From assembly GCA_965232875.1 (NCBI GenBank), contig OZ247431.1, positions 1,720,376 to 1,784,375 on the forward strand: DNA of 64,000 nucleotides, read 5' to 3'. Positions 1-64,000 of this stretch are shown here, one piece after another. Under the pieces are notes generated by a model. That model did no database searches. It was given only the letters and a program-made list of their open reading frames with translations, and was not told the origin of the DNA. Positions within the stretch are counted from its first letter, which is position 1; every line of letters begins with the position of its first letter. The DNA is from Dehalococcoidia bacterium. Its GTDB lineage: Bacteria; Chloroflexota; Dehalococcoidia; Bin125. A program made the position numbers and the translations under genes.

Positions 1-31
1 ACTGGGACACTTCATCATTCCCGGCGATCAC

Positions 32-565
32 ATGTCGGTGCGCCGCACCGGCGGACTGCTGATCGCTTATGGCGGCGTCATCGTGGTCTTTGTTGGAGGA
101 TTCAGCGCGCCAGGCGCCAGCGTCTGGGGCGACCTGATGACCGTGACGTCAGCGATGCTGCTCGGCACCCGACAGATCTATCTCTCCCACTTCTCGCAGA
201 GCATCCATCCGGCACGGCTGTTGATGACGCAGTCCGTAGCCGCCATCATCCTCTTCGGCCTCGGCGGAGTCTTCCTCGAATCTGGACCGCTGGTCTGGAC
301 GCCCGATTTCCTCGTCGCCCTGTGTTACCAGGGCATCGTGATCGGCGGCTTTGGGTTCATCGGCAACACCTGGCTGATCAAGCGCTACTTTCCGTCACAG
401 GTCTCAGCGACAATGCTCTTCGCGCCAATCTTTGGCGTCTTCTTCAGTTGGATGGTCCTGGGCGAGTCACTCGGCTTCGAAGTCCTCGTCGGAGTCGTGC
501 TCCTCGTCACCGGCAGCGCCCTCGTCCAACTGCGACGCCAGCCTGTTGCGGAAGCTCCTGAGTAA
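32..565 (+). CDS. EamA/DMT-family membrane transporter, C-terminal portion (5' end outside window)
   Basis: Hydrophobic multi-TM translation typical of EamA-domain drug/metabolite transporter. ORF runs to the window edge. Confidence 0.55.
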   Translation: MSVRRTGGLLIAYGGVIVVFVGGFSAPGASVWGDLMTVTSAMLLGTRQIYLSHFSQSIHPARLLMTQSVAAIILFGLGGVFLESGPLVWTPDFLVALCYQGIVIGGFGFIGNTWLIKRYFPSQVSATMLFAPIFGVFFSWMVLGESLGFEVLVGVVLLVTGSALVQLRRQPVAEAPE

Positions 566-730
566 CGGGACTCAATGCTATTCACAATGCTGTCGAGATT
601 CAGCACAAAGTCCTCGTCATACCCCCGCTTGTCGCGGGTATCTCGCGTTGACCCTCATGAGGCCGATACAACTGAGACCAGGTGTGGAGACGGCTGTCGT
701 GACGCACCCAACGACTAACCAGAGTGCGGC

Positions 731-763
731 GAGATTCCCGCGTCAAGCGCGGGAATGACGGAA
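731..763. repeat. Conserved hairpin element GAGATTCCCGCG-TCAA-GCGCGGGAATGACGGAA
   Basis: Perfect 9-bp stem. Family members at 59067-59100, 62356-62390 and in every unit of the 39291-39916 array. Confidence 0.75.
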
Positions 764-798
764 AAGGTGTTGGACCTCTAGCGACGATGCAAGTAGCC

Positions 799-1650
799 CT
801 AATCCCAGTCGTCCAGACCCAGGAGCTTTCGGCCCAACGGCGTCAACTCCGCAGGCGGCGAGTCCGCTTCTTTGCCCCGCGAATCGCCGGGAAATGCTCG
901 CGGATTCTGGAAGGCAGGATGCGACCGCTCGCGCCACGAGGCGATCCTCGCCTCTCGCAGTTCTTCATCGGCGGGATCAGCGGGAAACAGACGCACATAT
1001 TGCGCCAGGCGCGGCTTGTCCGAATAGTTGCGGCTGTTGCCATGGGGCAGCGCCGAATGCCAGATGATGAAATCGCCGGCGTTGGCCTCAACCTCGATCG
1101 GCGGTCCGATCCGTTCCGAGAAGCGCTCGTGCAATTGTTGATGCCGCAGATCTTCGTTCGAGATGCCGGCCGATACCTCCGCCGCTCGCCGATGAACACC
1201 AGGAACGCACTGGAATCCGCCTTCGCCCTGCCTTGTGTCGACCAGGTACAACACGCCCTGGACCTGGAAAGGCGTCGGCGACTGACGCACATCCATGTCC
1301 CAATGCACCATGCCATGGTGGTCGTACTGGGGATGCTCCGGATTTGGCGGAGGCTTCAGGTTGGCTCGATCGATGAACACCCAGAGGTCGTCCTGACCAA
1401 ACAGCTCCCGAAACAGCTCATACATCTGAGGGCTCTGGCGCACATCCCATAGCGCCTGGTGGTGATACATCTCCACCATGCCATTGACCCGATGCGGCTC
1501 CCGATACCAGTCCGATGAATCGTTTCGATCGAACTCGAGAAACTCCCAGATCGCGTCGACCACGGCGTCGACCTGATCGCGAGGTATCAGGTCGCGGACG
1601 ACGAGGTAGCCGTGCTGGTCAAAGAAGTCGCGGTCGAACTGGCTGAGCAT
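799..1650 (-). CDS. Phytanoyl-CoA dioxygenase (PhyH) family Fe(II)/2OG oxygenase
   Basis: N-terminus MLSQFDRDFFDQHGYLVVRDLI... and overall length fit the PhyH family. Confidence 0.7.
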   Translation of the reverse strand: MLSQFDRDFFDQHGYLVVRDLIPRDQVDAVVDAIWEFLEFDRNDSSDWYREPHRVNGMVEMYHHQALWDVRQSPQMYELFRELFGQDDLWVFIDRANLKPPPNPEHPQYDHHGMVHWDMDVRQSPTPFQVQGVLYLVDTRQGEGGFQCVPGVHRRAAEVSAGISNEDLRHQQLHERFSERIGPPIEVEANAGDFIIWHSALPHGNSRNYSDKPRLAQYVRLFPADPADEELREARIASWRERSHPAFQNPRAFPGDSRGKEADSPPAELTPLGRKLLGLDDWD

Positions 1651-1664
1651 CGCTGCCTCCGGGT

Positions 1665-2264
1665 TCAGTCCGTGAACGGCGACTCGACACCCGGCGGCAT
1701 ACCGACGTTGAATGTGTTCAGACCGATCGAAACCAATGCGTAGTAGCCCATCACTGAGGCAACTTCGAACACACCACTCTCGCCGATCATGTCATTCAGC
1801 GCAGCGTAAGTCTCGTCAGAGACACGCTGGTTCTCGATCAACTCTCGTCCGAACTGGTACACAGTCTGCTGCCGTTCGTCTCCGAAGTAGGGTTGCTCTC
1901 CGTCACGGATGGCGTCGATGGCGCCTTCCGAGACGCCGGCATTCTTCGCCAGCCGAGCGTGCGCCCAAAACTCAAAGTTGGCCCGCCAGTGACCACCCAT
2001 CGTGCAGATCGCGACTTCCAAGAGGTCGGACGGCAATGATGTGTTGTAGCGAATCGCGGCGCCCAGCTTCTGAACGGCGTCACCGACTTCCGGAGACAAG
2101 AACAGCGCATTGAACGGCCCGATCAGCGCCCCGTCGGCGCCGGCCAGCCCACCGTGTTCGCGATCAGGATTACCTCTTGGGCCTGTGGTGATGTTGTCCC
2201 AGAGCACGCGTTGGTTGTCATCGAGCGTGTCGAATGTCTGTGGTTCAAGTCGCGGCACGATCAT
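1665..2264 (-). CDS. Carboxymuconolactone decarboxylase (AhpD-like) family protein
   Basis: About 200 aa with a CMD-family-like sequence. Tightly linked downstream of the CoA-transferase gene. Confidence 0.55.
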   Translation of the reverse strand: MIVPRLEPQTFDTLDDNQRVLWDNITTGPRGNPDREHGGLAGADGALIGPFNALFLSPEVGDAVQKLGAAIRYNTSLPSDLLEVAICTMGGHWRANFEFWAHARLAKNAGVSEGAIDAIRDGEQPYFGDERQQTVYQFGRELIENQRVSDETYAALNDMIGESGVFEVASVMGYYALVSIGLNTFNVGMPPGVESPFTD

Positions 2265-2272
2265 TCCTCCGA

Positions 2273-4858
2273 TTAGTCGTTTGTGGATGCATCAGTTCGC
2301 ATGAACCGGGGCAAGAGCTCATCGGGATATGCGATGCCGACCAAACCCTTCGCTTCCAGCTCAGCGAGTTCGTCTTCCGAGTAACCAAGCAGATCGCAGT
2401 AGATCTCCCGGTTGTGCTCGCCGAGCTTTGCCGGCGGCGTACGCAGTTGATTAGGAGTCCGGCTCATGGTGAACGTCAGCCCCGGATAACGATGCGTGCC
2501 GACGCCTTCGATGGTCATCTGCTCGAAGAAGCCGACTTCGCGTAGATGCCGATCCGATAGCGCGTCGAACGGATCGTTCAGTGGCGCCGCGCAGATACCT
2601 GCGGCTTGCAGCTTGTGGAACAGGTCTTCCTTGTTCCAGACCCTGGTCTCCTGGGCGATCAATTCGTCCAGCGCATCCGAGTTGGCCAGGCGTCCCTCAG
2701 CGTTCGTGAAGCGAGTATCGAGCGGTGCATGAGCCAGATCAGACTGCACCGAAGCCTCGCCGAGACCGGCGGCCAGCGAATTGCAGAGTGTCACGAACTC
2801 GGTGTCGGAACCGATGTCGATGGCGATCCACTGATCTTCGCCGCGGCAGGGATAGACGCCGTAGGGAGCGCGAATGTGATGACTGTTGCCCTGTGACGGC
2901 GGATTGACGCCGTTCATCGAGTGCTGGAACAGATACTCCGCCAGCGTAGGTATGAAGCCCTCGTTCAGCGGCATTTCGATCTGTTGTCCGACGCCGGTCT
3001 GCTCGCGGTGTCGCAGCGCCATCAGCACGGCGACGGCGCCCTGCACACCCGAGAGGCCGTCGCTGGCCAGGGTTTCGCCAATTCCTTCTGGACCGCGGTC
3101 GGGATATCCGCGCAAGTGCGTATGGCCGACCATGGCCTCGACATGCAGCCCGAACGCGCGGTAGGTGGCATATGGACCCTCTAGCCCAAATGCCGGCATG
3201 CGCAGCATGATCAGCCTGGGGTTCACCTGCCTCACCTCTTCCCAGGTGATGCCTGCCTTGTCAATCGTGGTAGGTACGTTGTTTTCGACCAGCACATCGC
3301 ATTGTTCAATGAGTTTGAAGAATGCGTCGCGACCCTCAGGCGACATGATGTCGCAAGTCATCGATCGCTTGTTCCGAGCGTGAGAGTTGAATGAAGCAAA
3401 CCGGTTCCAGGGGTCATCGCCTGGTTCGGCATCGGGATATTGAGGCTGAACGCCGATCTCCGCGCCGCGCAGCATCGTCTCACGCGACTGGACGTTCTCG
3501 GCGCCTCGTGTGTATGGCTGAATCCGATTCACCGGTTCGACGTTGATCACGTCCGCGCCCCACTCGGCCAGAAGCTGCGCCACGTGCGGACCTGCCCAAA
3601 CCACGGTGATCGCCGCCACCCGAATCCCTTCGAGTGGCAAGTGCAAGGCGCTCAGCGGGCCCTCCGGCAGCGAATGGCGCGCGTCCTCGAGCGGGTCCGG
3701 CGGGGTCAGGTCGAGGACAACCCGCGAGTGCTCCCCGAGTCGCGGCGAACGCTTTGGCCGCGGCGGGTGAGATTCACTCATCCGGAACGGGAACCCGGGA
3801 TAGGGCAGCTCCGACCCATGCCAATGGGTAATGCGATGCCACCAATCTCGGGACTCGAGCTGTGGATCCTCAAGCACATCCGGCACCGTCATCACGGCTC
3901 CCGCCAACAGCCCGGCGGCCTGCGCCGAGGCCACTGCCTCAATCTTGCCGACATCGGCGAGGTGCGCCTCCACCGCTTCGTCAACCTTGGCGCCGAACCC
4001 CGATCCCGGGCGCGGGCCAGCCAGGAAGTCCTCGTCCTCGAGCAAGTCCTCACGCCCGATCCAGCGCAACAGCCTGGGCATCCGGTTGCCTGAGCCAACG
4101 ATGTTGACGAAGCCGTCGGCGCATGGGTACATGCCAAAGCCGACGAGGCGCCGGGTCGGTAGCGCGCGACCGGGGGCCACTCCGCTGTACTCGGCTGCCA
4201 CCAGTTGAATGGTTCGACGATCGCGGCAGCCGGCCTGGCAGCGATAAATCGAAATGTCGATCCAGTCACCGGCCAACTCGTCATTGGCGGCACGCTTGAG
4301 CGCAAGCAAGATGGCAAAGGCGGCCGTTGCGCCGGCGTGGTAGCCGGCATAGTGGCCAGCGACTTTGATCGGCTCTCGATCAGCGGCGCCGGTCGCGTGC
4401 AACGGACCGCCGATCGCCTGCATCGTGATCTCCGAGCCACGGTAGTCGCGATACGGCCCCGCTTGGCCGTACGGTGTGATCGAACAAAAGATCAGCTTGT
4501 GGTTGATCGCATGCAGCGTTTCCCAGCCCCATCCGGCGGCCTCCGCCTCGCCCGGCGGCAATGCTTCGATCACGACATCGACCAGTTGCGCCAGGCGCCG
4601 CACCGTGGCGCCGCCATCGTCGGTGTGCGGATCGAGCACGATTGACTGCTTGTTGGTGTTGAGATGCAAAAAGAGGCCGGAGGCCTCGGGGTCGGGCCGG
4701 CTGTCAGGAAACGGACCAAAGCGGCGCGAGGGATCGCCACCGCGAGGCTCCGCCTTGATCACTCTCGCCCCATAGTCGGCGAGCAGTTTCGTCGCGTACG
4801 GACCGGCAACGCCGCTGGTCAAGTCCAGTACGGTGATTCCCTCCAACGGACCGGCCAT
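2273..4858 (-). CDS. Fused tandem CoA-transferase family III (CaiB/BaiF-like) protein, two complete domains
   Basis: N-terminal half GITVLDLTSGVAGPYATKLLADYGARVIKAEP and second half GIRVAAITVVWAGPHVAQLLAEWGADVINVEP both match the family III CoA-transferase N-terminal signature. Total length 861 aa. Confidence 0.75.
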   Translation of the reverse strand: MAGPLEGITVLDLTSGVAGPYATKLLADYGARVIKAEPRGGDPSRRFGPFPDSRPDPEASGLFLHLNTNKQSIVLDPHTDDGGATVRRLAQLVDVVIEALPPGEAEAAGWGWETLHAINHKLIFCSITPYGQAGPYRDYRGSEITMQAIGGPLHATGAADREPIKVAGHYAGYHAGATAAFAILLALKRAANDELAGDWIDISIYRCQAGCRDRRTIQLVAAEYSGVAPGRALPTRRLVGFGMYPCADGFVNIVGSGNRMPRLLRWIGREDLLEDEDFLAGPRPGSGFGAKVDEAVEAHLADVGKIEAVASAQAAGLLAGAVMTVPDVLEDPQLESRDWWHRITHWHGSELPYPGFPFRMSESHPPRPKRSPRLGEHSRVVLDLTPPDPLEDARHSLPEGPLSALHLPLEGIRVAAITVVWAGPHVAQLLAEWGADVINVEPVNRIQPYTRGAENVQSRETMLRGAEIGVQPQYPDAEPGDDPWNRFASFNSHARNKRSMTCDIMSPEGRDAFFKLIEQCDVLVENNVPTTIDKAGITWEEVRQVNPRLIMLRMPAFGLEGPYATYRAFGLHVEAMVGHTHLRGYPDRGPEGIGETLASDGLSGVQGAVAVLMALRHREQTGVGQQIEMPLNEGFIPTLAEYLFQHSMNGVNPPSQGNSHHIRAPYGVYPCRGEDQWIAIDIGSDTEFVTLCNSLAAGLGEASVQSDLAHAPLDTRFTNAEGRLANSDALDELIAQETRVWNKEDLFHKLQAAGICAAPLNDPFDALSDRHLREVGFFEQMTIEGVGTHRYPGLTFTMSRTPNQLRTPPAKLGEHNREIYCDLLGYSEDELAELEAKGLVGIAYPDELLPRFMRTDASTND

Positions 4859-5095
4859 GTCTGCTCCCCATTGGCCTGCTGAAACATCAACAGGCTAACC
4901 GCCATTGCCGATCCTTCCCAAGCGGAGGCGAACCTGCTGCTTATGTCACCACCTTCTTGTCGGGGATGAGCGCGGAGATTCGCACCAAGCCCGATTCCAG
5001 AGGCGTAGAGTGACCGGCAATGAAGCTGCAGGAGAGGAGGACGAACCAACAGCTTCCAACATCGTCCGAGACCAGTTGGAACATGGAGAGAAACG

Positions 5096-5272
5096 ATGAG
5101 CAAGAAACTCAACGCCTCCACACCGACCCGGCTCGCGACGACTGCGGTGATCATTCTGCTCGCAGCCGCAGCCGCCACGTTCCTCGTTGACAAGACCGAG
5201 GCAAGCCCGCAAACCGAATCCCCCCTCAACACCCTTGCGCAGGGACGCCCAACCTCAACGCCATCAGTGTGA
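5096..5272 (+). CDS. Small (58 aa) hypothetical protein with N-terminal hydrophobic anchor
   Basis: ATG preceded by GGAGAG. Translates MSKKLNASTPTRLATTAVIILLAAAAATFLV... Shorter than the ORF-track cutoff. Lies in an AT-richer islet. Confidence 0.3.
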   Translation: MSKKLNASTPTRLATTAVIILLAAAAATFLVDKTEASPQTESPLNTLAQGRPTSTPSV

Positions 5273-5329
5273 GGGGAGAGTGCTTCCCATGATCTTCACG
5301 CGAGCATCCGAACAGCCGACGGAGAAGGT

Positions 5330-5686
5330 TTGTCCCTCGGCTTCACTTGGCCTTATGACTTGTGGGGCATAACCATGCAACAAATCGCTTCGATGATACA
5401 TCGAATCGGACCACGCGATGACTACCAATACGGCGCCGGGGTCATCGCTCTGGGATTGGCCGCGTTCGTCTTGTCAGGACTGAATCCCTACCCTACGCTC
5501 GGATACTGGCAGACGCAGTTTCAACTCGTTTGTTTCGCAGGTTTGTTGTTGTTGACCGGAGCATACGCTCTGCCGGCCACGAGTCGCAGATGGTACGGGG
5601 TGAAGCTTCTCATCGCTTCTGCCGCTATCCACTGGATGTTTATCCTCCCTATTGCCAGATACTGGGGACGCTGGGACAACTTCTAA
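5330..5686 (+). CDS. Small integral membrane protein (hypothetical)
   Basis: 3-4 predicted TM segments. Paralogous to the next ORF (shared LTG..LP.SR...GWY...LLIA.A.IH pattern). Confidence 0.4.
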   Translation: MSLGFTWPYDLWGITMQQIASMIHRIGPRDDYQYGAGVIALGLAAFVLSGLNPYPTLGYWQTQFQLVCFAGLLLLTGAYALPATSRRWYGVKLLIASAAIHWMFILPIARYWGRWDNF

Positions 5687-5712
5687 GCAGCACTTGCGGA
5701 ACGGTGAGAACA

Positions 5713-6030
5713 ATGTCAGTACGGGAGTGGATCAGTAGCAACGTCAGGTTCCTGATTGGCGCAGCCGTAACAGGTGTTGGCGTCATCGCGTGGTACAACA
5801 CCATGTGGTTCATGATTTCGCCCGGGTTGGATTTCACCGGGTTGCGGTTTCAGGCTTTGCTCTGGTTGTGGCCGATGTGCATCATCGTCGTCCTGACGGG
5901 ACTGCTGACACTACCTCCCAGCCGCGATCGTACAGCCGGTTGGTACTGTTTCGTGCTGTTAGCAATCGCCACCGCGATTCACGCACTCGTGCAGGGCTAT
6001 CAGTTCGACGAGCGGTTGCTCTGGTGGTGA
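5713..6030 (+). CDS. Small integral membrane protein (hypothetical), paralog of the upstream ORF
   Basis: Internal Met of track ORF 5530..6030. Hydrophobic, similar to 5330..5686. Confidence 0.4.
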   Translation: MSVREWISSNVRFLIGAAVTGVGVIAWYNTMWFMISPGLDFTGLRFQALLWLWPMCIIVVLTGLLTLPPSRDRTAGWYCFVLLAIATAIHALVQGYQFDERLLWW

Positions 6031-6051
6031 CATCAGCACCGCTCTGGCGCC

Positions 6052-7212
6052 TCAACGGCTGCGTCGCGCTTCCATACCCAGCAGAGGACGCGCGCCGGCG
6101 TCGAAGTTCCATTCCAGTGCTGCCCCGTGCTGGCGAGCCGTCTGCAAGTCTCGCCAACGTCGCTCTAGCGTCCATGTTCGACGAGCCGCCTTCGTTCCGC
6201 CGGCTCGGAAGAGCTTCTCGATCGCATCCACACATGCATGAACCGCATGCACGTTGGCCAGCCGGCATCTCCCGAGTAGCTTGGCGTCGGGAGCGCCTTG
6301 TTCGATAGACGGCCAGGCGGTCGTCCAGGCTTCCTGTACGAGGGCGCGGGCAGCCGAGACCTCGGCCTGGGCCCGTGCGAACGCGAGACGAAACGGCTCA
6401 CGCTCTCGCAATGCGGCTGTGTCTCCGGTTGTCGACTCTGACGCGACCGCGGCCAGATCGTCCAGCGCCCCTTGCGCGGCGCCCACAGCGTGTCCGGCAT
6501 TGGCAATCCAGGCCACCAGTGAACGGTCGGGCACGTTCCATTGCGGACCCTCGGCATATGGCGGATCCAACGCCGCCCAGGTATGCGCGTTCTGCACAAA
6601 CGCCCTGTCAACTTCCCAATCGTGGCTGCCCGTGCCCCTCAGACCCATCGCGTCCCATGTCTCAATGATCGTTCCCGCTCGTTGCGGCAGCAATGCAAAC
6701 CGCACGCAATCTTCAAAGTCCACGAACGTGGCCACGATGTAGGTCGCGTGCTCAACGCCGCTGACAAAGTTCAAGCGACCGCTCAATCGGTAGCCCGACA
6801 CATCCGGTTCCGCTGTCGTCATCACACGTGATGAGCCGACAATCCGGCAACTTGGACCGCCCGGCTCCTCGCCCCCGATCATCTGGCTCAACACTGGGTT
6901 CGGCAGATACGCCGCCAATAGGGACACCTCGGTGGCGATCATTACCACCCAGGCCGTCGAGGCGTCAGCATGCGCTAGCGCTTCGATGACGTGGAAGACG
7001 ACCAAGGGGTGCGCTTGCTCGCCGTAGCTGCGCGCCGGCAGATTCAACCGATACAGCCCGCGAGCCGTGATCGCTTCGATGATCTCACGTGGGACCGAAC
7101 CAGTTTCCTCAATCACATCCGCGCATTCGCGAATCATCGGCTGCAACTCGCGAGCCGCCGCAACGAGCGGATGATCCTCATACTGGGCGAACACGCTGGA
7201 GGATTGAGCCAT
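6052..7212 (-). CDS. Acyl-CoA dehydrogenase-like flavoprotein (type-2 ACAD / flavin monooxygenase-like)
   Basis: 386 aa with ACAD-fold-like sequence (…IIEAITARGLYRLNLP…). Confidence 0.65.
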   Translation of the reverse strand: MAQSSSVFAQYEDHPLVAAARELQPMIRECADVIEETGSVPREIIEAITARGLYRLNLPARSYGEQAHPLVVFHVIEALAHADASTAWVVMIATEVSLLAAYLPNPVLSQMIGGEEPGGPSCRIVGSSRVMTTAEPDVSGYRLSGRLNFVSGVEHATYIVATFVDFEDCVRFALLPQRAGTIIETWDAMGLRGTGSHDWEVDRAFVQNAHTWAALDPPYAEGPQWNVPDRSLVAWIANAGHAVGAAQGALDDLAAVASESTTGDTAALREREPFRLAFARAQAEVSAARALVQEAWTTAWPSIEQGAPDAKLLGRCRLANVHAVHACVDAIEKLFRAGGTKAARRTWTLERRWRDLQTARQHGAALEWNFDAGARPLLGMEARRSR

Positions 7213-7280
7213 GAGGCGCAGGGTATCGGTGGGCCTCTAGACTCGGGCTCATAACGAACTGGCGTCGCGAACACATCCGA

Positions 7281-8537
7281 TTGAAGGACCGAATGAGCAC
7301 TGAACGCAACCGAACGAACGATATGGCTCTACGCGAGCGGGCCAAATCCGTCATTCCCAACGGCATGTACGGACACCAGAACGCAGCAATCCTGCCTTCC
7401 AACTTCCCGCAGTTCTTCGCCAGGGGCGAGGGATCGCACCTCTGGGATGTGGATGGCAACGAGTACATCGACTACATCTGCGCCTACGGGCCAATCGTGC
7501 TCGGTTACCAGCACCCCGGCGTCGACCGAGCGATCGCAGACGCGCAGGATGTCGGCGACTGCATGAACGGTCCCTCGGAACAGATGGTGGAGCTCGCTGA
7601 ACTGCTCGTCGACATCACACCCTGGGCAGACTGGGCCTGGTTCGCCAAGAACGGCACTGACGCCACCGTCTACGCGGCATCAGTCGCCCGCACCGCGACC
7701 GGCAAGGGCACGCTTCTCCGCGCCCATAACGCCTACCACGGCGCCGCCCCCACCTGGATCACCGCGGGCGACATGACGCAACAGGCAGACGGCACCCTCG
7801 AGTACGAGTTCAATGATCTCGCCTCGGTCCGCTCAGCGATCGACGCAGCCGAAGGCGACGCTGCGGCCATCATTGTCTCGGCCTTCCGTCACGACGTTGG
7901 ACTCGACCAGGAAATGCCGACCGTCGAGTTCGCGCAGGGAGTACGCGATCTCTGCGACGCAAACAACATTCCGCTCATCCTCGATGATGTGCGAGGTGGC
8001 TTCCGCCTCGATCTCGCCGGCAGTTGGGCGCCCCTCGGCGTCGACCCAGACCTGAGCATCTACTGCAAGGCAATCGGCAACGGCCAACCAATCTCCGCCC
8101 TGATGGGACGCGAAAGCCTGACTGAAGCGGTTGCGAAGACCTTCGCCACCGGCTCCTACTGGTTCACCGGCGCACCAATGGCGGCGGCTCACGCAACGAT
8201 CACCACGCTGCAAGAAACCGACGGCATCGCGCGTATGGACCGGATCGGCAACGCCCTGCGAGAAGGTTGGCAGCAGGCCGCCGACTCCCACGGCGTCGGC
8301 ATCCGTCAAACCGGTCCAGTATCAATTCCGCTCATGCTGTTCGATGGCGACGATTTCTCAACCAGAGACGTCCCCCGCGCGTACCGCTTCGCCGCAGAAC
8401 TCGCCGACCGAGGCGTCTACTTGCATCCAGTCCACAACGGCTTCCTCTCAACCGCATTGGACGACAACGACATCGCCCACACGCTCGAGGCCTCAGACGA
8501 AGCATTCGCAGTCGTCGCCGCGGAGTTCGGGGACTAG
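7281..8537 (+). CDS. Class-III aminotransferase (glutamate-1-semialdehyde aminomutase-like)
   Basis: SVIPNGMYGH…SHLWDVDGNEYIDY…YGPIVLGY is typical of GSA-AT-like class III PLP enzymes. Confidence 0.75.
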   Translation: MKDRMSTERNRTNDMALRERAKSVIPNGMYGHQNAAILPSNFPQFFARGEGSHLWDVDGNEYIDYICAYGPIVLGYQHPGVDRAIADAQDVGDCMNGPSEQMVELAELLVDITPWADWAWFAKNGTDATVYAASVARTATGKGTLLRAHNAYHGAAPTWITAGDMTQQADGTLEYEFNDLASVRSAIDAAEGDAAAIIVSAFRHDVGLDQEMPTVEFAQGVRDLCDANNIPLILDDVRGGFRLDLAGSWAPLGVDPDLSIYCKAIGNGQPISALMGRESLTEAVAKTFATGSYWFTGAPMAAAHATITTLQETDGIARMDRIGNALREGWQQAADSHGVGIRQTGPVSIPLMLFDGDDFSTRDVPRAYRFAAELADRGVYLHPVHNGFLSTALDDNDIAHTLEASDEAFAVVAAEFGD

Positions 8538-8584
8538 GTCGTGTTCACTTGGATGTTGACAGCCCATGCTTGGCGCGCCAGCAT

Positions 8585-8640
8585 TCCCCGCTCCCCCTTG
8601 CAGGGGGAGCTGCCGAAGGCTGAGGGGGTCCCACTCCCCA
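8585..8640. repeat. G-rich palindromic intergenic repeat (CCCCCTTGCAGGGGGAGCTGCCGAAGGCTGAGGGGG)
   Basis: Related copies at about 39960-40060 and 55690-55900, sharing the CTTCGGCAGC core and CCCCTTGCAGGGGG palindromes. Confidence 0.7.
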
Positions 8641-8749
8641 TCGACAGACCTGTGTAACCTCCGTCCGCTGTTCCACACCAAGTGAACAGACGCCAGCAGT
8701 ATCCCGCTCGGGGACGTTGGTCGAAGGCTCATTGGGACCTCCAAAGGGA

Positions 8750-8785
8750 CCCTCACCCTAACCCTCTCCCAGAGGGAGAGGGGAC
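8750..8785. repeat. REP-like palindromic element CCCTCACCCTAACCCTCTCCCAGAGGGAGAGGGGAC
   Basis: Identical 36-mer recurs at 40665-40700. Contains the palindrome CCCTCTCCC-AGA-GGGAGAGGG. Translates to 'PLPEGEG' in one frame. Confidence 0.8.
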
Positions 8786-10465
8786 CGAAGAGAGGCGGCT
8801 TAGTGGGATCGATTGCGGGGATAAACGAAGGAGAGCGCGAACCCAACGCCGGCGCCCAGCATCGCGGCGGCTACAACCGATCGGCGCATGCTTGGGACCG
8901 ATTCGTTACTGATGTTGGCCACAGGCTCATCAGGCGGACGCAACTGGGCCCGAAGTTCCAGATCAAACACGTCCGACACGCCGTTCAAACGCACTGGTTG
9001 ACTGGGACGGGTCGAGATGGGAATGTCTCGCGCCGAGCTCACTACCGGTCCCGATGAACGCGACGCAATCGCCCTCTTCGGCTCGGGGCGCTCAACTGCG
9101 ACGGCGGCGGCGGGCATCCCCTCGCGACGCAGCCGAATCTCCTTCATCCGCAAGATGGCGAGCACCGAGACAAACACGATCGCCGCGGCCAGCAGGAAGT
9201 TGTCGGTGATCGCCGTCGCCACCGCCGCCTGCACCTGAGGCTCGGCGACTGTCCAGACCTCAGGGCCAAGGTCGTTCATCAAGTCTTCGCGGAAGATCGG
9301 ATCGACCAGCTTTTCCGGCTGCACTCTGTCCGCGACATCTGGCTCAAGACGCTCAGTCAGCCCGCTGGCCAGTCGGGCGTTGAACAGCGCCCCAATCACG
9401 CCAATCCCGATCACACCGCCCACTTGCTGGAAGAACTGCGTGAACGCCGAGACAATGCCCAGATACTTCTGCGGGGACGCATTCTGCGAGGCAATCGACA
9501 TCACCGGCATCATCAGTCCCATGCCAATCCCAAACAGGAACATCCGGCCCAGCACGCCGGGAATCGTGGTGTCACGTGTCATGGTCGAGAGCAGCAGCAT
9601 CGAGCTGAACATCATCAAGGAACCGGTTACGGCGAGGAATTTGTAGCGCCCGGTTCGAGACATCACCTGACCGGACACGACTGAGGCGAAGACCGAGACC
9701 AGGATCATCGGTCCCATGACCAGTCCGGCCGTAGCAGCGTCGGCGCCGAGTCCCACCTGCAGGTAAAACTGCAAGTAGACAAACACGCCCATCATGCCCA
9801 CGCCGAGGAAGAAATTCACAACTGCCGTCGTCGCGACGGTGGGGATCTTGAACAGTTCCAGCGGCACGATCGGCTGCTCGGCGCTGCGCTCGACCCGGAA
9901 GAAGAGGTACATCGCCGCCGCTGAGATTGCGAACAGCGCCAGCGTCTGAGGAGCGAACCAACCCCAGGTTGCAGCCAGGCTGAGCGAGATCATCGCCGGC
10001 ACCAGCGCCGTTGTCAGCAACACGACACCCTTGATGTCCAGACGGAACGGCTTCGGCGGAGGCCGTAGCCAGGGCATCTTCAATGCGATCACGAACAGCA
10101 CGATCGGACCCAGCGCCAGCATCACCCAGAAGACCCAACGCCAGGACAACGTCTCAGTCAGGACACCCCCGAGCGGCGCCCCGATCAAGCCGCTCAAGGC
10201 AAACACACCACCGAAGAGTCCGATAAACCGGCCACGGTCGGCGGGCAGGTACAGATCGCCAACGACTGAGAATGTGGCCGTCATCAGGATCGCCGCACCT
10301 ACGCCCTGCACGGCACGCGATCAGCTCATAGATGCCCGGCGCAAACCCGCACATCGCCGAGCCCAACAGGAAAATGATCAGACCGCCGAGCAACACCGGC
10401 TTACGGCCATAGATATCGCTCAACGTGCCGGCCACAGGAATCGTGACGACCTGCGCCATGATGAA

Positions 10466-10490
10466 GGGAATGAATCCCCAAGGTTGACAA
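10466..10490. repeat. Left terminal inverted repeat of IS1595-family element
   Basis: GGGAATGAATCCCCAAGGTTGACAA. Confidence 0.8.
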
Positions 10491-10535
10491 CCAGATAGGA
10501 TTTCTGTACCCTGAATACATCAGGGAGAGACAGAA

Positions 10536-11456
10536 ATGACCAACAAAGAACGCACCGGAATCAGCCTCATGCAGTTGGCCGACATGTTCCCTGACGAGGA
10601 TTCCGCCCGCGTCTGGTTCGAATCACGCATCTGGGGCGATGAGCGACATTGCCCGCGTTGCGGCTCCGATAAGACCGTCGAATCCAAGCACGCCAAGATG
10701 CCGTACTGGTGCACTGAGGGCCGCCACTACTTCTCGGTCAAGACGGGTACGGTCATGGAGTCGTCGAAGCTCCCGCTGCGCAAGTGGGTCTACGCCATCT
10801 ACCTACACCTCACGTCGCTCAAAGGCGTCTCGTCGCACAAGCTGGCGCGCGATATCGGCATCGGCCAACGTGCCGCCTGGTTCATGTTGCAGCGCATCCG
10901 GCAAGCGTTCGAGGAAGACAGCGGTGCGCAGTTCGGCGGTCCGGTCGAAGTCGATGAGACGTACATCGGCGGTCGCGAGAAGAACAAGCACTCAAGCAAG
11001 CGGCTCAAGCAGGGTCGCGGCACAGTCGGCAAGACGGCAGTCGTGGGGGCGAAGGATCGCAAGACCAAGCAGGTCAAAGCCAAAGTCGTCGGCAACGTTG
11101 ACCGCATGACGCTGCATGGATTCATCGACGACTACGTCGCGCGCGGCGCCCAGCTCTACACGGATGAGGCCACGGCCTATCGCGGCGCACGTATGAACCA
11201 TGGCGCGGTCAGGCACTCGGTCGGCGAGTACGTGGACGGGATGGCGCACACGAACGGGATTGAGTCGTTCTGGGCGATGCTCAAGCGCGGCTACATCGGG
11301 ACGTATCACCAGATGTCGGCGAAGCACCTGCATCGCTACATCTGCGAGTTCGCAGGGCGTCACAACGTGCGGCGGTTGGACACGGCGGAGCAGATGGGCG
11401 AGCTGGCGTCGGGGATGCAGGGCAAGCGCCTGACCTACGCGGAGCTGATCAGTTAG
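10536..11456 (+). CDS. IS1595-family transposase (N-terminal zinc-ribbon + DDE domain)
   Basis: GISLMQLADMFPDEDSARVWFESRIWG…CPRCGS…YWCTEGRHYFSVKTGTVMESSKLPLRKWVYAIYL…TSLKGVSSHKLARDIGI is the hallmark IS1595 transposase N-terminus. Confidence 0.9.
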   Translation: MTNKERTGISLMQLADMFPDEDSARVWFESRIWGDERHCPRCGSDKTVESKHAKMPYWCTEGRHYFSVKTGTVMESSKLPLRKWVYAIYLHLTSLKGVSSHKLARDIGIGQRAAWFMLQRIRQAFEEDSGAQFGGPVEVDETYIGGREKNKHSSKRLKQGRGTVGKTAVVGAKDRKTKQVKAKVVGNVDRMTLHGFIDDYVARGAQLYTDEATAYRGARMNHGAVRHSVGEYVDGMAHTNGIESFWAMLKRGYIGTYHQMSAKHLHRYICEFAGRHNVRRLDTAEQMGELASGMQGKRLTYAELIS

Positions 11457-11785
11457 ATACCACCAAGCCCCAGGCGCTTCGTGAGAACATCACTTCGCTC
11501 TTGTAGCTGTTCGCGCTCGCGAAGCAGACTGGCGAGTTCGGCCGGCTTGGGAAGAACGAATGGATGGCCAGGTCGCGAGTCATCGAGAAAATTCAGGTCC
11601 AGATTGTTGCCCTCACCGTCGATCCCAAACGCGCGACTCGAATTCTCACGACATGCATCCTGGGCATATCTGAACACCTGTCCATACTCGTCGAGCTTAT
11701 CCTGGACACATCTCAGAGTCCGTCCAGCGTCTTGGAGCTCTCTGAGCATTTGGCCTCGTCGCGCGTCTTCTTCTTTGGCGTTCAT
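11453..11785 (-). CDS. Hypothetical 110-aa passenger protein inside the IS1595-family element
   Basis: Intact ORF in AT-richer DNA. Immediately downstream of, and co-oriented with, the HExxH passenger gene. Confidence 0.4.
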   Translation of the reverse strand: MNAKEEDARRGQMLRELQDAGRTLRCVQDKLDEYGQVFRYAQDACRENSSRAFGIDGEGNNLDLNFLDDSRPGHPFVLPKPAELASLLREREQLQERSDVLTKRLGLGGI

Positions 11786-11845
11786 CCTCTTACCCTTCGC
11801 TACTGCCCTGAGCTTATTCCTTTCTTCGTTGCTGCCTCGCCCCGT

Positions 11846-12529
11846 TCATTTGATCGGGTCGTAGACCACGCCTTCGCAGACGTTCAGGCCAAGCCCAGCC
11901 TCGACCACCCAACCGCACTGTGACACAGGGTCATACAGCCCGAGCAGGTCCAGCATCCATGCCAGCACATCCACCCATGTGTGCGAGTGCATCGAGGGTG
12001 GCTTACCCAAGATCTCCCAGTCCGCATGATGAGCAAACTCATGAAGAATCGGGAAGATCAGCAGCTCTTCAGGATTGAACACCAATGTGGTGTTCCCACC
12101 CTCCCGGATCGCACAGGCCAACCCGTGAGCAGGACAACGGTCGAAGTTCGTCGACACTCTCGGAACCTGGATACCCAATGCGTCGGCCATGCTCGCCACG
12201 GCCACCCTCGTCTCGGCCATCGTTCGCGGCTCATACAGGAAGTCGATCGCCTCCGCGCCGATCAAGTCGCACCCCTGCGTGAACGTCAAGGTGTTCAGGA
12301 ACAACGCCTGGACGGTCTCCATATCGCGCACACTTGAGAAATCCCGTTTGCTGTGGACTTCTGCAAGCCTGGTCCGAAAATTTTCAGCGGGATAGCCGAG
12401 ATCGGGACAATCGACTGCAACGATTGGCGGGGGTTCAGGCTCGACGTCTAACTCGGCCGGGACAATGCCGGCGCTCAGTGCGAGCAACAGGTACCAAAGG
12501 AGAGCGAGAGCGGGTGTGATCCAAGCCAT
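11846..12529 (-). CDS. Secreted HExxH (zincin-like) metallopeptidase-like passenger protein
   Basis: N-terminal signal peptide MAWITPALALLWYLLLALSAG. HEFAHH motif followed by further His/Glu residues. Several Cys. Located within the IS boundaries. Confidence 0.5.
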   Translation of the reverse strand: MAWITPALALLWYLLLALSAGIVPAELDVEPEPPPIVAVDCPDLGYPAENFRTRLAEVHSKRDFSSVRDMETVQALFLNTLTFTQGCDLIGAEAIDFLYEPRTMAETRVAVASMADALGIQVPRVSTNFDRCPAHGLACAIREGGNTTLVFNPEELLIFPILHEFAHHADWEILGKPPSMHSHTWVDVLAWMLDLLGLYDPVSQCGWVVEAGLGLNVCEGVVYDPIK

Positions 12530-12792
12530 GATGTGTTCCCAACTGCCTGCGTCGTAAGTTGGAGAACAGGGCGTACGGCAAATGGATCACGTGGTCGGAG
12601 GACGGCGGCGAAGGCAGATGGGGTACGAGGCACAGGGCCCCCTTCTTGGCGACGGACTGAGCTGTCGCCAAACAGAGATCAAACCGTCTGTGTGCCGAGA
12701 AGGGGACATCAGGACACCTCAATCCGCAAGGTCGACACATTGCCGGCTGCGATCTCTGTTTGGCAGGGGCAGGCTAGGGAGCTAGAATCAGA

Positions 12793-12817
12793 CTGTCAAC
12801 CTTTAGGCTTTATTCCC
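12793..12817. repeat. Right terminal inverted repeat of IS1595-family element
   Basis: CTGTCAACCTTTAGGCTTTATTCCC, reverse complement GGGAATAAAGCCTAAAGGTTGACAG. Confidence 0.8.
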
Positions 12818-13189
12818 ATGATGAAGGCCTGCACCAGCCAGGGATACAACTCGAGCCCGCCCAGCTCCGAGACGATCTGCGGCATCGCCGGATTGACCAC
12901 GCTCTGCTCGAGCGAGGCCATGAACATGCCCAACATCGCGCTGATGATGATCAGCCGCTTGGTCCGCTTCGGCAGATCAATGCCCAGCGGGCGCTGCTCG
13001 TCGGGCGACGCTTGGGGATCGGCAGAGTCGGTGTGGACGGACACGTAGAACTGTTTCGGCTGCGCGAACTAACCCTCAGGGTACGAAGCTGCGCGAATGC
13101 GGGCTAGTCGCAGCGACTCGGGAGCGCATTCGACCGAGTGCTAACCTGATTACATCTCCCGCATCCTCGCTGACAGGAAGGTAAACGCC

Positions 13190-14371
13190 ATGGCCGAGAT
13201 GATCTGTGATCGCATCAAGGTGATCGACTCTGACACCCACGTTTCCGAGCCGGAAACGCTCTGGACCGACAGAATTTCCACTCAGAAATGGGGCGACCTC
13301 GTCCCCCACGTGATCTTCGATCCCGAGATCAACGAGGACCGCTGGGTCATGGGCGGCAAGAAGTTCATGCCCACCGCCGGCGCCGCGATGGCCGGCTGGA
13401 AGACTCCGCCGCCGAACCACCCGCCCAGCCTCAAGGAAGCCGACCACGGTAGCTGGGAAATCCACGAGCGCCTGCAGCGCATGGACGAGTACGGCATGCA
13501 CGCCCAGGTCGTCTACCCGAACGTCGGCGGCTTCGGCTCCGGCAACTTCCTGCAGATGACCGATGACGAGCTGCGCCTCGACTGTGTGCGCGCCTACAAC
13601 GACTTCCTGGTCGAGTGGACCTCGGTCGAGCCGTCGCGCTTCATCCCGATCATGGCGATGCCCTTCTGGGACGTGCAGGCCTGCGTCGACGAGATGCAGC
13701 GCGCCTACGACCGCGGGCACCGCGGTGTGTTGATGACTAACCAGCCGCACACCTTCGGACTGCCGCGCATCACTGAGCAGCACTGGGATCCGCTGTGGAA
13801 TCAGGCGCAGGACATGGGCCTGTCGATTAACTTCCACATCGGCTCCGGCGACCTCACCGAGCTGCGCAACGTGACCGTCGACAACGGCCGTCAGGCCGCC
13901 TACGCCAAATCGACCGTCAAGCTGTTCCTCGACAACTCGAACGCCATTCTCGACGTGATCCTCTCCGGCATGTGCCACCGCTTCCCAGAGCTGAAGATCG
14001 TCTCGGTCGAGTCCGGCGTTGGTTGGATTCCCTACCTGCTCGAAGCGATGGACTGGCAGTGGCTCAACTCCGGCTGCCGCGAAGAGCACCCGGAGATGGA
14101 CCTGCTGCCCTCTGAGTACTTCAAGCGCCAGTGCTACGGCTGCTTCTGGTTCGAAGAGGACTCGGTGCTCAAGGCAATCGAGTCGTTCGGCTCCGAGAAC
14201 TTCCTGTTCGAGACCGACTTCCCCCACCCGACTTCGATGTCGCCGGGCCCGAACTCAGTCGCCCGCAACCCGAAGGAGCACGTCGAGGAAGTCCTCAGCG
14301 TCCTGCCCGAGGAAGACCTGCTCAACGTCCTCCAACGAAACGCCGCCAAGGTCTACAACTTCGAGGTGTAG
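13190..14371 (+). CDS. Amidohydrolase-2 family metal-dependent hydrolase/decarboxylase (ACMSD/LigW-like)
   Basis: VIDSDTHVSEP…(HxH-type metal ligands), 393 aa, typical PF04909-like organisation. Confidence 0.75.
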   Translation: MAEMICDRIKVIDSDTHVSEPETLWTDRISTQKWGDLVPHVIFDPEINEDRWVMGGKKFMPTAGAAMAGWKTPPPNHPPSLKEADHGSWEIHERLQRMDEYGMHAQVVYPNVGGFGSGNFLQMTDDELRLDCVRAYNDFLVEWTSVEPSRFIPIMAMPFWDVQACVDEMQRAYDRGHRGVLMTNQPHTFGLPRITEQHWDPLWNQAQDMGLSINFHIGSGDLTELRNVTVDNGRQAAYAKSTVKLFLDNSNAILDVILSGMCHRFPELKIVSVESGVGWIPYLLEAMDWQWLNSGCREEHPEMDLLPSEYFKRQCYGCFWFEEDSVLKAIESFGSENFLFETDFPHPTSMSPGPNSVARNPKEHVEEVLSVLPEEDLLNVLQRNAAKVYNFEV

Positions 14372-14531
14372 TCGGCCTCACAAACCGGTTTTGAAACTTC
14401 GGGTCCGAACCGCGGTTCGGGCCCGAAGCGTAAACCTCGTGGCACGTGAGAAACATCGCTCCCGATACTCTACGGATTCAAGGGACCTCAGAACATTGAG
14501 GTTCTTCCCGAGGGTGGAAGAAGGAGTCGTC

Positions 14532-15131
14532 ATGGTATTTCGCTTATATGCTGGGGCCTCAGGCGCTTTGACACAAGGCTGGCACGTGGACTGCGATCCA
14601 GACAGGGATCCTAGCGAAGCAATGGCTATCGACATCGGTGCCTCAGTCGGAGACACCGTTCGCTTCCGAATCTACAACGATGGCTCGATTCCAATAACGT
14701 TTAGGTACCGAGTAGACAACGCAACTTTTCCCAGGGGAGTGACATCGTCCGTGATGGTAGAGGTTGATTCCGGGCCCACTAACTACGTTTTTCGATACAC
14801 ACACTTAGACGTTGAATCCACTATACCGGACGGTAGCTGGAGCGGTTACACCGCCGTACAGGCTGGCCAAACAGCGGGAAAGATTGTTGGAACTGTATCA
14901 GACGTATACAGTGATCTCGACTACTTGGGATACGCGGTGGTGGAGGGGAAGGAGACCTGCAAGAAGTCCGGCGGAACAACTGACGTGGGCGGACTTTGCT
15001 CCTCCGGGCCTCACCTACACCAGGCCGCTTCGGATGGATATACTGACCCTTGCCTAGCGCCCGGTGCCGCGCCAAGCAAAGGGTCGATCCCAAGCACCCT
15101 AAATGGTGGGACAGTGGTGTTTTCAGTCTGA
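14532..15131 (+). CDS. Hypothetical protein (about 200 aa) with weak M23-peptidase-like HxxxD … GPHLH motifs
   Basis: Strong RBS AAGGAG. AT-richer patch. WHVDCD and SSGPHLHQ motifs. No signal peptide. Confidence 0.4.
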   Translation: MVFRLYAGASGALTQGWHVDCDPDRDPSEAMAIDIGASVGDTVRFRIYNDGSIPITFRYRVDNATFPRGVTSSVMVEVDSGPTNYVFRYTHLDVESTIPDGSWSGYTAVQAGQTAGKIVGTVSDVYSDLDYLGYAVVEGKETCKKSGGTTDVGGLCSSGPHLHQAASDGYTDPCLAPGAAPSKGSIPSTLNGGTVVFSV

Positions 15132-15164
15132 GCTTGTGCTGCCGGTTGAGATCGGGCGCTGCAT

Positions 15165-16133
15165 ATGGCGATGCGAACAGTCTCGTGGCTCGTCGCAACA
15201 GCCTTCTTGACCTTGCTCATGACCGCGTGCGCGAATGCTCCAGATGATGATCTCGCACGGCTGGAGCGAATCACGCTGGAGGGTACAAATGCGCTGCCTC
15301 GGTTCTTACATGTTTATGATGCCAAAGGCCAACTTGTTGTAACATGGCTGAGCGATCGCGGGCCGATTGGCTGGATAGAAGATCCAGAAACACTCCTGTT
15401 TATTGGATCCACGTCCCAAGGAATTGAATTAGTTACTGGTGATCCCAGTGACGCTACGACATACCGTCTTGCATCTCACGTCCGCGGCTTTGTGAGCGTT
15501 GCGGATCAACCCGATATGTTGATCATGGAGGATGGTGATGAAGTACGTCAACTGCCTCTGCCTGGCCGCTTGGTAAGATCTGCATATCCACCAGGATTCG
15601 AATACGCGGCGGGGCCACTGCGTGTAGAAGACGAGGAAGTATGGTTTGGCGAGACACGGCTCCTCGCCAATCGCGGCCTGACGTTCGCCTTGCTCGCTTC
15701 ACCCAGCGGTCGGTGGGTGGTCGTGTTGGAGATGCAAGGGCACGGTTCACGCATCGAGTACCGTCTCAGCGCTGGTGAGGACGTACCGCAGGTTGTTGTC
15801 GTTCCGGATGACGCACCCTTATCTGAAACGCCATCGCCCTCGGCCTTGTCACCACTCGGGACCAGAGTTGCGCAAGTCGAGCCGCTACGGACGTTGCTCA
15901 ACTATCGTGACGGGGTGTTGCTCTGGCACGATCCAAACGGCGGTGATCCTGATGTGTGGTGGTCCCCCGACGGCAGCTACTTCACGTACTTCTCCTGGGA
16001 CGACCGTCTGATGGTTGCCGACCAGGACGGCCAGGTGCGTGTCGCCCTCCGAGGTCTCCGGCGACACCAGTTCCGCGGCTGGAGCGGAGATGCCATCAGC
16101 TGGCGCATTTGGACAGTCGGCGGGCATCCGTAG
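15165..16133 (+). CDS. Lipoprotein with PD40/TolB-like beta-propeller repeats
   Basis: Signal peptide plus lipobox LLMTAC. WSPDGSYFTYFSWDD-type repeats. Confidence 0.55.
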   Translation: MAMRTVSWLVATAFLTLLMTACANAPDDDLARLERITLEGTNALPRFLHVYDAKGQLVVTWLSDRGPIGWIEDPETLLFIGSTSQGIELVTGDPSDATTYRLASHVRGFVSVADQPDMLIMEDGDEVRQLPLPGRLVRSAYPPGFEYAAGPLRVEDEEVWFGETRLLANRGLTFALLASPSGRWVVVLEMQGHGSRIEYRLSAGEDVPQVVVVPDDAPLSETPSPSALSPLGTRVAQVEPLRTLLNYRDGVLLWHDPNGGDPDVWWSPDGSYFTYFSWDDRLMVADQDGQVRVALRGLRRHQFRGWSGDAISWRIWTVGGHP

Positions 16134-16207
16134 TTGCCCCGAGCCAAGTCGCCCACTGCCGACTTGTTTGTCCTTATCCTGAGGCGAAGCGGAATTTGAG
16201 GGCGTCT

Positions 16208-16804
16208 ATGACAACTGAGACCGGGCTCCTGACCGCTTGCGACCTGCTGCGCCTGCACAGTCAGGGCGTTCGCGGCGAGCTGATCCGGGGAGTCCTCATC
16301 GCGCGACAACCAGGCGGGATCGAGAGCGGAGCGATCATTGCCAACTTCGCAATGGAGCTCGGCAATTTCCTGAATGACAAGCGCGTCGGTCGAGGCGCAG
16401 TCGGATCTGGCTATTGGCTGGAACGTGACCCGGATACGGTTCGCGAAGCCCAAGTCGGCTACATCTCGTCGGAACGACTACCGCTGCACCAACGATGTAC
16501 CGGCTACGCCGAAGTTGCGCCAGACCTGGTGGTGGAAGTACAGGGCTTCAACCGAGAATGGCTTGAGGTCAACGACAAGGCCCGCATGTGGCTCAGCTTC
16601 GGCGTGCGATTGGTCTGGGTCGTGCGTCCGAGGGATCGCACGGTCGATGTCCATCGAGCGGGACGCTTGACGGAGTCGATTGGCGAAGATGGCGACTTGG
16701 AGGGCCTCGACGTTCTGCCGGGGTTCAGGTGTTCGTTGGCGTCGATCTTCGGCCCACAGGCTATTCAGGCCTCTCGACGGGGCATTCGCTACACTGCCGA
16801 TTGA
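16208..16804 (+). CDS. Uma2-family (DUF820) putative endonuclease
   Basis: Size and …APDLVVEVQ…WLEVN…MWLSFGVRLVWVV… pattern typical of Uma2 proteins. Confidence 0.65.
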   Translation: MTTETGLLTACDLLRLHSQGVRGELIRGVLIARQPGGIESGAIIANFAMELGNFLNDKRVGRGAVGSGYWLERDPDTVREAQVGYISSERLPLHQRCTGYAEVAPDLVVEVQGFNREWLEVNDKARMWLSFGVRLVWVVRPRDRTVDVHRAGRLTESIGEDGDLEGLDVLPGFRCSLASIFGPQAIQASRRGIRYTAD

Positions 16805-16852
16805 ACTGAAATCCGCAGGCGCGCGTGCGCCTCACAGAGAGGAACTCGAACG

Positions 16853-18157
16853 ATGGAAATGCAGAATGTCGTCATCGTTGACGGCGCTCGCTCCGCTTTC
16901 GCCCGTGGTGGCCGTGGCGCGTTCACGGCGACCCGCCTCGACACCATTGGCGTCCAGGTGCTCCAGGAACTGCTGGGACGCTACCCGCAGCTCTCCCCGC
17001 ATGACATTGAAGACGTCGGCATGGGCTGCGTCGGCGGCGTGACCGAACTCGCCGGTATCGGCGCCAACCACATCGTGCGACTGGCCGGCCTGCCCGAGTC
17101 CGTCTGCACCTTCGACTCCAACCGCCAGTGCGGCTCCTCCATGGAGACCATGCACCGCGTCGCGCAGGAGATCATGGTCGGCGCGATTGACGTCGGCGTG
17201 GCGCTCGGCGTCGAGCGCATGGGCCGACAGCTCGGCGGCGGCGGCGGCGCGGAACCGACCCGCATCACCGAGTTCAACCAGGACCGCCACAACATGACGG
17301 AAGACCAGCGCAACCTGGCCCCGTCGCACAACCTCGACTTCTCCGTTCCGATTCCGGACGAGATTCTCGACTCTTCGCCGGTCACCTCGATGCTGCAGAC
17401 CGCCCAGAACGTCGCCGAGATGTACAACATCTCCCGCGAGGAACTGGACGAGTTCGCGGTCGAGTCGCACCGCAAGTACGGCGAGGCGCTGGCCTCGGGC
17501 TTCTACCAGGGCGAAATCGTCCCGATCGAGGTCGAAATGCCGGTCTTTGACGACGAGGGCAACCTGCTGCTCGACGAGCGCGGCGAGAAGCGCACAGTCG
17601 AGGTCGACGAGGGCTTCCGCCCGGGCACGAACTTCGAGGGCCTCAGCGGTCTGCGCACCGTGCGCGGCACCGTCTCCCACACGCAGAGCGAAATCCGCAT
17701 CACGGCGGGCAACAGCTGCCCGACCAACGACGGCTTCACCGCCGCGCTGCTGATGAGCGAGCGCAAGGCGGACGAGCTCGGCCTCGAGCCGCTGGCTCGC
17801 ATCGCCGGCTTCGGCGTCGGTGGCGTCAAGCCGCAGGTCATGGGCCTCGGCCCGATCCCGGCGACCCGCAAGGCCATGGCCCACGCTGGCATCGACGCCT
17901 CGGAAATCGACCGCGTCGAGTTCAACGAAGCCTTCGCCGCACAGGTCATCCCGTCGGTCAAGGAACTCGGCATCGACATGGACAAGGTGAACGTCAACGG
18001 CGGTTCGCTGGCCATCGGTCACCCATTGGGCGCCACCGGCACCCGCCTCGTCACCACCGTCGCGCGAGAGCTCAAGCGCTCCGGCGGCCAGTACGGCCTC
18101 GCCACCCAGTGCATCGGCGCTGGCATGGGCATCAGCACGATCATCGAGGCTGTCTAG
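16853..18157 (+). CDS. Acetyl-CoA acetyltransferase / thiolase family
   Basis: VVIVDGARSAFARGGRGAF…NRQCGSS…, C-terminal …GNSCPTNDGF…CIGAGMG. 434 aa. Confidence 0.85.
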   Translation: MEMQNVVIVDGARSAFARGGRGAFTATRLDTIGVQVLQELLGRYPQLSPHDIEDVGMGCVGGVTELAGIGANHIVRLAGLPESVCTFDSNRQCGSSMETMHRVAQEIMVGAIDVGVALGVERMGRQLGGGGGAEPTRITEFNQDRHNMTEDQRNLAPSHNLDFSVPIPDEILDSSPVTSMLQTAQNVAEMYNISREELDEFAVESHRKYGEALASGFYQGEIVPIEVEMPVFDDEGNLLLDERGEKRTVEVDEGFRPGTNFEGLSGLRTVRGTVSHTQSEIRITAGNSCPTNDGFTAALLMSERKADELGLEPLARIAGFGVGGVKPQVMGLGPIPATRKAMAHAGIDASEIDRVEFNEAFAAQVIPSVKELGIDMDKVNVNGGSLAIGHPLGATGTRLVTTVARELKRSGGQYGLATQCIGAGMGISTIIEAV

Positions 18158-18264
18158 CTTCGAGCCAACTGGCAAAAGCCACAAGCGGGCGCGGGGATCA
18201 ACCCCCGCGCCCGCTTTGCGCTATAGGAACAAGTGGGCTACATTGTGCGCATGGAGCAGAACGC

Positions 18265-19269
18265 ATGACTCACTTCACACTTGACCGCATGCCAAAGGCC
18301 TTGCAACCGCACCTAGAGTTGGTCACCGTACCTTCTGATCCGATCCCTGGTGAACCTCTCTGCACGAATCGAATCTATCGCGGCGATGCCCGCGCTCTGC
18401 TGCCGGACATTATGCCCAACAGCATTGCGCTCAGCGTCTGGTCGCCACCGTATTTCGTAGGAAAGTCCTATGAGGAGTCGTGGACGTTCGATGAGTGGCA
18501 GTCCTTACTCCGGGACGTGATCGCCGCGCACTGGCGCATCATCAGCCCCGGAGGATTCCTGGCCATCAACATCGCAGACATTCTGTGCTTTCGCGACCCA
18601 GACATGCCCCGCATTTCCGCTGAAACTCACACCTCCCGGCGAAGCCCGGTGACCCGTGAAGACGTGCTCTCGGCGATGGCAACGTATCCAGAGAAGAACC
18701 GCCATCAAATTGCGGCAATGCTTGGTTGCAGTGAACAAACCGTTGATAGGCGATTGAACGGCAACAATGTCCGTGGTGGCAAATATGAGCCACAGACTCG
18801 CGTGAAAATCGTTGGAGGGCTGGTAGAAGAGTGGGCAACAGACGCAGGCTTTTTCCCGTACGACCGTCGCATTTGGGTAAAGGACCCGTGCTGGGCCAAC
18901 AGCCGATGGTCCAGCGTCTCCTACCGAGCCGTAGACGAATACGAGTACATCTACATGTTCTGGAAGCCTGGAGTCACGAAGGTAGACAAGTCACGACTTG
19001 CTGCTGAGGAATGGAGCGATTGGGGATCTAGAGGGGTCTGGCAATTCCCGTCCGTCCAGAAAAATGACGCTCACGAGGCGATGTTCCCTATTGAACTGCC
19101 CACTCGCCTAATCCGCATGTTGAGCGAACCTGGGGACACCATCCTCGATTGCTTTGTTGGCAGCGGCACCACAGCCGTTGCAGCGGGACGTTTGGACCGG
19201 TTGTTCATCGGAATCGACAACGATGAACAGGCGGTAGCCACGGCACGCGCACGCGTTGCTTTTGGATAG
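18265..19269 (+). CDS. Beta-class N4-cytosine/N6-adenine DNA methyltransferase (motif IV SPPY … motif I FVGSGTT), with an inserted wHTH-like segment
   Basis: SVWSPPYF near the N-terminus and DCFVGSGTTAVAAGRLDRLFIGID near the C-terminus. This is the PF01555-type circularly permuted beta order. Confidence 0.8.
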   Translation: MTHFTLDRMPKALQPHLELVTVPSDPIPGEPLCTNRIYRGDARALLPDIMPNSIALSVWSPPYFVGKSYEESWTFDEWQSLLRDVIAAHWRIISPGGFLAINIADILCFRDPDMPRISAETHTSRRSPVTREDVLSAMATYPEKNRHQIAAMLGCSEQTVDRRLNGNNVRGGKYEPQTRVKIVGGLVEEWATDAGFFPYDRRIWVKDPCWANSRWSSVSYRAVDEYEYIYMFWKPGVTKVDKSRLAAEEWSDWGSRGVWQFPSVQKNDAHEAMFPIELPTRLIRMLSEPGDTILDCFVGSGTTAVAAGRLDRLFIGIDNDEQAVATARARVAFG

Positions 19270-19283
19270 CGCTGGATTGCCCG

Positions 19284-20000
19284 ATGCTCATCGATCCTTC
19301 TGACCTCAAGTCAGATCTCGACACTCTGGAAGGAATCGAAAAGGCCTCAATGAGGCTTGTCACCCAAGCCATCGTCGATTTCCGAGATGAGGCCTCGGCG
19401 ATCTTCAACAGCGAAACCGATCTCCCCCAGGACTTCGCGGAAGACATCACCCGAGAGGCTCTGGACCAATTGGGTGTCTCGAGAATCCCTCAGCGCCTGT
19501 ATGGCAAAATTGACTACAAGCGGGCGCGTTATGTGTTTCACCCGGACTATGCCTTGAGACAGGCGCTCTTCGTCGATTCCAAAGCGGAGAAGACAAGTGG
19601 GAGATCCACGGCGACGCTCCAGATCGCACAAACTTCGCTGAAGATTATGCACGTAAGAGCCGGATCGGCAGTAGAGGTCCAAGGCACCCTCGAGCCGATC
19701 ATCCACTCAGAGAGCGGCAGTTTCCTTTCTACGACCATCTTCGTCAAATACAACTACGAAGAAGACGAAGATGGCTCCACAACACTCGATTCGATCACTG
19801 TTGCCTGTGTCCCGCACGCATTCCTTCAAGACAAATACAACCCTGACTCCGAGAACACCATTTGGCGCGCTGGTAGAAACGCTCAGACGCTCGGCGAAGC
19901 GTTTCGCGTTCGCTTAGTCTTTCGCCTTCTTAAGGAGCGCGCTGTTTGGCGCGTCCAGCAAGTGCCGGCGACTCCCAGTTCTTTCGAGTGGCTCGAATGA
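19284..20000 (+). CDS. Candidate Type II restriction endonuclease (PD-x9-DxK) cognate to the upstream methyltransferase
   Basis: Starts 15 bp after the MTase stop on the same strand. AT-richer than the flanks. Contains …VFHPDYALRQALFVDSKAEK… = PD…(D/E)xK nuclease signature. No other recognisable family. Confidence 0.5.
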   Translation: MLIDPSDLKSDLDTLEGIEKASMRLVTQAIVDFRDEASAIFNSETDLPQDFAEDITREALDQLGVSRIPQRLYGKIDYKRARYVFHPDYALRQALFVDSKAEKTSGRSTATLQIAQTSLKIMHVRAGSAVEVQGTLEPIIHSESGSFLSTTIFVKYNYEEDEDGSTTLDSITVACVPHAFLQDKYNPDSENTIWRAGRNAQTLGEAFRVRLVFRLLKERAVWRVQQVPATPSSFEWLE

Positions 20001-20042
20001 CTTCACGCCGGTTTGGAGACCTTATTTCTGCCAATAGCCGCT

Positions 20043-20390
20043 CTAGCTGCATCTGTAAGGACTGTTCGGCATCCTACTATTGGTGACAATCACTCTGAAG
20101 TCCTTCAGTCCGACTCTATGAGCAATCTCTGTCATCTCGCGTCTCAGATCGTGTGTGAAGACATCTAGAGGGGCTATGCGACCGCACTGCCAGCACTGAT
20201 GTCTGTAGATGTTAATCGGGGTGGTGGAGAGTTCAAGTCGTATACCTCCTGAACCACGATGCGGCAGTGCGTGACCACAACTCTTTGTCGGTGTGTGCGT
20301 CAGCCTCTTTCGGATCCACTTGGCACCTGAGGAGGTCACCTTTGTCGCTAGCTGTACGCCAAGGGCTGTTACGAGTGTCTCGACGACCAT
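20043..20390 (-). CDS. Hypothetical 115-aa Cys-rich protein convergent with the putative REase
   Basis: ORF in the same AT-richer patch. CGH…CWQCG motifs. Alternative (GTG) start. Weak support. Confidence 0.25.
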   Translation of the reverse strand: MVVETLVTALGVQLATKVTSSGAKWIRKRLTHTPTKSCGHALPHRGSGGIRLELSTTPINIYRHQCWQCGRIAPLDVFTHDLRREMTEIAHRVGLKDFRVIVTNSRMPNSPYRCS

Positions 20391-20759
20391 TTCTTTGCCT
20401 TCCTGCGAGCGGCTCGGCTAGTGAGGCCAGACGAGTTTCTGATCAACAGAATACTTGATTTCCCAATTCCTTGCAGTTAGAAGCTTCGAGCAGCCGCCGA
20501 TGTCGTCGGTTTCACAATGGTCGCCGAGACATGACCTACCACCCGCCACGCCCGTCAGGCTCACCCGCCCAACCTCGATTGCCAACGAGATTCCCGAAGC
20601 GCCGATCCCGCGCCCAACCCACAGAACATCCGTCCGCATACCATGGACAAGAACGCCCACCGCCGCCGCCCAGGAACGAGAGGTGACCCAACCCAACAAC
20701 CCGGACAATCCCAGAATCTCCTGCTCATTCCGAGCGCCAGACTCCACAAATCATGGCGA

Positions 20760-20800
20760 AATCTGGACAGATCTGGACGAATCTGGACAAATCTGAACAC
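20760..20800. promoter_or_regulatory. Four direct repeats of ATCTGGACA with about 11-bp phasing upstream of the Cu amine oxidase gene
   Basis: aATCTGGACAgATCTGGACGaATCTGGACAaATCTGAACA, about 125 bp upstream of the ATG at 20924. Confidence 0.45.
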
Positions 20801-20923
20801 CTGACAGCCCAATCCCCTGTCCAGAACAACAGATCCAGTCCCTTCCTCCAGAATTCTCTCCGCAGCAGCACTCCGAGGCTTCAAGTACTCTCCGATCAAG
20901 ACTCAAACACAGGAGACAAACCC

Positions 20924-22912
20924 ATGGTCACCGAAACTCGACCCGCCACGCCTGTTGGCGTCGCCCACCCGCTCGATCCTCTGACTCCCGACGAGATTTC
21001 GGCGGCTTCTCAGATTGCCTCATCCCATGAGCCTCGAGACGGCTGGCGATTTCCTCTGGTCGCTCTTGATGAGCCTGCCAAGGACACCGTCCGCACCTTC
21101 TCCGACGGCGACCCAATTGCTCGCCGGGCTCTGGTGGTGATGATGGACGTTCAGTCCGGCGACGCTGTCGAATGCGTGGTCGATCTTGGTTCGGGATCTG
21201 TGGCCCGCTGGACTTCACTGGATGGACATCAACCGTTTCCGCTCGCGGAAGAATTTGGCCGCGCGATGGAGGCCGTGCGCACCGACTCTCGCTGGCTGGC
21301 GGCGATGAAGTCTCGCGGCTTCACCGACGAGCAGATCGAGCTGATCCAGATCGACCCCTGGCCGGGCGGCAACTTCGGCACCGCCTGGGAGACCGAGCAC
21401 CGCACGCTCAAGGCGATTTCCTACCTGCGCGATTCCGAGGAATCGAACGGTTACGGCCGGCCGATCGAGCATGTCATGGCGGTTGTCGACCTGGTCGAAA
21501 ACCGCGTCCTCGACGTGGTCGACGAGCCCGGTCCGCCCGCGCCAGACTCCTCACTCGACTATCGCTACAACGACATCGAGCCGCGCGAAGACCTCAAAAC
21601 GCTCGACATCGTCCAGCCCGACGGGGTCTCGTTCTCGCTCGACGGACACCTGCTGTCCTGGCAGAAGTGGCAGATGCGCGTCTCGCTGCACCCGCGCGAG
21701 GGCCTCGTCCTGCACCAGATCGCCTACAACGACGACGGGGAACTGCGCCCCATCTGCTACCGCGCCTCAATGACCGAGATGGTCGTGCCCTACGGCGACG
21801 CATCGCCAACGCAGTATTTCAAGAACGCGTTCGACTCAGGTGAGGTCGGCGGCCTGGGCCGGCTGACCAACTCGCTCGAACTAGGCTGCGATTGCCTCGG
21901 CGAGATCGTCTACCTGGACGGTCACGTGAGCAACGAGTTCGGCGGTTCGCGCACGATCAACAACGCCATCTGCATTCACGAAGAAGACTTCGGCATCAAC
22001 TGGAAGCACACGCGAGTCGAAAACGACATCCCTGTCTCGGAAGTGCGCCGCACACGCAGACTGGTCGTCTCGGCGATCGCCACCGTCGGCAACTACGACT
22101 ACGGCTTCTACTGGATGTTCTACCCGGACGGCTCCTGGGAGCAGGAGGTCAAGGCGACCGGCATCGTGCAGACGATCGCCGCCGACCCCGACGACCCGCA
22201 GATTACGCGCCACATGATTGCGCCCGGTCTGGCCGCGCCGATTCACCAGCACTTCCTCTGTTTCCGCATGGACATGGAAATCGACGGCGGAACCAACACG
22301 GTCTACGAAGTCGACACCGTGCCGCTGCCTGCGGGTCCACAGAATCCCTACCACAACGCCTTCACCGCGGCCGCCAAGCCGTTGATCAGCGAGTCGGACG
22401 GCGAGCGAGTGGCAAACTCGGCCTCGGCCCGCCACTGGCGGATCGCGAACACCAACAAGGTGAATCACGTCGGCCACGCGCCGGCCTACCTGCTGGTTCC
22501 CGGCGAGACGGTCTCGATGATGGCCGGGCCGGAGTCAGCCGTCCACGGCCGAGCCGGCTTCACCCAAAAGCAACTCTGGGTCACGCCGTACGACGAATCG
22601 CAGATGTACGCGGCCGGCGACTACCCGAACCAGAGCGAGCCCGGACAGGGCATCCCCGCCTGGGTCGAGGCCGACCGCGAGATCGCCGATGAGGACCTCG
22701 TGCTCTGGTATACGGTCGGCATGAACCACATCGTGGTGCCCGAGGACTGGCCTGTGGCGCCTGTGCATCGCAGCGGATTCAAACTGCGACCATCCGGGTT
22801 CTTCGACCACAATCCGGCGCTCGACCTGCCGGAAGCAGACCACTGCGCGCACGACATGGATCACGACGGCCACGACCGCTCCAACCACATCGGCCACAAC
22901 GGTCACAGTTAG
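20924..22912 (+). CDS. Copper-containing primary amine oxidase (TPQ cofactor)
   Basis: TPQ consensus …IATVGNYDYGFYW…; His ligands …HQHF…/…HNH… context. About 660 aa from the RBS-preceded ATG. Confidence 0.85.
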   Translation: MVTETRPATPVGVAHPLDPLTPDEISAASQIASSHEPRDGWRFPLVALDEPAKDTVRTFSDGDPIARRALVVMMDVQSGDAVECVVDLGSGSVARWTSLDGHQPFPLAEEFGRAMEAVRTDSRWLAAMKSRGFTDEQIELIQIDPWPGGNFGTAWETEHRTLKAISYLRDSEESNGYGRPIEHVMAVVDLVENRVLDVVDEPGPPAPDSSLDYRYNDIEPREDLKTLDIVQPDGVSFSLDGHLLSWQKWQMRVSLHPREGLVLHQIAYNDDGELRPICYRASMTEMVVPYGDASPTQYFKNAFDSGEVGGLGRLTNSLELGCDCLGEIVYLDGHVSNEFGGSRTINNAICIHEEDFGINWKHTRVENDIPVSEVRRTRRLVVSAIATVGNYDYGFYWMFYPDGSWEQEVKATGIVQTIAADPDDPQITRHMIAPGLAAPIHQHFLCFRMDMEIDGGTNTVYEVDTVPLPAGPQNPYHNAFTAAAKPLISESDGERVANSASARHWRIANTNKVNHVGHAPAYLLVPGETVSMMAGPESAVHGRAGFTQKQLWVTPYDESQMYAAGDYPNQSEPGQGIPAWVEADREIADEDLVLWYTVGMNHIVVPEDWPVAPVHRSGFKLRPSGFFDHNPALDLPEADHCAHDMDHDGHDRSNHIGHNGHS

Positions 22913-22924
22913 GCGCAGGCTCCC

Positions 22925-23030
22925 TCTCCCTCTGGGAGAGGGCTGGGGTGAGGGTTCGGCGTCTCAGAAGGCCCTCACCCGAAGCCTCTCCCTCCGGGAG
23001 AGGGGACCGGAAGGGGAGCAAGTGATTTAC
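22925..23030. repeat. Compound REP-like palindromic element downstream of amine oxidase
   Basis: CCCTCTCCCTCTGGGAGAGGG, GGGTGAGGG…CCCTCACCC, CCTCTCCCTCCGGGAGAGGGG. Confidence 0.7.
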
Positions 23031-23135
23031 GCGCGTGCCTCCAAGGGCGGGGCGTCTCGGAGCGACACAGACCCGTAAATCGGGCATAGTAGAGGTAGTG
23101 GCCTCCGGCGGGGCGCCTGATTGTGAGGGTCGCAG

Positions 23136-24407
23136 ATGGTTATGAGTACGCCAATCATGAGCGGTCTCGACGTCTTTGCAGAGCTGGAATCCGAAGTCCG
23201 GTCATACGTGCGCGCTTGGCCGGCCGTCTGGTCGCGTGCGCACGGATCGTCGATCTGGGACGAAGAGGGTCGGGAGTACATCGACTTCTTCAGCGGCGCC
23301 GGCGGTCTCAACTACGGACACAATGACGACGCAATGATCGCCGCGCTCACGCGATACCTCCAGTCGCAGGGCATCGTCCACTCGCTCGACATGGCGACCA
23401 CCGCCAAACGAGATTTCCTCCTGCGATTCGACGAGGTCATCTTCCGACCGCGGAGCATGTCCTACAAGGTCATGTTTCCCGGCCCAACCGGCACCAATGC
23501 GGTCGAAGCATCGCTCAAGCTGGCTCGCAAAGTCACCGGCCGCCGCGAGATCGTCTCATTCACCAACGCCTTCCACGGGATGACGTTGGGTTCGCTAGCG
23601 CTCAGTGGGAACGTGGCAAAGCGAGAGTCCGCAGGTATTCCCCTCACACACCAACTCACGGCCCCCTTCGACGGCGAGTTCGGCGCCGACATGGACACGG
23701 TGTCGATGCTCGACGAGATGCTGGCCGACGACGGCGCGCATGTGGCGGCCGTAATCGTCGAAACAGTCCAGGGCGAGGGTGGCTTGTACTCCGCTAGCGT
23801 TGGCTGGCTGCAGGGACTGGCCGAGTGCTGCAAGCGTCATGATGTGCTCCTAATCGTCGACGACATCCAGGCAGGATGTGGTCGCACCGGCACGTTCTTC
23901 TCCTTCGAGCCGGCCGGCATTCATCCCGACATCGTCTGCCTGTCCAAGTCCATCTCGGGCAGCGGTCTGCCGATGGCGTTGACCCTGATTCGCCCCGAAC
24001 TGGATATCTGGTCGCCAGGCGAACACAACGGCACGTTCCGAGGCAACAACGCAGCGTTCGTCACCGCGACCGAGGCATTGAATTGGTGGACCGATGACGC
24101 GCTCTCGAATGAAGTGCAGCGCAAGTCCGAGATTATCCGGCGAGAGTTGGAGTCAATCGCCACGGAGCACGAGTCGTTGCGCGCGACCGTTCGGGGACGA
24201 GGATTGTTGCAGGGTCTGCATACACCCGTCGACGGATTGGCATCGAAGATCTGCGGCGAGGCGTTCGAACAGGGCCTACTGATGGAGACCTCTGGAGGCG
24301 CTGCATCCGACGTGGTCAAGCTGATGCCTCCGCTGACCATTAGGGACAGAGAGCTTGAGCGCGGCCTGTCAATCTTGCGAGCCAGCGTCGAGGCGAGCGC
24401 GCCTTAG
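23136..24407 (+). CDS. Diaminobutyrate--2-oxoglutarate transaminase-like class-III aminotransferase (EctB/PvdH-like)
   Basis: …ELESEVRSYVRAWPAVW…GREYIDFFSGAGGLNYGHND… closely resembles DABA aminotransferases. Confidence 0.75.
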   Translation: MVMSTPIMSGLDVFAELESEVRSYVRAWPAVWSRAHGSSIWDEEGREYIDFFSGAGGLNYGHNDDAMIAALTRYLQSQGIVHSLDMATTAKRDFLLRFDEVIFRPRSMSYKVMFPGPTGTNAVEASLKLARKVTGRREIVSFTNAFHGMTLGSLALSGNVAKRESAGIPLTHQLTAPFDGEFGADMDTVSMLDEMLADDGAHVAAVIVETVQGEGGLYSASVGWLQGLAECCKRHDVLLIVDDIQAGCGRTGTFFSFEPAGIHPDIVCLSKSISGSGLPMALTLIRPELDIWSPGEHNGTFRGNNAAFVTATEALNWWTDDALSNEVQRKSEIIRRELESIATEHESLRATVRGRGLLQGLHTPVDGLASKICGEAFEQGLLMETSGGAASDVVKLMPPLTIRDRELERGLSILRASVEASAP

Positions 24408-26665
24408 GTGGGACTAAGCGTCAGGCTGCCCTCGCTATTGGCCTCGATGTCGTCCCACTCGATGTAAAGCGGGAAGTACTCCATGTCGAGCCACTTGTGG
24501 ATGTGGTCGCTGTAGTGCGAGCTATCGGGACGACCTGAGTTGCCCGGCGGCAAGACGATCTGGGCGCCATTGAGAGCCGACAGGTCGAAGATCTGTCGGT
24601 AACTCACGCCGTGGTCGGCTGGCTGGTTGATCAGGCCGGTCGCGTTGTTCGGCGTGTTGCCGTCACCACCCTTGGGGAAATCGCCGACGTTGAATCGCGC
24701 CGCGCGCTCCGGATCGCGTCCCAGGTTGTGCCGCCAGGTAACCGAGTGGGCAGTTCCGAATTGCCACTGACCGTGGTCTGCGCCGTGTCGCTCGGTCAGC
24801 ACGTCGGCAGCGGTGGCTAGCGCCTCGCTGATCATGTCATCCCAAGACTTGCCCGCCGGAAGAGTCAGGGAGCTGTTGTCCTTCATCTGCTCGTGCAGGA
24901 TCCGCATCTCTTCGTATGAACTCTGTGCAATCCGCGCAGGAGCGTTGAAGTAGGGGCGCACAGTCTTGGCGATGAGCTGCTCGCAGAACTCGTAGTAGAC
25001 GAGCGCGGGAGCGGAGTCGATCGCCATGTGGCCGTCCCAGCCTGACAGCAACGCCTGCATCTCTTCGGCCACGCCGCCGGCGACGCTGGCTTGCGCCACA
25101 CGACTTGCCACGAAGCGGGCGTGCAGACTGGTCTGGTCTGACTGCACTTCGGGCATGTCCTCGGGTGCCCAGTCGTCGCGACCCTGCAGGAGTTCCCGCA
25201 ACCTGTCGGCTCGATAGGGCGTCTGGCTGAAGCTGAGGTAATAGGGATAGTCGTCAGTCGTCGTGCGGTTGTTCGCGGTGATGATCACGCCGGCCTCGGG
25301 ATTGAGGTCCTGGGGCAACTCGTCGACCGGGACATCGCCGTCCCACTCATGCGCACCGTCCCAGCCGTTGACGGGCGTCAGTGTTGCAGCGCGAATCGGC
25401 ACGCGACCGGTGTATTGGTAGCCGATGTCGCCTTGCTGATCGGCGAAGCAGAAATTGCCCGAGATTGAGTCATAGCGACGGAAACCATGACGCGCATCGT
25501 GAATGTTGTTTGCCGTGAAGATGGTCAAGATGCCGTCGAAATCGTGGCAGGGATCGGTCAGGCTGAACCGAGCGCTCAACACCTCGTCGTCCGACTCCGG
25601 ATCGCCGTGAACGACAGGTCCGTGGCGCGTGGACCAGACGGTCTGCGTGACGGATTCCTCTCCCCGGATTTCAATCACTTCATCGCGTCGCTCGAGCGCT
25701 TCCGTACTGTCCAGCCAGGCTGCCTCCGGTCCGGAGCCGTTGCGCGAGACGCGTTCGCGATACACATCCCAACGATCTCCCTGCGCGTGCGTCATGGTCC
25801 AGGCGATCTCGGTGTTATGTCCGTAGTAGACCGGACCTGGATAGCCGGGACTGCATGGTCCGGCAACCGTGAACTCGGGACACTGCATATGCATCACGTA
25901 CCACTGAGGCGGCACACTGAAAGCGAGATGCGGATCACCAACCACAAGCGGTTTGCCGCTGGCCGTGTGCTCACCGTCGATCACCCAGCAGTTCGATCCG
26001 TCCAGACCTCCACGTCGTGTGCCCGGCTCGGCTTCCAGATCGGCGAGCGCACCTGCAAACGCGTGAGCCCCGTTGGTCCACGACGCGCCCGCCGGAGCGA
26101 TCAGTGCAGCGTCGGCCGGCACGTCTGGAATCAGCGCCTGCAAGGCGTCGATGCCGAGTCGCGAGGCGACTTCTCCGTTGCCAATCTTGGTCGCCCAGTG
26201 GACGTTTGCTGAGACCATCTTGAGAATCGCTAGCGAGTCGACGGGCGACCAGGGCTGCATTTCGTGGTCCAGCAGACCGAACTCAACCGGGGCCGGCCCG
26301 GCCTCGATCGCTGCATTGATTCCATCCGCGTAGGCCTGCAGGATCATCCGCGCGTCGTCGGACTGTTCTTCCCATTCGCGAGCGGCGTCACGCCCGAAAC
26401 CGAGCGTGCGATTCATCTTGTCGATCCGCAGCAGTCCCTTGTTCAGCAATGACGCGGCCCGTCCGTTGGCCATGTGTCGATAGAGCTCAAGCTGCCAGCC
26501 GCGATCCTGCCCCAGGCAGAATCCCTGGGCGAAGAATGCGTCATGCGCCGACTGCGCTTCGACATGCGGAACGCCCCAGCGATCCCGGACGATTCGAACA
26601 GGCGCTTCCAGCCCATCCGCTTCAAGTTCGCTGTCTATCTGAGGAAGAATTGCCTGATCGGTCAT
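24404..26665 (-). CDS. Penicillin amidase / acyl-homoserine-lactone acylase family (Ntn hydrolase, S45)
   Basis: …GVPHVEAQSAHDAFFAQGFCLGQDR… and nucleophile region …GSNCWVIDGEHTASGKPLVVGDPHL…. 753 aa. Confidence 0.85.
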   Translation of the reverse strand: MTDQAILPQIDSELEADGLEAPVRIVRDRWGVPHVEAQSAHDAFFAQGFCLGQDRGWQLELYRHMANGRAASLLNKGLLRIDKMNRTLGFGRDAAREWEEQSDDARMILQAYADGINAAIEAGPAPVEFGLLDHEMQPWSPVDSLAILKMVSANVHWATKIGNGEVASRLGIDALQALIPDVPADAALIAPAGASWTNGAHAFAGALADLEAEPGTRRGGLDGSNCWVIDGEHTASGKPLVVGDPHLAFSVPPQWYVMHMQCPEFTVAGPCSPGYPGPVYYGHNTEIAWTMTHAQGDRWDVYRERVSRNGSGPEAAWLDSTEALERRDEVIEIRGEESVTQTVWSTRHGPVVHGDPESDDEVLSARFSLTDPCHDFDGILTIFTANNIHDARHGFRRYDSISGNFCFADQQGDIGYQYTGRVPIRAATLTPVNGWDGAHEWDGDVPVDELPQDLNPEAGVIITANNRTTTDDYPYYLSFSQTPYRADRLRELLQGRDDWAPEDMPEVQSDQTSLHARFVASRVAQASVAGGVAEEMQALLSGWDGHMAIDSAPALVYYEFCEQLIAKTVRPYFNAPARIAQSSYEEMRILHEQMKDNSSLTLPAGKSWDDMISEALATAADVLTERHGADHGQWQFGTAHSVTWRHNLGRDPERAARFNVGDFPKGGDGNTPNNATGLINQPADHGVSYRQIFDLSALNGAQIVLPPGNSGRPDSSHYSDHIHKWLDMEYFPLYIEWDDIEANSEGSLTLSPT

Positions 26666-26857
26666 CGCCAGTGCTCCGATGTGCTGATTCGGTAGTCGCT
26701 AGGCATGGTAGTCGGCGGCTCTCGGGAGACCCTGGCGGTTCACAACCACCAGTTCAGCAGACGTCCGCCAGTTTCGAGTCAAACATTATGTAAGTCTTCA
26801 ATCGACGTTATGATCGGTCTTGAATGGAAATCATTGAGGTTTGAGATAGGAGTCGAC

Positions 26858-28123
26858 GTGAAAACTGTGGGCAAGTCGCACTTGGTCACGTTGGTCATCG
26901 GCTTGGTTCTCGGCGCTATCACGCTGGGAGTCGTGCAGGCCGCGATCAGCGTGACTAGCGAAGTTCGGATCGGAGCCAGGCACATAGAAGACGGCCGCGT
27001 TGAAGTGGGGCTGCGACAACTGAATGATGAAGGGGAATGGGTAGAAGTCGAAACTCCGCCCAACCGCTTCCTGGCCGTAGACGCAGAGGTCGGGCAGTGG
27101 CGATTCAGCAGTCCAATCGAAGTCACCGGGACGGTTGAAGAAGAGCCCGTCGTGGCGACCCCGCCGCAGCGACCGGTGATGTGTGTCCTAGGTCACGCCC
27201 TTCCCCAGGAAGACCGCTTCTGGCAGTGGACCCTGAGCGCAGCAAATGTGGCCGGGTATCAGTACGGCGTAGACATCATCCTGTACGGAGCGCGCGACAG
27301 CGCCGAGCATGCCAACGACATTCGAGACTGCATTTCGAATGACCCGATCACCATCGCGACCTCGCTGCCATACGCCGAGGACCTCGAGGAAGCACTCGCC
27401 GAGGCGCAGGCTGCAGGGATCCAGGTGGTCAGCTTCAACTCCGGCGCCGAAGACGCTGACAGCGTCGGTTCCCTCATCCACATTGGGCTCGATGACTTCG
27501 CAGGCGGAATCAAGGCTGGCGACGAGTTCGACGAGGCCGGCGTCAGCGGAACCTTGCTTTGCGTCATTCACGAAGACGACAACATCGGCCTGCATGACCG
27601 TTGCGACGGCTTGGAACAGAGCTACGACAGTGGCGAAGTTGAGCGTTTGTCGGTCGACCTGTCAACTGCGATCGAACTTGGTGAGAGCCACGGCGAGCAC
27701 ACCAGCCCTCAGCACCTGCAGGCGTTAATCACTGAGCGCGTCGCAGAGGGCGACGTCGGGGGCATCTTGACGCTCAACCACGACAGCGCGCTTGCCGCGA
27801 TCACAGCGATCACAGAGTCCAATGCTGAGATTACAGCGGCCAGCTTCGGCTTCAGCGACGAACTCGCAGACGCGGTACGCGATGGCGAGCTGTTGTTCAT
27901 CGTCTGGGACCACCCGGTCGTCCAGGGTTACCTGGCCGTCTCGGCGATGGCGATGGCCTACACGCTTGAGCTGAGCCAGCTCAATGCCGCTGTCTTCCTC
28001 AATGGCGCCAAAATCCTGATCGAGCCGACCCTGGCCGACCAGGAGCGCGCCGCGGAGCTCAAATCGATGTTCGCCGGTCCGCCGCCCAGTCCGCAGAGCC
28101 AGTCCCAGGACTCGGAGGAGTAG
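26858..28123 (+). CDS. Membrane-anchored periplasmic-binding-protein (type I PBP/LacI-fold) domain protein with extra N-terminal beta-rich segment
   Basis: GTG start after GGAG. N-terminal TM helix. Body resembles sugar-binding PBP-1 fold. No adjacent permease or ATPase. Confidence 0.55.
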   Translation: MKTVGKSHLVTLVIGLVLGAITLGVVQAAISVTSEVRIGARHIEDGRVEVGLRQLNDEGEWVEVETPPNRFLAVDAEVGQWRFSSPIEVTGTVEEEPVVATPPQRPVMCVLGHALPQEDRFWQWTLSAANVAGYQYGVDIILYGARDSAEHANDIRDCISNDPITIATSLPYAEDLEEALAEAQAAGIQVVSFNSGAEDADSVGSLIHIGLDDFAGGIKAGDEFDEAGVSGTLLCVIHEDDNIGLHDRCDGLEQSYDSGEVERLSVDLSTAIELGESHGEHTSPQHLQALITERVAEGDVGGILTLNHDSALAAITAITESNAEITAASFGFSDELADAVRDGELLFIVWDHPVVQGYLAVSAMAMAYTLELSQLNAAVFLNGAKILIEPTLADQERAAELKSMFAGPPPSPQSQSQDSEE

Positions 28124-28244
28124 CAACCGCAAACGGGCATCCGCTGCATATGCGAGCGCGGCTGATCGAGTTGCTCAGCCGCGCTTTGCTGTTCAGACTG
28201 TTGACGATTCACGGGAAATCCAGCGCAGGACCAGGGGCCTCAAC

Positions 28245-29243
28245 ATGCGATACATCATCTACGGCGCCGGCGGCATTGGTGGAGGAATCGGAGCGCTACT
28301 CACACGCAGCGGCCGCGATGTTGTGATGATCGCCCGCGGCGACCACCTGACTGCCATGCGAGAACGTGGACTGCTCGTCCGACAGCCAGGCCGGACCGAG
28401 ACGGTTGAGGTCGCCACGGCGTCGCACCCGAGCGAAATCGACTTCCGTGATGACGACGTCGTCTTGATGACCATGAAGGGTCAGGACACTTCGAACGCCC
28501 TTGACGATCTGGGGCGTTGCGCCGGCCCCGAGATTCCCATCGTTTGCGGACAGAACGGCGTTGGCAATGAGCGCACGGCAGCGCGACGATTCTTGAACGT
28601 CTACGGCATGTTGGTCGTGATGCCAGCGACATTCCTGATCGCCGGCGAAATCGCGCTGTTCGGTGAGCCGAAACCGGGACTGCTCGACAGCGGCCGATTC
28701 CCTCATGGGATCGACCCGACCATCACACAGGTCTGCGCCGACCTGTCGGCCGCGAGCTTCAACGCCCAGGCCGATGAGAACATCATGAGGCTCAAGTACG
28801 GCAAACTGCTCGACAATCTGGGCAACGCCGTGGGAGCGCTCTGCGGCGAAACGGCGTTGCGATCCGCGGGCGATGATGTGCGAGCCTTCATTCGTCGGAT
28901 GCGAGATGAAGCGGTCTCGTGCTACGAGACTGCCGGAATCGACTACGCCTCTCGGTCTGAGATCGGTGAGCGGCGGGCTGCGACGTTCAGCGCCGGCGAG
29001 ATTCCCGGCGTCGAACGGGGAGGCAGCTCGACCTGGCAATCCTTCCGTCGCGGGCTATCCGGGATCGAGACTGACTGGCTCAATGGTGAGATCGTATTGA
29101 TCGGACTCGAACATGGTGTGCCGACGCCGGCCAACAGAGCACTTCAACTGATGGCCAAGCGCACACACCGAGCGGGCCTACGAGACGGCGCCGTGCCAAT
29201 CGAGGAAATCGTGGCACTCGAGCGGCAGCTCACCGCTCGCTAA
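28245..29243 (+). CDS. 2-dehydropantoate 2-reductase (ketopantoate reductase, ApbA/PanE family)
   Basis: MRYIIYGAGGIGGGIGALL… Rossmann N-terminus and family-typical length. Confidence 0.8.
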   Translation: MRYIIYGAGGIGGGIGALLTRSGRDVVMIARGDHLTAMRERGLLVRQPGRTETVEVATASHPSEIDFRDDDVVLMTMKGQDTSNALDDLGRCAGPEIPIVCGQNGVGNERTAARRFLNVYGMLVVMPATFLIAGEIALFGEPKPGLLDSGRFPHGIDPTITQVCADLSAASFNAQADENIMRLKYGKLLDNLGNAVGALCGETALRSAGDDVRAFIRRMRDEAVSCYETAGIDYASRSEIGERRAATFSAGEIPGVERGGSSTWQSFRRGLSGIETDWLNGEIVLIGLEHGVPTPANRALQLMAKRTHRAGLRDGAVPIEEIVALERQLTAR

Positions 29244-29734
29244 CCCCAGATACCCAGGTTGGACGAAGATTCATCCCCCGACTCGAGCTGCATTGACTCG
29301 CCCTGCATTGACCCACGCTGCCTTGACCCACGGCCTGCACGTGTCGCAGCCCGCACCCTCGGCCACATGCGAACTTATATTCGTATATGCTAGGTCGGGC
29401 TCGGGGCATTCCCTGCGCACTCCCCATCTCCTTCCATCTGAAAGCCGGACCAATGCCCCTCCACACCGTCAGCACCCTGTCCGCCCACGCAATCCAGCAC
29501 GATACGAATGCGGAACAGTTCGAACGGAAGCGAACAAAGCCGAACAGAATCGAACGCTCAATCGACCGCCGGTCATGGCGATCCTGCGTGGTTCCCAAGT
29601 CGAGAACGACCAGAGCCAACCTGAAAAACCTGAAAAAACCTGAATGCCGAAAACACTCGATCTTCAGCAACACACTGAAGATCACCGAAATCCTTGGCGC
29701 AAGAAAAAAGTTCCCAGAAACCTGAATCCGACCC

Positions 29735-30226
29735 TCAGCCGGCCAGACCCTCCACCACACGAGCATTCGGGATTCTTCCCAGGTCATCGGCTTTGATTCC
29801 GACTTTCAGTGAGCGACTGCCGCCGCCCAGCCACATCACGTCCCCGCCGGCGATTCGCGAGTCAATCAGGATGGGAATCTCGTCGGGCAGATCGAACGGC
29901 GTGACGCCGCCGGACATCATGCCAGTGACTTGCTCGGTCTCTTCGAAGGACGCAAACGAGCACTTCCTGACCCCCATTTCCTTCCGCACCGTGCGATTGA
30001 CATCTAACCGCGTATTGGCCAACACGAGACAGGCGGCATACGTCTTCGGCTCCTTCTTCGAGGCCACCAGGATCGTGTTGACTGATGCCTCCGGCGCGAT
30101 CCCGAAGACTTCACAAAACACCGCCGTGTCGGCCTGATCGGGTCGACAAACGATGCTCTCAAAGGGAACACCGCAGTCAACAAGGAACTGTCGAACGCGG
30201 GCCTCGATTTGCGCAGGTTCGGTCAT
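29735..30226 (-). CDS. YbaK/ProX-family aminoacyl-tRNA deacylase domain protein
   Basis: 163 aa, …GMMSGGVTPFDLPDEIPILIDSRI… typical of the YbaK/EbsC domain. Confidence 0.7.
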   Translation of the reverse strand: MTEPAQIEARVRQFLVDCGVPFESIVCRPDQADTAVFCEVFGIAPEASVNTILVASKKEPKTYAACLVLANTRLDVNRTVRKEMGVRKCSFASFEETEQVTGMMSGGVTPFDLPDEIPILIDSRIAGGDVMWLGGGSRSLKVGIKADDLGRIPNARVVEGLAG

Positions 30227-30343
30227 TTGTCAACTCCCTGACAGCCTGAACGACAAAGCGCTATATTACGTGGAATCGAATGGACGGGACAGCGGGCTGG
30301 TTCCCGTCTATGGTCCGGCATTCAGTGCACAGAGGAGCGAATC

Positions 30344-32308
30344 ATGGCAGAACGCAATTACTGGAAACGGATGCAACGACAGCGATTGAGTCGCCGATCG
30401 TTGATGTCGGCGTCGGCCCGAGCCGGTGTCGGCGCTGCAGGCCTGGCGCTGGTCGGTTGTGGTGACGACGATGATGATGGCCAGCAGGCCGCCGCACAAG
30501 CGCAGCCCCAGCCGCAACCCGAGCAAGCGCAGGCTCAGCAACAGGCGCAACAGACCGCCGCTCAGCAAGCGACCACGCAGCAAGAAGTCCAGGAAGAAGA
30601 GGCCGTCGCCCTGCTTCCTGGTCAGTTGACCGCCGAAGAAGAGGCGATGTCGCTGACCGCCGAGGAAGAGTGGCGACTGCGCTACCACTGGTCCAAGCTG
30701 CAAAACCTGCCCGGTCAGGCCGACGGACCGAAGCACGGCGGCACCTGGCGGCTCGCGCACGCAGCACCGGCGAACTGGAACGTGCTGGGACCCAACGCCA
30801 GTCTCATGGCCGCCTTCGCGCCCATGTTCTACAGCCAGCTTGTCGTCTTCCCCATGGATGACTACGCCAACGCTCACTACTACCTGAACGAGGGCGACCT
30901 GGCAGCCGGCTGGGAAGTGCCCGAACCGACCACGGTCGTGTTCCAGCTTCAGGATGGCATCACCTGGCAGGACAAGCCGCCGGTCAACGGTCGCGCGATG
31001 ACCGCCGAAGACGTGAAGATTGCATATGACGCGCTGCGCGAGGATGGCCGTGTTCAGGCGTCCTCATACACCGCCGTCAACACAATCGACCACGACAACG
31101 CCAGTAACACCGTGCGATTCAACCTCGCCGAACCCGCGGCATACCTGCTGAACAACATGATGAACCCGTTCCACACGGTCGTGGCGCCGGAGTTCGTCGA
31201 AGAACCGAGCCTGCTCGACCTGGCGGAGAACACCGTGGGCACGGGCCCCTTCCAGCTCGACAGCGCGACGACTGGTTCCGAGTGGCGCGGCAGCAAGCAC
31301 CCCGAGTACCACAAGCTTGATCCGCGCACCGGTCTACAGCTTCCGTACATCGACAACATTCACGGCCTCGACTTCGTCGGCCAGCGTGAATCCGAGTGGG
31401 CCGCCTGGGAAACCGGCGAGACTGACTGGATTCGGCTGCAGGACATCACCGAGTACGAGCGTGCGATCGAGCAGCACCCCGAGATGGTCGTCCAGGTGAC
31501 GGCGCCGCCGCCCGGCTGGCAGCCGCACATGACCTTCAAGGACCTGACCGCCGAGCCGTTCAACGACCCGAGGGTTCGCCAGGCGCTTTCGCTTGGTATG
31601 GACCGCGACGAGCAGGCTGCGGGCGTCTACTACGGCCTCGCCGCCGGCGGCTACGGTCAGAACTGGACCTTCTTCAAGGACGACAAATCGCCGTGGGGCT
31701 TCCGCGAGTGGCCCTGGACCTTCGAAGAGCTGGGAGACTTCCACGTCTTCAACGCCGCCGAGGGCAAGCGATTGCTCGATGCGGCCGGTTACAACGAGGA
31801 CAACCCACTCACCTTCGACGCCGCCTTCCACACGGTGCCGGGCTTCTACCTCGACCACTTCCTGTTGGTCGTCGACCAGTGGAACCGCAACTTGGGCGCC
31901 AACGTCACCCACGAACAGATTGAGTGGGAATCCTGGCTGGCCCTCCTCTTCACCAAGGAGTACAGCGGCACCTTGTTCACATGGCTCGTTGGCAGTGAGA
32001 TGGACGCCGATGGCTTGGCCTATGGCCGGATGCACTCCGAGAGTCCTGGCAACATCTACGGCATCAACGACCCCGACGTCGACCAGTGGGCTGTCGAACA
32101 ACGCCAGGAACTCGATGTCGAAAAGCGCTCCGAGATTCTCGAGAAGATCCGCGTTCGCGAGCTCGAGAACATGTGGCGCATCTTCTGCGTCAACCCGTAC
32201 CGCATGGCCGCGCGCCGCGAGTACCTGTTCGGTCAGATGGACACGTACAACGCGTGGAACCCCGGCTGGGGCGCCACCAACACGGAGCGCATCTGGAAGA
32301 ACCTGTAG
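30344..32308 (+). CDS. ABC transporter substrate-binding lipoprotein, family 5 (peptide/Opp-Dpp type), Tat signal, Q/E-rich linker
   Basis: SRRSLMS…LALVGCG (Tat + lipobox). Low-complexity QAQPQPQPEQAQAQQQAQQ linker. SBP_bac_5-like body. Confidence 0.85.
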   Translation: MAERNYWKRMQRQRLSRRSLMSASARAGVGAAGLALVGCGDDDDDGQQAAAQAQPQPQPEQAQAQQQAQQTAAQQATTQQEVQEEEAVALLPGQLTAEEEAMSLTAEEEWRLRYHWSKLQNLPGQADGPKHGGTWRLAHAAPANWNVLGPNASLMAAFAPMFYSQLVVFPMDDYANAHYYLNEGDLAAGWEVPEPTTVVFQLQDGITWQDKPPVNGRAMTAEDVKIAYDALREDGRVQASSYTAVNTIDHDNASNTVRFNLAEPAAYLLNNMMNPFHTVVAPEFVEEPSLLDLAENTVGTGPFQLDSATTGSEWRGSKHPEYHKLDPRTGLQLPYIDNIHGLDFVGQRESEWAAWETGETDWIRLQDITEYERAIEQHPEMVVQVTAPPPGWQPHMTFKDLTAEPFNDPRVRQALSLGMDRDEQAAGVYYGLAAGGYGQNWTFFKDDKSPWGFREWPWTFEELGDFHVFNAAEGKRLLDAAGYNEDNPLTFDAAFHTVPGFYLDHFLLVVDQWNRNLGANVTHEQIEWESWLALLFTKEYSGTLFTWLVGSEMDADGLAYGRMHSESPGNIYGINDPDVDQWAVEQRQELDVEKRSEILEKIRVRELENMWRIFCVNPYRMAARREYLFGQMDTYNAWNPGWGATNTERIWKNL

Positions 32309-32346
32309 GCAGGCAACGACGCCTGCGTGCAGGAAGGAGGGATTGC

Positions 32347-32739
32347 GTGCGCAAGACCACCCTTACTGTCGTCGCGGCGATGATCGTTTCTGCGACCATC
32401 GCCGCTGTGGCAACTTGGCTGATTGTAGACGGGGACGGCGAAACCGCTGTCTCCGACCGGGCGGAGCCCCAAGAGATTTCAGCGTTCGAGTCGACTGTGC
32501 TTCAAATGGGGTTGGCTGGCCCCTCAACCACCGACGTAGTCTGCCGAACGACAACCGGCGACATCGTTGTTGCAGGACCGATACGAACAAAAATCTACTC
32601 GGGCAACAGGGAGATTGTGTTCTGCGGATGGAAGGGCACAGGACATTTCACGGTCCCTCAACTCGTGGAGTCGGAAGGGGAGTGGATAGCCGTCAGTTAC
32701 GTCAACGGAGTTGAGCAGAAGGTCAGGGTGAATCCCTGA
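32347..32739 (+). CDS. Small membrane-anchored hypothetical protein inserted between SBP and permease genes
   Basis: GTG start after AGGAAGGAGG. N-terminal TM helix. AT-richer than neighbours. Confidence 0.35.
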   Translation: MRKTTLTVVAAMIVSATIAAVATWLIVDGDGETAVSDRAEPQEISAFESTVLQMGLAGPSTTDVVCRTTTGDIVVAGPIRTKIYSGNREIVFCGWKGTGHFTVPQLVESEGEWIAVSYVNGVEQKVRVNP

Positions 32740-33701
32740 TGACCGGATACATCATCCGCCGGGTCATCGGAGCGATGGTTGTGCTCCTCATGTTGTCGTT
32801 CATCGTGTTCATGCTCGTGAATGCGGTGCCCGGGAACACGCTCACACGATTGCTCAATCAGAGTCCGCAAGGCGCCAACTTGACGCCTGCCCAGATTGAG
32901 CAGTACGAGATTGATCTTGGCCTGGACAAGCCCGTGCTAGAGCGCTACGGGGAATGGCTCTGGAACGCCTTCAACGGAGACCTGGGCAAGTCGTTCGCTA
33001 CCAGCTTGCCTGTTTGGGGAGAGATTCAGGATCGGCTTCCCAGGAGTGTTCAGCTAGTTGTCATGGCGACGCTGATTTCGTCACTGATCGCGATTCCGAT
33101 TGGAGTGTTCTCTGCCATTCGGCAGGGAGGGATTGGCGACTATGTCTCTCGGGTCTTTGCCATCCTTGGCCTCGCGGTACCCAATTTCTTCTTGGCGGTG
33201 CTGGTCGTAACGTTCGGCGCTGCCTGGCTTGGGGTATCGCTATCCACGATAGATCCGCCATACATCTGGGACGGAGTGGGTAGGAATCTGGAAGGTCTGA
33301 TCGCTCCTGCATTGGTCCTGTCAGCGTCTCTGATGGCCACCGTGATGAGGATGCAGCGGTCAACGGTGCTCGAAGTCGTCAACGAAGATTACGTGCGAAC
33401 GGCCCGAGCCAAGGGGCTGGCCGAGCGTGCGATTATATTGCGTCACGTGATTCGCAACTCGCTGATTCCCGTTATCACCATCTTCGCCAACCAGTTCGCC
33501 TTCCTCATCAGCGGCGCCGTCATCGTCGAGTTCATCTTCCGCATCGACGGCATCGGCGCGCTGGCAGTCAGGGCAATTCGACAAGTGGACTTCACCCTGG
33601 TGCTCGGCATCTCACTCGTCGTCGGATTTGGCGTCGTCTTCATCAACATCCTTGTGGACCTGAGCTATGCCTGGCTCGATCCGCGCATTCGGTACTCATA
33701 G
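32739..33701 (+). CDS. ABC transporter permease (DppB/OppB-like)
   Basis: Characteristic N-terminal TM plus BPD_transp_1 region (…ASLMATVMRMQRS… EAA-like loop). Confidence 0.85.
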   Translation: MTGYIIRRVIGAMVVLLMLSFIVFMLVNAVPGNTLTRLLNQSPQGANLTPAQIEQYEIDLGLDKPVLERYGEWLWNAFNGDLGKSFATSLPVWGEIQDRLPRSVQLVVMATLISSLIAIPIGVFSAIRQGGIGDYVSRVFAILGLAVPNFFLAVLVVTFGAAWLGVSLSTIDPPYIWDGVGRNLEGLIAPALVLSASLMATVMRMQRSTVLEVVNEDYVRTARAKGLAERAIILRHVIRNSLIPVITIFANQFAFLISGAVIVEFIFRIDGIGALAVRAIRQVDFTLVLGISLVVGFGVVFINILVDLSYAWLDPRIRYS

Positions 33702-33719
33702 GGAGGAGGGAACGCTCAC

Positions 33720-34676
33720 ATGTCAAGCATCAGCGAAACTGCCGAGACCACCCTCAACCTACATCTGCCGGACACGCGGCCGTGGTGGCAGGTCTGGGCC
33801 CGTCACGCGCGCAACAAGCCGTTGGGCGCAATTGGCGCACTATTCATTCTGATCCTGGTGGTAGCCGCCATCTTCGGTCAGGACATCAGCATCGGCGGAT
33901 CGACGATTGTTCCCGGCTTCTCGCCCTATCCGGCCAGCGAAACCGACATCATCAACAAGCTGGCTGCTCCAAGCTGGCCCGGGCACATCGCCGGAACAGA
34001 CTCGCTTGGCCGCGACCTGTTCAGTCGGATCATCTTCGGAGCGCGTCCGGCAATCGTGATCGGTATCGTCGCAACTGGTTTGGGGATTCTTGGTGGGATG
34101 GTCATCGGCATGACTTCCGCCTATGCCGGGGGAGTGACCGACCTCCTCTTGCAGCGAATCTCGGACGCGTTTCAGGCGCTGCCTCCACTCCTGCTGATGA
34201 TGACTCTGGTCACGGTGTTGACTCCGAGTATGACCACGGTGATTCTCGTGATCGTGATTTTCTTGATACCCGGGACTCAGCGTGTCGTGCGCGGCACTGT
34301 GTTCTCGACGCTGGAGAACACGTACATCGAAGCGGCCAGGACGATTGGCGCCGGACCGTTCAGGATCATCACCTTCCACATCTTGCCCAACATCATGGCT
34401 CCGATCCTGGTCATCGCCTCGGTGACGATCGGAGGGACGATTCTCGCTGAGGCTGCGCTGTCGTTCCTGGGCCTGGGCGCAAACTCGGCCCAGAATCCGA
34501 CCTGGGGATTCATCCTCTTTGAGGCGACCCAGCGCGGTAATCTCGACCGTTGGCCATGGCTCGCGATTACGCCGGGCGCGGCAATCACGTTGATCGTGCT
34601 GGCCTTCAACCTCCTCGGCGACGCGCTTCGTGATGTGTTGGATCCGCGACTTCGGGGAACCGGCGCCGGAGCCTGA
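33720..34676 (+). CDS. ABC transporter permease (DppC/OppC-like)
   Basis: Permease with N-terminal extension. No ATPase gene follows. Confidence 0.85.
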   Translation: MSSISETAETTLNLHLPDTRPWWQVWARHARNKPLGAIGALFILILVVAAIFGQDISIGGSTIVPGFSPYPASETDIINKLAAPSWPGHIAGTDSLGRDLFSRIIFGARPAIVIGIVATGLGILGGMVIGMTSAYAGGVTDLLLQRISDAFQALPPLLLMMTLVTVLTPSMTTVILVIVIFLIPGTQRVVRGTVFSTLENTYIEAARTIGAGPFRIITFHILPNIMAPILVIASVTIGGTILAEAALSFLGLGANSAQNPTWGFILFEATQRGNLDRWPWLAITPGAAITLIVLAFNLLGDALRDVLDPRLRGTGAGA

Positions 34677-34917
34677 TTTCTTTGGGAACCTTTTGCGACC
34701 TGCCGTCGTCTTAGATGACGGAGGGTCAGTGAGGTCAGACGGTAGAAACTGTCACCCCGCCCGCCCACCGATGTCCGCCTGTGAGACATCGGTTGTCTCT
34801 CCGACTGGCCACCCTCCAGTTGCCTGTGTCGCGCCCCCGCCCATCCCGGCGGGGGCGCTTCCTTTTCCCCATTCTCCAATAGCAGCCTTCATCGGCCCGT
34901 AGGGGCAAGTGAGCTTG

Positions 34918-35796
34918 CTAGACGCCGAGCTTGTTGAGCAGGTTTCGCGTATCCACGACGTGCCGCGTCAGACCCAGCTTCTCGGGGTTGATGCCCATGG
35001 CCAGGCCGAGCAACTGGGGCACGTGCAGGATTGGCAGGTTGAGGCTGCGGTCGATGACCTTGGCAGCGTCCGGCTGCTGCGCGTCGAGGTTGAGGTGACA
35101 GAGCGGACAGGGAGTGACGAGCGCGTCCGCGCCCTTGGACTGCGCCTCGTCGAGGTGCGAACCGGCCATCGTCAGCGAGTTCTTCTTGTTTGTGGTCAGG
35201 ATCGGGAATCCGCAGCACTTGGTCATGCCGTCATAGGTAATGGTCGTTGCGCCGAGGATGTCAATCAACTGCTCCAGGCTGTCGCGTCGGGTGGGATGCG
35301 CATCGAAGTCGAGCGTGCGCTCCGGTCGGACGATGTAGCAGCCGTAGAACGGACCGAGATTAAGTTCTTCCAGGGGCCGCTTGATCATCGAGTTGATCTT
35401 GTCGATCCCAACATCCTCAAGCAGGATCCAGAGCAGGTGTCGCGGGTCGGCGGAGCCTCGGTACTCGATGCCCTCCGGCGCGAGGTGATGGTTGATGCGG
35501 ATGCGGTAGTCGACATCGCGCAGCTTCTCGGCGGCGAGACGGTGGACGCCGACGCAGGTGGAGCAGATGTCCATCAGGGGGAGATCCATCTGCTCGGACA
35601 TTGCCATCGTGCGAGCGTTGAGCACGTCCTGCAGATACGGCTCACCGTCGGAGATGATGCCGGCGCCGGTGCAGGCGGCGGCTTCCAACTCGACCAGGTC
35701 CATGCCGAGATGCTCGGCGACGGCCAGTGTCGAGGTGTACAGCTCAGGGGCTGCTCCGCGCGCTACACAGCCGGGCCAGAATGCGTACTTGCTCAT
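34918..35796 (-). CDS. CCG-domain (HdrB-like) subunit of a type-E succinate dehydrogenase/fumarate reductase (SdhE/SdhC-like)
   Basis: Two Cys-rich CCG-type motifs (…FWPGCV…, …CCGFP…). Immediately downstream of sdhA-sdhB. Confidence 0.7.
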   Translation of the reverse strand: MSKYAFWPGCVARGAAPELYTSTLAVAEHLGMDLVELEAAACTGAGIISDGEPYLQDVLNARTMAMSEQMDLPLMDICSTCVGVHRLAAEKLRDVDYRIRINHHLAPEGIEYRGSADPRHLLWILLEDVGIDKINSMIKRPLEELNLGPFYGCYIVRPERTLDFDAHPTRRDSLEQLIDILGATTITYDGMTKCCGFPILTTNKKNSLTMAGSHLDEAQSKGADALVTPCPLCHLNLDAQQPDAAKVIDRSLNLPILHVPQLLGLAMGINPEKLGLTRHVVDTRNLLNKLGV

Positions 35797-35853
35797 GATG
35801 TTCGATACTCCCCGCTCTTCGGTCCCATGCTGCGATTGCTGACGACGTAGGGC

Positions 35854-36909
35854 CTAGTGTCCGCCGATGGCGGTCTCGAACTCTGCGCCGAAGGCATCGG
35901 CGTCGACATCGTGGTGATGCTTCTCGGACTCGACCTCGTCGAAGATTCGCTGAATCTGCTCTCGACCCTCAGCGCTTGCGCCATGTCGCTGGGCGATCGT
36001 GAGCAGCTTGCGCGACTTGAGCAGTCGAATCGCGCCCGGCGTGTAGTCCATCATCTCCTTGTGCGCGGAGATCTGGCCGGTCAGCAATCGGCCGATACCG
36101 ACAGACTGGACCGGAAGCATCATCTCGTCGAGACGACCGCGCTTGCGGACGCCCCCGGCGAATCCCTTGTGGTGTCGAGCGCCATGGTTGTTCGTGTGTC
36201 CCGCCTCGATCGCAAGGGTGCGCAGCTCCATGATCGCGTCCATGGGCAGCACGTCCTTGGGACAGGCCTGGACGCACATGTAGCAGCGAGTGCAATCCCA
36301 GATGCCGCCTTGCGTCTCTGAGAGGTACTCCAGCCGCTCCTCCCGCTTGGAGTCGCGACTATCCATGACAAAGCGGTAGGCCTTGGCCAACGCCGCCGGA
36401 CCGAGGAAGTTCTCATCGACGGCCGCAACGGTGCAGTCCGAGTAGCACGCGCCGCAGTGGATGCAGGTCGAGGCGTGCGACCAGTGGTCAAACTCCTCGA
36501 CCTTCTGGCGATACTCCTTCTCGGGAGGCTCCTGGTCTTCGTATGGCTCTAGCCAGGTCTCGGCGCGCTCGAACTGCTGCAGGAACTTCGTCACGTCAAC
36601 AACGAGGTCCTTGACCACGTTCTGATTGCCCATTGGTCCGATGCGGACCGGGTCTCCCCGCTCGACAGCCGCGTCTACCTGCGTCTGGCAGGTCAGCATC
36701 GACTGGCCGTTGACCTTCATCGCGCATGAGCCGCAAATCGCGTGGCGGCAGGACATTCGGAACGACAGTGTCCCGTCCTGCTCCCACTTGATCTGGTTCA
36801 GGGAATCGAGCAGCGTCTGGCCGGGCTGAACGTCGACATCGAACGACTCCTCGTAGGATTCATCCGTGTCGGGGTTGTAGCGCTGAATGATGAATTCTTG
36901 CTGTGCCAT
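35854..36909 (-). CDS. sdhB: Succinate dehydrogenase/fumarate reductase iron-sulfur subunit with about 100-aa C-terminal extension
   Basis: …SFRMSCRHAICGSCAMKVNG… (2Fe-2S) and CxxCxxC…CP ferredoxin motifs. Start at MAQQEF. Confidence 0.8.
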   Translation of the reverse strand: MAQQEFIIQRYNPDTDESYEESFDVDVQPGQTLLDSLNQIKWEQDGTLSFRMSCRHAICGSCAMKVNGQSMLTCQTQVDAAVERGDPVRIGPMGNQNVVKDLVVDVTKFLQQFERAETWLEPYEDQEPPEKEYRQKVEEFDHWSHASTCIHCGACYSDCTVAAVDENFLGPAALAKAYRFVMDSRDSKREERLEYLSETQGGIWDCTRCYMCVQACPKDVLPMDAIMELRTLAIEAGHTNNHGARHHKGFAGGVRKRGRLDEMMLPVQSVGIGRLLTGQISAHKEMMDYTPGAIRLLKSRKLLTIAQRHGASAEGREQIQRIFDEVESEKHHHDVDADAFGAEFETAIGGH

Positions 36910-36973
36910 GGGTCGCGCCCGTTCGTTCTTGTTCGGCGGTGTTCGGACTTGTTCGAGTTTGTGCGGATTTCCG

Positions 36974-38713
36974 CTAGTAGGTGCGCTCCTGGAGCGGGAA
37001 CGGTTCGCGGAACTTGGGCTCCATATTGACATCGCAGTATGTCAGGGTTGGCCCATCCTCGCCGTCCTGCGGACGGTAAGCGAGGGTGTGTTTGAACCAG
37101 TTCTCGTCGTCGCGGGAGTCAAAGTCGCGCCTGGCGTGGCCGCCACGTGACTCCTGCCGTGCGATTGCGCCGGTCACGATGACCTCGGAGTACTCCAGCA
37201 TGTGACCGAGCTCGATCGCGTCGAGCAAGTCGGTATTGAACGTCGAGCCATGGTCGTCGATCGCGATGTGCTTGAATCGCTCCTGGTATTCCTTGACCTC
37301 GGACAAACACTCGCGCAGCTCTGCGTCGTCGCGGAAGACGCCGCACTTATCCATCATCGTGTCGCGCAGCTCGGCGCGAATCTTGCCGACCTTCTCCGAG
37401 CCCTCGGCGCGGAGGAACTTGTCGACCTCACCTACGGCGTTGGCCATGTCGCCCTCGTCAATGCTGGTCGGTTCGAGGTCGTGGACGACATCAAGAATGC
37501 CGCGACCCGAGCGTCGGCCAAAGACGACTGCTTCGAGCAGCGAGTTCGTACCTAGTCGGTTGGCTCCATGGACGGAGACGCAAGATGCCTCGCCGGCGGC
37601 GAAGAATCCTGTGATCTGGGGCGCGCCGGGCTGGTCCTTGATCCGCACCTGCCCATTGATATCGCAGGGAATGCCACCCATCGAGTAATGCGCAGTCGGC
37701 TGAATCGGAACAGGCGCCTCGAGCGGGTCGATACCAGCAAAGTCCCGTGCCAGATGAAGCACCGACGGCAGGGCGTAACGGATGCGCTCCTCACCGATCG
37801 GTCGCAAGTCCATAAAGACGGAGTCGCGCAAATCGGTCACGCCCCGGCCAGCTTCAATCTCTGACTGTTCAGCGCGGGCGACGATGTCGCGCGGCGCGAG
37901 CTCCATTCTGCCGGGGGCGTAGTTCTCCATGAAGCGGAAGCCGTCCGAGTTGACGATATGCGCGCCCTCGCCGCGTGCCGCCTCGGAGAGCAGGATGCCC
38001 GAGCCCTGCAGGCCGGTCGGGTGGAACTGAACAAATTCCATATCCTCCAGAGGAATACCAGCGCGGTAGGCCATCACGACGCCGTCGCCGGTGGATGCGA
38101 ACGCGTTGGTGGTCACGCGGAACGCGCGACCATAGCCGCCGGTGCCGAACATGACGGCCTTGGCCGAGATGGCCTCAATCTGGCCTGAGAGAATGTCGTA
38201 GGCAACCAGGCCCTGGCAAACGTTGTCCTTAACGACGAGGTCAAGCGCGTACCACTCGGAGTAGACCTTGACCCCGCGTCGCAGGAGCTGTTCGAACAGC
38301 ACAGTCAGGACGGCGTGCCCGGTACGGTCGGCGGCGTAGCAGGCGCGCGGCGCCGTGTGTCCGCCGAAGCGGCGCTGGGCGACACGGCCTTCGTCGTCGC
38401 GCGAGAACGCGCAGCCCATGTGCTCAAGTTCGAAGATGTTCTCGGGGCCTTCGCGAGTCAGGACTTCGGCGGCGTCCTGGTCGACGAGGTAGTCGCCACC
38501 CTTGACAGTGTCGAACATGTGCAGGTCCCATGAGTCCTCGGCGGAGTTGCCGAGCGATGCCGCGATGCCGCCCTGCGCCGCGCCCGAATGTGAGCGCAAG
38601 GGATGCACCTTGGAGAGGATCGCCACGTCCAGGGTTGGATCGTTGGAGACCTCCAGGGCGGCGCGCATACCCGCCAGTCCTGAGCCGACAATCAATACGT
38701 CATGTTGCAACAT
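36974..38713 (-). CDS. sdhA: Succinate dehydrogenase/fumarate reductase flavoprotein subunit
   Basis: [18 protein letters not shown]-binding N-terminus. Typical SdhA/FrdA body. Confidence 0.85.
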
Positions 38714-38899
38714 CGTGCTGTCTCTCCGCTCTGGATGCAATGTGCAGTTTCGCACCAAACGGCATTGGGCGGTAGTGGGAGTGAGCGGGTCCCCGCGTGA
38801 AGCGGGGACTGGGGGACTGCGGCGGGCACGGCGGGACTAGGGGTTGGGGGATCCCGTGTGAGAAAAAAACGCGGCGCGAAAAAAAGACGGGTTGGGGGA

Positions 38900-39217
38900 T
38901 TACCAGGGGTCGTCGTCCTCTTCGAGCGGGTCTTCCTCCTGGAGCAGCAGCAGGCTGGGCGCAGGTTCCCGCGTGAAGCGGGAAGTGGAAGCGCCTTCGG
39001 GGGTGTCGTAGAGGTCGCGGAGCTTGTGGCGGGCGACGTCGTAGGGGTCGGTGGTCAGGTAGAGTTGGTGGTTGAGACGGGCTTGGGGGTTGGTGGGGGC
39101 GAAGAGTTCGCGGACGATGGTGTCGAGGGCTTTGACGCGGAGGTAGCCGGGGTTGTGTTCGGCGGAGCGTCGCCAGAGGCGGTCGATCCTGGCTCGGAGG
39201 TGGTAGGGGTTGGGCAT
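38900..39217 (-). CDS. Hypothetical 105-aa protein upstream of sdhA
   Basis: Intact ORF, AT-richer, acidic C-terminal tail. No recognisable family. Confidence 0.3.
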   Translation of the reverse strand: MPNPYHLRARIDRLWRRSAEHNPGYLRVKALDTIVRELFAPTNPQARLNHQLYLTTDPYDVARHKLRDLYDTPEGASTSRFTREPAPSLLLLQEEDPLEEDDDPW

Positions 39218-39290
39218 GGGGTGTCCTTTGGGGTTTGGGTAGTATGTATGTTCTGAATATATCAGAGTTGGGTGTGACCAGGTTGTCGGG

Positions 39291-39916
39291 GGGAGATCGC
39301 GTGGCGTCGGCTGGGGGACGGCTGGCGAGTGTCCGTTGATGGGCTTGGATGGTTCGTGATTCCTGCCTACGCAGGAATGACGGAGGGGAGATCGCGTGGC
39401 GGCGGCTGGGGAACGGCTGGCGAGCGTCGCCGTTGATGGGCTTGGATGGTTCGTGATTCCTGCCTACGCAGGAATGACGGAGGGAGGCCAGGAATGACGG
39501 AGGGGAGATCGCGTGGCGGCGGCTGGGGGACGGCTGGCGAGCGTCGCCGTTGATGGGCTTGGATGGTTCGTGATTCCTGCCTACGCAGGAATGACGGAGG
39601 GAGGCCGGGAATGACGGAAGGGAGATCGCGTGGCGGCGGCTGGGGGACGGCTGGCGAGCGTCGCCGTTGATGGGTTTGGATGGTTCGTGATTCCTGCCTA
39701 CGCAGGAATGACGGAGGGAGGGCAGGAGTGACGGGAGGGGAGGGCGGGAATGACGGAGGGGAGATCGCGTGGCGGCGGCTGGGGGACGGCTGGCGAGCGT
39801 CGCCGTTGATGGGCTTGGGTGGTTCGTGATTCCTGCCTATGCAAGGAATGACGGAGGGAGGGCAGGAATGACGGAGGGAGGGCGGGAATGACGGAGGGAG
39901 GGCAGGGAGCGGCGGG
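39291..39916. repeat. Nested tandem repeat array: 5 copies of an about 95-97-bp unit, followed by 0,1,1,2,3 copies of a 20-bp sub-repeat GGAGGGCAGGAATGACGGAG
   Basis: Unit GGGAGATCGCGTGGCGGCGGCTGGGGGACGGCTGGCGAGCGTCGCCGTTGATGGGCTTGGATGGTTCGTGATTCCTGCCTACGCAGGAATGACGGAG. Each unit ends in the hairpin ATTCCTGC-CTAC-GCAGGAAT. No ORF of 60 aa or more in any frame. Confidence 0.85.
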
Positions 39917-40068
39917 CGCTGGGTCTGAGGGTAGCTGGGTGGGGTTGTGGTTGGATGTGCGGGGTGGTGCAGCCGGGGAGCCCCTCCTTCAGCCCCCGTT
40001 CAAGCCGGGGGCAGGCTCTTCGGCAGCTTCCCCCGCAAGGGGAGGGGCGAGGGGATTGGAGGGGGTTG

Positions 40069-40671
40069 TTACTCCTGGCCTCGGTAGTGACGGACGATTT
40101 TGCGTCCCAGCGGACCGACCGCTTCGAGTGCCAGGTACTGGATCAAGATGACCGATTTGGCGTCAATGATCTCGCCTGCTTCGACGCGTTCAATCGCCTC
40201 GCCGAGCGGCATCCACTCGACGATCAGTTCCTCATCTTCGTCGGCCTGGAGTGGCGCTTCCACGCAGTCGCGGGCAATGAATCCATGCAGGAATTCATTG
40301 GCGAAGCCGGGGGCGACGTAGAACCCTCGAGCGAAATCAAGCCGGGCCGGATCGAGACCCACTTCCTCTCGCAGCTCGCGGCGCGCAGTCTCGGTGGGCG
40401 ACTCTCCTGGATCGACGCGGCCCGCCGGTAGTTCGAGCAAGGGCCGACCCGTGGCGTGTCGCCACTGACGCACGAATGCGATATTGCCATCCTCTCGGAG
40501 CGCGAGGATGACGACCGCATCGGGATGCTCGACGACTTCTCGCCGAGTCTTGCGACCGTCGGCCATTTCGACGTCGTCGACGCGCACTTTAATTCTGGAG
40601 CCGTCGAACACCTGCTTCGATTCGAGCACGGTCTCGGTGAGGGAGTCGAGCGGGTTGGCCATTGCCCTCAC
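40069..40671 (-). CDS. NUDIX hydrolase (ADP-ribose pyrophosphatase-like)
   Basis: Nudix box …GRVDPGESPTETARRELREEVGL…. Confidence 0.8.
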   Translation of the reverse strand: MRAMANPLDSLTETVLESKQVFDGSRIKVRVDDVEMADGRKTRREVVEHPDAVVILALREDGNIAFVRQWRHATGRPLLELPAGRVDPGESPTETARRELREEVGLDPARLDFARGFYVAPGFANEFLHGFIARDCVEAPLQADEDEELIVEWMPLGEAIERVEAGEIIDAKSVILIQYLALEAVGPLGRKIVRHYRGQE

Positions 40672-40700
40672 CCTAACCCTCTCCCAGAGGGAGAGGGGAC
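40665..40700. repeat. REP-like palindromic element, identical 36-mer to 8750-8785
   Basis: CCCTCACCCTAACCCTCTCCCAGAGGGAGAGGGGAC. Confidence 0.8.
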
Positions 40701-40704
40701 AATG

Positions 40705-41298
40705 TTACGTGTTGAGCCGGTCGCGCAGGTCAATAGTGACGGCGATCTCGTCGCAGGCGTCGTACTTGGGACAGCGAAAACACTCGTTCCAGACTTTGCG
40801 CGGGAATGCCGAGACGCCTGAGATGCGGAATCCGAGTCGCTCAAAGAAGGCGGGCGTCGTGGTCAGGGCGAATACGGTCTTCAGACCCATGTCGACGGCC
40901 TCATCCAGGCACGCGTCAACAATGATGCGCCCAAGCCCGCGACCCTGCGTCCCCGGATCGACGACGAGCGATTTGATCTCGGCCAGGTCTTTCCACTCGA
41001 CGTGCAATGCTCCAGCGGCGAGCAGTCGTCGCTTGCCGGGATCTCGCACTACGACGAAATCGCGAATGGTTTCGTAGATTTCGCCCTCAGTACGGGGAAG
41101 CACGTCTCCGGTGGTCTCGAACCAGTACTGGATCAACCGATGAATCTCTGGAGCGTCACCGACGTTGGCCGCCTCTGCAAACAGCGGCGCCTCGACGGCC
41201 ACGCTGAGGTCTGCGGAGATGTCCTGAAGCGCGTGAACTTCGGAGGCTCGTTGCCGGACGGTCGCGGCGGGAGTAGGGCCGAGTGCTTCGGATGTCAT
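40705..41298 (-). CDS. GNAT-family N-acetyltransferase (short ArgA-like amino-acid N-acetyltransferase)
   Basis: …VVDPGTQGRGLGRIIVDACLDEA… acetyl-CoA binding motif. Confidence 0.7.
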   Translation of the reverse strand: MTSEALGPTPAATVRQRASEVHALQDISADLSVAVEAPLFAEAANVGDAPEIHRLIQYWFETTGDVLPRTEGEIYETIRDFVVVRDPGKRRLLAAGALHVEWKDLAEIKSLVVDPGTQGRGLGRIIVDACLDEAVDMGLKTVFALTTTPAFFERLGFRISGVSAFPRKVWNECFRCPKYDACDEIAVTIDLRDRLNT

Positions 41299-43040
41299 GA
41301 CGCGACTGCCGCGTGCAGAAGGTCGGAGGCGCTGGCGCGGTTGGCCTCGCTCAGTCCGCCGAGCATCTCGGCAAGTTCGACGACGCGCTCGTCATTCGAC
41401 AACTGGCGAACATCGACGCTCGTGCGCGATGCATCGGCGGACTTGCTCACCGTGATGTGATCGGAGGCTCGAGCCGCGACCTGGGGTAGATGCGTAATGC
41501 AGATCACCTGTCGATGCTCTCCCAGGCGAGCCAATCGCTCGCCAATCATGCCACCGCTGCGGCCACCGAGGCCGACATCGACCTCGTCGAAGACCATCAA
41601 CGGTACTACGTCACTTTCGCCCAAGACGGCCTTGATTGCCAATGTCAGGCGCGCAGTCTCGCCCCCTGAGGCTACGCGCTGTATCGGGCGCGGCGGAGCA
41701 TCGGGATTGAACGCGACGAGCAGATTGATCTGATCGATGCCGGTCTGGTCAAAGGCAACAGAATCCTCACCAATTTGAAGCAATCGAGCACCCGCCGAGG
41801 ATAAGACCGGCTCAAACTGAAACTCAAGCTGAGCGTTCGGTAGACGCAATGCTTCGCATTCCGCGAGCACCGTTCCTGCAAGCCGTTTCGCTGCGGAGCG
41901 ACGCTGCTGGCTAAGTTCACTCGCAGCGTCGGCAATTGATGCAGCGAGCTGCTCCGCTTCCTGGGCCAATGATTCGCTGTCGGCCGATTCCTGCTCCAAC
42001 CGCTCCGCCTCGGATTGCGCCTCTTCCCCGTAGGTGATGATTTCTGGGATCGTGTCGCCCCAACGACGCTTCATATCGGCGATCTGCGCGATGCGCGATT
42101 CCACTTCGTCCAGTCGTTCCGGATCGAGTTCGACTTGCTCTGCATACGCGCGCAAGGAACGCACGGCTTCGGCCGCCTGTTCGGCAGCAGCCTCGATCGA
42201 TAGCGAGATCGGCTCTGCCGATGCGTCAATCTCTGCAATGCGGCGAAGGGCGCTGAGCGCGTCGCCCAGAGAATCTGATTGCAGCGCTTCTTGCGCAGAC
42301 GCCGCGTCGGCGGCCAGCGTTTGCGCGTTGACGAGTCGGCGGTGCAGATTCTGGAGTTGTTCGTCCTCACCCACTTGCAACGCCGCGGCTGCAATCTCGG
42401 AGGCTTCGTGGCGCAGCAGCGCGATCCGCCGGACTCGTTCACGTTCGTTAGTGGACTGGTCGGCAAGTTGACGATCCAGCGTGTTGAGCCGCCGGACCAT
42501 CGCCGAGATCGCATCGCGCTGATGATCGACGCCGGCAAAGCGATCCAGCAGGAGCAGTTGTTCCCTGGGCCGGAGCAGCGACAGGTGTTCCCGCTGACCA
42601 TGGATGTCGGCAAGGATCGGCGCCAGTGCTCGCAGGACACCGACGGTCGCTGCACGATCGTTCATACGCAGGCGGCCACCGAGGCGAGTTGATCCACCCA
42701 TCGGTCGGTTGACGTTGCGCCGGATGATGAGTTCGCCGTCGAAGGGAACATCGGCATCGGAGAGGATTCGCGCGACCGGGCCGTAGGCGTCGCTGTCGGC
42801 CAGATCGAAGATTGCTTCCACTTCAGCGGTGTCGGCGCCGGAGCGGATCATCTCAATGTCGGTGGGCGCCCCGAGCGCGAATGCCAGGGCCTGGATCAAG
42901 ACGCTCTTACCGGCGCCGGTCTCTCCGGTGATCACCGTGAATCCATGTCCGAGGTCGAGGTCGACGCGGTCAGCCAGCGCGAAGTCACGCAGGTGCAGGC
43001 CGATCAACACCGTCGGTCTCCTTCGGTCGCTGCGCACCAA
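41295..43040 (-). CDS. recN: DNA repair protein RecN
   Basis: N-terminal Walker A …FTVITGETGAGKSVLIQAL…, coiled-coil middle, C-terminal SMC signature. 581 aa. Confidence 0.9.
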   Translation of the reverse strand: MVRSDRRRPTVLIGLHLRDFALADRVDLDLGHGFTVITGETGAGKSVLIQALAFALGAPTDIEMIRSGADTAEVEAIFDLADSDAYGPVARILSDADVPFDGELIIRRNVNRPMGGSTRLGGRLRMNDRAATVGVLRALAPILADIHGQREHLSLLRPREQLLLLDRFAGVDHQRDAISAMVRRLNTLDRQLADQSTNERERVRRIALLRHEASEIAAAALQVGEDEQLQNLHRRLVNAQTLAADAASAQEALQSDSLGDALSALRRIAEIDASAEPISLSIEAAAEQAAEAVRSLRAYAEQVELDPERLDEVESRIAQIADMKRRWGDTIPEIITYGEEAQSEAERLEQESADSESLAQEAEQLAASIADAASELSQQRRSAAKRLAGTVLAECEALRLPNAQLEFQFEPVLSSAGARLLQIGEDSVAFDQTGIDQINLLVAFNPDAPPRPIQRVASGGETARLTLAIKAVLGESDVVPLMVFDEVDVGLGGRSGGMIGERLARLGEHRQVICITHLPQVAARASDHITVSKSADASRTSVDVRQLSNDERVVELAEMLGGLSEANRASASDLLHAAVAS

Positions 43041-43098
43041 CGCGCATTTTGGATCACATGTTCATCTTAACGGAATCGGGACTGTCTTCAGTCGAGAA

Positions 43099-44031
43099 CT
43101 ATGAAGGGTCGGCCGTCTTTGCGTCAAACGCTTCAACTCCAGTACGAGAGACGGCCTCCAGCCGTCGCTCGTCCAGCCACCCCAGCCGTCTGCCCAGTTG
43201 CGCAAAGAACGAACGTTCACCGAAGCGGACTAACTGCGCCAGCGATTCGCTCCGCTGCACCTGCACGCCGCCGCCGGGCTTGAGCGGATATGGTCGCTGG
43301 CCGTCGACAGAGAGCGATCCCGGGTGTTCGCGCCCCAGGCGCAACTCAATCACCGCGTCGGCAGGCAACACGACGGGGGCAGCTTGGGCCAGGTGCGGCG
43401 CGACCGGCGTCATCACGACGCTGCGTGCCTGCGGATGCAGGATCGGTCCACCAGCGGAGAGCGAGTATCCGGTGCTGCCTGTCGCCGAGGCCACAACCAC
43501 CGCGTCGGCGCGGACGACGCCGACCAGGTCGTCGCCAACCCAGACTGCGATGTAGGCCGGCTGTCCAAGGCTGCCGCGGCCGATCATGACGTCGTTGAGC
43601 GCGGGCAGCACCTCCGGCGCGTCACCTTCGACGCCGATCGGGCGAGCCTCAAGCATGGTGCGGCTCTCAACCACGAAGTCGCCACTCAGTAGGTCGGGGA
43701 TACGCTCGTCTACCTGTTCCGGCAGCAGCTCGGTGAGAAAGGCCTGGCGGCCCAGGTCAACGCCGAGAATCAGGCAGTCATGGCCAACCGTCGCGCGGGC
43801 GGCGCGGAGGATGGTGCCGTCGCCACCCAGACAGATCAACAGGTCGGTCTCGTGAAGGCGCTCGGTCGATCGCTCCGGCTCCCATGGGGCAGAGATCCAG
43901 ACCTCGCGACCAAGGCGTTGCAGCGTTGTTGCAACATCGTCCGCCATCTCTCGCGCCTCGTCGAGGCGTGGGTGATAGTAGATGCCGACGCATTGAATCT
44001 TGGTCACGGTGTACGCAGCCAGACGAACCAC
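43099..44031 (-). CDS. nadK: NAD(+) kinase
   Basis: …LGGDGTILRAAR… GGDG motif and NadK-like length. Confidence 0.85.
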   Translation of the reverse strand: MVRLAAYTVTKIQCVGIYYHPRLDEAREMADDVATTLQRLGREVWISAPWEPERSTERLHETDLLICLGGDGTILRAARATVGHDCLILGVDLGRQAFLTELLPEQVDERIPDLLSGDFVVESRTMLEARPIGVEGDAPEVLPALNDVMIGRGSLGQPAYIAVWVGDDLVGVVRADAVVVASATGSTGYSLSAGGPILHPQARSVVMTPVAPHLAQAAPVVLPADAVIELRLGREHPGSLSVDGQRPYPLKPGGGVQVQRSESLAQLVRFGERSFFAQLGRRLGWLDERRLEAVSRTGVEAFDAKTADPS

Positions 44032-44755
44032 TCGTGATTGCCAGCAGGACCAGTCAACGGCGACTTGAGCACCCCGCCAACACGCCAGCCCTGCTCGATG
44101 GCCCAGGTGACTACGCTGCTGACCGCTCGTCCCTGAGCCAGTCGGTTGGTGACGACGCCACGCTCGTCAACATCATCAGGCGTAGCTTCAAACTGTGGTT
44201 TGACAAGCGCAATCACGTCCGAGCCCCGCTCAACGATGCTCGCGACGCAGGGCAGCACCTGCTGTAAGCCGATGAATGAGACATCAATGGTGGTCAGAGT
44301 CGGAATCTGTGGGAGCGCTGGAATCTCGCATACGTGCGTGCGCTCCAGCGAGGTCACACGGCTGTCATGCCTGAGTTCATCGGCTAGCTGGCCGTACCCG
44401 ACATCCACTGCAAACACGTGCGCAGCTCCGCGATGAAGCAGCAGGTCCGTGAAACCGCCGGTCGACGCCCCGACATCCATGCAGGTCAGGTCACGCGGCT
44501 CAATCGGCCAGGCGTCGAGCGCCGCGACCAGCTTCTCTCCGCCGCGCGACACGTAGCGCCGCGTCTCTTTGACTGTGAGGTCGGTGTCTGTAGCAATCTG
44601 CTGACCGGGCTGCGTGTATCGCTGGCTCGCGTCGTGGACACGACCGGCCATGATCAGGGCTCGAGCTGTAGGCAGGTCAGGAGCTGCGCCTCGTTGGACC
44701 AGGAGATCGTCAACCCGCGCTCGGCGGGTGCCCTCCACCGCTGAGGCGCGGGACA

Positions 44756-44756
<1 letters not shown>
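44004..44756 (-). CDS. tlyA: TlyA-family rRNA 2'-O-methyltransferase (hemolysin A-like)
   Basis: S4-like N-terminus …RVDDLLVQRG… and FtsJ-type …MDVGASTGGFTDLLL…. Start ATG overlaps the clpX stop (TAATG). Confidence 0.8.
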
Positions 44757-46087
<1,331 letters not shown>

Positions 46088-46175
46088 GAGCTGATGCCTC
46101 CCTGCTGCGCCTCAACGCCCCGGTGTTGGAGAGCTGTTGACATGTCGCGTCGAGCGGGGTCCGCCCGTTCAGATG

Positions 46176-46820
46176 CTACGCGCCTGCGGCTGCCGCTGCA
46201 TCTCCTCCGGCCTCGCTGGCGAGGACGGAATCGACCAGGCCGTACTCCATCGCCTGCTCGGCGTCGAGGTAGAAGTCACGGTCCGTGTCGGCGGCGATCC
46301 GGTCGAGCGGCTGGCCGGTGTGCCTGGCCAGAATCTCGCGGATCGTCTCGTTGTTGCGCAGGATTTCACGAGCGGCGATTTCGATGTCAGACGCCTGTCC
46401 GCGAGCGCCGCCAAGCGCCTGATGCATGTGAATCGTGGCGTGCGGCAGGGCAAAGCGCTTGCCAGACGCACCGGCGGAGAGCAGCACGGTGCCCATCGAG
46501 GCCGACATGCCAACGCAGATCGTCGAAACATCCGCCTTGATCAGCTGCATCGTGTCGTAGATCGCCAGACCAGCGGTGATCACGCCACCGGGCGAGTTGA
46601 CGTAGAGCTGGATGTCGCGGTCGGGGTCTTCACGGTCGAGGTACAGAAGCTGCGCAACGATCACGTTTGCAATCTGGTCGTCGATCGGCGTGCCGAGGAA
46701 GATGATGCGCTCGCGCAGGAGCAGCGAGTAGATGTCGTAAGCACGTTCACCGCGGTTGGTCGTCTCGACCACCATCGGGATGATGTCGCTGGGGCGGGTC
46801 AGGGTGTTGCTCAGGGTCAT
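46176..46820 (-). CDS. clpP: ATP-dependent Clp protease proteolytic subunit ClpP
   Basis: …[12 protein letters not shown]… and catalytic …[10 protein letters not shown]…. Confidence 0.9.
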
Positions 46821-46929
46821 GAAACCCTCCTTCGCGAGTTAAGTGTAATCACGATTTGTAAACGTGCGATTGCGCAGCGCACATCTTCGACTGGAACAGC
46901 GGACAGAAGCCACTTGCATATCGGGGCGG

Positions 46930-48312
46930 TTATTCCTCCGAGTCTGTCGAGTCTTCAGCGTTCTCGGTAGTCTCACCCTCGTCGCTCTGGATCGAGTCCT
47001 CGGCATCATCCGTTACGTCGTCCGAGACGCCCGCCTCGTGGTTGGCCAGAGCGATCTGTTGCAGGCGCTCAATCGTGCGTTCGCGGACGAGCCGCGCCTG
47101 CACATTGGCGCGGATGCCTTCGTCCTCCAGCATCTGTGCGGTCTGTTCCGGGTCCTGGGGCGGCATGGTGGCCAGCATTTGCTGCAGATCAGCAGTGATT
47201 TCTTCATCCAGGACCTGGATATCTTCCGCCTCGCCGACATGCTGCAAGACGAGCGTGTTGATCACGCGCTCGCTGGCCTGCGTGCGGAAACTGGCCAACA
47301 GTTGGTCGACCTGCTCGCTGCTGTTGCGCAGGAACGTGGCCGGGTCCTGCCCCATCTGGCGAGCGAAGTCCTGCCGCATGTGCTCGATCTCGTGTTCGAC
47401 CAACGCGGGCGGATACTCGAGCGTAGCCCGCTCGACCACGGCCTGCATGACCGCCTGGCTGAACTGCTCGTCGACCTGACGGTCGGTCTGCTCGCGCAGG
47501 CTCGAATCCATGCGTTCGCGCAGATCGGCGATCGTCTCGAACTCTTCCGAGACCTCCATGGCAAAGTCGTCATCCGGTTCGGGCAGTTCCTCCGACTTCA
47601 CATTATGGATGGTGACCGTGAAGCTGACGGTCTTGCCCGCGACTTCCTCGTCGTCCCAATCTTCGTCGACATCGATCGGAATCACATGCTCTTCGCCGAC
47701 AGCGACGCCGACGAGTTTCTCGCTGAGCCCCGGTACGCCAATGACCGCGCCTTCACGCAGATGAAACTCAGCGCCGGGCTGGTCAAGAATCTGTTCGCCG
47801 TCGACTTCCGCGCGGACATCGGCCGTAACTCGGTCGTTCAACTCGGGAGTTCGATCGACAGGCTCAAGCACGGCGTGCTGGCGACGCAGTTCGAGCAGTT
47901 GCTCTTCGAGCATCTCCTCGGAGTACTCACTCTCCGGCTTGGCGACGGCGATCTCGCGGTATTCGCCCAGCTCGACGACCGGGGACAATGGGACCGTCGC
48001 CGTGAAGGTGACCGGTTCCCGACCCGTAATCTCGACGCTTGGCTGCGCGACCGGTTCGAGTTCCTCTTGCTCCAGCGCCTTGGTCAGCGCCTGTGGAATC
48101 AGGCGTTCAGCGGCTTCTTCGAAGACGACGTCAGCGCCCAGCGCGCTCTCGACGACTCGTCGCGGCGCTTTGCCCTGGCGGAAGCCGGGGATACGGAAAC
48201 GTTGGGAGAGGCGGCGGGCGGCCTGGTCCAGAGACTTCTTGACCTGGGCGTCCTCAAGCTCGATTTCGAGCAGCATCTGCGCCTCGGGGATGCGTTCGGC
48301 AGTAACTTTCAT
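46930..48312 (-). CDS. tig: Trigger factor
   Basis: MKVTAERIPEAQMLLEIELE… and FKBP-type middle domain. tig-clpP-clpX arrangement. Confidence 0.9.
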   Translation of the reverse strand: MKVTAERIPEAQMLLEIELEDAQVKKSLDQAARRLSQRFRIPGFRQGKAPRRVVESALGADVVFEEAAERLIPQALTKALEQEELEPVAQPSVEITGREPVTFTATVPLSPVVELGEYREIAVAKPESEYSEEMLEEQLLELRRQHAVLEPVDRTPELNDRVTADVRAEVDGEQILDQPGAEFHLREGAVIGVPGLSEKLVGVAVGEEHVIPIDVDEDWDDEEVAGKTVSFTVTIHNVKSEELPEPDDDFAMEVSEEFETIADLRERMDSSLREQTDRQVDEQFSQAVMQAVVERATLEYPPALVEHEIEHMRQDFARQMGQDPATFLRNSSEQVDQLLASFRTQASERVINTLVLQHVGEAEDIQVLDEEITADLQQMLATMPPQDPEQTAQMLEDEGIRANVQARLVRERTIERLQQIALANHEAGVSDDVTDDAEDSIQSDEGETTENAEDSTDSEE

Positions 48313-48387
48313 CGGACATCTTTCATCGCCCGACCATTGCGGGCATAGCTGCGGCTGAGCATATCAGCGACACGCGCAAACACCGGT

Positions 48388-49554
48388 CTAGCGCCCGCGA
48401 GGATTCAATACATCATTGAGGGCATCGCCAAGCAGGTTGAAGGCGAGCATCAGCACCAGAAGAAAGGCGAAGGGCACAGCCATGAGCCATGGATAGAGCA
48501 GCAGCGATGTCCGTCCGCCTGCATTCTCCACCATAATTCCGAAGGACGGCGTCGGCGGAGTAATGCCGATGCCGAGCCAGGTCAAGACGACCTCGGCCCC
48601 AGCAATTTCACCCAGCGACGCACTGAAGCCAACGATGAACCAAGGCAGGATGCCAGGGAAGAGATGGCGGACAAGGACGCGCGGTGTTCGCGCTCCGAGC
48701 GTCTCGGCAGCCAGGATGTAGTCGGATTCTCTAAGCGCCAACACTTGCGCTCGATAGAACCTTGCCGACCCTCCCCAGCCGACCAACGAGGTAGCAAACA
48801 CGATCAACACGTAGTCGTCAACTCCCTGTGCAATCAGCCATCCTTGGCCAGTGAAGTCTTCAATCGCCCGAAACCAGTCCTCCCATTGATCACGAAACAC
48901 CGCAACAATCACAATCAGGAACAAGAGGCCGGGCATCGCCAGCAAGACATCGGCGATACGCATGATGATCTGGTCGACCAGTCCACCCCGATATCCGGCG
49001 AGCAAACCAAGCCCCAGACCCAGGAACAGATTCCCGAATACCACTGAGATCACGCTGATGATCAGTGTGGTGCGCAAGGCGAACATGGCTCTTGCGAAGC
49101 CGTCGCGCCCATTACGGTCGGTACCGAACCAGTGACGCGACGACGGCCCTTGCAACGTCTCGTCACCGCTGAGGACCAGTTCCGTCCGTGCCGGTAAGAC
49201 CGTTTCTGGCGTCAGCGGGCCGAACTCCTCGACTACTTCGGGATTCAGCTCGGAGATCGTGGCAATCTGGACATCGAGCCTCTGCGTAAACGCACCCAGA
49301 GTCTCCGGTGTGCCGTCGACCTCGCGAATCGAGCGTCGCTGGCTCAGGTTGGAGACGGTAGGATCCTGCAGTCCGATGTCGACACCAAACGCATCGAGCA
49401 ACGTGTACGCGCCTGCGCCGTACAGAACGATGATGACGGCGATGCAGACGACCGCAATCTTTTTGCGCAGTATCGCCCGTAACCCACGCTTCCATGGCGA
49501 TTCAGACTTATCGGGCATCGCCCACTGCGGCTGAGCATCTGCTCGTACCGTCAT
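48388..49554 (-). CDS. ABC transporter permease (DppC/OppC-like) with N-terminal extension
   Basis: BPD_transp_1-type permease. 4-bp overlap with the upstream permease gene. Confidence 0.8.
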   Translation of the reverse strand: MTVRADAQPQWAMPDKSESPWKRGLRAILRKKIAVVCIAVIIVLYGAGAYTLLDAFGVDIGLQDPTVSNLSQRRSIREVDGTPETLGAFTQRLDVQIATISELNPEVVEEFGPLTPETVLPARTELVLSGDETLQGPSSRHWFGTDRNGRDGFARAMFALRTTLIISVISVVFGNLFLGLGLGLLAGYRGGLVDQIIMRIADVLLAMPGLLFLIVIVAVFRDQWEDWFRAIEDFTGQGWLIAQGVDDYVLIVFATSLVGWGGSARFYRAQVLALRESDYILAAETLGARTPRVLVRHLFPGILPWFIVGFSASLGEIAGAEVVLTWLGIGITPPTPSFGIMVENAGGRTSLLLYPWLMAVPFAFLLVLMLAFNLLGDALNDVLNPRGR

Positions 49555-50549
49555 GAGAACCGCGCCGTAAATCGGATGCGTGGATCGATGAAGATGTAAA
49601 GCACATCGATCAGCGCGTTCACAACGATGAACAGTGTCGCTGTGAGCAAGATGAAGCCAAGAATCACATTGAAATCGCGCTGTGTGATCGACTGGAACAT
49701 GAACGCGCCCACGCCTGGAACGCCATAAGCAGTCTCAATGATGATTGAACCGCCGATAATGCCAACGATCGATAGGCCGAATACGGTCGACAGGGGCAGC
49801 ATCGCATTGCGCAAGACGTGACCGTAGAGAATTCTCCGCTCGGTCAAACCCTTGGCTCGGGCGGTGCGAACGTAGTCGTCATCCATTGTGGATAGCGCGC
49901 TGATGCGGACGAATCGGGCCATGCCGCCAACCGAGGGCAGTGTCAAAGCGAGCACGGGAATGATGAAGGACGCAGGGTCAGCGGGTGTCCATACATTCGG
50001 CACATTGAACCCGACGAAATTGAACACGTTGCCCAGCCAGTTAACCATCAACGCGGCTACGAACACGATCAAGATCGGCGACGGTATTGAGTCGAAGAGT
50101 TTGAGGAAGGCAATCAGGGCGGGATCCTGCCAGCGTCCGCGATGGACTGCGGCATAGACACCCAGGGGGATGCCTAGTCCGAATACCAGCGCCATCACTA
50201 TCAAATTGATCTGCGCAGACACCCAAATGCGCTCACCGAGCAGTTCCTGTACCGAGCGCACGGGCGAACGATAATAGTACGACGGTCCCAGGTCGCCGCG
50301 GGACACGACGCCCCAGACGTAGCGGCCGAAGCGCTGGACGTAGTTGCCTTCGAGACCAAACTCTTCGCGGATCTGCTGTGCCCGTTCCGGTTCGATGTCA
50401 CGTGCGCCGGCAATGATCTTGACTGGATCACCAGGAGCCACGTGCGTCAGCGCATATGTAAGCGCCATGACGGCGAAGACGAGAATAGGCACCAGGAGCA
50501 ATCGCCGAATGAGGAGCGGAATTGCGCCTGATGTCATGGTTCGCCCCAC
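49551..50549 (-). CDS. ABC transporter permease (DppB/OppB-like)
   Basis: Typical OppB-like permease. Confidence 0.85.
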   Translation of the reverse strand: MGRTMTSGAIPLLIRRLLLVPILVFAVMALTYALTHVAPGDPVKIIAGARDIEPERAQQIREEFGLEGNYVQRFGRYVWGVVSRGDLGPSYYYRSPVRSVQELLGERIWVSAQINLIVMALVFGLGIPLGVYAAVHRGRWQDPALIAFLKLFDSIPSPILIVFVAALMVNWLGNVFNFVGFNVPNVWTPADPASFIIPVLALTLPSVGGMARFVRISALSTMDDDYVRTARAKGLTERRILYGHVLRNAMLPLSTVFGLSIVGIIGGSIIIETAYGVPGVGAFMFQSITQRDFNVILGFILLTATLFIVVNALIDVLYIFIDPRIRFTARFS

Positions 50550-50586
50550 CTACTCCGTGTGTGGGCGTCGAGGGTCGCCGTTGGAC

Positions 50587-52413
50587 CTATTCCTCGATGC
50601 TGACGAAGCGGAGGTGGGGAATCACCATTCGCGTCGGCTCGTAGTTCTTCACGTAGGGCTTGACCAGCTCGTGCGCGACTGAGTAGTACAGCGGAATCCA
50701 GACCGCTCCCTCAACCAGTTGGCGGTCGATCTGCCTGTAGAGGTTGGTGCGCAACTCGTGGTCGAGCGAGTAGCGCGCCTCCTCCAGCAGAGCGTCGATT
50801 TCCTCGTCGTCAAGCTGGACATCGTTGCCCAGCGACGCGCTGTAGAACTTGTAATCGAGCACGTTGTGCGGGTCGGGATAGTCGAGACTCCAACCGAGCG
50901 AGAAGAAGCCGTACAGGCCACGGTCGATGTCGGAGATGAAGCTGGCGAACTCGACCTGTTGGATTTCTACTTCCAGTCCCAGGTGCTGCCGCCACATGTC
51001 CTGGATTGCTTCGATGCTCGGTCCTGGCGTGGCGCCGGCGCCGGAGATCGTGAGCCGAATCTCATCGAGTAACGGGCTGCCCGCGTAGCGCGACGCTGCC
51101 AGGTATTCCTGCGCCAACTCCGGATCAAAGACCAGCCCTGGGTACTCGTCGTCGTGAGCGGCGAGACCAGGCGGAACGATCTGCCGCGCCTGGATCAGCA
51201 GGTCGGCCTGAACTTCCTGCGTGATCGTCGTCTTGTCGATCGAGTGAGCAAGCGCGAGGCGGACATTGACGTCGTCGAATGGCGGTGTCGCCACGTTGAA
51301 CGCGAGGTAGAAGATGGAGAGCTCGGAGCGTGTCACATACTGGGAGTTCAAATCAGAGGCCGGGTCGCGGACGCGCTCGATGTCGTTGATGCCGACGAAG
51401 GCCTGATCAAGCTCATCATTCTCAAACTGCTCGACTGATCCACCGGCGAAGCGGACGGACACCTTCTCAACCTGGGCCGGTTCGAGGTGGTAGTCGTCAA
51501 ATCGCTCAAGCGTGAGTCCCTCACCGAGTTGCCACTCGGTCAGGCGGAAGGGACCGCTGCCGTTGGGATTGAGCGCCCAGCGCTCAGGGTCCGCCTCGAC
51601 CTGGTCGCGATCGAGAACGTACGCGGTTGGGTAGGTCATCTTGTAGAGGAAGACCGGCGTCGGCTGCAGGATGGTGATGTCGAGCGTGACATCGTCGATG
51701 ACCTGGATGCCGACCACCTCGTCCGCACGGCCGCGCACGTACTCCGCCGCACCGACGATGTCGCCCAGGAAGTCGGGCGCGGTCGGCGAGAGGGTCTCGG
51801 GATGCAGGTTGCGTTCGAGGCTCCATTTGAAGTCCTCAGCCGTGATCCGCTTGCCGTCGTGGAACGTGGCGTTCTCACGAATCGTGAAGCGGTAAGTCAC
51901 AGTGCCGTCGTCATTCGTCGTCGGACCAGGGACGGACTCGGCCAAATCTGCGGCGATCCTCAGGTCTCGATCGAGAACCAGAAGTCCACCGAAGATCTCC
52001 ACAGCAATGACCGCGGAACTCACATCGGTGATCTGCGCGGGGTCCAGGTTGATCGGCTCAGCGCGGGCAACGCGGAACTCGCCGCTCTCGCGGGGCGCTA
52101 CGGGAGCGGCGGATTGATCGTCGGCTTGAGCCTGGGCCGCTTCTCGTTGCTGCTGCTGTTGCTGCTGGATCGTTGCCTGACGCTCTTGCCGCGAATCGTC
52201 TTGTGGTTGATCCTGCTCAGATTGAGCGCGTTCTGTCCGCGTGTCTGCCTGCGCTTGATCCTGCTGCTGCTCGGATTGGTCATCACCGCTGCACGCAGTC
52301 AGGAGAAGCACAACCCCTAGCACGCTCACAGCAAGCAGCGACTTCCATCGCGCTGTGGAACTCAAGACCGACTTCACACGGCCCGGCACTCGCTCAAGTT
52401 GATCAACTGACAC
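50587..52413 (-). CDS. ABC transporter substrate-binding protein, family 5, with Q-rich low-complexity linker
   Basis: Signal/anchor, QSEQQQDQAQAD…QQQQQQQREAAQAQ linker. SBP_bac_5-like body. Confidence 0.8.
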   Translation of the reverse strand: MSVDQLERVPGRVKSVLSSTARWKSLLAVSVLGVVLLLTACSGDDQSEQQQDQAQADTRTERAQSEQDQPQDDSRQERQATIQQQQQQQREAAQAQADDQSAAPVAPRESGEFRVARAEPINLDPAQITDVSSAVIAVEIFGGLLVLDRDLRIAADLAESVPGPTTNDDGTVTYRFTIRENATFHDGKRITAEDFKWSLERNLHPETLSPTAPDFLGDIVGAAEYVRGRADEVVGIQVIDDVTLDITILQPTPVFLYKMTYPTAYVLDRDQVEADPERWALNPNGSGPFRLTEWQLGEGLTLERFDDYHLEPAQVEKVSVRFAGGSVEQFENDELDQAFVGINDIERVRDPASDLNSQYVTRSELSIFYLAFNVATPPFDDVNVRLALAHSIDKTTITQEVQADLLIQARQIVPPGLAAHDDEYPGLVFDPELAQEYLAASRYAGSPLLDEIRLTISGAGATPGPSIEAIQDMWRQHLGLEVEIQQVEFASFISDIDRGLYGFFSLGWSLDYPDPHNVLDYKFYSASLGNDVQLDDEEIDALLEEARYSLDHELRTNLYRQIDRQLVEGAVWIPLYYSVAHELVKPYVKNYEPTRMVIPHLRFVSIEE

Positions 52414-52478
52414 GTCAGCGACCCTCTACTTCCGTTTGCAACCCGGAACGCCCAACCCCTTGTATGTATTGAAGATTA

Positions 52479-54293
52479 TCACTGAACCACTGGCTCGACG
52501 GCCTGGGTGACATGCAAATGGAGTTCGTCCAATTGCTCGTCGGTAATCGACATCGGCGCGCCGGTCATCGGATCGGATGCGGACATGGTCTTGGGGAACG
52601 CAATCACCTCGCGGATGTTCTCGGTGCCGGCGAGCAACATGGCGACGCGGTCGATGCCGAATGCAAATCCGCCGTGCGGCGGCGCACCGTACTCAAATGC
52701 GTTGAGCATGTGACCGAATCGCTGCTGCGCCTCCTTGGCCTCGACGCCCAACAGTTCGAATACCTGCATCTGCAGATCGCGCTCGTGGATCCGAATCGAG
52801 CCTGAGCCGAGCTCGAATCCGTTGCAGATGGTGTCATATGCGCGGGCTCGGACTTGTCCGGGCTCGCTGTCGAGCAGATGCGCATCCTTGGACTGTGGGG
52901 CGGTAAACGGATGATGCAGTGCGTTCCAGCGCTGACCGTCTTCGTCCCACTCGACGAGCGGGAAGTCAGTCACAAAGCCGAAGTTGAGCACGGAATCGTC
53001 GGCCAGATCGAGTTGCCGGGCTAGCTCGCGGCGTATGCCATCGAGAACAGTGGAGACCATTCCCGACTCGCCCGCTGCCAGCAAGACCAGGTCGCCCGCC
53101 GACGCTCCGCACTGCTCGCCGATCTTGCGGGCGTCCTCGATGCCCAGATGCCGCAAAACGGGCGAGCGGACGTCATCTTCGGTCGCCGACGCGGTATCGG
53201 CGCTGAACTGCAACGAGACCAGGCCCGGCGCGCCCATCGTCTTGGCCAGGTTGGTAAAGGCATCGACCTCGCGCCTGGACAACGACGCACCGCCGGGCAT
53301 GACGATGCCGCGCACCCGACCGCCGTTGGCGATGGTCGAGGAAAACACGCCGAATCCGGAGCTCGCGGCGATGTCGGAGCAATCGGACAGTTCCAGGCCA
53401 TAGCGCAAGTCAGGCTTGTCCGACCCGTAGCGCTCCATCGCTTCATGCCAGGTCAGGCGTGGGAAGGGTCGAGGCACAGTCAGGTCGGGCCGCAATGCGG
53501 CTGCGAGACCGGCGAACAGCTCTTCCAGCAAGCCGAGGATATCCTCTTCTTCGCAGAACGACCACTCCAGGTCGAGCTGTACGAATTCCGGTTGTCGGTC
53601 GGCGCGTAGGTCCTCGTCGCGGAAGCAACGGGCGATCTGGAAATAGCGCTCGACGCCGGCGACCATCAGCAGTTGCTTGAACTGCTGGGGCGCCTGCGGC
53701 AGGGCATAGAACGCGCCCGGAGTCAGACGGCTGGGCACGACGTAGTCGCGAGCGCCCTCGGGCGTCGCAGCGACCAAGATCGGCGTCTCGACTTCGAGAA
53801 ATCCCTCCTCGGTCATGAAGTCGCGGATGAACTGGTTGAGTCGGTGGCGCAGCTCAAGGGCGGAAATCATCGAGGGCCGGCGTAGATCGATGTAGCGATA
53901 CTGCATCCGCACCAATTCGTTGACATCCTCATCTTCGGCGATGGCGAACGGTGGCGTCTTGGCCGCGTTCAGCACTTCGACCGAAGTGGCAACCACTTCA
54001 ATGTCCCCGGTCGGGATGTTCGGGTTGCGTGTCGCCTCGGAGCGCTCAATGACGTTGCCTTCGATGCGCAACACGAACTCGCCGCGCACGGTGTTGGCGA
54101 TTTCGTAAGCGTCGGGATTGTCGTCAGGCCGAATCACGACCTGCACGAGTCCGTCGCGGTCTCGCAGATCGATGAAAATCAACTGTCCGTGATCGCGCCG
54201 CCGATGGACCCAGCCGGCCAGTGTCACCGACTCGCCTGCGTGCGCCGCTCTCAACGTCCCGCAACCATGTGTCTTGAGCACCGAATCCTCCAA
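52479..54293 (-). CDS. aspS: Aspartyl-tRNA synthetase (bacterial type)
   Basis: Class II aaRS motifs, N-terminal OB fold. 604 aa. Confidence 0.9.
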   Translation of the reverse strand: MEDSVLKTHGCGTLRAAHAGESVTLAGWVHRRRDHGQLIFIDLRDRDGLVQVVIRPDDNPDAYEIANTVRGEFVLRIEGNVIERSEATRNPNIPTGDIEVVATSVEVLNAAKTPPFAIAEDEDVNELVRMQYRYIDLRRPSMISALELRHRLNQFIRDFMTEEGFLEVETPILVAATPEGARDYVVPSRLTPGAFYALPQAPQQFKQLLMVAGVERYFQIARCFRDEDLRADRQPEFVQLDLEWSFCEEEDILGLLEELFAGLAAALRPDLTVPRPFPRLTWHEAMERYGSDKPDLRYGLELSDCSDIAASSGFGVFSSTIANGGRVRGIVMPGGASLSRREVDAFTNLAKTMGAPGLVSLQFSADTASATEDDVRSPVLRHLGIEDARKIGEQCGASAGDLVLLAAGESGMVSTVLDGIRRELARQLDLADDSVLNFGFVTDFPLVEWDEDGQRWNALHHPFTAPQSKDAHLLDSEPGQVRARAYDTICNGFELGSGSIRIHERDLQMQVFELLGVEAKEAQQRFGHMLNAFEYGAPPHGGFAFGIDRVAMLLAGTENIREVIAFPKTMSASDPMTGAPMSITDEQLDELHLHVTQAVEPVVQ

Positions 54294-54401
54294 CTGTTCC
54301 GCAGATCTGCTCCGCGGATCGAGTGTGTCAGCAACTGTCTACGCAGGCAATCAGTTCCGACACTTGGCCTGCACCTGCAGCGGGACACATACACTCGAAC
54401 A

Positions 54402-55583
54402 GTGACACACGCTCCACTTGGCCTGTACATCCATGTCCCGTTCTGTACGGTCAAATGTTCGTACTGCGACTTCAACTCATTCGCCGGCATTGACGACCTA
54501 CAGGGCGAGTGGCTGACCGCCGCTCTGACCGAACTGTCATTGTGGTCGCCGCGTCTACAGGGACGTGAAATCTCGACGGTGTTCGTCGGAGGCGGGACGC
54601 CGAGCCTCTTGCCCGGCGAATCTGTGCAGCAACTGCTTGATGCGATTCGCGATCAAGTCACGCTCACGTTCGACGCTGAGATCACGTTGGAGGCCAATCC
54701 GGAGAGCGTTGAACCAAGTCGTCTGAACTCTTATCGAGAGTCCGGCGTCAACCGGATCTCGATGGGCGTACAGTCTCTGGATTCATCCGAGTTGGTCTTC
54801 CTTGATCGCATTCACAGCGCCGAGCGAGCCGAGCAGGCCTTCGCCGAGATTCGCGATGCCGGATTCGACAACGTCAATCTCGACTTGATCTACGGTCTAC
54901 CTGGGCAGTCGCTGGCAACCTGGCAATCGACCCTGAGGCAGGTATTGAGCTGGAGCGGAGATGGACCAGATCACATCTCTTGCTACGCCCTGACCGTTGA
55001 GGAAGGCACACCGCTCGCCGCCACGGTCGCATCAGGACGAGTGGTGGAAGCCGACCCTGATCATGTGGCTGAAATCGCCGACTGGACGGCGGCGCGTCTG
55101 GCTTCTGCAGGCTATGAGCAATACGAGACCAGCAACTACGCACGCAACGACTTGGCCTGCCAACACAACTTGATCTACTGGCGCAACCAGGAATACGCCG
55201 CAATCGGTCCCGGAGCGCACGGATATGTTGACGGCGTGCGATTTCACGTGGTCCGCAGTCCCAGGGTCTACATCGACCGGCTACGTGGCCAATCCCCTAC
55301 TTCAAACGCACCTGAGGGATTGCCGTCGCCGGCGATCGCCGGCGCGGAGCGTGTCGATGCCCGCGAGGACATCATCGACACATTGACCTCGGGACTGCGA
55401 TTGGTTGAAGGCGTCGATGAGTCGTCGTTGCCTGAGACGTACACGGAGTTCCGTCCGACCCTCGATTGGGCAGTGAAGCAAGGACTCGCCGAGCGTAGTG
55501 GGGGTCGGCTGAGGCTGACGAAGCGGGGGCATGCGGTCGCGAATGAAGTGTTTGTCAGGCTGCTTGATCCAGTGTTGGGGTAG
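54402..55583 (+). CDS. hemW: Radical-SAM heme chaperone HemW (HemN-like)
   Basis: …LGLYIHVPFCTVKCSYCDFNS… CxxxCxxC motif. The start (GTG 54402) is uncertain, because the track ORF extends upstream into aspS. Confidence 0.75.
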   Translation: MTHAPLGLYIHVPFCTVKCSYCDFNSFAGIDDLQGEWLTAALTELSLWSPRLQGREISTVFVGGGTPSLLPGESVQQLLDAIRDQVTLTFDAEITLEANPESVEPSRLNSYRESGVNRISMGVQSLDSSELVFLDRIHSAERAEQAFAEIRDAGFDNVNLDLIYGLPGQSLATWQSTLRQVLSWSGDGPDHISCYALTVEEGTPLAATVASGRVVEADPDHVAEIADWTAARLASAGYEQYETSNYARNDLACQHNLIYWRNQEYAAIGPGAHGYVDGVRFHVVRSPRVYIDRLRGQSPTSNAPEGLPSPAIAGAERVDAREDIIDTLTSGLRLVEGVDESSLPETYTEFRPTLDWAVKQGLAERSGGRLRLTKRGHAVANEVFVRLLDPVLG

Positions 55584-55689
55584 GCATTCCCTGCGTTCCG
55601 GCGCTTCACTCCACGTGGGAACGCTGTCCCGAACAGACTGATGGTGGCGTGACGGCACCACTCCGCGTCAGGAAGGACCCCCCCCCCCT

Positions 55690-55900
55690 CAGCCTTCGGC
55701 AGCTCCTCCTTGCAAGAGACCGATGCATAACTCCCCTTCTCCCCCTTGCGGGGGAGATGCCCCCTGCCTACGCAGGGGCAGGCTCCGGCAGAGGGGGGTT
55801 CCCTGCCTCTTAGCCCTATCTGGTCGTCGCCAGCCGCCTCCCTCTGTCACTCTGTGACATCTCCCCCCGCAAGGGGGGAGAGGGGAATCGGAGGATATGC
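55690..55900. repeat. Cluster of G-rich palindromic REP-like elements
   Basis: CCCCCTTGCGGGGGAG, CTGCCTACGCAGGGGCAGG, CCCCCCGCAAGGGGGGAGAGGGG. Shares the CTCAGCCTTCGGCAGCTCC core with 8610-8630. Confidence 0.7.
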
Positions 55901-55956
55901 ATCAGTCTCTGCAAGGGGGAGCAAAGGGAACCGATTGCCAGCCTCCCTGCGACGAG

Positions 55957-56964
55957 TTAGACCTCAACCAACTCCTCGATATCGATGCAGTCCAGCAGGA
56001 TTTTGCCGAAGTTCTTGTTCTCGGCCATGTATTGGTGCGCTTCGGCCGCTTTGCTCAGCGGGAAGACGGAATCGATGACCGGCTTCATGTCTCCGTTGAC
56101 GATGGCCGGTTCGAGGTGCTGCTGGAAGTCTCGGGTGATCTCGGCTCTGTCGATCAGCGGACGTGAGCGCATCACAGTTCCCATGACTCGAAGACGCTTC
56201 TGCATCAACATTCCCAGGTTGGTCTCGGCGTTCGCTCCGCCCATCAGACCGACCAGGACCAGGCGGCCAGCCATCGCCAGGGATTGCAAGTTCGAGTTCC
56301 AGTAATCCCGACCGATCACGTCAAGAATGACATTGACGCCCTGCCCATTCGTCTCTTCACGGATCACTTCAGCAAAGTCTTGCTCCCGATAGTTGATCGT
56401 CCGGTCGGCGCCCAGTTCTCGGGCTCGCTCGCACTTTTCCTCCGAGCCGGCGGTAGTCCATACTTCTGCGCCGATCAATCGACCGATCTGGATCGCCGCG
56501 ATGCCAACGCCGCTGCCTCCGGCATGCACAAGCAGGCGCTCGCCCGGCAGCGTCTGCCCGAGCGTGCGTACTGCGGTGTTTGCCGTAAAGAACACCTCTG
56601 GAATCGAGGCTGCTTCGTGATAGGTGAACTCGTCGGGAATCGCCATGGTCAGTGACTCGTGCATGGTCGCCATCTCGGCGTATCCGCCTCCGCCCGAGAG
56701 TCCGTAGACACGGTCGCCAACTGAGAATCCGCGCACTCGTGAGCCGGTCTCGACCACTTCGCCGGACAGTTCAAGGCCAAGGATCTCCGACGCGCCGTGC
56801 TGGGCGGGATAGTTGCCCATCCGCTGCATCATGTCGGCGCGATTCAGGGCCGTCGCGTGAACGCGGATCAGAACTTCCTCGTCGCTCGGTTGAGGGTCAG
56901 GGACCTCATCCAGGCGCAGAGAGTCTGCCGTTTTGCCAGGTGGATCGACAACTATTGCCTTCAT
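55957..56964 (-). CDS. qor: NADPH:quinone oxidoreductase / zinc-type alcohol dehydrogenase family
   Basis: MKAIVVD…, GxGxxG region …HAGGSGVGIAAIQI…. Confidence 0.75.
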   Translation of the reverse strand: MKAIVVDPPGKTADSLRLDEVPDPQPSDEEVLIRVHATALNRADMMQRMGNYPAQHGASEILGLELSGEVVETGSRVRGFSVGDRVYGLSGGGGYAEMATMHESLTMAIPDEFTYHEAASIPEVFFTANTAVRTLGQTLPGERLLVHAGGSGVGIAAIQIGRLIGAEVWTTAGSEEKCERARELGADRTINYREQDFAEVIREETNGQGVNVILDVIGRDYWNSNLQSLAMAGRLVLVGLMGGANAETNLGMLMQKRLRVMGTVMRSRPLIDRAEITRDFQQHLEPAIVNGDMKPVIDSVFPLSKAAEAHQYMAENKNFGKILLDCIDIEELVEV

Positions 56965-57026
56965 CGCACATATCCTCCAACACAACTGGTTGCACAGATT
57001 GGTGAGTCAAGGGTCAGGGTAATCGC

Positions 57027-58895
57027 GTGTATGTCGTCGGTACCGCCGGACACGTCGATCACGGCAAGAGCGCGCTGGTGCAGGCGTTGTCGGGCATCGA
57101 TCCGGACCGCTGGGCCGAGGAAAAAGCACGCGGACTGACCATTGACCTCGGCTTCGCCTGGTGCGAACTGCCCTCTGGCCGCGCGGTCAGCATCGTTGAC
57201 GTCCCCGGACACGAGCGGTTCATCAAGAACATGCTGGCCGGCGTCGGCGGGATCAACCTGGCGTTGTTGGTGATTGCCGCCGACGAAGGTGTGATGCCCC
57301 AGACTCGCGAGCACCTGGACATTCTCGACTTGCTCGACATCGATCTGGGACTCGTTGCCCTGACCAAAACCGATCTGGTCGACGAGGACTGGCTGGCGCT
57401 GGTGGAGGAGGAGATCATTGAGTTGCTCGATGACACTGCTCTGAGTGGATCGCAGATTGAGCCGGTCTCTGCGCTCACCGGCGACGGCGTGGACGACTTG
57501 CGCTCAAAGATCGATGCGATGCTTGCCGATCTGCCGCCGATCCCAAATCAAGGCCGACCGCGCATGCCGATTGATCGGTCGTTTACGATTTCCGGCTTCG
57601 GGACCGTCGTAACCGGCACCCTGCTCGACGGCGAACTCTCGGTGGGCGATGCGGTTGTGGTCGAGCCAGGTCGACGCGAGTGTCGCGTCCGAGGCTTGCA
57701 GTCACATGAAGAGTCGCTGGACACGGCGCCGCCCGGGGCTCGCACCGCGGTCAATCTGAGCGGCGTCTCGGCCGGCGAGGTTGAGCGCGGCATGGTGCTC
57801 TCGACGCCCGGCTGGCTAGAACCGACCGTTGCGATCGATGTCCGACTACGCGCTGTCGCCCGAGCCGCCAAGGCGTTGCCCCACAACGCGACGCGGACGC
57901 TGCACGTTGGCGCCGATGAGGTGCAGGCCCGCGTACGACTACTCGAAGGGGAGGCGCTAGCGCCGGGATCGTCAACGTGGGCGCAGCTTCGGCTCGAGCG
58001 ACCGATTGCCGCCGCTCGAGGTGATCACTTCGTCCTGCGCTCGGCAGATTCAACTGTCGCCGGCGGGCGGATCGTTGACACGCGACCACGTCGACATCAT
58101 CGCAACGACGCTTCGACACTTGAGGCATTGGAACGACTGCTCGATGGTTCGCCCGACGACACGCTACTGACAGTGCTGCAGCGGATGGAGCCAGCGCGCT
58201 GGGATGGGCTGGTCGCACGCAGCGAGTTGTCGCTGGAGGAGGCGATGGCCGCGATCGAGCGTCAGATCGATGATGATGCCGTGGTGGTGCTCGATGAAGG
58301 CGGACTGTCTGACTCGGCGGTACTGATTTCTGAGCAGGGGATGGGAGCGTTGCTGGCGCGAGCCGAGGGCGCAGTAACGGATTATGTCAACTCGTTTCCG
58401 CTTCGGGCGGGATTGCCCCGAGAAGATCTGCGCACGCGAGTGAAACTGCCGCAGCGCGCCTTCTCGTTTCTGCAGCAGGCACTAGTCGACTCGGGGCGGC
58501 TGATTCTGAACGACGCTTCGTTTGATCTCCCCAGTCGACAGGTGGCGCTCTCTGACGCTCAGCAGTCGCAGGTTGACGCGTTGCTGCTCCGACTCAAACA
58601 GCAAGGGACACGCCCGGAAACCGACCCCAAGCTCGACGCCGATTTGCTCGAGTACCTGGAAGCGAAGCATTTGATCATGAGGCTCAAAGGCGGTGTCAAC
58701 CTCGACCGCGCTGTGTACGACAGAATGGTCGCCGAGACCCGAGCACTACTTGAGGCGCAGGAGCGAGCCACGCTGGCCGATGTACGAGATCGCCTCGAGA
58801 CCAGCCGCAAGATCGCGCAGGCCTTCCTCGAGCACCTCGACACCAACCGGATCACTCGTCGAGTCGGCGATGCTCGAGTGCTGCGCAAGGGTTAG
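57027..58895 (+). CDS. selB: Selenocysteine-specific translation elongation factor SelB
   Basis: GTAGHVDHGKSALVQALSG G-domain. 622 aa with C-terminal winged-helix extension. Confidence 0.85.
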   Translation: MYVVGTAGHVDHGKSALVQALSGIDPDRWAEEKARGLTIDLGFAWCELPSGRAVSIVDVPGHERFIKNMLAGVGGINLALLVIAADEGVMPQTREHLDILDLLDIDLGLVALTKTDLVDEDWLALVEEEIIELLDDTALSGSQIEPVSALTGDGVDDLRSKIDAMLADLPPIPNQGRPRMPIDRSFTISGFGTVVTGTLLDGELSVGDAVVVEPGRRECRVRGLQSHEESLDTAPPGARTAVNLSGVSAGEVERGMVLSTPGWLEPTVAIDVRLRAVARAAKALPHNATRTLHVGADEVQARVRLLEGEALAPGSSTWAQLRLERPIAAARGDHFVLRSADSTVAGGRIVDTRPRRHHRNDASTLEALERLLDGSPDDTLLTVLQRMEPARWDGLVARSELSLEEAMAAIERQIDDDAVVVLDEGGLSDSAVLISEQGMGALLARAEGAVTDYVNSFPLRAGLPREDLRTRVKLPQRAFSFLQQALVDSGRLILNDASFDLPSRQVALSDAQQSQVDALLLRLKQQGTRPETDPKLDADLLEYLEAKHLIMRLKGGVNLDRAVYDRMVAETRALLEAQERATLADVRDRLETSRKIAQAFLEHLDTNRITRRVGDARVLRKG

Positions 58896-59066
58896 GTCTG
58901 GCGGAGGCTCAAGTGCATCACTCGCGTCGGAGGACAGCCGCACCCTCTCGGCCTTCGGTAGCTTCTCCCGCATGAAGACCGTTGCCACAGCCTCCATTCC
59001 GTCATTGCCGCGCTTCGTCGCGGCAATCTCGCCACGTCCAGTACGAACGTCTTTGCTCGATTCTGC

Positions 59067-59100
59067 GAGATACCCGCGACAAGCGCGGGTATGACGAGAC
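59067..59100. repeat. Hairpin element GAGATACCCGCG-ACAA-GCGCGGGTATGACGAGA
   Basis: Compensatory T->A / A->T changes in the two stem arms relative to the 731 copy keep the pairing. Confidence 0.75.
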
Positions 59101-59174
59101 TGTTCCTGCGAGTCAGGCGGTGTTTCAATCATCTCCGGTAGGGGGGAAAGAAGGACGGAAGCGAGCGAGCGTTG

Positions 59175-60377
59175 TTAGGCCTCTCGTTCGACCCGACGTA
59201 CCACTCGTCGCTCTCCGCGCATTCGCAGCAGCCTCGGCAGCGTGCCGTCTTGCCAGAGGAAGACGATCTGGCTGGCAACGGCGATAGACGAATACGTACC
59301 CGCCACGGTCCCGATGAAGAGCACGATCACGAACGGGCGGATGGTCACGCCACCGATCAGCAACAACGCCAGCAATGCCAGCACCACTGTGATTGACGTA
59401 TTCAGCGATCGGCCCAGGGATTGAGTGATGGCGGAGTTGACGACCCGGCGGAAGTCCTCGCGCGGATCGAGCAGCAGGTTCTCTCGGATTCGGTCGAAGA
59501 CGACGATGGTGTCGTTGACGCTGTATCCGATGATCGCCAGAAGCGCCGTGATGAACATGGCGTTGACTTCAAGGTCGGCGAAGCGTCCACCGATGGCGAA
59601 CACGCCGGCGACGATCGTGACATCGTGCATCAACGCGACAATCGCCGCGGCCCCGTAGAGCATCGGATTAGGCAAGCGACGGAACGCCAGCGAGATGTAG
59701 ATCAGAATCGCAACCGCAGCCACGGCGAGTGCGACGCCGGCATCGCGGGCGATCTCCACCGACAGCGTTCCCGATACCGACGAGCTTTGCAGGACGACGA
59801 TGGGTCCGACTTCGCTGCGCAGCGATTCGTTGATTCGCTGGCGCAGACCCTCGAGATCACCGTCCGACGGTTGCTCGACACGCAGGCGGAATGCGGAATC
59901 CGCGGTCGCCTGGATCCTGGCGCCTCCGAGACCAACAGTCTCGAGCGCGGACCTGACTTCGTCCTGCGAGACATTACCAGGGAACCAGAACTCGCTGCGG
60001 ACTGCGGATTCTTCTACGTCCAGATCGAGGCTGACGCTGGCCGGTAGTTCCGCGCCAATCGTGTTTCCGATCAAATCAGCGACCGCGAACCCGTCATCCA
60101 ACGACGGCGGACTGAGTGTCGCGCTGACTACGAACGAACCATCCTCGCCCTCGATGACGTTGATGGTTGCGCTCTGCGGAGCACCCTCGATAGCGTCAAC
60201 CGCTTCGGTCACGTCATCGAGGTCGGTGTCGCCGAGGAACCGCACTTCGGTTTCCAGTCCACCGGCGAAGTCGAGTCCAGCCTCGAACTGCCAGAGGGCC
60301 AGGCCGATCAGCGACGGGATGATCAGCAGCAGCGAGAGCACGGCATAGATGCGTCGGCGTCCAACGAAATCAATCAT
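59175..60377 (-). CDS. secF: Protein translocase subunit SecF
   Basis: SecD/SecF family TM pattern. 4-bp overlap with secD. Confidence 0.9.
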   Translation of the reverse strand: MIDFVGRRRIYAVLSLLLIIPSLIGLALWQFEAGLDFAGGLETEVRFLGDTDLDDVTEAVDAIEGAPQSATINVIEGEDGSFVVSATLSPPSLDDGFAVADLIGNTIGAELPASVSLDLDVEESAVRSEFWFPGNVSQDEVRSALETVGLGGARIQATADSAFRLRVEQPSDGDLEGLRQRINESLRSEVGPIVVLQSSSVSGTLSVEIARDAGVALAVAAVAILIYISLAFRRLPNPMLYGAAAIVALMHDVTIVAGVFAIGGRFADLEVNAMFITALLAIIGYSVNDTIVVFDRIRENLLLDPREDFRRVVNSAITQSLGRSLNTSITVVLALLALLLIGGVTIRPFVIVLFIGTVAGTYSSIAVASQIVFLWQDGTLPRLLRMRGERRVVRRVEREA

Positions 60378-62101
60378 GTGGTCGCCCCTCCGCCACCGCT
60401 ACCTCGCGGCCGGACGGTCATCTGTCTCACGCCGAACGGTCGCAAGCCGCGCACCCAACCGGTGCTGGCGGCGATAGTCATGAAGTTGCGAGTCACGAAA
60501 ATCACCGTGACAAAACTGAAGCCCGTGCCGACCAGCAGCGCCAGCGCGAACGACTTAATCAAGTTCTGGTTCAGCGCATCGGCGAACAGCCAGAGGATGG
60601 CAACGGTGATAATCGTGGAGACGTTTCCGTCGCGAATCGCCGGCCAGGCGCGAGCCCAGGCGGTCTCGACCGCGCCGGAGATACTTCGCCCGAGACGCAA
60701 CTCTTCCTTGAGGCGCTCGAAGATCAGCACATTGCCGTCAACGGCGAACCCAATCGACAACACCAGGCCGGCAACACCGGCGAGGGTCAGCGTGATCGGC
60801 ACGAGCTTGAACGTCGCCATGACGCCGGCTGCATAGACGATCAGCGCCAAGGCGGCCACGACTCCAGGGACGCGATAGTAGATCATCATGAAGACCACGA
60901 TGGCCAGGAAGGCAACCACACCGGCTTGCACCGTGTCGATCACCGAGTCTTCGCCCAGCGTTGCGGCGACTTCGGTGCTCTGCAGGACGCGCAGGTTGAT
61001 CGGCAAGGCGCCGGCTCGGAGCTGTCGTCGCAGAGTGAGCGCATCTTCCTCTGACAGTCCATTGATGATGCCGCTGTCGGAAATGACTGCATTGACCGAC
61101 GGGCTGGAGATCAGCCGGCCATCAACGAAGATTCCCAGCAGTCCGCGGCTCTCGAACAGCCGCCGCGTGATCTGCTCCATCAGCCGCGCGCCTTCGTCAT
61201 CGAATTCAAAGGTCAACGCCGGCGAACCGCCCTGGTCGATCGTTCTGGAAATCGAGTTGGCAATCAGGTGTCGTCCGGTGAGTTGCACCGTCTCACCTTC
61301 GGCGTTGATTCCCACAGCGGGTAGCCAGCGCAAGCCCTCACCGACGATCACATCTTCGTCCGGTGGTGCGATGAAGAATGGGTCGGCGCGACGAACAAAA
61401 CGGTCGTCATTGAGTGGGAGCGTCGTATCCCAGACATCGTCGATTGCGGCGCCAATCTGCAGCCTGTCCAGTTGTCGCGGCGGCTGTGGCTGCGCCTGAT
61501 CGATGGAGCGGAATTCCAACAACGCCGTCGAACCAACGAGGTCCGAGGCTTCATCGGCGTCGACTCCGGGAATCTGCGCATTGATCCGGTCCGTGCCGAC
61601 GACCGTGACTTCCGCCTCAGAGATACCAAAGCCGTTGACGCGCTCTTCGATCACGCGCTGTGATTCAGCCACCGCCTCCTCGAGCGAAGCATCGTCAACA
61701 TCGAGCGGCAACACGATCTCGGAGATGTTGTCAGGCAGCGGCAGATCGTAGGATTCCGCTTCGAGATCGGCGAGGCGTGGGTTCAGATCGAGGAGCACAT
61801 CCAGCTCGACGCCCTCGCGCTCAAGAAACTGGTTGAGTGACTCTCCGCGTCGAACGGGCGCGGCCTCGCCGGCGACTTCCAGCGTGATCGAAACGCCGCC
61901 GGCCAGGTCGAGACCGAGCCGGAATTCGTCGCGTGTCCAGTCGCCGACGCTGACGCCGCCGCCCTCGGGCCAGGGGATGAAGCTGGGCAAATAGCGATCT
62001 GGATTGCCCGGCCAGGATGCCGCAACGGCGAAGGCAGTCAGGATGATGATCAGCGCGAAGACATAGACATCGCGGAATTTGAAGCGTCTGATGAAATCCA
62101 T
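60374..62101 (-). CDS. secD: Protein translocase subunit SecD
   Basis: 575 aa, large periplasmic domain plus 6-TM SecD_SecF C-terminal region. Confidence 0.9.
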   Translation of the reverse strand: MDFIRRFKFRDVYVFALIIILTAFAVAASWPGNPDRYLPSFIPWPEGGGVSVGDWTRDEFRLGLDLAGGVSITLEVAGEAAPVRRGESLNQFLEREGVELDVLLDLNPRLADLEAESYDLPLPDNISEIVLPLDVDDASLEEAVAESQRVIEERVNGFGISEAEVTVVGTDRINAQIPGVDADEASDLVGSTALLEFRSIDQAQPQPPRQLDRLQIGAAIDDVWDTTLPLNDDRFVRRADPFFIAPPDEDVIVGEGLRWLPAVGINAEGETVQLTGRHLIANSISRTIDQGGSPALTFEFDDEGARLMEQITRRLFESRGLLGIFVDGRLISSPSVNAVISDSGIINGLSEEDALTLRRQLRAGALPINLRVLQSTEVAATLGEDSVIDTVQAGVVAFLAIVVFMMIYYRVPGVVAALALIVYAAGVMATFKLVPITLTLAGVAGLVLSIGFAVDGNVLIFERLKEELRLGRSISGAVETAWARAWPAIRDGNVSTIITVAILWLFADALNQNLIKSFALALLVGTGFSFVTVIFVTRNFMTIAASTGWVRGLRPFGVRQMTVRPRGSGGGGATT

Positions 62102-62355
62102 CGCCTGAACGGCCGCCCATCAACCGCTGCTGCCCGACGCCATCGGAGCGCGGAGCTTTTCTGATCGCTTAGCGAACTGTATCCCGCTTATGTCGGTTCA
62201 GCATAGGTATCAGCGTCGTTGTAATCAGCCAACCAGTGTCCGTGGAGGTCAACAAAGCGGATCGGGTGGCTCGAAGGCCACTTATGGAGAATTCCCTCAT
62301 ATCCGCGCTCCGCCGCTGACTTCTTCACGATTCCAACGTTCGTTTACCACGCTTC

Positions 62356-62390
62356 GAGATTCCCGCGTCGGAGCGCGGGAATGACGGAAG
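62356..62390. repeat. Hairpin element GAGATTCCCGCG-TCGGAG-CGCGGGAATGACGGAAG
   Basis: Same stem as the 731 copy with a different loop. 16 bp downstream of the yajC stop. Confidence 0.75.
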
Positions 62391-62405
62391 AGATTGGGGG
62401 CGGAT

Positions 62406-62732
62406 CTACCGGGACTCCTGTTCGGCAACATCCTCGGAATCGTCGTCATCCTCATTAGGCTCCGGGCGATCAATCCGCTCAGCGACCGCTCCGGTCCTCG
62501 CCCGCACAACGACGTTCTCCGAGAGCCTGAGCAATACGACCATTGGCCCATCCTCCGGCGTCTCCACGCCTTCAACCTCGGCGATCAGACCGCCTCGCGT
62601 CAGGACTGTGTCTCCGACACGCAGTTCATTGAGGTCCCGCTGACGCTTGCGCTCTTCTGAGCGGGTCGGACGGATGAAAAACAGATAGAACAACGCCACC
62701 ACGAGCAGCGTGATCAGAATGACTTCGGTCAT
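62406..62732 (-). CDS. yajC: Preprotein translocase subunit YajC
   Basis: Single TM, then …RVGDTVLTRGGLIAEV… typical of YajC. Confidence 0.85.
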   Translation of the reverse strand: MTEVILITLLVVALFYLFFIRPTRSEERKRQRDLNELRVGDTVLTRGGLIAEVEGVETPEDGPMVVLLRLSENVVVRARTGAVAERIDRPEPNEDDDDSEDVAEQESR

Positions 62733-64000
62733 TTCATCGTTCTCCTGGTGGCTCCTCGTGGCTCTGAGCGGCTTGCCGTCAGCTTGAGCTCCTCGGCGAG
62801 TCTGCGAGCTAACTCACGAGCTTCATGCACATCGGCGATCTCGCCAACTGCTGCGGCCTCGTCAATCTTTGCACGGATTTGCCCTACCATCGGTCCCGGC
62901 TCGAGACCGGTTGCCGCCATGATCGCGTTGCCGTCAAGGATTCGACCCGTCTTGTCAGGCCGCCGCGGCTGCCAGGCGATGACCCGTGCGACATGAGCGG
63001 CGTAAGCGCCCCAACGCAGTAGCAAGACGTTCGCGCCGGCGGTCGCCAGCGAGTCTGCCAGGAAGAGCCAGCACAATGGGATGGCCGCGTCACCCAGTGC
63101 CACGTGGAAGCGATGCAGCGCACGCTCGGTGGGCGGCTTGCCCGGCGAGTTGACCTGACCAGGACGCAGGTGCTGTTCAATCAGGATTTGCACCTGTTCG
63201 ATCGTCCTGGCCGGAACCCGCAACGCACGCATCCGACTCTGCGCCATTTCCGCCCCAAGCTCCGAATGACCAAAGAAGTGGGTCGACCCATCCGCATCCA
63301 CGGTCCGAGTCTGTGGTTTGCCGATGTCGTGCAGAAGCGTCGCCAAACGCAGCGGCAACTTCCACTCGTCGAGTCGATCCACGACTTCTTGAACACGGAA
63401 CAGAGGATCCAACTCGGCCCTGATCGCGGACGCTCTCTTGGCCCGCATCGAGGGTGGCCCTGTTGGGGCTGTCAATCTCGTCAGCCAACGGACCGCGTCA
63501 AGCTGATGCCAGAACACGTCACGACGATGAACAGGACGCTGACTCACGGCGCGACACAGCCCCAGTTCAGGAACGATCACGTCCAGTAAACCACTCTGCT
63601 CCAGGCGTCGCAGGGCCCAGGGCAATCGGTCGCTGACCAGAATGCGTTGCAGTTCATCCCACTGCCGCTCAGCCGCCGAGCTGGAAATCAGGGCCGAGTC
63701 GCGGCGCATGGCCGCTCGAAGCTCAAGATCGGGTCTCCAGTCGCGTTCCGCTTCCAACCGCACGGCGCGGAGCATGCGCAGGGGATCGTCGCGCAACGCA
63801 TCATCTGTCACTAGTCGCAGCCGTCGATCGGCAATGTCAGCCCGCCCACCAAACGGATCGATCAGGTGAGCGGCAATCTCACCACGCCGAAACTGGACCA
63901 GCGGGACAGCCATCGCATTGACCGTGAAGTCCCGACGGCGCAGATCGCGGTCGAGATCATCTTCGTGAAGATCCCAGACATCAATCTGTCCATCTTCCAG
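62729..64000 (-). CDS. tRNA nucleotidyltransferase/poly(A) polymerase-family protein with HD domain (CCA-adding-like). N-terminus beyond window end.
   Basis: …RDFTVNAMAV… head-domain motif continues upstream of the listed Met. HD motif …LLHDIGK…. Confidence 0.7.
   Translation of the reverse strand: MEDGQIDVWDLHEDDLDRDLRRRDFTVNAMAVPLVQFRRGEIAAHLIDPFGGRADIADRRLRLVTDDALRDDPLRMLRAVRLEAERDWRPDLELRAAMRRDSALISSSAAERQWDELQRILVSDRLPWALRRLEQSGLLDVIVPELGLCRAVSQRPVHRRDVFWHQLDAVRWLTRLTAPTGPPSMRAKRASAIRAELDPLFRVQEVVDRLDEWKLPLRLATLLHDIGKPQTRTVDADGSTHFFGHSELGAEMAQSRMRALRVPARTIEQVQILIEQHLRPGQVNSPGKPPTERALHRFHVALGDAAIPLCWLFLADSLATAGANVLLLRWGAYAAHVARVIAWQPRRPDKTGRILDGNAIMAATGLEPGPMVGQIRAKIDEAAAVGEIADVHEARELARRLAEELKLTASRSEPRGATRRTMK

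Follow-up and report, generated by a model that had tools for sequence, protein, structure and literature searches.

Within the 64-kb stretch of DNA that we analysed (the window), an ORF-free tandem array of five head-to-tail units, 95–157 bp each, lies between a NUDIX hydrolase gene and the sdh operon (Table 1). The original prediction had placed it there correctly, but had overlooked ORF105, a conserved gene before sdhA. ORF105 has no match in Pfam, NCBIfam or PDB, and its AlphaFold model is poor (pLDDT 55). In the window and at two related loci (L129 and L121), it moves as one block with the adjacent unit or units, and other ORF105 paralogues are found without any array (L157–L161). As the motif AGAACATACATAC is kept upstream of ORF105 paralogues with or without an array, it is likely to be the promoter or a 5′ element of ORF105. 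On the other side, the spacer towards the NUDIX stop codon contains a palindrome, CTCTTCGGCAGCTTCCCCCGCAAGGGG, whose family is unrelated to the array hairpin, and the intergenic region is therefore a mosaic of repeat families. All flanking genes are encoded in the same sense as the NTS-like motif. GC skew is flat across the window and carries no information on the replication strand.

Table 1. Features of the array locus, in window coordinates
Feature	Coordinates	Strand	Length (bp)	Description
ORF105	38900..39217	-		Conserved 105-aa gene between array and sdhA; multi-copy Chloroflexota family
Motif AGAACATACATAC	39242..39254	-		~25–35 nt upstream of ORF105 start; array further upstream
Unit 1	39292..39386	-	95	RS segment and NTS-like hairpin, without sub-repeat; proximal to ORF105 promoter (likely)
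Unit 2	39387..39503	-	117	97-bp core and one 20-bp GAGGCC-type sub-repeat (39484–39503)
Unit 3	39504..39620	-	117	97-bp core and one GAGGCC-type sub-repeat (39601–39620)
Unit 4	39621..39759	-	139	97-bp core and two GAGGGC-type sub-repeats (39718–39759; A-variant then G-variant)
Unit 5	39760..39916	-	157	Distal edge; 98-bp core with damaged hairpin; sub-repeats 39858–39877 and 39878–39897, degenerate 39898–39916
NTS-like motif CGTCATTCCTGCGTAGGCAGGAATCACG	39355..39382	-		Further copies 39452–39479, 39569–39596, 39686–39713; damaged 39825–39853
Spacer	39917..40068	.		Array to NUDIX stop codon; REP-like palindrome CTCTTCGGCAGCTTCCCCCGCAAGGGG at 40016–40042, separate family
NUDIX hydrolase gene	40069..40671	-		Upstream of array, same strand

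The informative strand of the array is the minus strand, which the original prediction had not recognised. Each unit is made up of a G-rich RS segment of ~70 nt, a hairpin and 0, 1, 1, 2 or 2 + 1 (one degenerate) sub-repeats of 20 bp. The predicted nested tandem array of five units is real: TRF returned periods of 97, 117, 139 and 20 bp at 92–96% matches, and units 1–4 carry the 20-nt hairpin ATTCCTGCCTACGCAGGAAT without a mismatch, a sequence found in the 64-kb window in the array only, with 0.00 matches expected from shuffles. Likewise, GGCAGGAATGACGGAG at up to two mismatches occurs nine times versus 0.03 expected. In unit 5, the hairpin is damaged by one substitution and one inserted base (ATTCCTGCCTATGCAAGGAAT) and the last sub-repeat is degenerate (GAGGGCAGGGAGCGGCGGG); the first four of the predicted sub-repeat counts (0, 1, 1, 2 and 3) thus stand, but the '3' consists of two intact copies and one degenerate copy. 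The longest ORFs within the array are 40–49 aa, in agreement with the predicted lack of reading frames of 60 aa or more. Successive hairpins are spaced 97, 117, 117 and 139–140 bp apart, which leaves 77–120 bp between these 20-bp elements, and each such stretch comprises the ~70-nt RS segment, the tag and 0–2 sub-repeats. As these inter-hairpin segments are themselves repeated at 92–96%, and no CRISPR family exceeded its threshold in an Rfam scan of 38700–40400, the array is not CRISPR-like, as had been stated.

Sequence differences among the units reveal a block structure. Interior cores differ by 1–2 nt and edge cores by 4–8; unit 1, an edge unit, is among the two most diverged, with 4–8 differences versus the other units. 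Unit 3 is a 117-bp block duplicate of unit 2 (3 differences in 117 nt), both with one common sub-repeat type, and units 4 and 5 have in common an ordered pair of sub-repeats (139-bp block). The distal tail of unit 5 is also present at the single-unit loci of relatives. Because units 2/3 and units 4/5 each form one block type, the ramp of sub-repeat counts is a by-product of nested block duplications of 117 and 139 bp and not a counter, as the incrementing number might have suggested.

The original prediction had proposed a comparison of copy numbers across strains. Homologous loci carry one unit (L167 at 96% identity; L129 and L162–L165 at 90.6%) or two (L121) versus five in the window. L129 and L162 have only ORF105 and the unit block in common with the window, with different flanks on both sides, and may therefore be paralogous rather than orthologous. 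Because relatives carry one or two units versus five here, the array grew by block duplication, through unequal recombination or slippage of 97-, 117- and 139-bp blocks, from a single unit with one or two sub-repeats, as in the relatives. The youngest units are the interior ones. With only one imperfect hairpin among the five and near-identical interior units, we consider these duplications recent.

The proposed replication-slippage hotspot is supported to the extent that relatives differ in this way; the locus is, however, invariant in four independent assemblies of one related strain. For the latter reason, a contingency locus, in which ORF105 or the sdh operon would be turned on and off as units or sub-repeats are rapidly gained and lost, is very improbable. 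Copy-number variation among relatives and the position of the array just upstream of a promoter-like motif would suit such a switch; however, the 95–139-bp units lie upstream of the promoter motif instead of between promoter elements or in frame, and the paralogous promoters have no arrays. The data fit a slowly evolving, copy-number-variable locus. Tandem repeats are also error-prone in assembly, and the short-read contig L166, an orthologue of the locus on its sdh side, ends inside the array; the number of five units is that given by the assembly. That the repeats as a whole were expanded or collapsed artefactually is nevertheless very improbable, as individual units have substitutions of their own and the two sub-repeat types follow an ordered pattern, and the same architecture is present in independent assemblies (L034, L121, L126, L127, L130, L168 and L082).

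The minus-strand sequence of the hairpin is CGTC-ATTCCTGC-GTAG-GCAGGAAT-C: a CGTC tag precedes an 8-bp stem that opens with AT and is closed by a 4-nt loop, and the palindrome is immediately followed by C. All five copies match CCGTC-ATTCCTGC...GCAGGAAT-C, which places GTC just 5′ of the palindrome and C just 3′ of it. Tag, AT-started stem, loop and the C behind the palindrome are those of the CGTC-1 family of REPs (Di Nocera et al. 2013, PMC3733652), into which the Neisseria dRS3 has also been placed (Di Nocera et al. 2013, PMC3733652). Whereas CGTC-1 elements are defined by an unpaired tag and have an unpaired 3-nt tail near CCA, the array tail is CAC(G), and in this sub-family CGT of the tag is able to pair with ACG of the tail. 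In most of 157 copies from other genomes, the tail is TGG/CCA. Agreement with the NTS (CGTCATTCCCGCGMAVGCGGGAATCYRG) extends to 24 of 28 positions, short of a full consensus match; the mismatches fall in a stem pair changed in a compensatory way (C>T / G>A), at loop position 2 and in the tail, where CACG replaces CYRG. Judged by its sequence, the hairpin is a CGTC-tagged REP (family CGTC-1) and, at the same time, the Neisseria dRS3/NTS motif with a compensatory change in its stem.

None of the five array hairpins matched the published degenerate SRM pattern HGTCWYN(0-2)YYVSBRHN(0-5)WNVSBRGN(0-2)RNCYNB (Chenal et al. 2025, PMC11893778) in a strict regex search, and all passed once three positions were relaxed; four other sites in the 64-kb window match the strict pattern. 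The array motif is missed because of the compensatory C:G>T:A stem change and the CACG tail. In one scan, the compensatory hairpin variant was found at no fewer than 120 loci across many phyla. Dispersed copies of the whole RS-plus-hairpin unit occur on several contigs of related metagenomes, single or paired at non-syntenic loci (L122–L128, L130 and L034).

Folded as single-stranded DNA, the minus strand forms five hairpins (z-score -3.3 versus shuffles), and in the fold of unit 5 a sub-repeat arm takes the place of the mutated arm. Regular units, each with a stable hairpin, and a fold energy better than that of shuffles would be expected of an array of structured ncRNA genes giving one small RNA per unit, as originally suggested. 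We attach hardly any weight to this reading, as no relevant Rfam family matched 38700–40400 even at E≤10 (only chance miRNA/snoRNA matches outside the units), and RNAalifold on 18 diverged units, run for both strands, found nothing conserved beyond the invariant hairpin (covariation term +0.1 to +0.2). Within the hairpin, no pair covaries on either strand; outside it, there is one weak compensatory pair in the plus-strand fold and none in the minus-strand fold. Conservation of the RS segment takes the form of sequence patches, not of pairing. In addition, SsnA does not bind RNA (Chenal et al. 2025, PMC11893778).

The same results bear on a REP-type element that, transcribed from the minus strand, would act in cis at the RNA or transcriptional level, as a NUDIX 3′-end stabiliser, an attenuator, a terminator or an insulator of the ORF105/sdh promoter. 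Its position between the NUDIX stop codon and the motif upstream of ORF105, with the NTS strand in sense orientation for all flanking genes, would be apt, and most REPs are found 3′ of genes, possibly acting at the RNA level (Di Nocera et al. 2013, PMC3733652). Yet a promoter and terminator scan found no terminator-like or promoter-like sites, no structure or covariation is kept beyond the hairpin, and the ORF105 paralogues mentioned above work without an array. As such a role would also leave unexplained the half-site tracts and the ssn linkage described below, we regard it as unlikely.

Unbiased clustering of the ORFs near the 157 hairpins identified a ~96-aa GIY-YIG protein (PF01541, Pfam-confirmed) at four unrelated loci. 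The ATTCCTGC variant is present on both sides of the GIY-YIG gene, within 31–110 nt, in L075, L082, L089 and L130, and at three of the four loci the two hairpin copies are inverted, with their tags pointing outward. The commonest recurrent neighbours were CoA-transferase III, SDR and ABC ATPase genes, generic families that we dismissed as irrelevant. When 26 loci were chosen by the protein alone, five had a strict AT-stem tagged hairpin on both sides (background 0.017 per kb), and nearly all of the remaining ones had, by eye, related (C/T)GTCAT palindromes beside the gene. This link between gene and motif is already published as the Ssn/SRM system, in which Ssn binds the hairpin as single-stranded DNA and places its nick a few nucleotides to the 5′ side of CGTC (Chenal et al. 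2025, Nat Commun 16:2388, PMC11893778); for SsnA, GTC before the stem is needed for cutting and C after the stem for binding (Chenal et al. 2025, PMC11893778). The original idea of a protein-binding array thus comes close, as the hairpin is one of a motif family that Ssn nucleases bind and cut, although they act on single-stranded DNA and recognise just one of the strands.

The same linkage is seen close to the window lineage. The ssn gene of the closest relative MAG (GCA_026713765.1, L168) has the same CACGAACC-tail variant at its flanks and is directly followed by two tandem 136-bp units, each with RS segment, hairpin and one sub-repeat, and L082 has arrays of 113-bp units on either side of ssn together with a 26-bp half-site tract. 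We conclude that elements of the array type derive from small NTS-ssn-NTS modules encoding a ~96-aa GIY-YIG nuclease, of which they represent either the ends or solo derivatives. The clustering also addresses whether the array is a classical REP/BIME cluster mobilised by a RAYT, that is, a tyrosine transposase of IS200/IS605 type. Although it is a clustered, palindromic, extragenic repeat containing GTAG, the latter is present merely as the loop; the terminal tag is CGTC, for whose repeats no linked RAYT was reported (Di Nocera et al. 2013, PMC3733652), and no transposase family recurred near the 157 hairpins. This origin is therefore very improbable.

By hmmsearch, the 64-kb window contains no ssn gene, and among the close Ssn homologues listed, none is on the 3,327,587-bp contig that holds a protein identical to ORF105. 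As the Neisseria enzyme loses activity when the palindrome sequence is altered with the hairpin kept (Chenal et al. 2025, PMC11893778), the variant array motif would require a cognate enzyme. The array could be an orphan minisatellite, descended from an Ssn element whose matching nuclease is gone and drifting neutrally as inert DNA with no sequence-specific partner. The lack of ssn in the window and of a listed close homologue on that contig, together with the decaying hairpin and last sub-repeat of unit 5, point in this direction, and 19% of SRM-rich genomes are without an Ssn homologue (Chenal et al. 2025, PMC11893778). On the other hand, perfect hairpins in four of five units and near-identical interior units indicate recent duplications, and the matching Ssn clade is encoded in three Dehalococcoidia genomes that have the hairpin, one of them being the closest relative MAG. 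We consider an orphan origin a minority possibility, with perhaps a modest chance of being right.

The 20-bp sub-repeats correspond in sequence to the reiterated first half of the motif (cut-site context, CGTC tag, 5′ arm), and each can form an alternative hairpin with the one 3′ arm available. Across at least five phyla or classes, 30 of 127 hairpins are accompanied on the tag side, within 60 nt, by at least one additional GGAATGAC half-site, at a period of 17–20 nt, compared with 3 of 127 on the non-tag side and a chance expectation of ~2.6. With a generic detector of tagged hairpins, the corresponding figures were 50 versus 12 of 438 hairpins at genome loci, and 5 versus 2 of 75 at the 26 protein-selected viral-contig loci, a weak difference with three of the five being spurious. 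Half-site reiteration is thus solid for the ATTCCTGC variant only. Reiteration of the tag-plus-arm half on the side cut by Ssn is apparently undescribed so far. Split half-motifs are known to rebuild a cleavable site (Chenal et al. 2025, PMC11893778), and we speculate that tag-side half-motif tracts may be scars of Ssn action and that arrays may grow by a nuclease-driven ratchet. Ssn would nick a few nucleotides 5′ of CGTC, and the resulting 5′ flap would be shielded from flap processing by its own hairpin. Displacement synthesis and religation would then duplicate the segment of cut site, tag and 5′ arm. By pairing with the lone 3′ arm, each new half-motif would become a target for a further cut. 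If such a ratchet operates, which we think doubtful on present data, the number of sub-repeats would be a record of past Ssn activity.

Overall, we consider it probable that the array is a five-copy cluster of a ~95-bp non-coding dispersed element, consisting of an RS segment and an Ssn-related hairpin, that grew by block duplication. Exposure of the minus strand, be it in replication, in repair or on incoming DNA, would present five Ssn-type sites, and any cellular effect would, by extrapolation from Neisseria only, bear on how DNA near the flanking genes recombines or is taken up. The array may equally be a neutral remnant.

The array reveals no new class of system. It does place NIME-like arrays, long held to be a Neisseria peculiarity, in sponge-associated Chloroflexota, and it exposes a widespread compensatory hairpin variant to which the published SRM search is blind. 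Orientation-specific half-motif reiteration offers a cheap and testable handle on the effects of Ssn nucleases on chromosomes in vivo. Such arrays break short-read assemblies, as in L166; as copy number differs between close relatives, they may be used as strain markers in uncultured symbionts.

As in REP/BIME/REPIN-RAYT systems, the system to which the array elements are related has a single-copy nuclease gene bracketed by its own single-stranded DNA hairpin and many non-autonomous, intergenic, clustered copies. It differs in having a GIY-YIG nuclease in place of an HUH tyrosine transposase and a CGTC in place of a GTAG tag, and inverted doublets are not the unit here; GTAG, the terminal tag of GTAG-REPs and BIMEs, is only the loop in the array. 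With CGTC-1 REPs, the hairpin has in common the tag, the 8-bp AT-started stem, the 4-nt loop and a short tail, but the tail is CAC versus CCA and the copies are arranged head-to-tail, a layout called negligible for this family (PMC3733652). Five phyla are listed for CGTC repeats, Chloroflexi not among them, and no dedicated enzyme was found (PMC3733652).

As in NIMEs, which consist of dRS3 and RS elements (Bentley et al. 2007, PMC1797815), 20-bp ATTCCN-N8-NGGAAT repeats alternate with RS segments of 50–150 bp in intergenic DNA, and copy number varies between related genomes; the 77–120 bp between hairpins and the variable array length agree with NIMEs (PMC1797815). In contrast, dRS3 is ATTCCC-N8-GGGAAT and the array repeat ATTCCT-N8-AGGAAT, and Neisseria arrays mix more than 100 RS families whereas the window array repeats one RS. 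NIMEs were stated to be absent outside Neisseria (Bentley et al. 2007, PMC1797815).

Unlike Ssn/SRM elements (Chenal et al. 2025, PMC11893778), the array has the C:G>T:A stem and a CACG tail able to pair with the tag, is missed by the published pattern, consists of homogeneous head-to-tail duplicates with nested half-motif tracts and has no ssn within the window; the main text of that paper does not contain 'tandem', 'NIME' or 'Chloroflex'. Like them, it is built from an oriented, extragenic, clustered hairpin with CGTC 5′ of an 8-bp AT-initiated stem and C 3′ of it, and the same variant brackets ~96-aa single-domain GIY-YIG genes (cd10448-type in the paper) in an IS-like NTS-ssn-NTS layout. 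The window lineage is also host-associated, in keeping with the symbiont enrichment noted for Ssn/SRM (PMC11893778).

The array consists of five units arranged head-to-tail (95, 117, 117, 139 and 157 bp). Unit boundaries and the nested periods of 97, 117, 139 and 20 bp (92–96% matches, Tandem Repeats Finder) bear out the original prediction of a five-unit nested array with sub-repeats. On the minus strand, every unit closes with CCGTC-ATTCCTGC-GTAG-GCAGGAAT-CACG. The 20-nt palindrome ATTCCTGC-CTAC-GCAGGAAT is exact in units 1–4 and damaged in unit 5, and within the 64-kb window it is confined to the array, with 0.00 matches predicted from shuffles. Units 1 to 4 are followed by 0, 1, 1 and 2 sub-repeats of 20 bp, and unit 5 by two intact copies and a degenerate one, so the first four counts of the predicted series 0, 1, 1, 2, 3 hold, but the last of unit 5's three is a decayed copy. 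As predicted, no reading frame of 60 aa or more spans the array, which has only ORFs of 40–49 aa. The predicted placement between nudix and sdh is right for the NUDIX side but overlooked a 105-aa gene (ORF105) before sdhA.

Features of the window discussed in the text
Feature	Position	Strand	Remark
Hairpin-repeat array	39292-39916		five units
NUDIX gene	40069-40671	minus	PF00293; array lies beyond its stop codon
ORF105, conserved 105-aa gene	38900-39217	minus	its start faces the array from the other side; sdhA comes after
REP-like palindromes	38961-38988, 38785-38812		within or just past ORF105
REP-like family CCCTCACCCTAACCCTCTCCCAGAGGGAGAGGGGAC	8750-8785, 22972-23007, 40665-40700		one copy between NUDIX start and upstream gene
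REP-like family CTCTTCGGCAGCTTCCCCCGCAAGGGG	40016-40042, 55850-55876, 58951-58977		
Second hairpin family	615-645	plus	strict SRM pattern
Second hairpin family	730-760, 59066-59096, 62355-62386	minus	strict SRM pattern

The array had been proposed to be a structured ncRNA array. It has no match in Rfam, and 18 diverged units, analysed on both strands, showed neither conserved structure beyond the hairpin nor a covarying pair inside it, which argues against this reading. A scan for promoter or terminator sites found none, and spacers between the repeats are not unique, in line with the earlier view that the array is not CRISPR-like. The GTAG of RAYT-linked repetitive extragenic palindromes (REPs) is present here as the loop only, and a recurrent transposase nearby is absent. 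Two observations argue against an assembly artefact: each unit has differences of its own, in an ordered pattern, and other, independently made assemblies show arrays built in this way. Folded as ssDNA, the minus strand forms five hairpins (z-score -3.3); in unit 5, a sub-repeat arm substitutes for the mutated 5' arm and produces an alternative hairpin whose loop is 23 nt long.

A scan for the hairpin ATTCCTGC-N4-GCAGGAATGACGG in one genome per species returned at least 120 loci. The matches listed span many phyla and include numerous Dehalococcoidia/SAR202 and sponge-derived MAGs. When all ORFs of 100 aa or longer from 130 loci (120 hairpin and 10 metagenome loci) were clustered, no transposase family emerged, and a ∼96-aa GIY-YIG protein (PF01541) was recovered from four organisms unrelated to one another. 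Its gene was bracketed by the hairpin at 31–110 nt in 4/4 cases, the flanking hairpins being inverted with CGTC tags outward in three. Among 26 loci picked by the protein alone, five had a strict hairpin (AT-initiated 8-bp stem with tag) on both sides of the gene, where the background frequency is 0.017 per kb; nearly all the others showed, by eye, related (C/T)GTCAT palindromes beside the gene. This pairing is already published as the Ssn system, a family of site-specific single-stranded-DNA nucleases (Chenal et al. 2025, PMC11893778). Ssn binds its hairpin motif NTS (CGTCATTCCCGCGMAVGCGGGAATCYRG, containing the Neisseria form dRS3) as ssDNA and on one strand only, leaves RNA and dsDNA unbound, and cleaves a few nucleotides 5' of the motif; cutting requires the three nucleotides that precede the palindrome, and binding requires the C that follows it (PMC11893778). 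The ssnA gene has an IS-like NTS-ssnA-NTS layout, and in N. meningitidis Ssn lowers transformation by NTS-containing DNA (PMC11893778).

Although no ssn gene lies within the 64-kb window, the Ssn clade matching the array's hairpin variant is encoded in three related genomes: OZ244071, which carries a homologous array of four units (L034), OZ242281 and MAG GCA_026713765.1, also the source of ORF105's nearest relative. In the last (locus L168), CCGTC-ATTCCTGC-GCAG-GCAGGAAT-CACGAACC stands 5' of ssn, and two tandem 136-bp units, each with RS segment, hairpin and one half-site sub-repeat, directly follow its stop codon. At a Thermodesulfobacteriota locus (L082), ssn lies between arrays of 113-bp units (5.0 and 3.9 copies), after which comes a 26-bp half-site tract (4.4 copies). 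Nested architecture of this kind thus recurs among Ssn-motif arrays. Elsewhere (L089, 2333-2763), a hairpin comes after ssn, then a second, truncated copy of the gene and a further hairpin, so gene and motif can duplicate in tandem as well. On Thermodesulfobacteriota chromosome OZ245366 (L061, 1-3625), a 435-bp tandem repeat (8.3 copies, 82% matches) adjoins a 113-bp hairpin array, and the locus includes a stop-to-stop open frame 1674 codons long. In the protein collection, at least 8000 Ssn homologues scored E≤1e-5; many lie on very short contigs (0.5–2 kb), as expected if ssn and its motifs, being repeated, break short-read assemblies.

Compared with NTS, the array motif has both the GTC and the C correctly placed; what differs is a compensatory stem pair (C:G → T:A), a single base of the loop and the tail sequence. 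Because of these differences, the array hairpins fail to match the published degenerate SRM pattern. The tail in the array's sub-family is CACG, which can pair with the tag, whereas most copies elsewhere have the canonical TGG/CCA tail. The SRM pattern in its strict published form was matched at four other window sites, which form a second hairpin family, CGTCAT[T/A]CCCGCG...CGCGGG[A/T]ATCTCG; those at 615 and 730 are an inverted pair ∼115 nt apart. The genome therefore has at least two Ssn-type motif families.

Allowing up to one mismatch, extra GGAATGAC half-sites occurred within 60 nt on the tag side of 30/127 ATTCCTGC-type hairpins (from Chloroflexota, Gamma- and Alphaproteobacteria, Planctomycetota and Hydrogenedentota), but at only three on the other side; about 2.6 are expected by chance. 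Thirteen hairpins had two or more half-sites, with a spacing peak at 17–20 nt. With a generic detector, the tag-side bias was not clearly recovered in other variants of the motif. What is reiterated is precisely the motif's first half (cut-site context, tag and 5' arm), and the tracts lie on the same side as the Ssn cut. Split motif halves can reconstitute a cleavable site (Chenal et al. 2025, PMC11893778). The words 'tandem' and 'NIME' are absent from the main text of that paper, and half-site reiteration may be new. We propose that an Ssn nick, followed by repair of the hairpin-protected flap, could generate the half-motif tracts.

A metagenome scan with a sub-family-specific junction found the RS and hairpin unit, single or paired, at several unrelated loci (L122-L128, L130), one contig originating from the Aplysina aerophoba sponge metagenome MKWU. 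The block of unit(s), promoter-like motif and ORF105 was found again in relatives. Copy number, whose comparison had been suggested, is one or two units in these blocks versus five in the window: one unit with only a degenerate sub-repeat at 96.1% identity (L167), one unit with one sub-repeat at 90.6% (L129 and L162-L165) and two units at about 80% (L121); a short-read contig at 95.4% over ORF105-sdhA-sdhB (L166) breaks off within the array. The four assemblies L162-L165, made from separate samples, are 99.99–100% identical to each other, and their invariant array locus argues against a contingency locus acting as a fast switch. In the window, divergence is 1–2 nt among the interior cores (units 2–4) and 4–8 nt for the edge units. 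A GAGGCC-type sub-repeat is common to units 2 and 3, an ordered A-type/G-type pair to units 4 and 5, and the distal tail of unit 5 is that of single-unit loci in relatives. The simplest history has one ancestral unit expanding through block duplications of different register, with the incrementing series as their by-product rather than a counter, as the shared sub-repeat types indicate.

ORF105 belongs to a multi-copy small-protein family (221 homologues, all in Chloroflexota MAGs), with at least 13 paralogues on the 3,327,587-bp contig that also encodes the identical protein. After a conserved N-terminal part of ∼75 aa come a linker that varies and an acidic tail that does not, EEDDDP[W/L], which recalls the SSB C-terminal tip. 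ORF105 has no match in Pfam, NCBIfam or PDB, and its AlphaFold model is poor (four helices and a disordered tail). Operons behind family members vary (sdh, RarA-like, UvrC, ChsH2/thiolase, AFOR). GCAGGTTCCCGCGTGAAGCGGGAAGTGG sits in the linker coding region, with a near copy, TCCCCGC-GTGAA-GCGGGGA, beyond the stop codon; a translated REP ('LPPLPLGEACPALDAGGWGEG', alignment A4) takes the place of this in the linker of many paralogues, and REPs seem able to insert repeatedly into this disordered stretch. Of the two further REP-like families dispersed in the window, CCCTCACCCTAACCCTCTCCCAGAGGGAGAGGGGAC and CTCTTCGGCAGCTTCCCCCGCAAGGGG, the first has 40 nt at 100% identity to a site in a Dehalococcoidia genome (L029). 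Two short-read contigs (L166, 1-181; L167, 3772-4468) encode an identical ORF105 variant, P0242: in one, MutS2 and a 209-aa gene lie upstream and the sequence stops just past ORF105, the other runs from the array interior to sdhA. Either the block of unit and ORF105 moved from one context to another by recombination among paralogues, or the assemblies broke or became chimeric at a multi-copy block.

Overall, the array is a genuine cluster of Ssn-related hairpin elements, free of ORFs and variable in copy number; motif anatomy and gene linkage in relatives are the basis for its probable membership of the Ssn/SRM system. Its hairpin resembles the CGTC-1 family of CGTC-tagged REPs, equated with Neisseria dRS3 (Di Nocera et al. 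2013, PMC3733652), in the CGTC tag, AT-initiated 8-bp stem, 4-nt loop and short tail. In Neisseria NIME arrays, dRS3 alternates with RS segments of 50–150 bp; their length varies among strains, and they are said to be absent outside Neisseria (PMC1797815). The array is a Chloroflexota counterpart of these arrays, with a hairpin variant missed by the published pattern and with nested half-motif tracts.
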